64,000 nucleotides of DNA from Octopus vulgaris (taxonomy: Eukaryota): the NCBI GenBank assembly GCA_951406725.2, contig OX597822.1, positions 108,810,001-108,874,000 on the forward strand, read 5' to 3'. Below, piece after piece: positions 1-64,000 of this stretch. Every line of letters begins with the position of its first letter. Positions within the stretch are counted from its first letter, which is position 1. Position numbers and translations under genes: made by a program. The notes beneath the pieces are model-generated. The model worked only from the letters and a program-made list of their open reading frames with translations, was not told where the DNA came from and did no database searches.

Positions 1-116
1 TATCTCTGACACTGAGGGTGTGTGTTGGTATATATGTTTGTGTATATATGTTTATGGGTGTCAGTGTTTATGTCTGCATGTATGTAATTCCATTTAGGCG
101 ACAGAGGCAAACGTCT

Positions 117-534
117 ATAACAAAATATTAGCAGCAAGCTCAGGAGACACCCTCACAGAACAGGAATACTTCTGATGATATGTGAACACAAGCCTCCGCT
201 GCACAGTGTCGGGAGACACCTGAATCAGAGCATAGGACGAATCGATTACAAGATTAGCTCACAAGAATCTCCGAAACACAGCCTCAGGTGATAATGTCTA
301 ACCTCAGTTCAATTGACTTCATTTTCCAGTGAGTAAACAAGAACGGCAAACATTTTCGTTTGCCAGTATACACCTTGAAAAAAAGTCTCTAACAAAACAT
401 TAGCAGTAAGATCAGCAGACATCTTAACAGAACACGTATATACTTGATGATATGCGAACATGTGCCTCCGTCACACGGCCTCAGAAGGCACCTGAAACAG
501 AGCAAAGGATGAATCGATTAGATAATTAGTACAC
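117..534. repeat. Diverged ~150-bp direct repeat pair (117-263 and 389-534), downstream of the minus-strand ORF1-like element
   Basis: aacaaaatattagcagcaagctcaggagacacc...gaatcgattaca aligns with aacaaaacattagcagtaagatcagcagacatc...gaatcgattaga. Confidence 0.75.
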
Positions 535-702
535 AGTCGACGGTACGGTGACCACAGCTCGCTGTGGACGACGTAGAGGCGACGGTACACAGCTACCGAC
601 CCACAGTCAACGCTACGGCGACGAGAGGAAACCCTTACTTCCAGCTAGACATCAGGCCACGACCATTTACACAACCAATGTGAATAGACATTATTTACAT
701 AT

Positions 703-1969
703 TTAATTCGGGTTGTCCTCTGGAGAGGGACTCTCCACCTTTTCTTCACATAGGGTCGGAGGTGGCAAGTCTTGAAAAATGGATTGATTAATATCCAATC
801 TTATCATCGACACCGACATTCTATACGCGTTAAGTAATACATTATGAGTCTTTTTATCAATTTCGTTGAACTCGTAGTTCTTATATTTATCAGAAAGTTC
901 TGCAATCCTCGTGGCTGATCTTTTCGCTTTTAATTCTCTCATTAAATCTTCATTTTTGGTTTGTCTCTTTTCGCATTTTTTTTTTTTTGGTGTTAGTTCG
1001 ACCTGTTTTTGTTGATTTGAACTTTCCAGTTTTCTCTTGATTTTAGTTGCTTTCTTTTCTTCTGTTTCTCTCTCTCCCCCCCTCCTCCACTTCCTCATCG
1101 GATTATTTCTCACCGTCTCTACAGTTTTTTTTTTATATGGCCCAGCTGGCCACACTGGAAACATTGGGGCTTACGGCCCTCGACGAATACGTTAAGGAAT
1201 TCCTCTCCAATTTCTATTTTCTCCTGTAACTGTTCTAAAATTGACGGTTCTGCTTCTATTAGGAGGTGAACCGTTTGATCGGTCCAATAAGCCTTTTCTG
1301 TGATGGTAGCCTGAACGAGTGTTATATTATCTTCTTTTTCGCCAGGACTGCCTCCATCAATCACATAGGGTTGACTTGAGGTGAGACCCTAGGTATACGT
1401 ATCTTTGACGTCCTCATTTCCATGTATATTGGAATTAAAACAACGTCCTCCGTTTGTTAAGATTTAACTGAGTGCATTTGTGCAGTTTCTATATCTTTTA
1501 GTCGTACTTCGATAGTACCCAACTTCCCTCTGGCTAGGTTTGTGATATCCTGCCAGATGGGTTTCAAGCACTTCTCTCTTCGCTCACCTGATCATGTTTT
1601 TTTTCCTTTTAGACAGTAAGATTTAAAATTAATTGTTTTTCTTTTTTCTAACATTAATAGTTCTTCCGGGGATTGAACTTTCACAACACCGTTTTCAATT
1701 GTTATCATATCTTTGTACTTTATCAGGTCATTTTTGTTTATCAACAGCTGGCGCGTTCCACCTCCAGCCGCTGACGCAACAATTCTTTTTTGTTTAATTT
1801 CTTCTGTTTGAAGGCTTTTCACGTCAATATTCCTCTTTTCAAAAGTACATATTGGGGAAATTCTTTTTCAGAAAAATCCAAAATATCGCTAAATATTAAA
1901 CTTCCGATCTTTTTTGCCTCCCTGTTGGTTGACGACTCTTCGCCAGACGAAGGTACACTTTTCGGCATC
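703..1969 (-). pseudogene. Decayed gag/ORF1-like protein with CCHC zinc knuckle (L1/Tx1 ORF1-like), copy 1
   Basis: Joined ORF pieces read LEKRKTINFKSY..ITNLARGKLGTIEVRL..VLIPIYMEMR..LNVFVEGRKPQCFQCGQLGHIKKK(C, frameshift in a T-run), then a Lys/Glu-rich tail; stops and frameshifts present; similar to 40248-41435. Confidence 0.75.
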
Positions 1970-2619
1970 TTGCCAGCAATTAATGTCCCCCCCCCCCCAC
2001 AAACACTCCAACTTTCATTTCTCCTTAGCCCTCACGTCACACAGTTGTTAATGTTTATTTCAGTTGGGTCACGCCCTTCCAATAGCTATAGACTCGTGAT
2101 GCATCTTACGGCTGTGCCTGTCACCTGCATGGTGAAGAATACTACATTGGGAGTGGTAACGTCTAGGGTAGGGTAGCTGACTGCTTATTCTGATCATTCG
2201 TTTTTTGGTTTCCTGTAGCTTTGCTCTCTTTTACAAACCCAGTGAATATATATTTCCTATTTCAAAGAAATTCAAACAATAGATATAAGACCCAAGTAAA
2301 AAAGATCCTCAATAATTCAACTTCTCTGGTTGACATTAAGATGCCCACCCCCAACAGGGGCCGTAACTCTCACATTTTAGAGCTCCATGACCTTCATTTT
2401 TCAGGAGCAAAATCTTTTAAACAGGTTCAATAAGACTGGAATTTTGAAATATACACATAAATATCAGTAGTATGGTATACATGTGGCACGATTACAATTT
2501 TTTTAGGGTGTGTAAAGAGGGAAATAACCCTCATCTGCTATTTTGATGAAATTCGAAACATAGATATTCCAGTCCATTACAGAAGATATAACAGAACAGT
2601 CTAATTTTTCAATCTAATG

Positions 2620-2649
2620 TAACCGGGCAACGCCGGGTATCTCTGCTAG
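2620..2649 (+). mobile_element. Helitron-type 3' terminus
   Basis: ccgggcaacgccggg GC-rich subterminal motif followed by ctgCTAG|T, as in the complete Helitrons elsewhere in the window; 5' end not located. Confidence 0.6.
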
Positions 2650-3542
2650 TATAGATATATATATATCTGTGTGTGTGTGTGTGTGTACACATGCATGAAT
2701 TATGAATTCATATATACAGATAAACATTATTTTATACACCCACACATACATGAATTCATATGTAGGAAATGGAACGTAAGCCGCTATCGACTACGTTAGA
2801 GAGACAGAATAAGGGAGGGTGTTAAAAGAAATATAAGGTGCAATGCGACACCAATAAGTATATGCAGTAATTTCAATTTATTTGCTAGACAACAAATGTT
2901 TATAATTATCTGAGTGTTTATTGTAATATAAAATAGGTGTAAATTCTGTCAATTATTGAAACACATACTCGTAAATCAAAATGTTAAATTCCCTACAGCT
3001 TGGTAAATATATGAAAAAAAACATCTTAAGTCTTCGGTTTCAGATGAAGAGACAAATAACAGTGTCTATAACATCTATAGGAAGGTAAACTTCTGTCATG
3101 ATTCAAACGATTGTGCATCTGAGTAACACCACGCTCGGAAAACAAAGAATATGATTGCGCCCCACACATATTGCATTGGTTGTCATCTACGAAATTCCTG
3201 CTCTGCTTACTGATTCCTCGTGAAGGGAAATTGCACACTGATTCTTGACAATGTCCCTATTCTACATCCTAACACCAGCAGATATCCCAGTTGAAGTATC
3301 TTAACATAAATATTTCTACTGGTCTCAAACATTCAGCTACATCCAATAAAGTGAATATACAATATTTTATGTAAGTACCTTTTTCTCCTCTCCAAGAAAC
3401 GATCGACGTTTGTCACCCAGGAAATTAATTTGAATATACTTAGGATTCGGCATCTGAAAGGTAACAGTTGCAGAGAAACACGTTAGTTACTGTTGTCCAT
3501 GTCTCTCACTCCCCAAGAGCGAAATCTAACTGCGTATTCTCT

Positions 3543-3543
3543 T

Positions 3544-3591
<48 letters not shown>
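3543..3591. repeat. (GTA)n microsatellite
   Basis: direct reading. Confidence 0.95.
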
Positions 3592-4014
3592 TGTTTTACT
3601 GTTTCGAACAACTTCATGAAAGGATTAAAAAGTTTTGAATTTAAAAAAGAAATCTTGACTTAATTGCTTGCCTCTTTCGCTCAAATCATGCTTTTTGTAC
3701 ACACTAAAATGCTGCTTGATGTCACACAAGCCCAAACAAGCACTAAGATATGTGTGTATGTGTGTGTGTGTGTTTGTCTGTGTCTGTGTGAGTGTGTCTG
3801 TGAATGTCTGCATCTGCGCGTGAGTCACTGTGTTCGTGTGTGCACATACTTCCATATACATGTACACATCTTCAACGTGTATATGTATATATATAAATGA
3901 TAACGTTATATATACAAATTCGTACTCACACAGACACACAGACACGAACCCAAACATACATACATACACACATATGCATATATGTATTTATATGTGTGTT
4001 TGTGTGTGTGCATA

Positions 4015-5362
4015 TACAGAGTGGTGCATAAATATCTCCTACATTTGGAAGAGGCAATGTGTAGATTTAACTAAAAGTACAGAGAGGGAATAGGCTTCAT
4101 GTGAAAGACTAATACTACCATTGTCCTATTCTTCATTAAAACGTCTTTTCGTGTTTTAGGTTCTATTATTTTTATAATCGTGATCTATTACTGAAAAAAA
4201 TTCTTTTTCCTTTTAGAAGTCATCATGAATTGGACCGGTGAACATCATGGGTTTGTTATTCTAGCGTATTATGAAAACGACCGAAATGTGATAGCTACGC
4301 AGTGAGCGTTCCGTAGACATTTTGCGCTCGGTAGAAACGCATCTGTTCCAGACTGGAAATCTACCTTACCTGGACTTCTAGCCTTCATTCACCTCGATCT
4401 CAAATGAAAAGAAAATATGGCAGACCTGGAAATATGGTATCAGTGACAGTATATGTTCAGCAATCGCCAACGCGATCTGCTCGTATGCATAGCATAGCAT
4501 TAGGAATATCTAGCTAAAATTTGAAACTGTTTCTGCTGGTAGATTTGAAACTGCATCCTTAGAAAATGATCTTAGTTCAAGAATTTACTGAAATATATCA
4601 TAATAATCGTAAAGCTTTATGTTCGGATACGCTTGCCCAAGTTTCTCTTGCAGCTGTTCTTCTGACTAACTATAAGGCTCACTTCCAATTCAATATGGAT
4701 AGTTAAACAAGCAGAATTTTCGCTACTGAGCTTAACATAATCTCCATAAACTCCACGAAAGACCACTGCATTCTCCTTGTGTAACTGCTTAGTGTGCATT
4801 TGCCGATTTTGGAGTCATCCGCCCGTATATTTTGAAGTAGGTGACGAAACAGTAACGGTTAACTGTGGCCAATACATTGAAAGGTTGGAGAACTTTCTGC
4901 ACCCTACCAAACATCTATGGTTTCAACAGGATGGAGCCACGGCTCCCATAGCATGCCGTTTACTTGGAGTGCTAACGGAGATCTTTCCTGGGCATTTGAT
5001 TTCTTTTAGTGGGGACGTGGAATGGCAAGGTCACCAGATTTAAGCTATTGAGACATTTTTCCTTTGGGGATACCTAAAGGAAAAACTTATCCGACATATT
5101 CCTCGAACTCTTGAGAATTTGAAAAATAGTATTCCTGAGAAAATCAACGCAATACCATTTCAAATGACATATCACAAATAAAGAGTACAAAATGACTTGA
5201 AAATATTTCAGTAGTTCCCTTTGATATCAAGCAATAATCTGCACAAGGAAATTTCATGCTTCAAAGAACGGCTATTATTTTTGATTTTGTATTGATTCGG
5301 TTATAGAGTCTAAACAGTAAACTTTACCGTAAGCGGGGAAGATTTTTCACTGGAACCGTTCT
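4015..5362 (+). mobile_element. Decayed Tc1/mariner-superfamily (Tc3-like) DNA transposon
   Basis: ATG at 4225 MNWTGEHHGFVILAYYEN..ATQ*AFRRHF; later WFQQDGATA and a frameshifted SPDL..FLWGYLK; outer limits/TIRs only weakly visible. Confidence 0.8.
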
Positions 5363-5775
5363 ATTTTATGACTTTCTGCGAAAGTTGATCCTTATATAAC
5401 GCGTCCAACACCAAACTTTCTGTTGTAGACAACTTTAAGCACACATGCACATCCGTAATTACATAAATACTTACATATATACATACAATTATATATGTAT
5501 CTATGTATACATATATTAATATTTATATTTAGTGAGTATACGCATATAAACGACGACAGTATGCTTATGAATATATGTGTATATAAAAACACGCATATAC
5601 AAGTACATATAGACGGATAACGAAAAAAAGTACACAGCACGTGTAGGCGAGTATTTATGTGTGTGTATTTACGTCATTATGATATGTATGCTTTTCAAAT
5701 ATTCGTGCCTAAAGGTACAAGTGAGTGTGTGCGGGCGTGTGTATTTATATGTATACATGTAGACATATATACACA

Positions 5776-5845
5776 CATATATATTTATATATATATATAT
5801 ATATGTATGGATGTATATAAATATATATATATATATGTATGGATG

Positions 5846-5891
<46 letters not shown>

Positions 5892-5915
5892 GATGTATAT
5901 AAATATATATATATT

Positions 5916-5999
<84 letters not shown>

Positions 6000-6004
6000 A
6001 TAAA

Positions 6005-6075
<71 letters not shown>
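5776..6075. repeat. (TA)n microsatellite
   Basis: direct reading. Confidence 0.95.
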
Positions 6076-6080
<5 letters not shown>

Positions 6081-6694
6081 CATATACGACAAATAAATAG
6101 ATAAACTGAAAATCGGGAGACAAATGCGTTACAATACTTCGTACGTTCAATCTGATTCCTTTCGAGTCAGTTAATATGCGAGGGATTGTTGCTGCTTGTA
6201 ATTCCTGTCAATGGTATTTGTGGTTATCTGTTACGGTTATTACGTCCTTTGTATTGTTCAGTTAATTGGAAATATTCTCTAAGCAACCCACCAATTATTC
6301 TGTAGAAAATATGGTATTTTTTTCCCTTTTCTCTCAATAGAATTCTGTAGTGAGTGTTTTCTGTTTATGTTAGAATATATTTTCTATAACATCGAATCTC
6401 CATTTATATGCTATGTTTTCTTTAAACCAGAGAATTATAGTAATTGTTTTTATTCGTTCCCCCTGTTTTTTCTACAATACGATTCTCTACAGACATTATA
6501 GTGTGTTTATGTAAGTATGTTTAGAAATGGAGTTCTGTCCTCATGTTATGTTACTGAAACGTATTGTTGTACTTCGACTTGGTTTTTCCATTGCATCAAA
6601 TCTCGTTTACGGTTTATGATATATGTGTTTATGCATGGCTGTATATGTATACATACACGTACACACATATATTGATATGTATATACATATCTAT

Positions 6695-6979
<285 letters not shown>

Positions 6980-7489
6980 TCACACACACAGACAGAGACA
7001 CAGAGACATATGTATATGCTTCTCTCCACAAATATTTGGTTGGAGCCCGTCGTACGGCACACAATTATCTCGGTTTGTTACTACATAGTTTAATATTGTG
7101 GCTGTTATTTACAGCACGAAATATAACCCAGATTTATATAAAGCTTTTCGTTGTCATTCTCTGAACCATCTCACTCTTCCATTTTCGCTGGATCTATTTG
7201 TGTTGTGATGTTATTGTGTGCGTCTAAAAATTATGCACATCTACGTTAAAAATCTTGTTGTTTGGAGATTAGAAACCTGCCTGACGTTTTGATACCTATG
7301 CAGATTTTCAAATAATTTTTCGCTGCTGGTTAAGACATTCTCCCATACATCTTTCATCTAGCGGATTGCAAAAAAATTAATTATTAATATTGTTAAGCTA
7401 ATTAATAATCTACCATTCTAGATTAGTAGTCATTCTATCATTATTTTCATCTTCATCATCATCTTCGTTATCTTTATTATCATTGTTCT

Positions 7490-7661
7490 TTTCAACTCAG
7501 TTTTAGTTGTAACTCCTGCAGTCTTGCATGCCCAGCGGTTTGTTGCCTGCAGCCTACCATGCATTCTACCTGTTCCGTCTCAAAATTATCTAGTACTTTC
7601 ATAATTATTCTGGCCGTGCCAAAAAGGCAAAGCTGATTTGTATGAATTCTACTGGATATTC

Positions 7662-7662
<1 letters not shown>
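7490..7662 (-). mobile_element. 3' fragment of an RLE-type LINE abutting (AAT)n
   Basis: LCLFGTARIIMKVLD matches the LLGTARILRKVL C-terminus seen at ~11165 and ~63740. Confidence 0.55.
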
Positions 7663-7716
<54 letters not shown>

Positions 7717-7803
7717 ATTGTTGTTGTTGTTGTTTTTGTTGTTGTTATTAATATTATTATTATTATTTGTTATTATTATCATTATTATTATTATTATGCA
7801 TTA

Positions 7804-7850
<47 letters not shown>

Positions 7851-7870
7851 AATAATAATAATAATAATAA

Positions 7871-8367
7871 GTGAGAGAGTAGTGGATGCCATCAATTATA
7901 CGAAGCCCAATATAACCGCCACCACTACTCGTCTGATATCGGTACACGAGGCACATGTATCACAACCGAATGTGCGCGACATGTTGATCTTATATCAATA
8001 TTAACAACGCATGACCACGCAGGTTGGACCCAGTTAGAATTGTTTTTCAGGTTGAGTAACTTATACCGATCAAAAGATCCCTGAATAAGATTTGGTTTAA
8101 GGATGATAAAAGAAACACCCATGTTTCCAGAAGTTAATTATTCAAACCCCAAAGAATCCCCTCGCAACACATGGCTATGATGCTCCTCCACTACTAAGGA
8201 ACATGTTCAACTGCTTAAGGTCAAATAACTGACAGGCAAATATGTGGTATTGTGCAGAACAGGTTTTGTAGCCCATTTGTTTTTATACCGAGACAAAACA
8301 ATGTACATGATAACACTTCCAATCAGTTAACATCAGAAGTTATGAGGGACACTTGCATCAAGGCACT
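7871..8367 (-). mobile_element. ~550-bp non-coding interspersed repeat in (TAA)n (family E), diverged copy
   Basis: Aligns with 8384-8940 and 44843-45374; strand inferred. Confidence 0.8.
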
Positions 8368-8383
8368 TATTATTATTATTATT

Positions 8384-8940
8384 GAGTGAGAGAGCAGTGC
8401 ATGCCATCAAAGTGACACTGGGTTAAAATATACAAAGCTCCGTATACCCATCATGACTACCCACCTGATAAGGGTACACCAGGCACATGCATCACAACCA
8501 TATGTGCGCGACATGCTGATCTCATATCAAGATAAACAGCACATGACCTTGCAGGTGGGGCCCAGTTAGAATTTTCTTCTGTTCGAGTAGCCCATCCTGC
8601 TCAAAAGGTCCCTGAATAAAGATTGTTTAAGGATATTGAAGGAACCACCCATGTTTCCAGGGGTGAATTATTCAAACCCCAAAGAATCCCTCTCAACACA
8701 TGGCTATGATGCTCCCCCACTACTTCTGCTCGAGATCAGAGATGCACATATCGTCAGCCACTAAGGGACATGCTCAACTGGTTAAAGTCAAACAACTGAC
8801 AAGCAAATATGTGGTATTGAGCAGAATATTTGCTGTAGCCCATATTTTATACCAAGACAAAACAATGTACATGATAACACTTCCAATCAGTTAAGATCAG
8901 AAGCCATGAGAGCCACTGCCTGGTACTGCATCAGGGCATT
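8384..8940 (-). mobile_element. ~550-bp non-coding interspersed repeat in (TAA)n (family E)
   Basis: gagtgagagagcagtgcatgccatcaaagtg...gcatcagggcatt; near-identical to 44843-45374; (ATT)n on both sides. Confidence 0.85.
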
Positions 8941-8974
8941 TATTATTATTATTTATTATTATTATTATTATTAT

Positions 8975-9052
<78 letters not shown>

Positions 9053-9056
9053 CAGC

Positions 9057-9112
<56 letters not shown>

Positions 9113-9130
9113 CAGCAGCAGTAGTAGTAG
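8941..9130. repeat. (ATT)n/(GTA)n compound microsatellite
   Basis: direct reading. Confidence 0.95.
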
Positions 9131-10175
9131 TGTTATACGTTTGGCTTTTGTTTCCTATTTGTGCAAGTTCACTCCAAGTCACACCCAGAGACCTCAAGAG
9201 ACAAGTTAGAAGTTCAAGTTGGTGTTATGACTAATAGGGTGCCATATATAGCAGAGAGTATTGTTCTAGAGAATATCTGTCAAGACATAAGTAAATTTAG
9301 AAGTTTGTTTTGAAAGTGATTTGATTATAAGCTGACAGTCTTATGTTAAGATGGCAGTTTGCTGTTACGTACCAATACATTGAAAAGTATTTTGTCACTG
9401 TTTACAGTTTTAAATATTTTGGGGATTACATAGACAGTATTTTGCGTAGGATATGGGCAGTCCCATGAGTAACTACGTTTTGAATTTCTATATCTTTGGA
9501 TATCCTGAGCTAGTTACAATAAGCCGTTTTTTTTTCTATCATTCCTAGGGCACCTATGACAACAGGTATTGTTTTAGTGTTGCAAATTTCTATTTCAAGA
9601 TCTTTATACTTGCTCAGCTTTTGGTAGATCTTGACAGATACATTTTTGTCGATTGGGACAGTCATATCGATGAGGAGGCATGCTTTTTATCTGAAGTGCC
9701 CTATTTATTTCTGACCTCTTTGCATCTATCTTTCTGTCAGTTTGAATGGTGAAGTTCCAAAGAGTGAGATGAGAGATGTAGCCATTTTCAAGCCCTGGCG
9801 CTGGTTTGAGTTTTCACCAGTTTTTATCATGGGGCATGTCCAAGTCTTTGCAACTCACCCAGTGAATATGCTGTACTACTCTATCCTGCTAGCTGAGATA
9901 CTCTGTAGGCGCAAAAGACTGTACATGGACACAATATTATCAATGTTTGTATCTCGTTTTTTACATGCACAACAGGTTTAGTCTATTGCCTTTCTTTAAG
10001 ATGTTGGCCTGGTAGATTGTTTTAGGTAGGCATTGAAACTGGGCTCCTATTATAAACCCTTCTATTTCTGATTTTAAGCCAGAAGACGCTAACTATTGAT
10101 AGGTAGGGCTTTGTCAGCATCGACATTATTACCTCACTTTGGGCATTTGCAATTGAGAGGTTTTTCTCGCCATTT
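9131..10175 (-). mobile_element. 3' fragment of an RLE-endonuclease non-LTR retrotransposon (Dong/R4-like)
   Basis: Minus strand: SGLKSEIEGFIIGAQ, IHW, CLLIDMTVPIDKNVSVKIYQKLSKYKDLEIEI..IPVVIGALG; ends in trinucleotide repeats. Confidence 0.8.
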
Positions 10176-10257
10176 ATCAGTAAGAATGTCTAAGGCTATC
10201 ATTATTGTTGTTGCTGTTGTTGTTGTTGATGGTAATGATGATGTTATTATTATTATT

Positions 10258-10350
10258 GAGTGAGAGCATAATGCATACTATCCAAATGACACTGGGGTAA
10301 AATACACGAAGCCCAACCAACACATGACTATTCATGTCGAGTAGTCCATC
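10258..10350 (-). mobile_element. Truncated family E copy
   Basis: gagtgagagcataatgcatactatccaaatgacactggggtaaaata after (ATT)n. Confidence 0.6.
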
Positions 10351-10364
10351 CGGTAGCATGGTTG

Positions 10365-11285
10365 TAAAAAATGCCACAGAACCGCTATTATTAGAAGTAA
10401 GAAGTTCACGCTTGTGTCGGATGAAGTATAGCAAAGATAAAGAACTATACAAGAAACTAATAACGAATGAAACTGAAAGTAGGTGGGTAAAGAAAAGAAT
10501 GCATGGTAAATTTCATAGGGATGTTGAACTTAAGGCAGACAGAGGAAAAAGATGGCTGTGGAAGTGTAAAAGTGATTTAAAACCGGAAACAGAGGCTATA
10601 ATCAGTATTGCCTAAAAGGAAGCACTTAGAACAAACTACATAAAATGCGGAATAGATGACACAGCAGAAAATGACAATTGCAGAATCTGTGGACGAAACA
10701 GCGAAACCTTATGGAATATTACCAGCCACCAGCCGAGAAACGCCACGGCAATGTAGCCAGGCTTGTACATTGGACACTTTGCAACAAGTACGGACTTGGT
10801 ACGACCATAAACCTGAAAGCATCGTTGAAAATAGAAATGCAAAGAATCTATGGGATTTTATGATTCAGTGCGACCATGAGATTGAGAATAGGAAGCCAGA
10901 CATAGTTTTAATTCAGAAAGCAAACAAACTATGCTGGATCACAGATATAGCATGCGCAGCTGTGAACAAGGTAAGCTATGAGGAAAAAAGAAAAGTCGAG
11001 AGATATGACAGGTTAGCATGAGAAGTTAATCAGTTGTGGTCGATGAAAAAATAGCAATAGTACTAATAATTGTCGGAGTCCTGGGAACAGTGAGCAAAAA
11101 TCTCGAGAAATACGTGGAACAAATCGGGGCCGCAATAAGGGTGAGCACTTGCAGAAAACAGCACTGCTTGGAACCGCTCGAATACTCCGTAAGGTGCTCG
11201 AACAATTAGAGGTGTTACCTTAGATCACTGGTAGTGAAAAGCTAACACTATAGTACACCTCCTGCGTTAGAAGGTGTGCAAAGGT
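10365..11285 (+). mobile_element. 3' fragment of an RLE-endonuclease LINE (Dong/R4-like)
   Basis: KRMHGKF, DLKPETEA, CRICG..ET, RHGNVARLVHW, LWDFMIQCDHEIENRKPDIVL, LLGTARILRKVL; (AAC)/(AAT) tail. Confidence 0.88.
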
Positions 11286-11752
11286 AACAACAACAATAAT
11301 AATAATAATTATAATTATAACATTACAAAATACCTTACGAATGAGAACCCACTTTCGAAATTTCCCTAAGACAGCTTATGAAGCCTGGATGGTATATCAG
11401 CCGGTATGTTGTGTTAAAAAGAAACAAGTTGGGGACATATATCTGACTAATGTAAATAATGTAAATAAATAAATCCATTCAAAACATTATACTCAGTCTG
11501 CGCGCCGCACCTGGATTACGCTTCTTGAGTAATAAGGCTTTTTAATATATAGACAGAGTACTTCAGATCTTCTGAAAGTTATGAGTTGGTTCAGACAGAT
11601 TCTGTTACTAGACTCATACTATTTTTTTAAATCAGAAAATAAAAGGACAAAATGCAATCCTACTATATGATTCAAAACGTTAAAAATCAGTAGCTGTGAC
11701 TCAGAACAGCAACGATCTGCACTGGAAGTTATTCTATCTGATGCCCCGCAAA

Positions 11753-12147
11753 TCTTTATATATATAAAAGAAAGGTTGTGTGTCTGTCTACTCCGATTTA
11801 GATTCCTAACTACTCCCACATTTTGCGGTGCAGTTTAAGCAAAACCGGATATCTTATAGTCGTGATTCCTATCAAACTCTTCTGGGTATCAGCGCGCGTC
11901 TACGATGAGTCTACGATTTTAAAAATAATTTACTATCATTTCTTTCCATTTTAATGCATATTTTTTTTAATATAAGTGAAGTAACTCTCTAAAAATGTCT
12001 ACGTTGAGTCAACGATTTTTAAAAAAAATTACCATCATTTTTTTCCCATTTTTAATGCATTTTTTGCTATTTTTTGGCTATAACTCTCTAAAAATTATTT
12101 ATAGTTATTTCCCTTACAACCCGAGCAACGCCGGGCGATACTGCTAG
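11753..12147 (+). mobile_element. Non-autonomous Helitron
   Basis: A|TC 5' end, cccgagcaacgccggg subterminal motif, CTAG|T 3' end, no TSD; same family at 12488, 33735 and 52376. Confidence 0.85.
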
Positions 12148-12487
12148 TTATTTATAAACAGATAAAATTTACTGTTTCTCAATACAGTATTATAACTGAT
12201 AGTCTATTGCTAAATTACTATAATTGTGACTGTGACTGTATGCAGTAGGTTTATGATGTTTCCATTTATATCTTGTCGACTTGCAAATCAGCAAAGACTG
12301 ACCAATGGAATAATTGACCGTATATGCTTGATATGACCCAATTAAGTTTCTTCAACGTCTTATATTCAAGGATTAATGCCAGAAAGAATATTATATTCAT
12401 GTGCACACACACAGCGACATATATATGTATTTGTATATATGTACACACACAAACACATATATGTGTGTACGCTTCCATAAAATGAAA

Positions 12488-12888
12488 TCTTTATATATAA
12501 AAGTGAGGTTGTGTGCTGTCTGTCTCCTACGATTTAGATTCTTAACTACTCCCACATTTTGCGGTGCAGTTTAACCAAAACCGGGTATCTTATAGTCGTG
12601 ATTCATATCGAGCCCTTCTGGGTATTAGCGCACGTCTACAATGAGTCTACGATTTAAAAAAAAACATTGCCATCAATTTTTCCCATTTTTAATGCATTTT
12701 TGGCATATATAAGGGAAGTAACTCTCTAAAAATTTATTATTAAATCTCAGAACGTAAATAGCTACAGTAACCCCCACCCCCCATTTGTGGTTAACCATAT
12801 TGAGATGGCTATTATAATTTACATCTCTAAAAATGCTTATATAGTTATTTCCCTTACAAACCCGATCAACGCCGGGCGATACTGCTAG
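12488..12888 (+). mobile_element. Non-autonomous Helitron
   Basis: A|TC...CTAG|T; near-identical to 52376-52767. Confidence 0.85.
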
Positions 12889-13965
12889 TAACACATGAAT
12901 GAATTGTTGAAAGCTAGACTCGTTGTTGTCTCGAACTCGGAGAAATACGGGTGTACAATAAAATGATTAACCACAGAATTTTTTTCCCGTTTGAATTTAA
13001 CATAAAATAATATATACAATTAGCATTAAATTGCATCCGTTTCTCTATAGTTACATTCTCTTTTCAATTAAGCTAAATGCTAGAAAACAGGAGGTAAATG
13101 TTAGAAAACCATAAATACCAATGGAAGTTATAGATTTCGCAATTCAAAAGATGTAGTATATATCAAATGTAATTAATTTATCCTGAAGTATGCTACAAAA
13201 AGGATGATGAAAATCTGCAGCTAACAATGGAATCCCTAAACAGATAATGCCCATCTTAAATAACAGATTTAGAAGAGAACAACAGTAGGAAATGATGTAA
13301 CACATTTGTAAAAATAATACTTCCTCTGAATGATTGTTCATATTCTCTACCGACCGATCTACTGCAGCAATTAGAAATATATGAGATAAGCAACGGAGGA
13401 AAATACTTATATTCTGGAAAGTCATGTTTTGAAACCAAAAAAAAAAAAAGGAATATAATGAATACGCACAAAAAAAAAAGCGTCTCCACTAATCATTGCG
13501 TTATAAGAGTAAACAGCTGATCGCAGTTTCAGAAACGGATCACCATAATGATGTAATTATTTATCGTTTTGTTTTTGTTGTTTTCGTTTAGTACTCAAGC
13601 ATATAACATTAACATTTAGCATTTCCTTTTCTTGGATAATATGGCTGTGTGTATGTTCGTATCTAGGGAATATACGAATGTGTCTTGATAATAGGAAACA
13701 ACAATGTTAACATTGATGTTAACCAGGAACTCTTCTAATTACGTCTTGTGATGGATCCATTGTTAATTATTTACGTATCTTGAGAATATTATCTACCAAG
13801 AAGATTGAACTTTTACATTAGTAGTTGTTAATTTCTGTAGAGGTAGATCTATGTTGCACTGACATCCTTTTGATCTAAATAGTATCTTCTTAGGTACAAA
13901 ATATTAATCGATGATTAGGCCGCATACATATCATAAATATATTCTTGCCATTTCTTCAGCCATAT

Positions 13966-14390
13966 TGTATGTGAAGGCATACCACACGAGTGAGAGTACA
14001 GCTGGCGTATGACTGAACAGAGTACTATAGTTCACAAAGCCCTGGCTAATAATAGGAAGGAATTACAACCGTTTCGTGGTCTGCTACCACAACAGCTCCT
14101 TTATAGGATCCAGTTAGTTCAAGACATCATCAGGAGGAACCATGTCCGGTTTCGGCCCCTACTCCTCTACCGTTTTGACGTGACGGTGCTCCCCTTTCGG
14201 ATGTGTCTTGAGCTCTAGTGTTGGGTGCATGTCTTTTTTCTTCTTCTTTCTTCTGTTCCCTGGCCTCTTCGATGTATCGTCAGCGAGTGTCAGCCGGTGA
14301 CTGACTGACTTGTCAATTTTTTCCCTTTAAATGTATATACACAATCTGAATACCTTCTAGTAGATTCGCAACTGAATATCTCATCACTGT
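13966..14390. mobile_element. GC-richer ~420-bp island, possible solo LTR
   Basis: Compositional contrast and possible TG...CA limits; no clear TSD. Confidence 0.25.
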
Positions 14391-16189
14391 TGTTTTCTTT
14401 CTCATCATGGGATAGAATCTCCACTCTTTACGTAAAAAGTGAACACCTCTTAGAGTGCACAATACGTTGGTCTAGTTTGACAGTGATACACAACAAGGTC
14501 GATGCATCGCAGTGTCTCAATGTCCTTTTATATCAATGAATCGCGTGTGTTATGAAAACATAACGTCTAAAAGGAATTTTCTCCGATGACAAAAATCACC
14601 AGCGATCAGATTAACGCCTTCTAATCTGCCAAAGCCTATTTAAAATAAACAGTTACGTTATTGTCTGTATACACGACGTTACTGATACCCTTCATGAATT
14701 ATTGTCTGATGATATATGTGAAAAGAAAGTATGTTAAAAGAAAATATTCTAAAACAAAAAACAGGCAGTGTCTGTCAAAATGGTTCACCAAATTTTCAGC
14801 AATTCCATTGACATCAAAATAATTTATAAAATGTTATAAATTACAATAGATATATGTTTGATTTGATAACACACCACACATTTTCTTGTGGGTAGGAATT
14901 CGATTGAATGGACGGCAGAATATGAGGGTGCCTATTTTACCGAGAAGATGCAAATTCGATTCCAATGCGATTTGAAATAAATATAAAAGTATATGAAATT
15001 TGATTATTACGTGGCAGTTTTTTGCATTTAAGGCCATCACTTATAATTATCACATTAGTATTTTCTGTAAAAACCTCTAATATTTTTCATATTAATCTAC
15101 AATGAGAATACCTTTTTGGAGTCAACATATCTATTGTACTTTTTATTATCAATATCATAATTTAGGCCAATTATGTTAAAAGATAATGGTTATGTCAGCC
15201 GACAGCTAGTCCCTGGAGGCGAGCTGGGTTGTAAAAGCCATTCTCCTGTCAAATTACCTCAAAATAACACATTTAGTATATTTCCTAATTTATATAGATT
15301 GCTTGATTATATGAAATTTACGTCGAATTAGAGACGAATGAGCTGAGTGTCCATCAGAATACAATAACATATTTAGTTACGAATTTCTACATTTCGATTT
15401 CAAATTTACTTTCGTCTCGCTTTCTTAAGTCCAATTCTGAAGGAATATATTTAGAATATCGCCACACATTAATGGTGGGCTGTGGAAATATCCTGGTGTA
15501 AAGATCATAAAGTATTTAATTAGATTCGTTGACTAAGATATGCCCCTCTTTTTTCTAACAACAAATTTAAAATAGTAGCCTTAAATGTGAGTGCTACTAA
15601 GTTTAACATGGCGGAGTCGGTAAATATATCTTCGAAGATATAGGAAATTAATCCAGAAAATAACCCATATGAATATATATTCAAAAATAGCACAGATAAT
15701 AATTATATGTCATTGATGAGATTGTATCAGTGATATGTGTGCGTACACGCGTTTGAAAGAAATGAAAAAAATAAACAATAATATATTTGAAAATATATTT
15801 TTTTTTGAAGTTGCATCTTCATTCAACTGCTGACAGAGAATATACACGAGAGAATGGCGCCTCGGAAGATATATAGAGATAAGTGACAGCCACAAAGTCG
15901 AAAAAATACATAAGTAAAATTTAAAATAAAACAATAATTAAAAGCTACTGTATATACTGGTGTAGTCAAGAAGTTAGTTCGTAACTAGGTGATACTTCTG
16001 CCGACATTATTACGCACCAAAGACATTACAATATTCGATATTCTGTTACATATTAGCAAAGCAATGTGTGTAAATCTGATAGGAAATAACAGGGAATTCT
16101 GCTATTTGTTTGTCTGTAAACTGGTAAGGCGCCAGTTACGTATGTCTGTAAACTAGTATCATATCAGTTACGACGACACTTACATTTGA

Positions 16190-16470
16190 TTCGATCAACA
16201 GAAATGTCTTCTCCTGATATTAACGTGCAAGTAGCTGAGAACAGCGCAGACACGCATAACTTCGACGTAGTTCTCAGGGAGAGTCAGCGTGACACAGATG
16301 TGAGAAAGTTGGCTCTTTAAAATACAAGTACGACTAATTTTTGCCTGCTGAGCGGGTTTCAGCACTGCCAAATAAAGTACCTTGATGAAGGACACAACCC
16401 ACAACCAGGTATGAAACTCACGACCACACGATCGTGAGCCAAATACCTTAACCACTAAGCCACGCACCTT
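16190..16470 (-). mobile_element. Diverged tRNA-derived SINE related to 57764-58144
   Basis: Minus strand gcgtggcttagtggttaagg A-box head; gtcacgctgactctccctgagaactacg body. Confidence 0.65.
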
Positions 16471-16489
16471 AACATCATGTATGTATATA

Positions 16490-17047
16490 TTGGCTTGTCC
16501 AGAAAGTTCGTGCCGATTTTTAAAGGAAAGAAAAAGGTCAATAAATACTTGCCATTGCATTTTTAATCAACCAAATATGAACCATTTCGTTGCACAATGC
16601 GTCTCCATTTTCCTTTACCTTTAAAATACCCTCTTCCCAGAAATGAGGTTGTTTCATGGCAAAGAATTCATCAAGGTATCTTTTTTACGTCATCCAAGGA
16701 ATTGAAATTTTTACCATTAAGAATATTCTGCAGAGACCTGAATAAGTGGAAATCTTAAGGAGCAATGTCTGATGAATAAGGATGGTGGGGCAACATATCC
16801 CAGCCGAGCTGCAGCAATTTTTGCTTGGTTCCCAAATCTTCAAATACCGAAAATGAACTTTCTTATCTTCCATTTTACAGAATTAACACAGGTTATAGGA
16901 ACATAAACCTTCTTCCATGAAAAGATAGCTTAAACCGTGCTCTAAATGGAGTTGTAATCAAATCCTATTTAATGGACTCAACCATGTTCTAAAATAAGTC
17001 GAAATGTAAGCTACTATAAATCGGCAAGAACTTTCCGGACAACCCAA
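16490..17047 (-). mobile_element. Internally deleted mariner (MITE-like) with TIRs and TA TSD
   Basis: TA|ttggcttgtccagaaagttcgtgccgattt ... aaatcggcaagaactttccggacaacccaa|TA; residual N-terminus MEDKKVHFRYL on the minus strand. Confidence 0.88.
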
Positions 17048-17344
17048 TACATTAAGGTCAACACAAAGTTTTTAGTGCATTGTCCATTTGTACTATCACC
17101 CCCTTATAAACCTTTGAATCCTTTAACCGAAAGTGTTTTCATCAAATTCTCATGCACCAGATAGTGAGGTTTCTGTATGAGTTGGGCTCTCATCAATTCA
17201 CACTATGTTTGTTTCTAGTCAACTGAGGATGATGGAAAGTTGTCGATTCTATAGGAAGATATCGAATGTATTTGGTATAAATGAACAGGAAAATTGATCT
17301 GGTGTCAGACAAATGATAGAGAAATAATAGTTACAAATGTTGCA

Positions 17345-17556
17345 ACAAGGGCAGCATTTTAGGGGAACGGATGAGTCAGTTACAACGACCGGAGTATCCA
17401 ACTGGTACTTAATTTAACGATCTCCAATGATGAAAGGCAAACTCAACCTCGGCGGAATTTGAACTCAGAAAGTAGCGACGGGCGAAATAACGTTAAGCAT
17501 TTCGTCGCCGCCTTTAGGATAATGAAATAATCTTTTCTGTCAGCTCCACCGCCTTA
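17345..17556 (-). mobile_element. SINE family A copy
   Basis: Reverse complement of ...ttctgagttcaaattccgccgagg...tttgcctttcatc...aagtaccag body. Confidence 0.7.
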
Positions 17557-18082
17557 GGATAGTGAAATAATAACAATTGAAAAATATACAAAGATAAAAG
17601 AGAACTACGGGAAAATAATTAGTTGAACAGAGAGAATCATATTTCAGTCGCTAAGCCTGACCGAAATTCACACTTCCGAGACCGTCTTTGTATACAAACT
17701 CTGGATGCATAATATTCAATCAAACTAACACGTTTATGTGACGTGTATTTTAACCAGATAGTAAGTACTTTTAACAAAATGGTGTGAATTTGAAGGATTT
17801 AAGTATTCATAGATGAGACAAAACTTGAGGTGCGACACTTATTTGTAATGCAAACTTCAAGCAGAACTCGTGATTCGAAACCAATTTACGTGTGCATGGA
17901 CGGAAAAAGCACACCTGATATAGTTTAGTCAAGCTATGAATAGGAAGACATTACCCTGGCTCTCTCTTTCTCTCTCACTCCCGATCTCTCTCTCTTTCTC
18001 TATCTCTCTTATAGAGATAAAAAATAGATAGACAGAGAGATTATATATATACACAAACACTCACAGACACACGCAGACACAC

Positions 18083-18113
<31 letters not shown>

Positions 18114-19008
18114 CTCACATGTATACACACAGAGAAGTACATTGGTGCAAAATAAGGTGGAAAGATAGTACTCAAATACCAAAAGTAGAATAATGTGCGT
18201 TTATTAAAGCTGAGATATTATCAGAGATCAATCACTCAGAGTTTCACCATTCCGTTCGTTGGACAGTTGTTTTCACAACGGATTCCGCAGCCTGCCCGAC
18301 ACGCATACACATATGTGTGTATTTGTTTATGCGTGTGTGTGCGTGCATGCGTGCGCGCGTGTGTGTGTGTCCGTGTGTACGTGGGTTCAAGTGCATGGAT
18401 TGTTGATAATTTATTTTCGCAACGGAAGAAAAATACTCCATATATACCGTAGAAAATGTATATGTCATATAACCATATTACACTCCTCAAAAAGTCATTC
18501 CAATTATCATGTTCCCTCATCGTTAAAGTGAAACATTTGGATATTTGAGACCTTCCTAATTATGTCAATGATCTTATAACACTAAGAAAAATCGGCACGT
18601 CGATTAAAAGATCATACAATACTGCAACCCGTGAATATTGCCCCTTTCCCTGTAGGGTAGCACTTCATTAGGTGATCATATGGTAGATTGCATAAGTACA
18701 TGGGAGTGAGTTGGCCTCGGTAAAGCTTAATATAACATTTGAACGCACTGTCTAAATTTTCGCAACCTGATGACTGGAACGTGTAAATAGTAAAATAAAT
18801 AAATGAATAGATCTATATATACTTTTCAACAAAGGCAAACCTATATCAAATAAATCATCACGAAGGAATTCTAAATTTGTTAATATCGTGTCCTAGGTTT
18901 TCCAATGTCTTTTAAGCCATTGACTGAGGTGTCTGTGTATTTTCCCATAGTTTACAAAACATATTCACTGATTCCGATTGATCTGAATACTTTGACACAC
19001 AAAAAGAG

Positions 19009-19049
<41 letters not shown>

Positions 19050-19320
19050 TGAATATAAAGATATACACACACATATGTATATATATATATACATATACAT
19101 ATAAATATATACATATATATATATATATATACATATACATAAATATATATATGTATACTTATACAAATATGTGTATATATATATATATATATAAATATAT
19201 ATATATATACATACACATACATATATCCACATACATAATAGTATGTATATGCGTCACTATATATACATTCTTAATCATACGTACATAATGGATAAGAATA
19301 TACAAATACACGCTCACACA

Positions 19321-19372
<52 letters not shown>

Positions 19373-20344
19373 ATAAGGGTAGATGGATATACATACAAAT
19401 ACATAAATATCGATGTATGTATATATTCCTCTATACCTACATATATACATATATTTAGATGTATGTTTATGCGTCACTATATACACATAAATAATTGCTA
19501 GATATATACGTATGTTTGCGTATGTCTGTATTTTGATTGCTGCCAATATCATGGGAACGGAAAATGTTTTAATTCGTAAACACGAAATATGATTCACTAA
19601 TAATTCTATATCTATTGATACTTTTCTATCCACCCACAATTATTCATAAATTTCGTTTCAGCTACACATATTAGCTGAAGATGCAGACACACGTTAACCC
19701 AACCCACACACACATACATAGAGGTATATATTTGAGTCCTAGTGTATATCCCTGTATGAATATGTACAGGTGTAGGTATGTGGATAATGAAGATGCTTCT
19801 CACCAGATGTCCTTGGGTTTAACCATACTGTGGAGAACTTAAAAAATTGCATAAAGTACGTCACCAACAATGTGGGATGGTGACATCGTATTTCTATGTT
19901 CCCCCTTCAAGATATACAACCCACATCTGACATATATCTTATGTTCTTTCATGTCTATATTACCATTAAGAAACATTTTTACTGAACCAAATAGAAATTT
20001 CTAGCAGAAATTGAATAGTAGGTTACTAAACCTTCAACCTACTATCCGCTATTTGCGATGATTTGGTAAGAACAATAACACAGTGGTGTTACATTCCATT
20101 CTTGGATAATGGTAGTTACATAAAAGGCCATGGCAAAACGTAAAAGTTTTGCCTCTTGTATGGCCAACTTTTATCAAAAGGAAGAAAAAAAAAAACACCC
20201 TTAACGTATTTTATTAATGAGAATCATATGATCTGATAGTTGTTTGGTGAAATATTTTCCACATTGTGCAAATGATAATAAAATAATGGATAAAAGCCTT
20301 GTGGGTTGGTTTGGTAGAATACCGACACACACACACAGATACAT

Positions 20345-20437
<93 letters not shown>

Positions 20438-20439
20438 AT

Positions 20440-20653
20440 AATAATATTAGGGAGTAAATCCAAACTTACAGGGAAAATTAGATTTAGGATTAAATCCAAT
20501 TTTATAGTATAAATATATTATATTAAATTAGAGATAAAACCACTATTAGGCAAATCAAACAGTGAAAATCACAAGCCAATACATAGAAATAAAATTAATT
20601 AAAAAAATATAAAAGTTAAAATTATAAAAATTATTTAAATAATTTAAACTTAT

Positions 20654-20694
<41 letters not shown>

Positions 20695-22159
20695 GTATGT
20701 ATATTTTCATATTATTTTATTTATTTATATATTTTTATTTATTTTTATTTTTATTTATTTATTTTTTATTTATTAATTTAAAAAAAAAATTTTTATGTCA
20801 TATAAATATCAAAAAGTATTAAATGTTTAATAAAAGATAAAGAGTAAAAACACTACGATCGTTTCATGGCTGTAACCAATTCGAATTACAATAATTTAAA
20901 TTCAATTAATAATTCAAATTATGGCTAGAGTCAATCTTCAGGTTAATTGTAATATTTTAATAAATAATCAGAAATATTTAAACAATATTCTTTAAGAAAT
21001 ATATAATATAATAATTATACGTATAAAAAAAATTCTATTATCAAAGTAGAAACTTAAAACTTAACGGTTATGATTATATCATAACATCTATTATAATGTT
21101 AAATATTAATTTTAATATCAAAGTATTAATTTTTAAGGTAAGAAACCCACCAATAATCTAATATCGTTAATAGTCAATATCTTATTACATAAATATTTTA
21201 CAAAAAAAAATGACTATTATATATAAATTATCAATGAAAATATATAAATGTATATAAATATTATAATTAAGATCTAAAATAATCTCTATATATAAATATA
21301 TATGAACATATAATAAAGACCTAATAAATTAATTTTTCATATTTAAAGATGAAATAGCTAATTTCGAAAATACAAACAAACAATCTTAAACGAACGGTAT
21401 AGCAAATTAACCATCTTTACATCTCGTTGTCTAAATAATAACTTTCGGAAATCTTATATTTATAATACTTAAAGAAATAATCAATTCGTAGTTATATACT
21501 ATCAAATAAATACTATAAATATAATTATCAATGGGAATAAAACTAGCAAATATCAATTTAAAAAGACAATATATAAGTTGAAATAAAAATTATACGAAAT
21601 GTAAAACTACAATTAATGCTATTAATACATGTATATACATAAACCTAAATTAAAACAACTCGTATACTTGCTATCAAAAAATATATATATCTGTAAGTAA
21701 AATCGTACGAATAAACTTAAAGTTAATATCAAATAATTATATAGAAAATTACGATAATTAGTTCATTACATAAACAACTATATTTACATAAAAAAACAAT
21801 ATTATTACACCAAAGACTTATAAAATATTATAATTTAACATTTTAAAGATCTTAACTATAAAAATATACTTAGCTTAGCGAAGTTTTTGATATTTATATA
21901 ATATTAAAGAAATTATTTAAAAACATTTTTTTAATAATTAATAAATAAATAAATAATTGAAAATACAAATAAATAAATAAATGAAAAAAATAATATAAAA
22001 ATATACACATAAATATATATATATATATATATATTTAAAATTTATAAGTTTAAATTATTTTTAACTTTTTTTATATATTTTAAATTAATTTTATTTCTAT
22101 GTATAGGCTTATGATTTTCACTGTTTGATTTGCCTAATAGTGGTTTTATCTCTAATTTA

Positions 22160-22170
<11 letters not shown>
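20440..22170. mobile_element. (TA)n-embedded fold-back element with ~270-bp inverted arms (about 20513-20800 / 21915-22170) and an AT-rich interior; Penelope-like
   Basis: attagagataaaaccactattaggcaaatcaaacagtgaaaatc is the reverse complement of gattttcactgtttgatttgcctaatagtggttttatctctaat; hammerhead-like motif at 20851-20945. Confidence 0.7.
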
Positions 22171-22990
<820 letters not shown>

Positions 22991-22999
22991 AAATAGAAA

Positions 23000-23552
23000 G
23001 ATGAATTTTCTTGTAACAGATTATTCAAAGGTTTAACCGATACCTGGTTAGCAAAAATCACAGCGGAAAACAGCACGTTTGGAGATGAGACCATTTGGTG
23101 TTGCAACCGTGCGTTGGAGCGGATAATGAAGTTTAATTGAATTTCGCCTGCCCAAATAGAAAAATAATCCCTTAAATTCTCAAGGATCTGTAAATTTGAA
23201 CTAGCTATAATAAACATGAAGGTCATTTCTCCCATCTTCCATTATACCGTAGTCTTATATCATCTCCACATGGCATAAAGCGAAAAGAGTCTCTCCACCA
23301 GCAATCCAGGTAATATCCTAGGTACAGATTCCATATCCGTGGTCCTAAACATAGACACGCAATAGGCAACAGGCGTGCCTTCTTCCATCCTAAACTCTGC
23401 CAGGTTTCTCCGCCCCTAAGAATATGCCAGCAACTCCATCTGAAAAGTAGAAAGCGATGAAAAATGCCAAGCAATACAGAAGTGCAACAATAATGATAAT
23501 CATTTATACCCTGCCTCCCAGCACCGGCCTCCAAAGAACCACGTCCGTCAGA
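23000..23552 (-). pseudogene. Highly decayed ORF1-like element, copy 2
   Basis: 5' motif gacggacgtggttctttgg resembles cggacgtgttttttgg at ~41980; [15 protein letters not shown] followed by a frameshifted knuckle remnant [14 protein letters not shown]. Confidence 0.45.
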
Positions 23553-24974
23553 AGAAAGTATGAGAAAATATTAATATCCAAAATAAATAAATAAATAAAT
23601 AATAAACAAGTTGAACGTAACACCTGCTCACAACTTTTACCAAAAATGTAACTCATGTTTACTAACATAACAAGAAAATAGAAAACCTGATCTAAGCCTG
23701 CAGATTCAAAAGCTTGTCGGCAGTCATCCAGCAAAATATGTTGGTACACTCACTATCAAGCAGAAGAACACATAATACGATCTATTCTATACACAAACGT
23801 CACGCAGTGTTGTGATTAAACATCGAAATACATAAAACATGGCCTTGAGAAAAGCACAAATATCAACCAAACTTCGTTTGAATGATTTTATTACGTGTAG
23901 GAGTTATCAACGCATCGCGCATCGCTCGAAAATGGAGGCTTCCATGCGTATATAATTCAATTTCTTAAAATAGTCTCTATGTTTCCTTCTTCTTCCTACC
24001 GGAAGCCTAACTGGAATACTTTTACATGTATTTCAGTCAGAAAATCCAAATTTCATCATCACTCGTGCAAATCGCAGTGGTCGAAATAGAGAAAGAGCTA
24101 TCATTTTTCGGCAAGGTACCTTTGCCTTGGATACAAATGGTATATTTTCTAATGGTGTCTGTCTCACTGTGCAACAAAGTTAATGACAAAACCCTTTTCG
24201 CTATTGATAGGCCTCCTCCCGATTAACTCAGCAATCTCAGCTCCTTTATCCTGCACATCTCTGAGAACATATTACTGATGGTTACATTTAACGTCTTAAT
24301 GTGAACTAAATTACAAATACCATTAAAAGCAACCAGTCAAAGCAATAACAAAACTGCTTTTTAGTATGGTGGATGTATTTGGCTTATTTCGAGCTTGTGC
24401 TTGAGGTAGCAAAACAAGACATGAAAAATTTGCACCTGATATTAACAGACCACCCAGGCTCCATTTGTAACAATTTATTTGAAAAATCTCTTCGTAGGTT
24501 CTAGACGGTACTGTGCAAACTTATGGCCTTGCTTTTTGCTTTTTGAGCCAAAAAAGTAACTAACTAACTTAGTGTTCGGCGTGCCTAAGCCAGATCATCA
24601 CTTCTGCCTCAGTATAAGCATTCGAAATCACCGATCGTCATGAGGCAGACAGGGAGGCAAGTAGAAAAAAATATTATCGACTGTTACTTCACAAATATTT
24701 CCTCTGATAGTGAATCAACATAGCAGCAGTTTGATATTATTGTCACGCTTACACGTTTAAAACACGTTCCTCTGAAACTCACGAAGACAAAGATAAGCAG
24801 ATTCACAAAAGTAAAAAAAAAATATATAGATGATGAGAAAAATGAAAAGTCTGAATTTCATGTAAGCATCAAATCAAATAAGTTCAATTAGCAGTATCTA
24901 CAATGTCTTCTGAGTTGGGAATAGTTATCGTATAAAAAACATGAAAATGTATGTGATCAAGTAAAGGCTGGAAA

Positions 24975-25104
24975 CTCTTTTACTTGTTTCAGTCATTTGA
25001 CTGCGGTCATGCTGGAGCACCGCCTTTAGTCGGGATTTATTATTTATAAGCCCAGTACTTATCCTATCGTCCTCTTTTGCCGAACCGCTATGTGACGGTG
25101 ACAA

Positions 25105-25108
<4 letters not shown>
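24975..25108 (-). mobile_element. SINE family B 3' part (mirror copy at 29033-29190, +)
   Basis: cttttacttgtttcagtcatttgactgcggtcatgctggagcaccgcctttagtcg. Confidence 0.8.
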
Positions 25109-25162
<54 letters not shown>

Positions 25163-26088
25163 TGCAGCAGGGATTTTTGTCAGTGAACAGGTCGCGATCT
25201 TAAAGCGACGAAAATATTTTGACAAAGTAAACTTAAATGTTGAAGTGAATCGAACGGCTTTTGTGTGTTTCTTAAATGACTTACAAACACCTTCCACGCT
25301 GCAATTGTTTTCGTTTCAGCACACGATCTCAGATCAAATCACTTGCTCTGCAACTACATCTCCGTAATATATATATGTGTGTGACATCGTGAGTACCGCT
25401 GGCGATTTTTTTCCTCTGTCTTCCCTTCTCGGGATCTTTCCTTCTCCTATGTTTACGACGAAGAGCTCCCTCGAAACGTTAAACCCTCCTTCTTCCCTTC
25501 TTTCCTCAGCGTCCAATAATATATATGTATATATATATATATATAATATTACAAAGCACACCATCCGCAACACATTTTATCCGACATAACGTTCAATAAA
25601 CCAGACATCATAATGGTGGTTTGTGGGTGACAAAAAAAGACAACGAAACACAAAAATACAGACAAACAGATATTTTCATAATGCTGGTTACTTTTTACAT
25701 AATTACATCTCTCAAGGATTTTTTAATAAATTTATCTGTTATAAAAATTACGACCTCACTGGTTTTCAGTCGATAGAATATGTGTATCTCTTTCTCGGAT
25801 GAAATCTAAATTTAATTATAGGTTCATCGTTAAATAATTTTATCACGACTACCTTAACAGTTTGCTAGAATGAAGCATTATAAGGTTTCTATTTTACATA
25901 AAAGTACTCTAATGTTTTTAGGGCTTAAATTGGTTTCTATATGTCCTTCTTCTCTAACTAGGTACATATATCCCTTTCTAAATTTAAAAACACAATTTTT
26001 ATTTACTATACAAAATATAATAACATATAAATTTTACTAAATTTTGAGTATACATTTCGCCTTTGTACCCTTACTGCCCATTTAGATG

Positions 26089-27316
26089 TTTCGAAAATTT
26101 TCACCGAAAATGTTACCCAAAAATTTTTCGAAAATTTTTGCCGAAAATTTTACCTAAAAATTTTACCCAAAAATTTTCACCGACAATTTTTGCCGAAAAT
26201 TTTACCCAAAAAGTTTTCGAAAATTTTCACCGGTAATTTTTGCCGAAAATTTTACCAAAAATTTTTCGAAAATTTTCACCGATAATTTTTGCCGAACATT
26301 TTAAAAAATCTTTTGAAAATTTTCACCGAAAATGTTACCCAAAAATTTTTTTTCGAAAATTTATGCCGAAAATTATACCCAAAAATTTTTCGAAAATTTT
26401 CACCGATAATTTTTGCCAAAAATTTTACAAAAAAAATTTTTCGAAAATTTTCACCGAATAATTTACCCAAAAATTTTCGAAAATTTTCACTGAAAATTTT
26501 ACCCAAAAATTTTTCGAAAATTTTCACGGAAAATATTACCTAAAAATTTTTGGAAAATTTTCAGCGAAAATGTTACCCTAAAATTTTTCGAAAATTTTTG
26601 CCGAAAATTATACACAAAAATTCTTTGCCAAAAATTTTTGCCAAAAATTTTTGGAAAATTTTCACCGAATAATTTACCCAAAAATTTTCGAAAATTTTCA
26701 CTGAAAATTTTACCCAAAAATTTTCAACAATTTTTCGAAAATTTTACCCAAAATTTTTCTAAATTTTACCCAAAAATTTTTTGAAAATTTTCACCGATAA
26801 TTTTTGCCAAAAATTTTACCTAAAAATTTTCGAAAATTTTCACCGAATAATTTACCCAAAAATTTTCGAAAATTTTCACTGAAAATTTTACCCAAAAATT
26901 TTCAATAATTTTTCGAAAATTTTCACCAAAGATTTTACCCAAAAATTTTTCGAAAATTTTCACCGATAATTTTTGCCGAACATTTTACCCAAAAATTTTT
27001 CGAAAATTTTCAAGGAAAATATTACTTAAAAATTTTTTGAAAATTTTCACCGAAAATTTTACCCAAAAATTTTTCGAAAATTTTTGCCGAAAATTATACC
27101 CAAAAATTTTTCGAAAATTTTACCCAAAACTTTTCAACAATTTTTCGAAAATTTTCACCAAAAATTTTACCAAAAAATTGGTCGAAAATTTTTACCGAAA
27201 ATTTTACACAGAAATTTTCACCAATAATTTTTCGAAAATTTTTGCCGAAAATTTTACCCAAAAATTTTTCGAAAATTTTGACATAATTTTAACCGAAAAT
27301 TTTTGGTTAAATTCTG
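26089..27316 (+). repeat. A4T4 satellite, 10-12 bp period (cgaaaattttc/acccaaaaattt), left arm
   Basis: direct reading. Confidence 0.95.
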
Positions 27317-27370
27317 TTTAAAATATTGCGGCGTTCTCTTCAGGAAAAAAACAGGAATTCCGTTGACAGG

Positions 27371-27482
27371 ACAAAACAAAACAGAGGCACAGCAATTCGA
27401 ACGATGATGCTCCTTAGGAGCCCATGGCTGAACTGTTTGTATATATCTTCGTTCGAATTGCTGTGCCTCTGTTTTGTTTTGT
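27371..27482. other. Central hairpin: 34-bp perfect stem, ~44-nt spacer containing gctcc-tta-ggagc
   Basis: acaaaacaaaacagaggcacagcaattcgaacga / tcgttcgaattgctgtgcctctgttttgttttgt. Confidence 0.9.
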
Positions 27483-28096
27483 TTTTCGAAAATTTTGACA
27501 GATAATTTTCACCGAAAATTTATGGTTAAAATTTTCTGTGAAAATTTTCAACAAATTTTTAGGTAAAATTTTCCGTGAAAATTTTCGAAAAATTTTTGGG
27601 TAAAATGTTCGGCAAAAATTATCGGTGAAAATTTTCGAAAAATTTTTTGGTAAAATTTTTGGTGAAAATTTTCGAAAAATTGTTGAAAAGTTTTGGGTAA
27701 AATTTTCCAAAAATTTTTATGTAAAATTTTCGAAAAATTTTTGGGTAAAATTTTACGTGAAAAGTTTCGAAAATTTTTGGGTAAATTATTCGGTAAAAAT
27801 TTTCGAAAAATTTTTGGGTAAAATTTTTGGCAAAAATTATCGGTGAAAATTTTCGAAAAATTTTTGGGTATAATTTTCGGCAAAAATTTTCGAAAAATTT
27901 TTGGGTAACATTTTCGGTGAAAATTTTCAAAAGATTTTTAGGCAAAAATTATCGGTGAAAATTTTCGAAAAATTTTTGGGTAAAATTTTCGGCAAAAATT
28001 GTCGGTCAAAATTTTTGGGTTAAATTTTTGGGTAAAATTTTCGGCAAAAATGTTCGAAAAATTTTTGGGTAACATTTTCGGTGAAAATTTTCGAAA
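27483..28096 (-). repeat. A4T4 satellite, right arm (inverted, about half the length of the left)
   Basis: direct reading. Confidence 0.95.
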
Positions 28097-28688
28097 CATC
28101 TAAATGGGCAGTAAGGGTACAAAGGCGAAATGTATACTCAAAATTTAGTAAAATTTATATGTTATTATATTTTGTATAGTAAATAAAAATTGTGTTTTTA
28201 AATTTAGAAAGGGATATATGTACCTAGTTAGAGAAGAAGGATATATATAAACCAATTTATGCCCTAAAAACATTAGAGTACTTTTATGTAAAATAGAAAC
28301 CTTATAATGCTTCATTCTAGCAAACTGTTAAGGTAGTCGTGATAAAATTATTTAACGATGAACCTATAATTAAATTTAGATTTCATCCGAGAAAGAGATA
28401 CACATATTCTATCGACTGAAAACCAGTGAGGTCGTAATTTTTATAACAGATAAATTTATTAAAAAATCCTTGAGAGATGTAATTATGTAAAAAGTAACCA
28501 GCATTATGAAAATATCTGTTTGTCTGTATTTTTGTGTTTCGTTGTCTTTTTTTGTCACCCACAAACCACCATTATGATGTCTGGTTTATTGAACGTTATG
28601 TCGGATAAAATGTGTTGCGGATGGTGTGCTTTGTAATATTATATATATATATATTATTGGACGCTGAGGAAAGAAGGGAAGAAGGAGG

Positions 28689-28723
28689 GTTTAACGTTTC
28701 GAGGGGAGCTCTTCGTCGGAAAC
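28689..28723 (-). ncRNA. Minimal hammerhead-like motif (mirror copy 25451-25484, +)
   Basis: GUUU CCGACGA A GAG-CUCCC-CUC GAAAC GUU AAAC: stem I GUUU/AAAC, palindromic AACGUU; U4C core variant. Confidence 0.45.
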
Positions 28724-30404
28724 ATAGGAGAAGGAAAGATCCCGAGAAGGGAAGACAGAGGAAAAAAATCGCCAGCGGTACTCACGATGTCACACACATA
28801 TATATATTACGGAGATGTAGTTGCAGAGCAAGTGATTTGATCTGAGATCGTGTGCTGAAACGAAAACAATTGCAGCGTGGAAGGTGTTTGTAAGTCATTT
28901 AAGAAACACACAAAAGCCGTTCGATTCACTTTAACATTTAAGGTTACTTTGTCAAAATATTTTCGTCGCTTTAAGATCGCGACCTGTTCACTGACAAAAA
29001 TCCGTGCTGCATCTCATATATATATATATATGCGGTTTGGCACCGTCACTTAGTGGTTCGGCAAAAGAGGACGATAGAATAAGTACTGGGCTTATAAATA
29101 ATAAATCCCAGGGTCGATTTGCTCGACTAAAGGTGGTGCTCCAGCATGGCCGCAGTGAAATTGACTGAAACAAGTAAAAGAGTAAAAGAGTTTCCAGCCT
29201 TTACTTGATCACATACATTTTCATGTTTTTTATACGATAACTATTCCCAACTCAGAAGACATTGTAGATACTGCTAATTGTACTTATTTAATTGGATGCT
29301 TTCATGAAATTCAGACTTTTTCATTTTTCTCATCATCTATATATTTTTTTTTTACTTTTGTGAATCTGCTTATCTTTGTCTTCGTGAGTTTCAGAGGAAC
29401 GTGTTTTAAACGTGTAAACGTGACAATAATATCAAACTGCTGCTATGTTGATTCAATATCAGAGGAAATCTTTGTGAAGTAACAGTCGATAATATTTTTT
29501 TTTCTACTTGCCTCCCTGTATGCCTCATGACGATCGGTGATTTCGAATGCTTATACTGAGGCAGAAGTGATGATCTGGCTTAGGCACGCCGAACACTAAT
29601 TTAGTTAGTTACTTTTTTGGCTCAAAAAGCAAAAAGCAAGGCCATAAGTTTGCACAGTACCGTGTAGAACCTACGAAGAGATTTTTCAAATAAATTGTTA
29701 CAAATGGAGCCTGGGTGGTCTGTTAATATCAGGTGCAAATTTTTCATGTCTTGTTTTGCTACCTCAAGCACAAGCTCGAAATAAGCCAAATACATCCACC
29801 ATACTAAAAAGCAGTTTTGTTATTGCTTTGACTGGTTGCTTTTAATGGTATTTGTAATTTAGTTCACATTAAGACGTTAAATGTAACCATCAGTAATATT
29901 ATTTTTCTATTTAGGCAAGTGAACTGGAAAGCGGTTCATTGTTGTTGATGTTGGAATAGTAGTAGCCTGTTGCTGAGTTGATGCACTTTCTGACCTGTAG
30001 TGGAGTATTTATACTCGCTAAATTTGGATGGAATGGAATAAAGTCAGATAGTGAAGACAATACATGCCTCTGCCTGGTGCTAGCCAACGGCTTATCAAGG
30101 TGGTTGCTGACGTAACGCTTGGCACACATTGTTCAGTACAGTTTCTATATAGTCCTTGTGTTTAAGCACAATATAGAATTATGTTGTATTAACATATATT
30201 TTCAAATACTTATTCCCTTCAATAATAATATTGGTATACTAATTTTTCAGGGATGTTACCCTCAGCATTGACTAATTGCTCGTCGTTGTGAGAAGCGTAC
30301 CAGACATTTGTTACGGCGCTCATTCCATTCGTACCCAGTGTCGATTCATACAGTTATTTGTCATGTTCAGTTGATAGACGAGTATTATACACGATGTTAG
30401 TAAT

Positions 30405-30703
30405 GTTGGTTGTGAGCTCGAATCCCGGACCGGGCTGCGTGTTGTGTTCTCGAGCAAGGCACTTTATTTCACGTTGCTCCAGTTCACTCAGCTGTAGAAA
30501 TGAGTTGCGACGTCACAGGTGCCAAGCTGTATCGATCTTTGTCTTTCCCTTGGATAACACTGGTGGTGTGGAGAGTGGAGGCTGGTATGCATGGGCGACT
30601 GCTGGCCTTCCATAAACAACCTTGCCCGGACTTGTGTCTAGGAGGATAACTTTCTAGGTGCAATCCCATGGTCATTCATGACCGAAGGGGGTCTTTACCC
30701 TTT
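30405..30703 (+). mobile_element. SINE family D (5'-decayed)
   Basis: B-box-like gagctcgaatccc followed by gagcaaggcacttta...ccagttcactcagctg core. Confidence 0.7.
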
Positions 30704-31120
30704 AGTAATGAATGAGTTAAATAATTTAAGGCATAATCGTGCACATGTGCTGGTGAGAGAGTTTATGAGTTAATAGATTCCTTATCACACAAGAATTGAA
30801 TATCAAAGAACATTTAGTTGTAATGATGATACAGGTACGTTGAGGCGAATCTACCTGTATGTATCTCAGTGAGTGTATGCATATGTATGTGTTAGAATGT
30901 TCAATGTATTTGATAATAAATCAGGAGATATTCACAACGAGCTCACGGATCTGCGACGATAGTAATGCAGACAGACATACACACACACATACACACACAC
31001 ACATATATGTATATGCATATGTTTGTGTACCTGTCTGTGTATGAATGTATTTATGTATTTATATATGCATATACATGCATTTACATATACATACGTATAT
31101 ATACATATATGTGTATTTAC

Positions 31121-31155
<35 letters not shown>

Positions 31156-32142
31156 CATATATATACATATATGGTTATATATTGTGTATATATATGTATG
31201 TAGGCATGTTTGTATGGATGTAAGTTTGTATGTATATATGTATGTATGTATTAGAAAGAGAGAATGAAGAAACTAATTCAAACATAAGGCAGGGTAGTTA
31301 TAAGGGAAAAAAATAATGCGTAAACGTACACAAGCCTGTGTTCACGAACGCATATCTGTATGTGTGTATGTGTGTAGTGTGCGGTGTGTGTGTGTATGTA
31401 TTCTTCATAAGTTTTGTAACATTTGTGGACTTAAAAATGCACTAGAAGTTTCTCAGACCATCGTAAATGCCGGTTTATATTTGTTTCGTCATGCGTCACT
31501 AAAATCATTTCTGCTACAAAATCGAAGAATACTGTGTGTCACGCACTCTCTCTCTCACTTTCTCCCCATTCCTCACTCTCTTGTACTATCTTATATATCT
31601 CTACACCCCTACACACTCAATAATACTATAAAAGGAGACAAACTTCCTGAAAAAGTCCTGACGAATCCACTAGATTGGACGCAAGCCCTAATATATATGA
31701 TTTATAAAAACATATGACATATTGATAAATGCCTGTAAATAGAAACCCATCAAGATTTCTGAGTACCTCATTTCTTCTAATATATAATACCTGTAAATCA
31801 TCTCCAAACCTTCTAATATATATATATATATAAACAAAAAAGAAAATGGAGAAATACATCGGAATCAAATATCAATTAGCAGATAATACTCAATCACATA
31901 CTTTATTAAACCACCACATAAGAAACTATAAGGTTCAACATAAAAAAGTTGAACAAAACAGTGTACATAAAGGAGTGTACATAAAAGAGTAATGTTATAC
32001 AATATGTAGAATATATATAAGAGAATATAAATATAAGTAAATATAAATATACATATAGACTACATCTTACAGCTGTTTCGGCCGTGTAGATAAGTATGTC
32101 TCATTATACTTATATTAGCCATTTATGGTAGGTCATTTATTG

Positions 32143-32181
<39 letters not shown>

Positions 32182-32502
32182 CAGTCAACTAAAAATTGTT
32201 TCAGTCGTTAGACTGCGGCCTTACTAGGGCAAGGATTTCAAGAATGCTAATTAAAGGAATCGCCCCATACTTAGAGTGTTTTCAACCAGGTACTACTTTT
32301 ATCATCTTTTGCCGAATCTCTAAGCTACACGGCGCATGTTTGTGCGTGCATGCGTGCATGTCACTGTTCAGTTTATTTCAAGATTTCTTGCCAATACAGA
32401 AAGAACCTCTTGCTAAACTAAATCCAAGGATTCTTCATTGGAGTTTCAACATCAACAACATGGTATTTTTGCATGTTTCTATGCATATATGTATGCCTGT
32501 AA

Positions 32503-32548
32503 GACAGCTGAAGAAGACTGGAGGGTATATCAACCGAAACATTGTGTT
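32503..32548 (+). ncRNA. Decayed minimal hammerhead-like motif; a more degenerate relative lies at ~11370-11415
   Basis: GACAG CUGAAGA AGACUG..CAACC GAAAC AUU GUGUU. Confidence 0.4.
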
Positions 32549-32720
32549 AACAACTAACAAGATGAGGAACAATTTCCGTTAAATGTAAATAATGCACATA
32601 ATTCCTCATCTCTTAAATATAGAACTAAATTATGTATTGTACGGGTGGTTGTCAACCCAAGAAAGAAAGATCATGATTGGCGGAACACCGGTCAGGTGGA
32701 AGGAACTGAGAGAGGTAGTT

Positions 32721-32882
32721 GGCAAGAGTGGTGGTGTGGTAAGATGCTGACTTCTGAACCTCATGGTTCAGGGTTCAGTCCCACTCCGTAGGGCCTTGTA
32801 TGAATGTTTTCTACTATATTCTGGATCCGACCATATCCCTGTGAGAGGATTTCGTAGACGAAAACTAAAAGAAGCCCGTCGC
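32721..32882 (+). mobile_element. SINE family B 5' part
   Basis: gagtggtggtgtggtaag...ggttcagtcccact...gaagcccgtcg. Confidence 0.7.
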
Positions 32883-32885
32883 ATG

Positions 32886-32920
<35 letters not shown>

Positions 32921-32930
32921 TTGTATACGT

Positions 32931-33001
<71 letters not shown>

Positions 33002-33045
33002 GTATCTATCTATCTATCTATCTATATATATATATATATATCTAT

Positions 33046-33076
<31 letters not shown>

Positions 33077-33083
33077 TATATTA

Positions 33084-33162
<79 letters not shown>

Positions 33163-33169
33163 TATATAT

Positions 33170-33654
33170 AATATGTTACCATTACTCAATAGTCAAGATA
33201 AAACTCTGAGTTTCAGATGCCGAAGTGGAAATCCACAACACCATCTCTTCGGCCATCTGCAAAACGCTATGAAATAATACTGTTATATAAAGGGAAATTA
33301 CTGTGTTATAATTCTACTACTTATATAAAATGAGATTGAAATTTCATAGTAAAACACGTAAACATGGCTAGTCATACGCTCACATGTGCGTTTGCGGACC
33401 ACGTGAGTACTTATATAAGTAGCAGAATTATAACACAGTAATTTCCCTTTGTATAACGGTATTTTTTCATAGCGTTTTTCAGATGGCCAGATAACCGAAG
33501 AGATGGTGTTGTGGATTTCCACTTCGGCATCTGAAACTCAGAGAGTTTTATCTTGACTAATTGAGTAATTGTAACATATTATTTTATAGATAACTTTCCT
33601 CTATTTACATAATGTTGAGGTCTCTTTCTTTCTTTTGTTATCTTACCGTTTTTA

Positions 33655-33658
<4 letters not shown>
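33170..33658. mobile_element. (TA)n-embedded fold-back mini-element: arms 33170-33328 / 33411-33580 plus ~80-bp tail
   Basis: aatatgttaccattactcaatagtcaagataaaactctgagtttcagatgccgaag... mirrored by ...cttcggcatctgaaactcagagagttttatcttgactaattgagtaattgtaacatatt. Confidence 0.88.
33489..33553 (+). ncRNA. Type-I hammerhead ribozyme-like motif, variant core
   Basis: Stem I AGAUAA/UUAUCU; core CCGAAGA; stem II GAUG..GUGGA-UU-UCCAC..CAUC; GAAAC-UCAGAGA-GUU stem III; antisense copy in the left arm. Confidence 0.55.
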
Positions 33659-33701
<43 letters not shown>

Positions 33702-33734
33702 TTATTTATTTATGTATCTAGGTATATATATATA

Positions 33735-34372
33735 CTAGCAGTATCGCCCGCCGTTGCTCGGGTTTGTAAGGGAAATAACTATATAAGCATTTTTAGAGAG
33801 TTATAGCCAAAAAATAGCAAAAAATGCATTAAAAATGGAAAAAAATATGATGGTAATTTTTTTGAAAAATCGTTGACTCATCGTAGACATTTTTAGAGAG
33901 TTACTTCCCTTATATAATAGCGAAAAAATGCATTAAAATGGAAAAAAAACAATGGTAAATTTTTTTTTAAATCGTAGACTCATGTAGACGTTTTCTTAGC
34001 CATTTCTGTTTTGGTGTCTTCAAGCCATGAAGTCGTTGTTCTAAAAGAACGCTGGTCTCCTTGACAACGCATTACGACGTTGATTTCCTTACACTCCCTT
34101 CCCCACAGGTGCAGGTGTGAGCGTGGACGCCAACTCCGCCGCCATCGACACACGAAAAATTATGCATTAAAATGGAATAAAAAATGATGTTAAATTATTT
34201 TTTAAATCGTAGACTCATCGTAGCCGCGCGCTAATACTCAGACGGGCTCGATATGAATCACGACTATAAGCTACCCGAATTTGGTTAAACTGCACCGCAA
34301 AATGTGGGAGTAGTTAGGAATCTAAATCGAAGGGGACAGACACTCACACAACTACAGTTTTATATATATAGA
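33735..34372 (-). mobile_element. Non-autonomous Helitron, longer variant with ~160 bp extra internal segment
   Basis: A|CTAGcagtatcgcccgccgttgctcggg at the left end and tatatataGA|T at the right end. Confidence 0.85.
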
Positions 34373-34379
34373 TATACAT

Positions 34380-34822
34380 AGCGCAGTAGTGGTGAGATGT
34401 GACAGCAAAGAAAAGCATACATTCACTCTCTGCATGCAATTAGACTCGGAAAGTTCGTGAGGAACCCATTGACCCAATTTGCTGACTTTTCCGATAGCAC
34501 ACAGGTCTCAATGAATGGTTGAATGACCAAATCCAAGCTTCTCTGCTAGTTCCTCAACAGTTACGATGAGATTTTGTTCCACCAGGGTTTTCACGATGTC
34601 CTTGTCGAGTTCTACAGATCTTTCAGGATGAGGCTCGTCTTCTAGGCTGTTCCAATATAGCTTTCAAAAAAATAGCTGTTAAAATCGAAATGCACTCTTC
34701 AAAACTTGCACTATGAATAAGGACAAGATGAAATTACTACCTGCTTTTATAGCAAGTTAATATAAGTAGTTTATCCCATTCCCCTCTGAGTTTTAGTTCA
34801 AGCTGTTGAAAAAACCGCATTA
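34380..34822 (-). mobile_element. mariner transposase 5' fragment
   Basis: SLEDEPHPERSVE..TVEELAEKLG..HSTIH..GKVSKLGQWVPHELSE (mariner WVPHEL motif). Confidence 0.85.
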
Positions 34823-34833
34823 TTATATATATA

Positions 34834-34865
<32 letters not shown>

Positions 34866-35615
34866 CACACACACTCTCTCTCTCACACACATGCACACAT
34901 TTATATTCTGTTATTCTTTTATATGTTTCAGCCTTGAGGTTGTGGCCATGCTGGATCATGTGTGTGTGTGTCTATCTGTCTGTCTGTCTGTATGTATATA
35001 TGTATATTTTCAACAGATGTGTTGCAAATGTATCTGATTGTTCTCAAGCTTCAATACTGTGTGTGTGTATGTGTGTGTGTGTGTATGTATGTATATGTAT
35101 GTATGTATATGCATGTATGTATGTATGTGTGTATGTATGTATGTGTGTGTGTATGTATGTATGTATGTGTGTGTGTGTATGTATGTATGTATGTATGTAT
35201 GTATGTATGAGTGTATGTTTACTTTATTACTAACTATCTCTGGCTATTTACTCTTTTCCAAGAACATTTTCACTCACACTTATGTGTTAGCTTCCCATAC
35301 ATTTTACTCATGTATCTATCAGCGTGATAGAGAGAAACAAATATTACATCTAGTTTCACTTTATTCGTTGCCCATTGTGTGTGTGCGTTTGCGTGTGGTG
35401 TAAACCAGACTAAGAAAAGCATTTGACACACACACCAGAATGTGAGTTTTCTGTAAATTTTGCTTAATTGGAGTTTAAATTTTAAAAACTGGACCTGGCA
35501 TGACGCGATGCATTGTACTCTCAAAAATGCTAGGTAAATTGTAATTGAAGAAATCCTATATTGTAGATTTGTATAACTCCCAAAGGGAGGCAGATAAAAT
35601 CTGCCTTTTATAATA

Positions 35616-35678
<63 letters not shown>

Positions 35679-35739
35679 TGTATGTACGTACGTACGTATG
35701 TATGTATGTATGTATGTATGTATGAATGTATGTATGTAC

Positions 35740-35915
35740 TTGTGTGTCTGTATCCCCACTACCATTGTCTAACAACCAAATTTGGTGTGTTTATCTCCTC
35801 GTAAAAGAAAGATAGATTAAGCACTAGAGTTACAAAGAACAAGTCCTGGGGCTGATTTGTTCGACTAAAGGCGGTGCTCCGACATGGCCGCAGTTTAATG
35901 CCTGAAACAAATAAC
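35740..35915 (+). mobile_element. SINE family B 3' part
   Basis: gtcctggggctgatttgttcgactaaaggcggtgctcc...gaaacaaata. Confidence 0.7.
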
Positions 35916-36985
35916 GAAAAAAAGTATACAAGAATATATATATATATGCTGTGTATATCTGTGCGTACATGTCTGCGTCTTTGCAGATTTCCTCATTTGA
36001 ATAATAAGTCAGAAAGTCTGAAAAGTTCGTAGTCTGGTGTAGTTAAATCGTGATAGATTTTATATTCTATCCATGTATTATGACCTTTATTCTTTCAATA
36101 TTCTTTGTTTTACGCATAGCAAAACACTTATTTTGTGATACATGCTTATACGTGTGTCGATGTCTGTTTATGGCTGTGCTTGTGCATGTAATTGTATGTG
36201 TTTATTTTGTTTTGTTTATTTATTCTTCCTCATTTCTAAACCTGGAGTGAGACTGAGGATGCGTTCGATGTAAGCCAAAATTGGTGCCAGGTTTGCTGAA
36301 TTGTAGTTAATTTAAGCAATTGAACTTTCATCAATAAATTTATTAACTTTCTCCAAGTATTTATTCAACTGCCAGTGAGAATGGTAAGCAATGCCAACAG
36401 AGAAATGGTGAAATGCCAGACATTTAAAAATCTACATAATGGTGATATATAACATATGTCTATTTTGGAAATCAGTTATATATTTCTCACAAAAGCATCT
36501 CCTAGCTTTAAAGAACTATGCAAAGAAGAATGTTGTTGAACAATTCCATAAACACCACAACCTACTTCACCCTTGCCCGCCACAATTATTCTTTTCCAGC
36601 CACATCACCCGCAGCAGTGCAACCATCGCAATTTTCATTACAATCACGAAAAGAAGATTTGCAGTTGTAGCTTAAAGCTATATAACAAAACAGCAACAAC
36701 AAAAACAACAAAAACAACAACAAAAACAACAACAACAACAACGCTGCAATAGCAACACATAAAAGGGATATTGATCCAATAATGGAGCTTGTACCAGCCA
36801 ACCCACCTGAATATAATTTCGATGAAATTCCCTCAAACTACAGAGGAATGTTTTTGAGTAGAGAAACATTGTATTATGTTTCATAGTTTTTACATGCTTC
36901 AAAATACGTCGGGCCAAAACAGTTGTTGCTATTTTAAGATGACAAGAACGAGAATAAGAGTAGCAAAGAAATTAACAACGATTAA

Positions 36986-37378
36986 GATGGCGAGCTGGCA
37001 GAATCGTTAGCACGCCGGGCGAAATGCTTAGCGGTATTTCGTTTGCCGCTACGTTCTGAATTCAAATTCCACCGAGTTTGACTTTGCCTTTCATCCTTTC
37101 GGAGTCGATTAAATAAGTACCAGTTACACACAGGAGTAGATATATTCGACTTAATACGCTTGTGTGTTTAACCCCTTGTGGGTAGTAAAGAAATAGGTAT
37201 TTCGTCTGTCTTTACGTTGTGAGTTCAAATTGCGCCGAGGTCGACTTTGCCTTTCATACTTTCGGGGTCGATTAAATAAGTACCAGTTACACACTGGGGT
37301 CGATATAATCAACTTAATCCGTTTGTCTGTCCTTGTTTGTCCATTCTGTGTGTAGCACCTTGTGGGAAGAAAAGAAAG
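36986..37378 (+). mobile_element. SINE family A with partial tandem duplication; ~18-bp TSD
   Basis: ggcgagctggcagaatcgttagc head; body repeated from ~37196; aagaaattaacaacgatt / aagaatctaacaacgatt flanks. Confidence 0.88.
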
Positions 37379-38224
37379 AAGAATCTAACAACGATTGAAT
37401 TATCCCTGCATTCGCCAGCTGAACAATACTTTATTATGAGGCGAGCAACATCGCTACAGCATAAACACAACGCTACGAAAATGACAGTATGAGGGCTTGC
37501 ACCAACAGAACACAAATACCGGCGCCCGCAACGGTGATGGCACTCTTGCTATGAAAAACACTTCACTGGTTTTTCTCATACATCAAGGGGGTACCAAAAC
37601 TATTATCACAACTGTTGCAACAAACTTCCGTCGTTAGCGAACAGCTACCATTTCATCTGCCGCTATGAACATTTCTACCGATTCTACTACAACCAGTAAA
37701 GACAAAAAAATGATCCTAAATGTTTGGTGTTAAACCTAGCTTACATGGCATCTAATTCAATATCAGGTCTGTTTCATATGACGCAAACTTGACTCTGTTC
37801 CAATGGTGTACACGTATTTTAGATTAAGAATCTCCACCCTAAACCGAACACTGGTCCATCCAAGATATTGCCGGATTTCATTTACAGCTGATTGGACGGA
37901 TGTAACGTGAAATGAAGTGTTTACTTAAGAACACATCGCACAACCCGGTTCGGAAACCGGGAATTTGATCTTACGATTTTGAGTGCAAAACCCTAACAGC
38001 TCATCCTCTTACCTTAGCAAACTAGCAAAGAATAGAAGCAGATCTAGTACTTCCAGCAGCTCTTAAACTACGTCATCAGTACTAACAACATTGCACACTC
38101 ACCGTCCAAACTACCACCAACAGCAGACACAGATCCAAATATTCTGCTACCAAGACTATCCATAACAATGCTATCACTCTACCAGTAAATGTTATAGAGT
38201 AACAACAACAACAACTACTAAAAC

Positions 38225-38272
<48 letters not shown>

Positions 38273-38307
38273 TAATAATGATAATAATAATAATAGGGAT
38301 AATAATG

Positions 38308-38346
<39 letters not shown>

Positions 38347-38358
38347 GAGATAATAATG

Positions 38359-38431
<73 letters not shown>

Positions 38432-38660
38432 TAATAATGATAATAATAATAATAGGGATAATAATGATAATAATAATAATAATAATGATAATAATGATAA
38501 TAATAATGATAATGATAATAATAATAATAATGATAATAATAATAATAATAGAGATAATAATGATAATAATAATAATACTAGTAATAATAATAATAATAAT
38601 AACAATAATGATAATAATAATAATAATAATAAGATAATAATGATAATAATAATAATAATA

Positions 38661-38718
<58 letters not shown>

Positions 38719-38808
38719 TAATAATGATAATGATAATAATAATAACAATAATGATAATAATGATAACAATAATAATAATAATAATAACATTTATAATAAT
38801 AATAATGC
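38225..38808. repeat. (AAT/GAT)n microsatellite array
   Basis: direct reading. Confidence 0.95.
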
Positions 38809-39371
38809 AAAAAAGGAAAAATACTAATTTAATTGAAACGGAAGCGGTAAAAGGTGTGAGAAAACAACGAAATAAAGGAAACAAGTGCCGTTTAACAATA
38901 GGCTGTATTTCAATGACTCAGGGATAGAAAATATCAAATCACAATCTACGTAAGAAAATACGATAATATCGTGAAAAAAAAATACTCATCATTTCAAAAT
39001 ATAATAGCAGGGTAAAAAATAACGATATAAAGAAAGAAAAAAAATTGCAGATCATATAATTTAATTGAATAGATTAACAATGGAACGAAGTAATTCTATT
39101 CTAAATGTATATTATGTGTTTCACTGAAATAGAATACACAATAATATTAAGGAGATCTCATTTTACTGGATAACAGCCAATCCTAACTCTTCTCAAGCGT
39201 TTTACTAAATTAAATTACAATCAGCATGTAGCTAGACACACAAAAACAAACAACTAAATAGGTATGGCATAAACGTATGCATACATATATAATCGACATT
39301 GCAAACTCGCATACATACACATACATATATACACACATGTATGCATACACATGTGTATGTATGTATGGAAG

Positions 39372-39425
<54 letters not shown>

Positions 39426-39713
39426 GTATGTATATATACACATATATGCATGTATATATGTATGTATATATTTTTGTATGCATATATATAAATCCTCACG
39501 TACTGAAACACGGCGTTCTTAATTATCTATGGCATCATGCACAGGAATTAAATGGGGTGTTATTAACCCAATAAAATACATAGGAATATTGCAAATCATG
39601 AATCTGTACATTAGTAAAGGTAAGATTTACAACTATATGCATACACACAAACACACATATCTATGTTTCTATAAACTATAAATATATAATCCGTATATAC
39701 ATAAAACTTGTAT

Positions 39714-39780
<67 letters not shown>

Positions 39781-39818
39781 GGTATAACACACTCATATAA
39801 ATATTCATACACACACAA

Positions 39819-39849
<31 letters not shown>

Positions 39850-39852
39850 CAC

Positions 39853-39994
39853 ACGACGGGCTTCTCTCAATTTCCGTATACGGAATTCACTCATAAGGCT
39901 TCGGTTAACCCGGAGCTATAGTACAACAAACTTGCCCAAGGTACGACGCACTCGGAATGAACCCGGAATCATTTGGTTGGAAAACAAGCTACTT
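39853..39994 (-). mobile_element. SINE family B body, split from its head (42001-42020) by the 2-kb insertion
   Basis: Minus strand: aagtagcttgttttccaaccaaatgattccgggttcattccg...gaagcccgtcg; head gcaggagtcactgtgtggc. Confidence 0.8.
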
Positions 39995-41994
39995 TTATTC
40001 ATTAAATTTGCCAGGAAGGCAGTACATAGATGTAGCTTTGCGGGCTGGACGTAGACATTGATGGTATAAATGATGGTGATGGAACGAAGATGGTGATGGA
40101 AGAAGACGCAAGCGCCCGCCGACTTCCAAGACAATGTCCTTTTTTCAAAAAAATCAAAAAGTCACAAAATTTCACAAAAGTCACAACGAGGCGATGAACC
40201 TCTTTCTCAATATGATACAATTTTTCTTTTTAAAACATTCAAAATGTTCAAGCCAGCCGGCCGACCTGCGCTTTTGCTTTATCGAGGCAATCATTCTTTG
40301 TCGGGCCACGCCATTCAGGTATAAACTGAAAGGAGTCCTCCGGGAAGGAATTCACGATCCTGCACAGATCGCTATCCCATAGGACCTCCGCAGCCACCTG
40401 CGAAGGCCACTCAGGGTCCTCCGTGCAGGACCGAAGTCCCTCCCATTGCCCTCTCCCTTCCATTTTACCTATCTCGTTTTCAAGCGTTCCTCCTTTGTGG
40501 AAGACGACCACAAATTGATCCTCCGGCAGCACATCCGCCTGAGGAGGCTTGGGAGACGCCGTCCGAGTGTTACAATCCGCCGGCGGCGTCGCTTTTCTAT
40601 TCTTTTTTTTCCCTTTTTTTACCTGGGCCGCGGGAGGGTGAGGTTCCTGTATTGCACACAACGGGTCCTCCTTTTCTTCCGCAGCTCCCGGGTCTTTCGG
40701 TGGGTCACCATTTTTGCCCATCTTTCTTTTCTTTCTTGAGGATGTAGCAATTTCCTCGTTCTGTTTCTCTCCCTCCATTGGGGGGAGCAGGGAGAGACTC
40801 TAACACTTACCGTTCCAGGATCCTACTTTGGTCCCTGGGGCAGTTCTTCTTAATGTGGCCGGTCTCCAGGCACAGGTGACACTTGGGGGGTGTCCCTCAA
40901 GCATCACCGGATACCTGGACCCAGGCATCCTCAAGAAATCTGGAAAAACCAGACTTTTGGCTGATTGGGTCCATAGGGTCAAAACAGCTCTCGACCCCAT
41001 CCAATAAGCCGCAGGCAACATTTTTACATTTAGCAGCTTGGCACTGCTACCACCTAGACCCCTGCGGATAGAGTCCTCTATCCACTCGGGCTCAATTCCG
41101 GGTGGTAGGCCGCAGATCCAAGCCCTCAATAGTTTTTCTCCCATATAGTTTGGGAGAAACAATATTTCTTTGCCCTCAAGGGGCTGGCTTGCAAAGTCGC
41201 AAGCTTCTTTTGGGGAGTCAAATAGCAACTAGACCGTTGCGTATTTCACTCCCCGTGAGATAAATTTAACGGCTAGCAGGTAGTCCGCCAGCTCGTTTAA
41301 AATTGTGGCCTTCGGGAAGACTGCTATGGTGTCGAGCGACTTCGAATAAGTCCTCAACACCGCGGTCTTCCTTTCCAGCTCTTTTAAATATTTTTTGGGA
41401 GGTGTTAGGTCCCACACAATAAATTCCTTCGCCATTTCGAAACGGAATCCAATTAAAGTTGAAAAGTGTAAGAAATAAATAAGATACAAAAGGGAGAAGG
41501 GAAAACACAACAGAAAAGAAGAATTACACTAAAAATAACAGTTCAAAAGAGTTCTTTTTAAAAATAAACGATAGCTGGAAGAGAGTTCAAATTCAGCAAA
41601 GGAATTTTTTTTTTTTTGGCCGAAAGGGCACTCCTGGCCAAACGTCCAATTGGTGTAATACCTTGCAAAAACAGTCCCTGGTTTATCCTTGGTACTTCTT
41701 GGTATATCCAACACAAAGGCAATTAATTTTTGAGGAGGGGCTACGCCTCCTCAAAAACACAATTCTCACTGCAAAGTGAGTCTTTACGCTCGACCACAGG
41801 CAGGAAAATGTCTGGAGCAAAGTGTAGTCTATTATAGGCTAAAAAATAATTAAATGCAAAGCAATAAACGTCACCAAGCCCTTAAAAAATATACAACAAA
41901 CGCCTACCTGTAGTCGAGTCTCAAAATTCAATAATTCACGCCGAAAGACGTGACATCAGGCAGCAGCCAAAAAACACGTCCGAACACGTCCGAA
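39995..41994 (-). mobile_element. Complete ~2-kb ORF1-only non-LTR element inserted in a SINE, TSD ctactt
   Basis: 5' ttcggacgtgttcggacgtgtttt; single ORF; ~250-bp 3' UTR ending aatgaataaaa; TSD 39989-39994 / 41995-42000; no RT or endonuclease sequence. Confidence 0.8.
40248..41435 (-). pseudogene. gag/ORF1-like protein with CCHC knuckle, copy 3
   Basis: MAKEFIVW..ELERKTAVLRTYSKSLD..VKFISRGVKYATV*LLFDS..FLPNYMG..GLPPGIEPEWI..MLEGHP/KCHLCLETGHIKKNC..basic linker..DQFVVVFHK..DPEWPSQVAAEV; one in-frame stop and frameshifts. Confidence 0.82.
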
Positions 41995-42299
41995 CTACTT
42001 GCCACACAGTGACTCCTGCAAAAATATGTAAAGCAAAAATAAAGATGGAGATAAAGATTTGATAATTGTTAGAACAGCTTCAGTAACACTTCACTTCGAA
42101 TATCATTACTCATAAATATTTCGTGTGGTCCATTACACGAGATTGTATCAGTATGCATAACTGCAAAAATAGAAGGGATCGTATCTCCGCGGGCGCTTAT
42201 CATAATCAGTTAACATACATGATACACACACACACACACAAACGCTCACAACACAAATACACACACATACTCACACACACAAGCACACACACACACATA

Positions 42300-42345
42300 C
42301 TCGCAGAAATACCCGGCGTTGCACGGGTTAAAGAGAATAATGAAA
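42300..42345 (-). mobile_element. Short Helitron-type 3' end
   Basis: a|ctcgcagaaatacccggcgttgcacggg; CTAG altered by one base. Confidence 0.5.
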
Positions 42346-42349
42346 TTAT

Positions 42350-43310
42350 CCCACCCAGGCAGTGGTAAAAAGATATGGAGGAGGGGATGGTAGTGATTAG
42401 AACTTACTCTAAAGTTCTTGATACCATCACCGTCTTCCCAGAACCAACGATAAAAATAGAACTGAAAGACTATTTGTCTTCTGTGAAATACATATCCCGC
42501 GGTGTCAAGCATGCAACCGTACGGTTATCCGTCGAAGGACCCTAAGGCTTCGTGAGGTGAGGGAGAGACTCCGGGCAAAGCGGAAGAGCTCCACACTCCC
42601 GAAGTCAGGAAGAAAAGATAAAAAAGAAAGAAGAACGAGCCATTGCAGATCGACGATGATGAGCCGTCTGTATGTCCCGAAGTTGTGCCACAGAAAGTGG
42701 AAGAGACGTAAGATAAGTAATTCTTCATCTTTTTCTACAAAATAGTAGAACATAAAGAGATCGTAGATATGGTCTTCACACGGAATCCCGAATGGCCTCC
42801 ACAGATAGTTGTGGAAGTCATAAGGTTTACCTGTGTGGGAAAAGCTTAAAAGATTTAAAGAGGAATGTCGCATATGGCCGGGTGGCCCTAACACGACGTA
42901 TGCCTCGTACATGAATGAGGCATGGGAAATTGCGGGGTACAGGAACTGAAGCAGCATTGAAGATAATGATGGTTATATTGATGTATATATCGATGAGTAG
43001 GAGTGGAAAAAGCCTCGTTAGAGGATTTGAAACTTTACCTTATTGCATTATTTCTAGTGGTTTATAACCTCAATTGTGTGTTTAAAAAAACATTTTAAGT
43101 AAGAGGTTTTAGTGCCTCGTTTTTGTAAGAGGTTTGAAACCTCATACTGATTTTATAAAAAAAGAAAATATGTTTTCGAGAAAAATCCAATCGACGGATG
43201 TTGGGTTTCCTATCTCATTTATTCATTTTTTTAAATTTTCATTCATTAATGTGTTTGTCCAGCCCGCAGATACTCTGTATACTGCTTTTATGACAAATAG
43301 AATGAAAAAA
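42350..43310 (+). mobile_element. 5'-truncated, internally deleted ORF1-like element, copy 4
   Basis: KDMEEGMVVIRTYSKVLDTITVFP..ELKDYLSSVKYISRGVKHATVRL joined to FFIFFYK..NPEWPPQIVVEV; 3' end gtccagcccgca..tactgc..caaat..aatgaaaaaa shared with copy 3. Confidence 0.8.
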
Positions 43311-43690
43311 AAGAAGCTTGATTCTCACTTACATGGTTCTAGGTTCAGTCCCACTGCATGGCACTTTAGGCAAGTGTCTTCTACTGTAGCCCCGGCGGAC
43401 CATAGCCTTTTGAGTGGATTTGTTTGACAGAAAGTGAAAGAGGTCCGTTGCGCGCGCACACACACACACACACACGCAACCACACGCATATATATATGTG
43501 TGTGTGTGCTCGTCCCCTTACCATCGCTGTTTATTCAACCGATGTTGGTGTGTTAACTTAGCGTTTCGGCAAAAATCCCTATAGAATAAGTACTAGGCTT
43601 ACAAAGAATATGTCCTGGGCTGGACTTGTTCGAATAAAGGCGGTACTCCAGTACGGGCTGCATTCAAATGACTGAAACAAATAAAAGAAT
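43311..43690 (+). mobile_element. SINE family B lacking its first ~20 nt
   Basis: aagaagcttgattctcacttacatggttctaggttcagtcccactgc...gactgaaacaaataaaaga. Confidence 0.85.
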
Positions 43691-43807
43691 AAATGAATAT
43701 ATATATTGCTGTATTTGGGGATGGACACGTTGCCTATACACGCATTATACATTTGGTGTTCACTTGCTTCAGCTGTATTTAATATTAATTGTATTTCGGC
43801 CAGAGTT

Positions 43808-43836
43808 CTTTCGTCACACTTCTGTGACTTCATCAG
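43808..43836 (-). ncRNA. Hammerhead core with perfect stem II; stems I/III not closed
   Basis: CUGAUGA A GUCACA-GAAG-UGUGAC GAAA. Confidence 0.4.
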
Positions 43837-44810
43837 TGCTCGTTTAATTTCTTCTTTCTTTTTTCTCTCTCCTTACTAACGATCTGCCATTTTGTATTCC
43901 TGTTATATGTGTCTTTATTTACGCATGCGTAAATCCCTCTGTGTGTCTATGTTTAGTAAATGTGTATGTGGAAATGTGTACGGTGCCTGCATTATCAGTA
44001 CCCCCTGTTTATTCATGTTCGTTGAATTTACTTTTATTTATTTTATTCATTTGTTTTATCTGTAAGTCGAACATGGATTTCGTAGTGGTATTTATTTTGT
44101 ACTACCGTCGATTCACCCCTACCTGCTACTATATCTCACGGGTGTTGCATCCATTCTACGGTCTGGGTCTCATCGGATACATCCATACATAAAGTTGAGT
44201 GTCGCTAAAGATTATCTTCCAACAATAAATTCTACGAACTACAACGGAGACTGACCATATGGACGGTTGGGCCACGTCCCTTGTGTGAGTGTATGTACAA
44301 GCGTGTGTGTGCGAATGTATGTATACGCATTCAGACCTAAGCTAACTAGCTAAACAGCCTTTGATCTCCTAGATATTCTAGCCTGAATATATCTCTCCCT
44401 TCCTTCTCTAGTATCATTCTTCTGTATTACACCCAATGTAACTCTATCCATCATTATCCAGCTATTCACTTCCCCTAATTTTCCATTTTATCAACAGTTA
44501 TTTCTGTATATTTACACGGATTTACAATTCTTATTACAGGATAACAGTAATTGAAATGGTAGCAATGTTTCATTCCCTAACCAGACGGGAATATAACAAC
44601 GAGACAGCCAAAGGTCCGGATTTTTAGTGAGACATAACTCTATGAATGGATGTACCTAATGAGACTCAAACTCCAAAATGTATGCAACGCATGTTGAACG
44701 GATTCCCACAAATAAGGGACAGTAACAGGTAGTAAAAAATAAGGATTAATAACAAATCCATCTTCTGGTTAGTTAATAAATTATTATTATTATCATCATC
44801 ATCATCATCA

Positions 44811-44842
<32 letters not shown>

Positions 44843-45372
44843 GAGTGAGAGAGCAGTTCATGCCATCAAAGTGACACTGGGGTAAAATATACGAAGCCCA
44901 ATATACCCATCATGACTACCTGTCTGATAAAGGTACACCAGGCACATGCATCACAACCATATGTGCGCTACATGGTGATCTCATATCAAGATAAACAGTG
45001 CATGTCCTTGCAGGTGGGGCCCAGTTAGAATTTTCTTCAGGTTGAGTAGCCCATCCCGCTCAAACGGTCCCTGAATAAGGGTTGTTTAAGGATGTTGAAA
45101 GAACCACCCATGTTTCCAGAGGTGAACTATTCAAACCCCAAAGAATCCCTCTCAACACATGGCTATGATGCTCCCCCACTACTTCTGCTCGTGATCAGAG
45201 ATGCACATATCGTCAGACACTAAGGGACATGCTCAACTGGTTAAGGTCAAACAACTGACAAGCAAATCTGTGGTATTGAGCAGAATATTTGCTGTAGCCC
45301 ATCTTTTATACCAAGACAAAACAATGTACATGATAACACTTCTAATCAGTTAAGATCAGAAGCCATGAGAGC

Positions 45373-45374
<2 letters not shown>
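44843..45374 (-). mobile_element. Family E repeat in (TAA)n
   Basis: Near-identical to 8384-8940; (ATT)n on both sides. Confidence 0.88.
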
Positions 45375-45431
<57 letters not shown>

Positions 45432-46115
45432 TTGCGTACACATGCATAAATATATCTTTAAGCTTGCATCAGCTTATGACTAGCTTAAGCAATATTTCTG
45501 ATGATTCTGAATAGAATTCGACTCGCATAGATTCATAGTAATTAGTTATGAATTTTAGTTACGTAATTACAGAATTATTGATCTTAATTCTTAATGAAAC
45601 TGGTGTTCAAACTAATTATGATATGCCCTAATTGGGATATTTACGCCTGTCTGTATTCTATTCGAAATACATATAATATATACGTACTTTGTATGTGATT
45701 TTATAAGTGTTTGTGTATGCAAATGTATATACAAACGTATGTATATATATATATATATGCTTGCATACATATATGTATGTGTATATGTGTATATACGTTA
45801 TGCGTCTATGAACCTTTTTTGCAAGAATCCTTATGTGAAATCGTGTGTTGAAATGGGCTAAATAGAACAGGAGGAAATATGCGGGATGGATATTCTCTGA
45901 AGAGGTTACAGTTGTGTATTAGGGAAGATTTCCAGACAATGGACATAAGACTGGAACAGTAATGTTCGCAAGAAAAGGAATGATCATCTCGAAATATGGG
46001 GAAGGCAAAAAAGGGAAAAGGTATGTACACCTCCGTGTGTGTGTATGTGTATGTGTGTATGTATGTGTGTGTGAGTGTATGACTAAGAAAGTGTGCGTAT
46101 GTACGAACCTGAGCT

Positions 46116-46349
46116 GCGGCGAGCTGGCAGAATCGTAAGCACGCCGGGCGAAATGCGTAGCCGTATTTCGTCTGCCGTTACGTTCTGAGTTCAAATTCAG
46201 CCGAGGTCGACTTTGCCTTTCATCCTTTCGGGGTCGATAAATTAAGTACCAGTTAGGCACTGGGGGTCGATGTAATCGACTTAATACTTCTGTCTGTCCT
46301 TGTTTGTCCCCTCTATGTTTAGCCCCTTGTGGGTAATAAAGAAATAGGT
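46116..46349 (+). mobile_element. SINE family A flanked by a ~95-bp direct repeat
   Basis: gcggcgagctggcagaatcg...aaagaaataggt; flanks 46019-46113 and 46346-46450. Confidence 0.9.
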
Positions 46350-47045
46350 ATGTATACCTCCGTGTGTGTGTATGTGTGTATGTGTATGTGTGTATGTGTG
46401 TGTGTGTGTGAGTGTATGACTAAGAGAGTGTGCGTATGTACGAACCTGAGTGTAACTAGTACGAGAAGTAACTATTTCATTATATTTACTTAATGAGCGA
46501 TAGTGTTGACGGTTTCTTGTCCTGAGTGTTGTTGTTGCTGTTGCTGTGCGAGTGAATTGGTGGAAGAAGACTTCTCTAACGAGACGTAAAGTGGACATGA
46601 AAAATTCCTTCAGGTGACGCTTTCACTCTATTTCTTCATTCATCATTTAAATTTATCATCGTCACATTCCCGCACACCTACTGTGTAGTGTTAATGTGTC
46701 TTCATTTATATCTCTCTCATATTAAAGATCGGTAAAATGTGAATAGGTTTATGGTAAATGCGTGTAGCCAATTGCGACATAATTGGGTAGTTGGTTCTAT
46801 TCCCGCATCAGATAGTGTGTATCATCCCATCGTTTAAAGTTGTTCTCGTTTACTAATGTGAAAACCGGAATCAGCAAAATGCAATCGTAGTATACCCATC
46901 CCTAATATATTGTTTACAAAGTAGGAGTGATGGAAAGATAGAAAGATATACACATACTTAAATGTATGCATACACGTGTATATATGCTCACACACATTTG
47001 TATATGTGTATATACCTCCCCACACACAAGCACACAGACACACAC

Positions 47046-47082
<37 letters not shown>

Positions 47083-47085
<3 letters not shown>

Positions 47086-47245
47086 CTCTCCTTGTTTTTT
47101 CTGTGTCCTTTTCTGTAGAAGAGCGTAGGCTCGAAATGTAAAAGACGTTTTCTATTCCTGAGCTTTATACTAATACATCTGTTTGTTTTGTACACCACCT
47201 GTCTTCGACTTTTGTTGTTTTTTTCGTAAACTCTTCCTCTCTCTA
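47083..47245 (+). mobile_element. (TA)n-embedded ~160-bp mini-element with hammerhead-like motif (47108-47144)
   Basis: CUUUU CUGUAGA A GAGC-GUAG-GCUC GAAAU GUA AAAG; non-canonical core. Confidence 0.45.
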
Positions 47246-47246
47246 A

Positions 47247-47302
<56 letters not shown>

Positions 47303-48416
47303 ATGTGTATAAGCGCACACACAGTCAGGTACATGCGTGTGTGTATGCATATGTACGTATTCCTATATGTGTATATGTAAATTTACATACGCACGTAGAC
47401 ACACAGGTACATTTATGTTTGCTGTTTGTTATTCGATCTGACTTCAACTGTTGTATCGTAGTCCTGCTAAGGAGATGGCGCTTTACACATTTGTATAAAT
47501 CATGAGTATCTTTCCTTTCAACCATGTCATGTTTATCAACGAAAAGAGACTGTAAAACATTTGTGTATCGTATTTCACATTGTGTTACAAATACAATATT
47601 CTGTTACGTCAAGTCTTAGAGTGAAGTAGCATTATCGTTTTCATCTTCCTGATGTGAATACGCATGTGTCGTTGTGTCTGACCGCCTTTGTCTGACCTGC
47701 AATTCCGGTGTCTAAGTTCATGCGTAATATTATTGCTGCGATAAACTTCAACTGTCAGTTTCTATCCATTAGTTTTCTGCTGAAGACAAGATCGTGCCAT
47801 TGAATCTCTATAGTTTCTACAACCATTGAAATTCTAACATTTTGTTTAAGAATTTAGAAATACTTCCTGATGTTTTCTTGTTGAGGCTTTGGGTAGTAAT
47901 TATGTGTGTAGCAGTCTAAAAGATACGGCAATGTGTTAAAGAAATTTGTTTCGCCAATACATTCTTACGTGTCAAATATTAACCTGGGCTTTTATGAAAG
48001 CCTTGTGGAAACTAATCAAATTCTGACGAAGAGAACAGTATAAAGGCCGAACGCTGTTTATCTGTACTCATGTATGTATATATGTATTTATCGTAGTAAA
48101 GTTCATGTGCAATATGTATACACACGCACACACACACACACACACATACACACATATAAACATATTATTCAAAGGAATTCCAACTCGGCTTTTTAATGTT
48201 TTATTTATATTCCTAATAATGTTAATGTAGAACATAGAATATATAGTATAAATAGTATATACATATAGTAAAATGAAATAAAGTATTGATTGTCTTATTG
48301 AATAGATGAAATATTGAATATAAAATATTAAGGGACTAGTATACTTTCTTGCATTAAAGCAGTCTTCAAGGTCCCAGGTTGTGACAGGAGTGTTTCACTC
48401 CTGTCACAACATGGGA

Positions 48417-48781
48417 CCTTCACGTAAGGTTTTGTTATCTGTTTCATGGGATATGAAAGGTTTAGTCCTCTTTGAACTTTTAAACTCACACCAAATGATA
48501 ACAAAGGAATTCTCCAGGGAACAGCTTGAGCGGCTCACGTCAGCGCTAGAAGAAAAACGACCAAGACGAAAGGAGTTCTTGTTTCAAAAGTTTCCAAAGA
48601 CTGGACATCCCAATGGGTGGAGCAGTGTCAACCGAAAACAATGCCCCAGCCACTATTTCGCCGGACAATGCCCAATCTAATTATCATTAATTGCGCGGTT
48701 TCAAAATCATGTGGACAGAAAATTTATGAAAAGTTATGTAGTCGACGTCAGAACATTACTGATGGGGGAGTATTTTTCGAT
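48417..48781 (+). mobile_element. mariner transposase fragments
   Basis: RKVLLSVSWDMKGLVLFELL..QMITKE..EQLERL..ALEEKRP; C-terminal KL..R.Q.I.DG..FFD. Confidence 0.78.
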
Positions 48782-48861
48782 ATATATATATATATATATA
48801 TATGATTTTATATATATATATATATATATATGATTTTATATATATATATATATATATATAT

Positions 48862-49218
48862 AAAGGAAATGAAGAAAATGCTGACAAAATAATTTAAGTA
48901 TGGGAGAGTGTATTTAATTAGGTGAAATTATTTTTACCGGTTGCGCATTTGTTATGCTTATCAAAAGATATTTTTTAAAGAGAGATAGTGTTCCTTTCTG
49001 ATAGATTTTTTTCTCTTATCTGATAAGAGAAAAAATCTATCAGAAAGGAACTCTATCTCTCTTAAAAAATATCTTTTGATAAGCATAAAAAATGCGCAAC
49101 CGGTAAAAAGAACTTTCACCTAATTAAATACACTCTCCCTTACTTAAATTATTTTGTCAGCATTTTCTTCATTTCCTTTTTTTATATATCACAACTCGTG
49201 TTCCGCATCTCCTTTTTT

Positions 49219-49221
<3 letters not shown>
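48862..49221. mobile_element. (TA)n-embedded near-perfect palindrome (~160-bp arms, 1-nt centre at 49021) plus ~40-bp tail
   Basis: ...gattttttctcttatc T gataagagaaaaaatc...; arms 48862-49020 / 49022-49179. Confidence 0.92.
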
Positions 49222-49282
<61 letters not shown>

Positions 49283-49389
49283 ATGATTTTATATATATAT
49301 AATTATATATATATATGATCTTATATATATATATATATATATATACATAATCATATATATATATATTATATAATTATATATATATATAG

Positions 49390-49807
49390 AAATATAATAA
49401 AAGTCTCCCAAATAAGGAAGCTTAGTGCTAGAGACACAAAGAGGGCTAAATTCGTAGAGAGAGTGAAAATCAAAAACTTTTACCATTAACGATATATCCC
49501 GGACTGATCAGTTTCTGCCTCTTTCTAGCAAAACAGACAGAATATGTTTGCCAAGGCAAGGTTTGTCAGTGGGAAGCCTTCCTAATTCTGATCAGTCCGG
49601 GATATATCGTTAATGGTAAATGTTTGTGATTTTCATTCTCTCCATGAATTTATCCCTCTTTGTGTCTCTAGCACTAAGCTTCCTTATTTGGGAGCATTTT
49701 ATTATATTTGTATATAAATAATATTTTGTCTAATGACGAATTCGTCTTTTGTGCTAGGCTACTGGTAATAATAACCTATGTTATTACCCTTTTTGATTAT
49801 GTTCACA

Positions 49808-49811
<4 letters not shown>
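49390..49811. mobile_element. (TA)n-embedded fold-back mini-element: arms 49390-49511 / 49588-49709 plus ~100-bp tail
   Basis: cccaaataaggaagcttagtgctagagacacaaagaggg..gatatatcccggactgatcag mirrored on the right. Confidence 0.9.
49496..49575 (-). ncRNA. Minimal type-I hammerhead ribozyme-like motif
   Basis: UCCCA CUGACAA [stem II UGGCAAA/UUUGCUA] GAAAC UGAUCA GUC CGGGA; palindromic stem III and GUC triplet; G8 reads A (possible CpG decay). Confidence 0.55.
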
Positions 49812-49874
<63 letters not shown>

Positions 49875-50201
49875 ATAAAGTGTGAAAATGTAACACATGA
49901 AACGTCTTAAGAAGGCGCTCTGAGAAGGAAAACTCATGCAGATGTCTACAAACACACACACACACATACAATCACACACCAACAAACAAGCAAATATATA
50001 CTTATACATTTGTGAGTGCGTAGACATGTGCATGAGTGTATGGTGTATAAAACTTATTTAGTATTTACGGTTTTACGTCATAAAGTAGGTGAAAATGCAC
50101 AATCTTATTTCATGGATGACATTAGCTGAAACACGTGCTCACGCGCACGCACACACACTCGCATACACACACACACACATACATACACACACACACACAA
50201 C

Positions 50202-51614
50202 TTCTCTATATGTTTTTAATAAACTTTTAAAATTTTAAACTTTGAAATTTAAAGTGAATAAATATTCTTTAAATACTGAACTTGTTTCGGCATGTAGAAA
50301 TCGAATTAAAAAAGAGAAATGGCGAGATTCCAAAATTACAACAATACAATTACAACACATACACACATATATGTATGTATAAATACGTGATTCGTAATCC
50401 ACCAATTAGGATATTCGGTGGTTTCATGTCTTTCATCTATCCATACTGGCTACAAGAGTGAAAAGTAGAATTTACTACTAGGCAGGAACATTTGGCTATA
50501 TGCTGCGTTTTCCAGTTCACATATATTCTCTACATACATACACATATACACACATATATACATTTATTCATACATACAAATATGGATACACGCATACAAA
50601 TATACCTTCATAAAATCACACACTCTCATACGAGCAGATTTCTCGTGTCCAAAGTTCAATTTCCTATTGGTTGTTTTAGTTCCCTGATGATGCTTGTGAT
50701 GATGAATGAAAAGGTTGAAAATTGCATAAAATAGGCGGTAGAAATAAACGAAGGTAGAAATGCTGGAATGGTCAGTCATTGTTACATTTTGCCTTTTTTC
50801 CCCTACGAGATTATATCAACTCATAATAACCAAACTGGTGTGTGTAGTATTTCTATTACTATTGAGAAGCACAAAATTGTTTATAGTAAAACTTATCTTC
50901 AGGGTCTTCTATTAATAGTTGTTTTAATGTAACAATATTTCTTAAGTTTCCTATTGCATAAACTATGATTTTATTTCTATAGAATAAATCGAAAACTGTT
51001 GTCATTGCAGCAACAGAGGAATACTTATATATTTGGATATAATGTTCCATTTTCGTTGGTTTATTTCTAATAAAGTGCTCAAGGACAGAAAAATTGAATG
51101 TCGAATAGCTTAACCCAAATATTCTGCAAAATATGCAACTATACTTTGTAAATCTCTCAGTATAGGTTGATCTCTTATTATTTTTGATATTTCTGTACTT
51201 GGATATAAACGTGCTATGACTTACATAATAAACTAAATACCCGCAAAAAAGCCTGCTGAATTATACTAACTGCCCCCAAACTGGGTGCAGTTTTCTTTCT
51301 ACCACAGTGGTTTATAAAATAAATATAGCTGTATATTTTAAGTCGACATCAGCGAAAATACCCATCAACCATAATTTTCAAACGAGTACTTAGGTTTTAC
51401 TTCAAGGTTTAGAGTAGCGGAAAAAATCATTTTAGCGAGAAGGCTGGGTCTATCCAAATTCTCTATAGGTTTTTAATAAACTTTTAAAGTTTTAAACTTT
51501 GAAATTTAAAGTGAATAAATATTCTTTAAATACTGAACTCGTTGCAGCATGTAGAAATCGAATTAAAAAAGAGAAATTACTAGCCTCCAAAATCACAACA
51601 ATACAATTACAACA
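50202..51614. repeat. ~156-bp direct repeat pair (50202-50357, 51459-51614)
   Basis: ttctctata.gtttttaataaacttttaaa...caacaatacaattacaaca occurs twice. Confidence 0.9.
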
Positions 51615-52375
51615 TTATAACAATAAAGATTCAATTAACTAACACCTTGTATTAGATTCGATCAAAAAAAAAAAAAAAAGAATGAAAGTTTCTCTGTTTA
51701 TTTTACTGATTTACAATTTTTTTACCTGCATACATACTTTGTCACATATTTCTTTCCTTTCTACTTTTCATTTCATAGAATACCGAAGGCATTTTCAAAA
51801 GTTCAAGCCATTTGTAACACATTCCACGGCGATTATTTCTATTGGCATTACATTGTTTTTCGTTCGAATTTGTTGATTCGATGTAAATACCAGAGGTAAA
51901 CATTTACCGTACAGCTGTTTGGGTTTCGCAGACGATTCATTGCGTTTAGGAATTAAGGATCGATGTAATGATTTAGATTCCATCTAGAATAAACATATCT
52001 GTTTTAAAATATCTAATATCATTTAACACAAGTTCAGCTTTCAATTCCCAGTCGGATATTAATTTGAAATCTCTGATATCACTATTCTAACACCAAACAA
52101 CTATTGGGTATCTGAATCGAGAAAATAAAAGCATCTTTCGTTTCTCAAGCAAAAGCATGACGACACTTGAGACTAGTTGATAGTACTTGTATTAATGATA
52201 TTAATGTAGTAATGAGGAAGAGAGAAAGAGAGAGAGAGGAGATATAATTCCCACATAGATTGAATACTAGTTTATAGCAAGAATTAATACAAGGTCTGCA
52301 GTTACGTATTAGAATGGATGAGGTGATTAAAGAAAGTGAAATTTTGTTTATATGTAATGGAAATCTTGTGTTATA

Positions 52376-52767
52376 TCTTTATATATAAAAGTGAGGTTGT
52401 GTGCTGTCTGTCTCCTACGATTTAGATTCCTAACTACTCCCACAATTTGTGGTGCAGTTTAACCAAAACTGGGTATCTTATAGTCGTGATTCATATCGAG
52501 CCCTTCTGGGTATTAGCGCGCGTCTACGATGAGTCTATCATTTAAAAAAAAATTACCATCAATTTTTCCCATTTTTAATGCATTTTTGGCATATATAAGG
52601 GAAGTAACTCTCTAAAAATTTATTATTAAATCTCAGAACGTAAAAAGCTACATTAACACCCCTTTGTGGTTAGCCATATTGAGATGGCTATTATACTTTA
52701 CATCTCTAAAAATGCTTATATAGTTATTTCCCTTACAAACCCGAGCAACGCCGGGCGATACTGCTAA
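52376..52767 (+). mobile_element. Non-autonomous Helitron
   Basis: A|TC...CTAA|T; same family as 12488-12888. Confidence 0.85.
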
Positions 52768-53846
52768 TCTTATATATATCTGTGTGTGTGCATGTGTGCG
52801 CGCGCGTGCACATGGGTCTGTTTGTGTGTATATATATATATACATACATACCTGTATACATATATATATATATATATATATATGTAATGTTGTATGTATG
52901 TGTGTATATATAGCAAGTGCTACGTGGGAGATATATAAGTTAGTCATTCAGAAACACATTAAAACCGTAAAGTTTCACTTAAACATTTATTAGTAATGTA
53001 ATGTGAGAATGATGGCATATACTATTAAGATCTCCAAATGCTACCACACTACTTAATTCCCGATCCGAATAATTTTATCAAATGTACTCACATAGTAAGG
53101 TTTGTCTTGTCAAACTGGAAAACACAACCTTCACCGCTTTGCATAGCGTTATGTTTTGGACTGTTCCTGAAATACTGCTCAGAGAGACATGACATGATAT
53201 AATATTCTGCGAATTTAGTGTATCTCTACAGCCTGAAACTATTAGTCGAACATGTTAAAACCCTCCGCGTATATGTATGTGTGTGCAAGTGTGTCTGCAG
53301 ACGTGTTTGGTGATGCAAACAAGAAATTACAACTCAAAACACGAGCATGTGTGTGTGTGTGTGTGTGTTAATACAAAGTGATAGACACTCACACAAGGAG
53401 AAAGGAAAAGACAGAGTAACATAAAAAAATACTAGGTATACAGAATGTAGTCATATGAAATGTTGCGTACATAGTGAGACAATGAAATCAAAACATATTT
53501 TGACACTTGCCTTGCATACTTGATTACTTGTGACGAAAACAAGCATACTTGTGTATGTTTATGACCTTACACGGACTCAGAAACACCCGTATGATGAAGT
53601 TGTACTATACTCAGTAGAAAACACTGGACACATGACTCAGTAGAGAACGCTTTTCAGAGATATTTACAACTTGAATACGAAAAGAAAATAAGAAGAGTAG
53701 AGGACGTATTGTAGATTTTAAAATGTAATGGGAGAGAATTGGTAGAAAGGAACTGTGGGAGGACTGAGGGGCAAGTTAGGTAATACAAGACATCAGCTGA
53801 CGGTTCAAAATTTAAAAAACATTGCCTGTAAACATAAGATTTTGAT

Positions 53847-53897
53847 AAAATGGCTACGTAAGCGAGATCAAAGAGATCTCGCTTCCGTAGCCATTTT
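53847..53897. other. 23-bp stem hairpin with weaker outer pairing (MITE remnant?)
   Basis: aaaatggctacgtaagcgagatc aaaga gatctcgcttccgtagccatttt. Confidence 0.75.
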
Positions 53898-54238
53898 TTT
53901 GTCTAGAACTTAGTTTTAAAATTCTCGTGCCGTTAGTCAGCCTGCATTGGTTACCACAGAGGAAACTGATAGAGAACAGTATCGCTTAAATTTTGACTTT
54001 ATTCATTTATTGTTTAGAAAGGAGGGGAAGGTATCTAATGATGTGTATATATACATCCGAAAATATGTTTGTGTATGTATATGCATTTAAGTGCCTGCTA
54101 TGTATATGTATGAGTAATTGTGTGAGTGTGTGTATCTTTTTTTTTTATTGATTCGAAACTCTCATGATCATTAACACCAGAGTCATCGCTAAAATCCAAT
54201 ATTATGGATATTCACATATGACATTATCAACATAACCC

Positions 54239-54343
54239 CCACTAGCTAAGGCGGTACATATTCTTAAACGGGAACGATGCAGAGATTAGCTTGGCCTCTG
54301 CGTAAGGATTACACGGAAATTCGTGAAGCGTTTCGAACTTTTT
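54239..54343 (+). pseudogene. U6: Degenerate near full-length U6 snRNA copy
   Basis: ggaacgatgcagagattagcttggcctctgcgtaaggattacacggaaattcgtgaagcgtttcgaacttttt aligns with U6; ACAGAGA box altered and ~3 nt missing. Confidence 0.88.
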
Positions 54344-54348
54344 AGTTA

Positions 54349-54702
54349 GGTGCAGGAGTGGCTGTGTGGATCTGGGTTCAGTCCCACTGCGTGGCACTTT
54401 GGGCAAGGGTCTTCAACTATAGCCTCGGGCCGACCAAAGCCTTGTGAGTGGATATGGCACATGGAAACTGAAAGAAGCCCGTCGTATATATATATATATG
54501 TGTGTGTGACTATGTTTGTCCCCACCATCGCTTGACGACCAATTTTGGTGTGTTCATGTCCCCGTATCTTAGCGGTTCAGCAAAAGAGACCGATAGAATA
54601 AGTACCAGGCAGGCTTACGAAGAATAAGTTCTGGGGCCGATGTGTTCGACTAAAGGTGGGGCCCCAGCATGGCAACGGTCAAATGACTGAAACAAATAAA
54701 AG
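54349..54702 (+). mobile_element. SINE family B with a ~30-nt deletion after the A box
   Basis: gcaggagtggctgtgtgg|atctgggttcagtcccactgcgtggcac...gactgaaacaaataaaag. Confidence 0.88.
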
Positions 54703-55305
54703 AAACTACAAGCATCATCATTTTCACCATCCTCATCATCAGTGTCGTCGTCCTCCTCCACCTCATCATCATCATCATTGGCATCCTCAGTCGAAATAGC
54801 AGGAGCAGCGACAGCAGCAGCCTGAATAGATGTAATAGCAGCATCGATACCACGACCACTGTTATCTATAACACAATCAAAATCGACATCACCTATAGCA
54901 ACGATTATATTATTGTTGACTAAGTACTCGGAAACTTCAATACATCCTTACTCGCTCATCTTTATCATCAAACAAATGTTAGACATCATAAATTTTTTTT
55001 TTTTTTACTGGTTGACATAGCATTTGGATACAGTTGTGTGCGTGTAGTAGTATCTGTGTGTGTAGTTGTATGTGTGTGTATGTGTGTGTCTGAGTGTGTT
55101 TGTGTAACTCAGTAAGTTGTGAAGTGTGTACGTGTGGGGATGTACGTGTATTTGAACGTAGATGTAACTATATATATATATATATATATATAATTATTTG
55201 TCTGAGTGTGTATGTAAGCGTGCGATTCAATAATCTGTTTCTGGGGATTTGTGTGTACAGTTCCCTTTGTGCCTGTGTGAGTTTATACATATATATATAT
55301 ATATT

Positions 55306-55342
<37 letters not shown>

Positions 55343-55387
55343 ATATATATTTATATATATATATTTATATATGTATATATATATTTA

Positions 55388-55459
<72 letters not shown>

Positions 55460-56334
55460 TGAGTCTACGTTTTGAGTGATGTGTGTTTGTGTGTGTTTTG
55501 TGTTTGTTCGCTTGGACAATGTATGTTTAATTTATGTGATACGAAAATACAGAGTTTTGCTAAAATACCATCGCCAAAGCAACCAAGAGAGCAGTAACAA
55601 TAATAACCGACGTATCAGCTAAAACAACAGAGGCGCTGACAATAGCATAGTGGACAGATCGATGCTTGCCTTTTTGTATAGTAATAATTCATGTAGGGTT
55701 ACACATGATCTATAGACACGCAACCACATAAACACTCGTACATAATTGAAGCAAGAAAAGTAGCAGAAGTAGCAGCAGCAGCAGCAGCAGTAGCAGCAAC
55801 AACATCAACAATAAACGTGGCTTAATCATTATCAATGATTACTAGACATAATAAATGGCAATGTTATGTCTATGTTTACTTCATGCCACTCAAAGAATCT
55901 GACCTTTTGTAAGATTTCAGTTTTGGAGAAAATATACACTGGTGGACACGTAAACAAGAGTGCGTATGGGTAGACTTCAGACTGACGAACGTTGGAATAT
56001 CATTATAATATCATGTGAGATTCCGAAGATTTTGTTCGATTTCTGGTGGATAAATACACAAATTCGTATGGGGTTTAACTATTTAACTTATTTAACTAAT
56101 ATACTTCGTACACGGCGATAAATATGCAAAGGTTGTAATATTTTAGTGCTCATTAATTTTGATTAAAGATTTACTGTCACTTCAGATGAAAAATATCAAG
56201 AAATTTAAACTAAATACCGCATTTCATGGGCACTTTCGACAAATGTTCATTTTCTTTTGTATACTTGCATAAACATTCATAAATATGCACGCGTTTATGC
56301 AAAAATTAGCTAGTTTTGCATATTGAATATCATG

Positions 56335-56760
56335 AGACTCTTTGCGTCTTCTCTCTAGGGAGTAGATCCTTACTGCATTCAGCATCTCCCTGCAGCCCAT
56401 ATAGTGTACCGAGTCAATCTTTTCTTGTGTAGCGGCGTCCAAATTCCAAGAAGTCACAAATCTGTACTGTACAAGTTTCGACGGCGATATTTATGGCTGC
56501 CTCAGTGCATCAAACTCACAGCCGAATTCGATAAACTCCAACGGCAATAGACGAAAAAGTTTGAAACAGATGATCTACTGGGAGAGAAGACGCGAAAGAT
56601 ATGCAATGATAAACAAATGGAAAGTCCTGAAGAATCTAATTCCCAATTTTGCGAAGGAAAGCTGTCCCAACCACCAAAGAGACGGCTCTGCATAGTATAA
56701 GTGATCTGGTATTTGTCATCAGCACTTAGGACTCAGTAATGTAACAAGAGTCTTCGGGTA
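56335..56760. mobile_element. Two divergently oriented CR1/L2-group LINE 3' fragments
   Basis: Minus: KIDSV..MLNAVRIYSLERRR; plus: W.P..IK...LQR..TKK..RRRERYAMINKWKVLKNLIPNF. Confidence 0.55.
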
Positions 56761-57474
56761 GAGATAATACCTTAGTTTCCGGCAAAACCAGCTTTAATCA
56801 TGGAGGAGTACACTGGTTTTCACCTGACACACACCTTTGGATGCAAGACCATTCTTATCTACACAACAGCAACTGCTTCTCCCAGCAGGCAAAACCCAGT
56901 GAAGGGCTGAAAGCTTGAAGAAAAAGTGGGCACCACTAATATATGATAGAGATGGAGACTGAGTTTGATGCAGTGAATATCAGTTTGGGGGATAGTAAAG
57001 AAAGGGAATAAAAGGTGAAAAGATAGTGGAACAGTGAAAAAGTTTCGAAACTGGAAAAAGGGAAGGCAACAGTAAAGCGGTATATGAAGCTCTCAATATC
57101 CTAGCATAAAAATTGAAGAATATCACCACTGTCAATGTTATCAAAATAGGCCTGCACCTAACGGATGAGAATAGTGTCTTTAAAAAAATGTTACTTTCAA
57201 GACAGTACTTCCTGATACACAAAACATTTCGGGTGTTTTCGTTACGATCACCAACAATTTGATCTCTTTAAAAGTCCGATAGATCTCGTCATTTAAATGA
57301 ATTTTAAATACAATTTTCTGATTATATCTAAAAAGAAACAGCAATTTTAGCAAAACATTAAGCAACACTAATAATAAATCAAAAAACAATAAACGAGCGT
57401 TTGACGGCAATATAGATATTTCAAAATTATTATGGTATGATACTAGGTGTGTCCATTACTTTGTTCAACCCCTG

Positions 57475-57563
<89 letters not shown>

Positions 57564-57763
57564 ATATAAATATACCTATAATTTAGTGCGTGCTTCTTTT
57601 TCGGATTTATACTTTCCCGACTATATATATGTGTGTGTTTGTGCGTGTGTTTGTGTGTCTGAAAGAAAATGTTTGGACGACAATCGGAATGATCCAATCT
57701 GGTCATATAAAATGCAACTTGTAACCGTTCCCCGTTTTAATACCTCCTCTTTGCTATTGGTGT

Positions 57764-58144
57764 GGAGGCGCAATGGCCCAGTGGTTAGGGCAGCGGACTC
57801 GCGGTCATAGGATCGCGGTTTCGATTCCCAGACCGGGCGTTGTGAGTGTTTATTGAGCGAAAACATCTAAACGCTCCACGAGGCTCCGGCAGGGGATGTT
57901 GGTGATCCCTGCTGTACTCTTTCACCACAACTTTCTCTCACTCTTACTTCCTGTTTCTGTTGTACCTGTATTTCAAGGGGCCGGCCTTGTCACTCTCTGT
58001 GTCACGCTGAATATCCCCGAGAACTACGTTAAGGGTGCACGTGTCTGTGGAGTGCTCAGCCTCTTGCACGTTAATTCCACGAGCAAGCTGTTCCGTTGAT
58101 CGTATCAGCTGGGACCCTCATCGTCGTAACCGACGGAGTGCTCC
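57764..58144 (+). mobile_element. tRNA-derived SINE family C, 13-bp TSD
   Basis: A box tggcccagtgg, B box ggtttcgattccc; TSD tctttgctattgg at 57748-57760 / 58155-58167. Confidence 0.88.
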
Positions 58145-58869
58145 TATCTACCTATCTTTGCTATTGGATAACTTCAGCGATGCACACACGCAAGCAATCA
58201 CTTTGGCCTACACAACGATCGTACAATAATTGTTTTGTTTTTTTATTTCATCTGACGCAACTTAAACCCCTAAAATATTTTATATATGCTCTCCTTTTCC
58301 AACTCAGCAATAAAAAATACTATTTAATCAGTGTAAATTAACTAATCTGTCCTTGTTATGTCCAGCCGTAAATATACGACTCTCTTCCCAATTTAAATAA
58401 CATAGACTTTTATTCCGTATGAAATATATTTTGCTCTACAGAGCTGACCAAACTTGCAATAAAATATATTATCTTCTATTAGCTGAACACAAAATTCCTA
58501 TTAACTACGGATGTATATTGCAATAAATTTGTCGCATAATATTTATGTGTGACATATTACATAATGTACACGTTTCAATAACATTTTCTATAACACTAAT
58601 TACTAAAGACACAAATATCTTGATTGATCCAAAGTGAAAAAAATGGAAGTTTTTTTGTTTTCTTTATGAAATGCATATATGCGTATATATATGCGTTTGT
58701 TTTATTTAAGTTCATATGAAGAGAGTTCAATATGGTTTCTAACAAAGCAGCAAGTTCTTTCGAGTTAAAGTGAATTTCCGGTGTTTGTAAATTTGTGGTT
58801 GAGTTGGTGTCTTAAGTTGAACTGAGAATGCATATGCACAAGTGTGTTCGCCCATTCATCTAACGTCTC

Positions 58870-59700
58870 TCAGGCAGAAAATCTTTGGAATGTCTTAATT
58901 TTTTTCCCTGTGCCACTAATAGATTAGATTTAGAGAATGTGTGTCAGTGTCATCGAAAAACCTACAATTACTAAGTTTTTGTGTAAATTTGTACGTACTT
59001 AGGCTAATGCATCTATAATAATTACAACACATTGAAAATATATATTTAGGATACAGGAGCTCTAAGTTTCGCATTAATTCACCATAAACATTCTCTTTTG
59101 TTTGTGCTTTTGATAGTACATTCACACACGATAGGTAGGCTGATCTCTACAAGGGAACACGGTTTTGTTCCCTCAGAGAACAATTTCAGATCTGTTATCT
59201 TTGCCCCGGGTTGCTGTTTTTAATGGAACATTCTACCAGTATTCCTTGACTGGAGTAACTGCATGGTGGTTTTGACATGCTTTGACATATATTTCAAAGC
59301 AACACATCCGGCAGATTACACTGTAAATATTCTTTACAAGTATATCATGCTTCACTATTTCAAATCCAATGCAAGACATAATGCTATAGAGGTATTAAAA
59401 GAAATCCTACATTTTAACAACACCGGGACAGTATGTATAAGTGCATCGAAACGAATGTAAACACAAATATCATAGCGACGTATGTTGTCAGTGTCCTATT
59501 GCAAACGATGAGCATATTATCCAACATTTGCAGAGTGATCCAAATAGCGGTAAAATTTTGTAAAGCAGAATTGTAAACCATATTTGAATATTCCAGAACT
59601 ACTCATCGTCAAGAAAGCAAAAGCTGAGATATTATACCTGGAGAAGCAACCCGCGCATATTGTAGTATTCTGAACATGAATTAGGAGCAGAGCTAACAAG
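58870..59700 (-). mobile_element. Decayed RLE-type LINE 3' fragment
   Basis: EYW*NVP.KTA, KENVYGELMRNLELLYPKY.F..IIIDAL. Confidence 0.5.
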
Positions 59701-61409
59701 AACTTTACGTCAATTATTCTTCATTGGGAGGAGAAATACGCTTCCTGTTTTCTACAATAGCCGAGCCAAATGCGCTTTCATTCCCAGCTGCCTCTGCAGT
59801 ATTTTAGGAAAGGATAGCTCCAAATTATGGCCAATAGCATCATTAACTATATTGCCCCTTGATTGTGTCTTGCTTTGGAACACAAAATGAGCCCATAACC
59901 ATGGCAGATGTGACATGGAGTAAAATATGGTTAGATTGGATCAACAATGATATTACCCCGCAAGAATGGACAATAGGAGAATTGTAACCAGTTGCAGGTA
60001 CTGTGAAGAAGGTCTGAAATTTAAAATCTTGGATAGAGTACAGAGCGGCAAATACAGTGTGAGGAAAACACGTATATGTTGTCTGTCCTGGTAGCATAAC
60101 TCAGTAACTCGACAAATGAAACAAAAGTTGATAATGGTTTCGATCTTAGGTGTATATGAGGTACGACTCATGAGTGGCAAATGAAAAGAAGTATTCATTA
60201 CCTGAAGGGAAACTTGTCGACAACCTGTACATAACAGAAACAAACCTACATACACACAGACAGACACACACAAACATACACACTGACACACACACATGCA
60301 TGTGTGCGAAATAAATTTTAGAAGGGAGAGATTAATATTAGATTCGGAGTCTCATCTAGCTCACCAACATCGGACTGTCTGATGAAGGTCAGGAAAATGA
60401 ACTATCAAATTCACTGTCAAATTTATCCTTGTATAAGATAATATGTGCTCTAGAAAAATGTATTTTGTACTCCTTCGTGTTAATCTTATAATGATTTTGT
60501 ATATAACTTGGCATCAAAACAAAACTCTTTTTCCTAACCTCGCTAGTGTTACAGACTGCCCAGCATTGGATTGGATGACAGAATAGCAGAAACCTCGTAA
60601 GAGTAAATTCAACGCCTTGAAGACCTCACTGTTACCTTCTCGGCTTACCTGGCTATGATAAAAAATAATTACCGGTAAAGGATGCCACGGCGCAGGGAGA
60701 TATTAATACATGTGTGTGGGGAGATTTGTGTGTATATTTACAGTTGCATAATACATTTCGACACAACCATAATGATGCCAATAATAGTCATAAGTAGAGT
60801 TCATTGATTCGACCTGGGTAAAAACATTACCGTTTCTACCAGTTTATTGACGTTCGCTCCAACGACTAAAAATACCAGCCAAATCATGTTCAGCGTTAAA
60901 AATAACCATGTTTAAAGACGAGTCGATTGAGGTTGTTTAGTTTATATTGGGTATGAGAGAAAAATAATTCAAGTGACGTCAACGTGGAATGGCTTTAATG
61001 GTAGGTTTCTTCGACTATTGCGAACATGAAAACTAAGGAACGACAGCAAGAACTACCAAAGCCAATTGCTCGGGGCATTGAGTCTAGAGATCACGTCACT
61101 CGCTCGATATATGGATAATCAAATTGGCGTTTCCCATATGATTATAAGCATTGCATCAAAGAAGCAAGAAATAGGTTAAGACAAGAGATTTTCGGCCAAA
61201 ATGCATATCTCTATTAAATTCTTATACTAGTGTTCGCAGTTGAAACAGTAGGTGATGGGGGTAAATTTTCGCTTTTCATCCTTCAGGAATCAATACCTCC
61301 ATACCGAATAATTATATAGTGGGATCGATTAAGTCTCTAATAGATTATAGGTCTGCCTTGGAACAATTTCCTTTCAGTGTAACTAATGAAAAGTTAACAG
61401 AAACATATG

Positions 61410-61478
<69 letters not shown>

Positions 61479-61617
61479 TCAAATGTGCGCGCGTGTGTGT
61501 GTCTTGCGTTTATGTAAAATCAATGATTTGTTCAATAACTGCTCTGATATCCCTGCTAGACGATCAGTTAGGTAGCGAAATAAGGATTATAAAAGTTCTT
61601 GCTTCAATCTATCTATC

Positions 61618-61648
<31 letters not shown>

Positions 61649-62057
61649 ATCTATCTCTGTGTGTGACTGTCTGTCTGTCTCTCTCTCTCGCTAGCTATCT
61701 TTCTTGATATATCCATATATATGTGCACACATTGACGTTTACACATGCGGGAATAGAATAGCAAAACAAATGATCGCTCCAAACTATAGATGTAGTTTAT
61801 ACGTGTAGGTATATTACTGGCGCTTGTTATATGTTTTGCAGTATTGAAGAAGTTTGCTTCATTTGTATCCTTGAGCATAAGACACATTACTTATTATCTT
61901 ACAAACGAAAAAATAAATACGCCCTCGCATTAACCCATATCTGCACCGCTCTAGAAATTACACACGGTGCATGGAATTAAAGTACCGAATGAGAGGTTCA
62001 ACCGCAAGCTCTTTGAAATAACTGAAACCACATTAAATATTCATGTTGTATGAATAT

Positions 62058-62455
62058 TTAATGTGGTTTTAGAGTCAAGTTTTCGCGACGTGTCCTTTTC
62101 AGCTCCATGAGGCTGTTGCTCCCTTCCAAAACGATCGCTGCGAGAATCCACCACAGGTGTGCCTCTGGTGGTATCGCAGCGATCTTTATGCACCCCATCC
62201 TCCTTCCTATATAGAATGGATAGAACAGATATTTTTCACCCCGACAGGGAACCACGGAGTGTTTGCCGTCCAGAGTTTCAGATTTAAAGAGCACTGAATT
62301 TCCCGCAAACTATTTTTCCCTCGCTTATATACAAAATGGCGGCTATTATTTCTTTCAGTGCCCTTTCTACGTCTGCCTGGGTAACCATCTCTGGCCGCTT
62401 CTTTTTTACGGAAACGAATCTGTAAAACACTTTTCTTTTTTCTTTCTGTCAACAC
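62058..62455 (-). pseudogene. Fragment of the same ORF1-like family, copy 5
   Basis: VERALKEIIAAILYISEG..VLFKSE..KHSVVP..YLFYPFYIGRR..IKIAAIPPEAHLWWILAAI aligns with FLPNYMG..GLPPGIEPEWI of copy 3. Confidence 0.65.
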
Positions 62456-62761
62456 CTCGCTGGTTGCGGATGGCGATATTAGTTGGCGCCTTTCCCAGTC
62501 TTTTTAATTTAGCTGCCTTCAATTATACAGATGTCTTTCTGAAGCAGATGCATACAACAATATCCTTTGCGTCTCGTTGCTGTTGTAGCGAATGTAGTCT
62601 GGTTCATATTCTTGTCATTTATTTCGGTATAATTCGTTGTACCGGTGGCGGTGATGTAGTTAGTTGTAGTCGAGAAACTGGCGTCATGTGCTGTCGTTTG
62701 GTTATTCGATGTAGTTGTAGTGGTGGCAGAGTCGTCTGTGGTCATGATACTTTTCTGCTCT

Positions 62762-62952
62762 AGGCAAAGGGCTCGAAATTTGGAGGGGAGGCAACCAATC
62801 GATAAGATCGACCCCAGTACGCTACTGTTACTTAATCTATCGACCTCGAAAGGATGAACGGCAAAGTGGAATTTGAACTTAGAACGTAAAGACAAATGAA
62901 ATACCGCTAAGTATTTCGCCCTGTGTGCTAACGTTTCTGGCAGCTCAACACC
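62762..62952 (-). mobile_element. SINE family A copy
   Basis: Reverse complement of gagctgccagaaacgttagcac..gcgaaatacttagcggtatttc. Confidence 0.75.
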
Positions 62953-63451
62953 TTACGTGTTCTTGATACTACTGGTACGAGCGTTTTGTTTTTTTGAGTT
63001 AGAGTATTCCATTGAATTGGAGGAAATTCAGCTTCGTAGTTTCTGATGTCGCTAAAAGTATTGGTATTATGTTTTGACGTGTCTGCAATTTCGTGAGTGG
63101 GCATTTGAACACGCTGTGTGCTTGCCTCTCTTTCTATTTATGAGTAGTGGGCTGAGGCCAGTACGGCATCTTGCAACTCTCTATTTCAAAAACCTCTCAC
63201 CTCCTCTTCTATGTTCTTCAACAAGGCTGGTTTCGTTAAATGTGTTTTCTTTTTAAATCAATTTTCAAACAATAAATTTAAGATTACTGTTGATACAAAG
63301 GCCACTCACAAGACAAAGCGGCCCACCTATGCAAAGGTGGTGCTTTAGCAAAACGTTTAGTAAAAACAGTAAGCAATTAACAAATTTTGGAAAGAAAATT
63401 TTGGAGAAACACTTACGATGAGAGAAACAACTTCATTCCGTCGGGACGATA

Positions 63452-63945
<494 letters not shown>

Positions 63946-64000
63946 CCTCTCTAAGATAGGCAGATGACCTGAGATTTGGGGATAAAGGTCTAGTCGATCT

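Follow-up and report, generated by a model that had tools for sequence, protein, structure and literature searches.

ORF1-only non-LTR elements at one fixed base of an octopus SINE, likely inserted by a complete LINE of the L1/Tx1 group that shares this target

LINEs of the Tx1 clade are described as inserting into other transposons, with Tx1L entering Tx1D in Xenopus and the crocodilian Tx1-Mar entering Mariner-N4_AMi (PMC4494074; PMC6719617), while Tx1-9_AMi targets Harbinger and both Tx1-8_Crp and Tx1-4_AMi target LTR elements (PMC4494074). The Mariner target is shared by riders, the SINEU elements, tandem copies have been described (PMC4494074), and the insertion of Tx1 into Tx1d has been cited as a safe-haven strategy (PMC6719617). 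Target-derived 5′ sequence is reported for R2, with its 28S-derived 5′ ends, and for SINEU-2, with 5′ extensions taken from Mariner-N4 (PMC4494074). Non-autonomous LINEs that encode only ORF1 are represented by HAL1 (half-L1), HeT-A and Ag-Sponge (PMC5786205). L1-Tx1 is listed as active in Octopus vulgaris (PMC13282606) and appears in an octopus repeat survey (PMC8967140), with no target analysis in the accessible portion of either, and SINEs are not mentioned in PMC8869645. Our literature search turned up no published case of a LINE that targets a SINE base-exactly; such a report may exist in Repbase, in subscription papers or in supplements.

Here, we describe an octopus system in which a known strategy, concealment within other mobile elements, is extended to a new target, a SINE. 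Its LINE resembles the target-specific Tx1 LINEs in belonging to the L1 group, carrying an APE endonuclease, preferring one site in a mobile element and duplicating about 16 bp, but the target differs from the known Tx1 targets in being a SINE, hit base-exactly in 30 of 30 young copies. As with Tx1-Mar and SINEU, tandem copies flank a duplication and non-autonomous elements ride at the same target; unlike SINEU, the octopus riders are protein-coding, ORF1-only elements, and the octopus LINE is very young, with copies up to 100% identical, whereas the Tx1-Mar copies are 85–87% identical to their consensus. These riders, hereafter half-LINEs, are similar to HAL1, HeT-A and Ag-Sponge, being about 2 kb long and likely partner-dependent, with one ORF1-like protein under purifying selection and no ORF2. 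They depart from that kind in lying base-exactly at a dispersed repeat, in forming many subfamilies stacked in arrays, and in having an ORF1 that is only 24–29% identical to that of the partner sharing their site. Like R2 and SINEU-2, the octopus elements bear target-derived 5′ sequence, although the leader is only ~7–11 nt long and belongs to an APE-type element.

The target SINE, probably the OR2 element of Ohshima and Okada 1994, is a high-copy short repeat with a head, a body and a tail, of which one 33-nt stretch is matched exactly 53,176 times. It has the layout of an OR2-type octopus tRNA-derived SINE, in which a head with A- and B-box-like motifs (labels that we assign from the presumed consensus) is followed by a body, a microsatellite and a tail, in tens of thousands of copies. 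One copy searched against Rfam gave no tRNA match at E 10, and ARAGORN at a relaxed threshold produced weak, inconsistent calls. The initial annotation had raised the possibility that the parent tRNA genes are hit too; the site, allowing up to 2 mismatches, was present in 0 of the 30 top tRNA loci (only Lys, Thr, Arg, Cys, Ala and a few others), and four 3-mismatch matches lay at other positions. That the SINE might itself ride on its attacker was rejected, as the two have no significant common sequence (best E 0.24).

The window, the whole 64,000-nucleotide stretch of contig OX597822.1 that was analysed, contains two such half-LINEs. Copy 3, on the minus strand at 39995–41994, is a near full-length 2.0-kb ORF1-only non-LTR element that is 89–92% identical over its whole length to five full-length relatives. 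Its ORF1 (40248–41435) is broken by an early in-frame stop and by a frameshift near the CCHC knuckle, and its conserved 3′ tail (39995–40050) runs from gtccagcccgc through GCC-N5-GGC to an A-rich end, the last ~27 nt resembling the LINE tail. The GCC/GGC-bearing tail is a candidate recognition signal. At position 39995 the element passes into AAGTAGCTTG, which begins at 39994 and opens the SINE body (39854–39994, 77% identical to an uninterrupted SINE from SINE position 27). The 5′ junction is also retained, with a SINE head bearing the A-box-like motif (42001–42019, 88% identical to the SINE head) and AAGTAG (41995–42000) lying directly 5′ of the element; the leader usual in the family is absent. 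As AAGTAG is also found on the 3′ side (39989–39994), a single SINE has been split and six of its bases duplicated.

Copy 4, on the plus strand at 42328–43310, belongs to another ORF1-only subfamily and is disrupted at its 5′ end and internally deleted, matching its relatives at 80–87% in colinear pieces with a gap of ~530 nt relative to locus L027. It has no 5′ junction, the end of another repeat adjoining it at about 42296–42327. Its tail (43257–43310) ends at 43310 and joins AAGAAGCTTG from 43311, the start of a headless SINE body and tail of the AAGAAG subfamily (43311–43679) whose body is 80% identical to the uninterrupted copy. Both 3′ ends are thus as first annotated and enter the same position of one SINE family. 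By sequence, each copy is a decayed element about 8–15% from its nearest relatives, and the two represent different subfamilies of a ~2-kb ORF1-only non-LTR element. No ORF2 match was obtained in the window; because neither copy encodes an endonuclease or reverse transcriptase, their specificity must come from a partner LINE. Further ORF1-like remnants lie in the window at 1128–1816 and 62133–62324.

Genome-wide searches revealed that the two events of the initial annotation are part of a large population. Exact junctions of the form AATAAAGTAGCTTGCTWACC occur 850 times (reversed control 0), with 193 further exact junctions in a second SINE subfamily; exact empty SINE sites, counted with two other patterns, number at least 53,176 (the 33-nt stretch) and 7,627. 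These counts are far above chance: by arithmetic, random insertion at that base and strand would occur in ~2 of 10,000 cases even with a million SINE copies. The site, AAG(T/A)AGCTTGCT, holds 74 of 88 position-ordered ORF1-only 3′ ends, 65 of them in SINEs (62 assigned automatically and L322, L342 and L348 by eye) and nine in tandem at the site. The 88 were scored from the first 100 matches by position to the tail motif GTCCAGCCCGYAN{0,3}GCTAC (750 exact matches, control 0), omitting eight in or beside one array, which were examined separately, and the last four. The remaining ~16% (14/88) fall outside the SINE, so that the preference is strong rather than absolute; four are unrelated and 10 begin AAGT-like, including (AGT)n and (TAGG)n microsatellites.

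Searches with the two window ends gave the same picture. Among the best 30 of 40 scored loci for the copy 4 end, itself included and queried without flank, 24 had the site and SINE body, one the site with other sequence, two were microsatellites starting AAGTAG and three were unrelated. For the copy 3 end (best 30 of 40, self included), 18 led into SINE body (17 automatically, L059 by eye) and six were tandem; among the others, L041 is inserted antisense at this site, which is near-palindromic, one lies antisense elsewhere in the SINE, three are AAGTAG-like ends outside it and one is unrelated. The prediction that 3′ flanks would prove non-random genome-wide was therefore borne out, 74 of 88 ORF1-only ends and 30 of 30 loci of the LINE described below sharing one site, where more than 20% of flanks of one sequence type suffices to call target specificity (PMC4494074).

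A complete LINE using this site was reached through the junction pattern rather than through zf-RVT matches, the top ones of which proved to be sister families, with 1 of 30 at the site. The element at locus L201 is 5,439 nt long and contains ORF1, with a zf-CCHC match at cut-off, and ORF2, with PF03372 (APE endonuclease), PF00078 (reverse transcriptase) and PF13966 (zf-RVT), all over cut-off; its closest solved protein is human L1 ORF2p (E 1e-66, against 1e-19 for R2). The two ORFs and the predicted endonuclease–reverse transcriptase–zinc domain order place it in the L1 group (L1/Tx1). Membership of the Tx1 clade is likely; homologue searches returned no named Tx1 reference, and the quick tree comprises only octopod and unnamed or invertebrate relatives. 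Among named proteins, the best relatives come from Octopus sinensis and Argonauta hians. All of the best 30 fetched matches to L201 are found at the site, two in tandem and 28 within SINE bodies. A genome-wide pattern, which misses any end whose 13th flank base is A, found 45 further LINE ends, 43 of them at the site and two with only an AAGTAG-like start. ORF2 lies upstream in five of the first 30 junctions, and other ORF2-bearing tails at the site were found at L147, L149, L271 and L283. The near identity of the 30 L201-type copies (99.8% mean pairwise over the last 330 nt) suggests recent or ongoing activity. In four DNA runs, genome-wide SINE contigs swamped the L201 locus, and one joint skipping the element was seen, possibly from another locus.

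Full-length half-LINEs span 2.0–2.25 kb between two target copies and lack ORF2. Some ORF1s are intact (413–414 aa at L208), and intact relatives give weak zf-CCHC matches. The fold predicted for an ORF1-only protein homologous to the partner ORF1 has two RRM-like domains and a knuckle, followed by a disordered C-terminal half; residues 10–200 of the model are mostly at pLDDT 70–90, with Foldseek hits to RRM pairs at E 1e-5 and low TM-scores. With a core dN/dS of 0.11–0.18 at near-saturated dS, the intact reading frames argue that the half-LINE ORF1 has been kept functional. At the 24–29% identity given above, these ORF1s form a clade separate from the partner ORF1 (100/100), and this distant clade of their own points to an old lineage rather than a deletion product of L201. 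An ORF1 search returned only two proteins, both from Octopus sinensis, and an origin independent of the HAL1 family proper is likely.

At the DNA level, half-LINEs and partner have in common only the last ~27 nt. In one young ORF1-only family (four loci, 98.4–100% identical), 23 of these 27 final nucleotides match the young LINE, and both occur in one array; the common tail is short and AT-rich, the best family reaching E 0.003, and blastn found no tail match for either window copy. Taken together, the common site, the ~27-nt tail and the overlapping age suggest that the partner LINE likely moves the ORF1-only elements in trans. The two window copies are older, and their insertion was probably the work of earlier relatives of this partner. 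We consider it very probable, in sum, that the window holds decayed half-LINEs at one fixed SINE base, where a complete L1/Tx1-group LINE using that site likely supplied the endonuclease and reverse transcriptase that inserted them.

In the mechanism that we propose, partner ORF2 would bind the common 3′ tail of half-LINE RNA in trans, and its APE endonuclease would nick the bottom strand at T^AAG(T/A)AG and prime reverse transcription, with AAGTAG as the core of recognition and CTTGCT adding preference. A second cut up to ~17 nt further on would generate the target duplication. Full-length RNA, starting with a short copy of the target (...CTAACC), could then pair with the cut end and yield a precise 5′ join, and by rebuilding the target this leader would allow later elements to stack in tandem. 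Half-LINEs may have retained ORF1 because it packages their own RNA.

It could be argued that nothing in the SINE as such is recognized, and that the endonuclease reads a short AAGTAG-like motif of which the SINE, with its at least 53,176 exact empty sites, is merely the commonest carrier. The AAGT-like start of 10 of the 14 non-SINE ends fits this view. However, a genome of 2.8 Gb should contain such a hexamer millions of times outside SINEs, whereas in 74 of 88 and 30 of 30 ends it is followed by the CTTGCT extension (a AAGTAGCTTGCT-like 12-mer). This concentration at the extended site calls for recognition beyond six bases or some use of context, and we regard the short motif alone as an unlikely explanation.

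The 5′ leader raises a different alternative, namely that targeting is achieved not by the endonuclease but by RNA or the Pol III machinery, through pairing of leader or read-through RNA or through recruitment of TFIIIC/TFIIIB. Full-length elements start with a mimic of the target, and in 21 of 21 scored full-length LINE 5′ ends the target-like stretch finishes with CTAACC; 12 of these have another variant in the 3′ flank, and one LINE copy that lacks 9 nt through truncation (L227) shows a plain 10-bp duplication, so that some of the target-like bases are borne by the element. Besides this mimic of the target, the position of the site one base past the A-box-like motif and the resemblance of leader variants to SINE subfamily variants would suit such a mechanism. 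Against it, the 3′ junction letters come from the target rather than the RNA, truncated copies that lack a leader lose no precision at their 3′ ends, the placement of antisense and off-target copies obeys the DNA motif, and the tRNA-gene B box occurs in 0 of 14 non-SINE flanks (and in 1 of 10 others, seemingly another SINE-like repeat). The 15–18-bp duplications of off-target copies (L035, L048, L054 and L005), which start with AAGTAG or a near variant, point to a DNA motif read by an endonuclease. Targeting by RNA or Pol III factors is thus very unlikely. The mechanism by which R2 joins its 5′ end offers a parallel to the target-derived leader.

A third reading, in which the element itself includes the SINE body, with or without the head, and carries it along as a fixed component, would account for the SINE body that follows most 3′ ends and for the few target-like bases truly borne at the 5′ end. 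This had been named in advance as a way in which SINE targeting might fail, and it is refuted: host bodies are far more variable than the elements that they flank (91.2% vs 99.8%), SINE heads carry individual changes, off-target copies lack the SINE, and truncated copies of many lengths rejoin the SINE head with duplications of 4–17 bp, apart from one truncated copy with no duplication (L147). Variable 5′ truncation, a fixed 3′ end and target duplications together characterize a target-specific non-LTR element. The letters at the junction also track the host, AAGAAG following the element in 90 of the first 100 TTCCC-type hosts and occurring in 82 of 100 empty sites (Fisher p 0.15). Since these letters vary with the subfamily of the host SINE, the 3′ junction consists of host DNA, and a 3′ AAGTAG borne by the element was discarded as a candidate. 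Microhomology between A-tail and aag, also considered at the outset, is ruled out because the 5′ junctions mark the same base. Finally, descent of copies 3 and 4 from one insertion by local duplication or inversion, which their back-to-back arrangement ~330 bp apart and the local amplification known in the family might suggest, is already refuted, as the initial annotation had maintained, by their different subfamilies, by blastn likeness in the tail only (69 nt, 75%), by 55% ORF1 identity across 67 aa and by their different host SINE variants (AAGTAG vs AAGAAG).

Arrays are common. The amplification just mentioned is seen in the C1 array, where seven copies 99.2–100% alike lie with one LINE inside one SINE and may in part reflect local duplication. 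The C7 array, in which 16 target junctions join mixed subfamilies within 40 kb, points to sequential insertion. Such arrays pose an annotation risk: assembly of split SINEs and stacked 2-kb elements will produce spurious composite families, and ORF1 remnants are taken for host genes, as with one relative that is annotated in Octopus sinensis as an uncharacterized protein. For the biology of these elements, a SINE joins the targets that Tx1-like LINEs are known to hit base-exactly, and protein-coding half-LINEs are seen to inherit site specificity. The safe landing site that the SINE was initially proposed to provide is an evolutionary interpretation of these positions.

Other members of the ORF2 tree appear to use other targets. 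In a sister clade 64–65% identical to the partner (SH-aLRT 99, quick tree), 7 of 7 junctions, taken from three loci, show a different fixed flank; a third flank is common to two further copies, and other families have mixed flanks. With intact, near-identical partner copies and relatives at other targets, the endonuclease residues that set target choice, as well as 5′ joining, become testable. We tentatively entertain, as possible but short of probable, a living octopod radiation of Tx1-like LINEs whose endonuclease has been repeatedly retargeted (to the SINE here, to another repeat in the sister clade), with a heritable 5′ target mimic that gives precise joins, rebuilds the site and tracks SINE turnover, and with an old ORF1-only clade riding along. 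If true, this would be a three-tier, base-exact chain of parasites and a natural series in which the specificity code of APE endonucleases could be read. As to turnover, the distribution of leader variants agrees only partly with the element tree. The median pairwise identity of the SINE variants, in sets that were chosen differently, is 93% for TAAC (n=9), 89% for TTAC (n=20) and 80% for TTCCC (n=14); the youngest element families carry the TAAC leader and an older copy (L281) the TTCCC leader, a thin hint that leader variants and SINE subfamilies may have co-evolved.

Target junctions, at which an element end meets the fixed SINE site AAG(T/A)AG, were also found in arrays. Within G000:C7:13452001-13492000 (loci L121-L124), LINEs and mixed ORF1-only subfamilies are stacked head-to-tail with 16 target junctions in 40 kb, a count confined to this stretch, past which the stack continues, giving it a length of at least 40 kb. 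At G000:C1:223689019-223719000, one SINE holds one complete LINE together with seven ORF1-only copies of 2 kb each, whose identity of 99.2-100% is highest between neighbours.

The ORF2 sister family displayed a single fixed 3′ flank of its own, GGAAGCGACACCTACTG, at 7/7 junctions (L130, L134, and G000:C2:73040001-73070000), and tandem copies were present at these loci too. This flank lies within a different, presumably Penelope-like repeat that has inverted copies. One further flank is common to L114 and L120, and L103 carries a third. A sister LINE family (L091-L107, L118) terminates in CCCCTTGTGGGTAATAAAGAAAT, presumably the tail of another octopus SINE, and a tail similar to CCCCTTGTGGGTAATAAAGAAAT follows L098. 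Judging by this terminal sequence, the family may be the partner of that SINE.

Two mutually unrelated antisense insertions, L035 and L102, lie close to the SINE's B-box-like motif, and their positions suggest this region as a possible second insertion site. At L170, the SINE head is followed by an inverted copy of an element's 3′ end and then by a normal end, in 75 nt altogether.

In the window, copies 3 and 4 stand back to back, separated by ~330 bp (41994-42328); close pairs facing opposite ways recurred at L206 and L003. Copy 4 is adjoined by the terminus TACTAGCAG...CCCGGCGTTGC (42296-42327) of another element, presumably Helitron-like, and this terminus also occurs at 2623-2652, 12118-12148, 12859-12890, 33729-33760, and 52738-52770. 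Additional L1/Tx1-like ORF1 remnants occupy 1128-1816 and 62133-62324, both on the minus strand, and ~1.8 kb is duplicated in inverted orientation between 24269-26091 and 28094-29899, with 92-99% identity.
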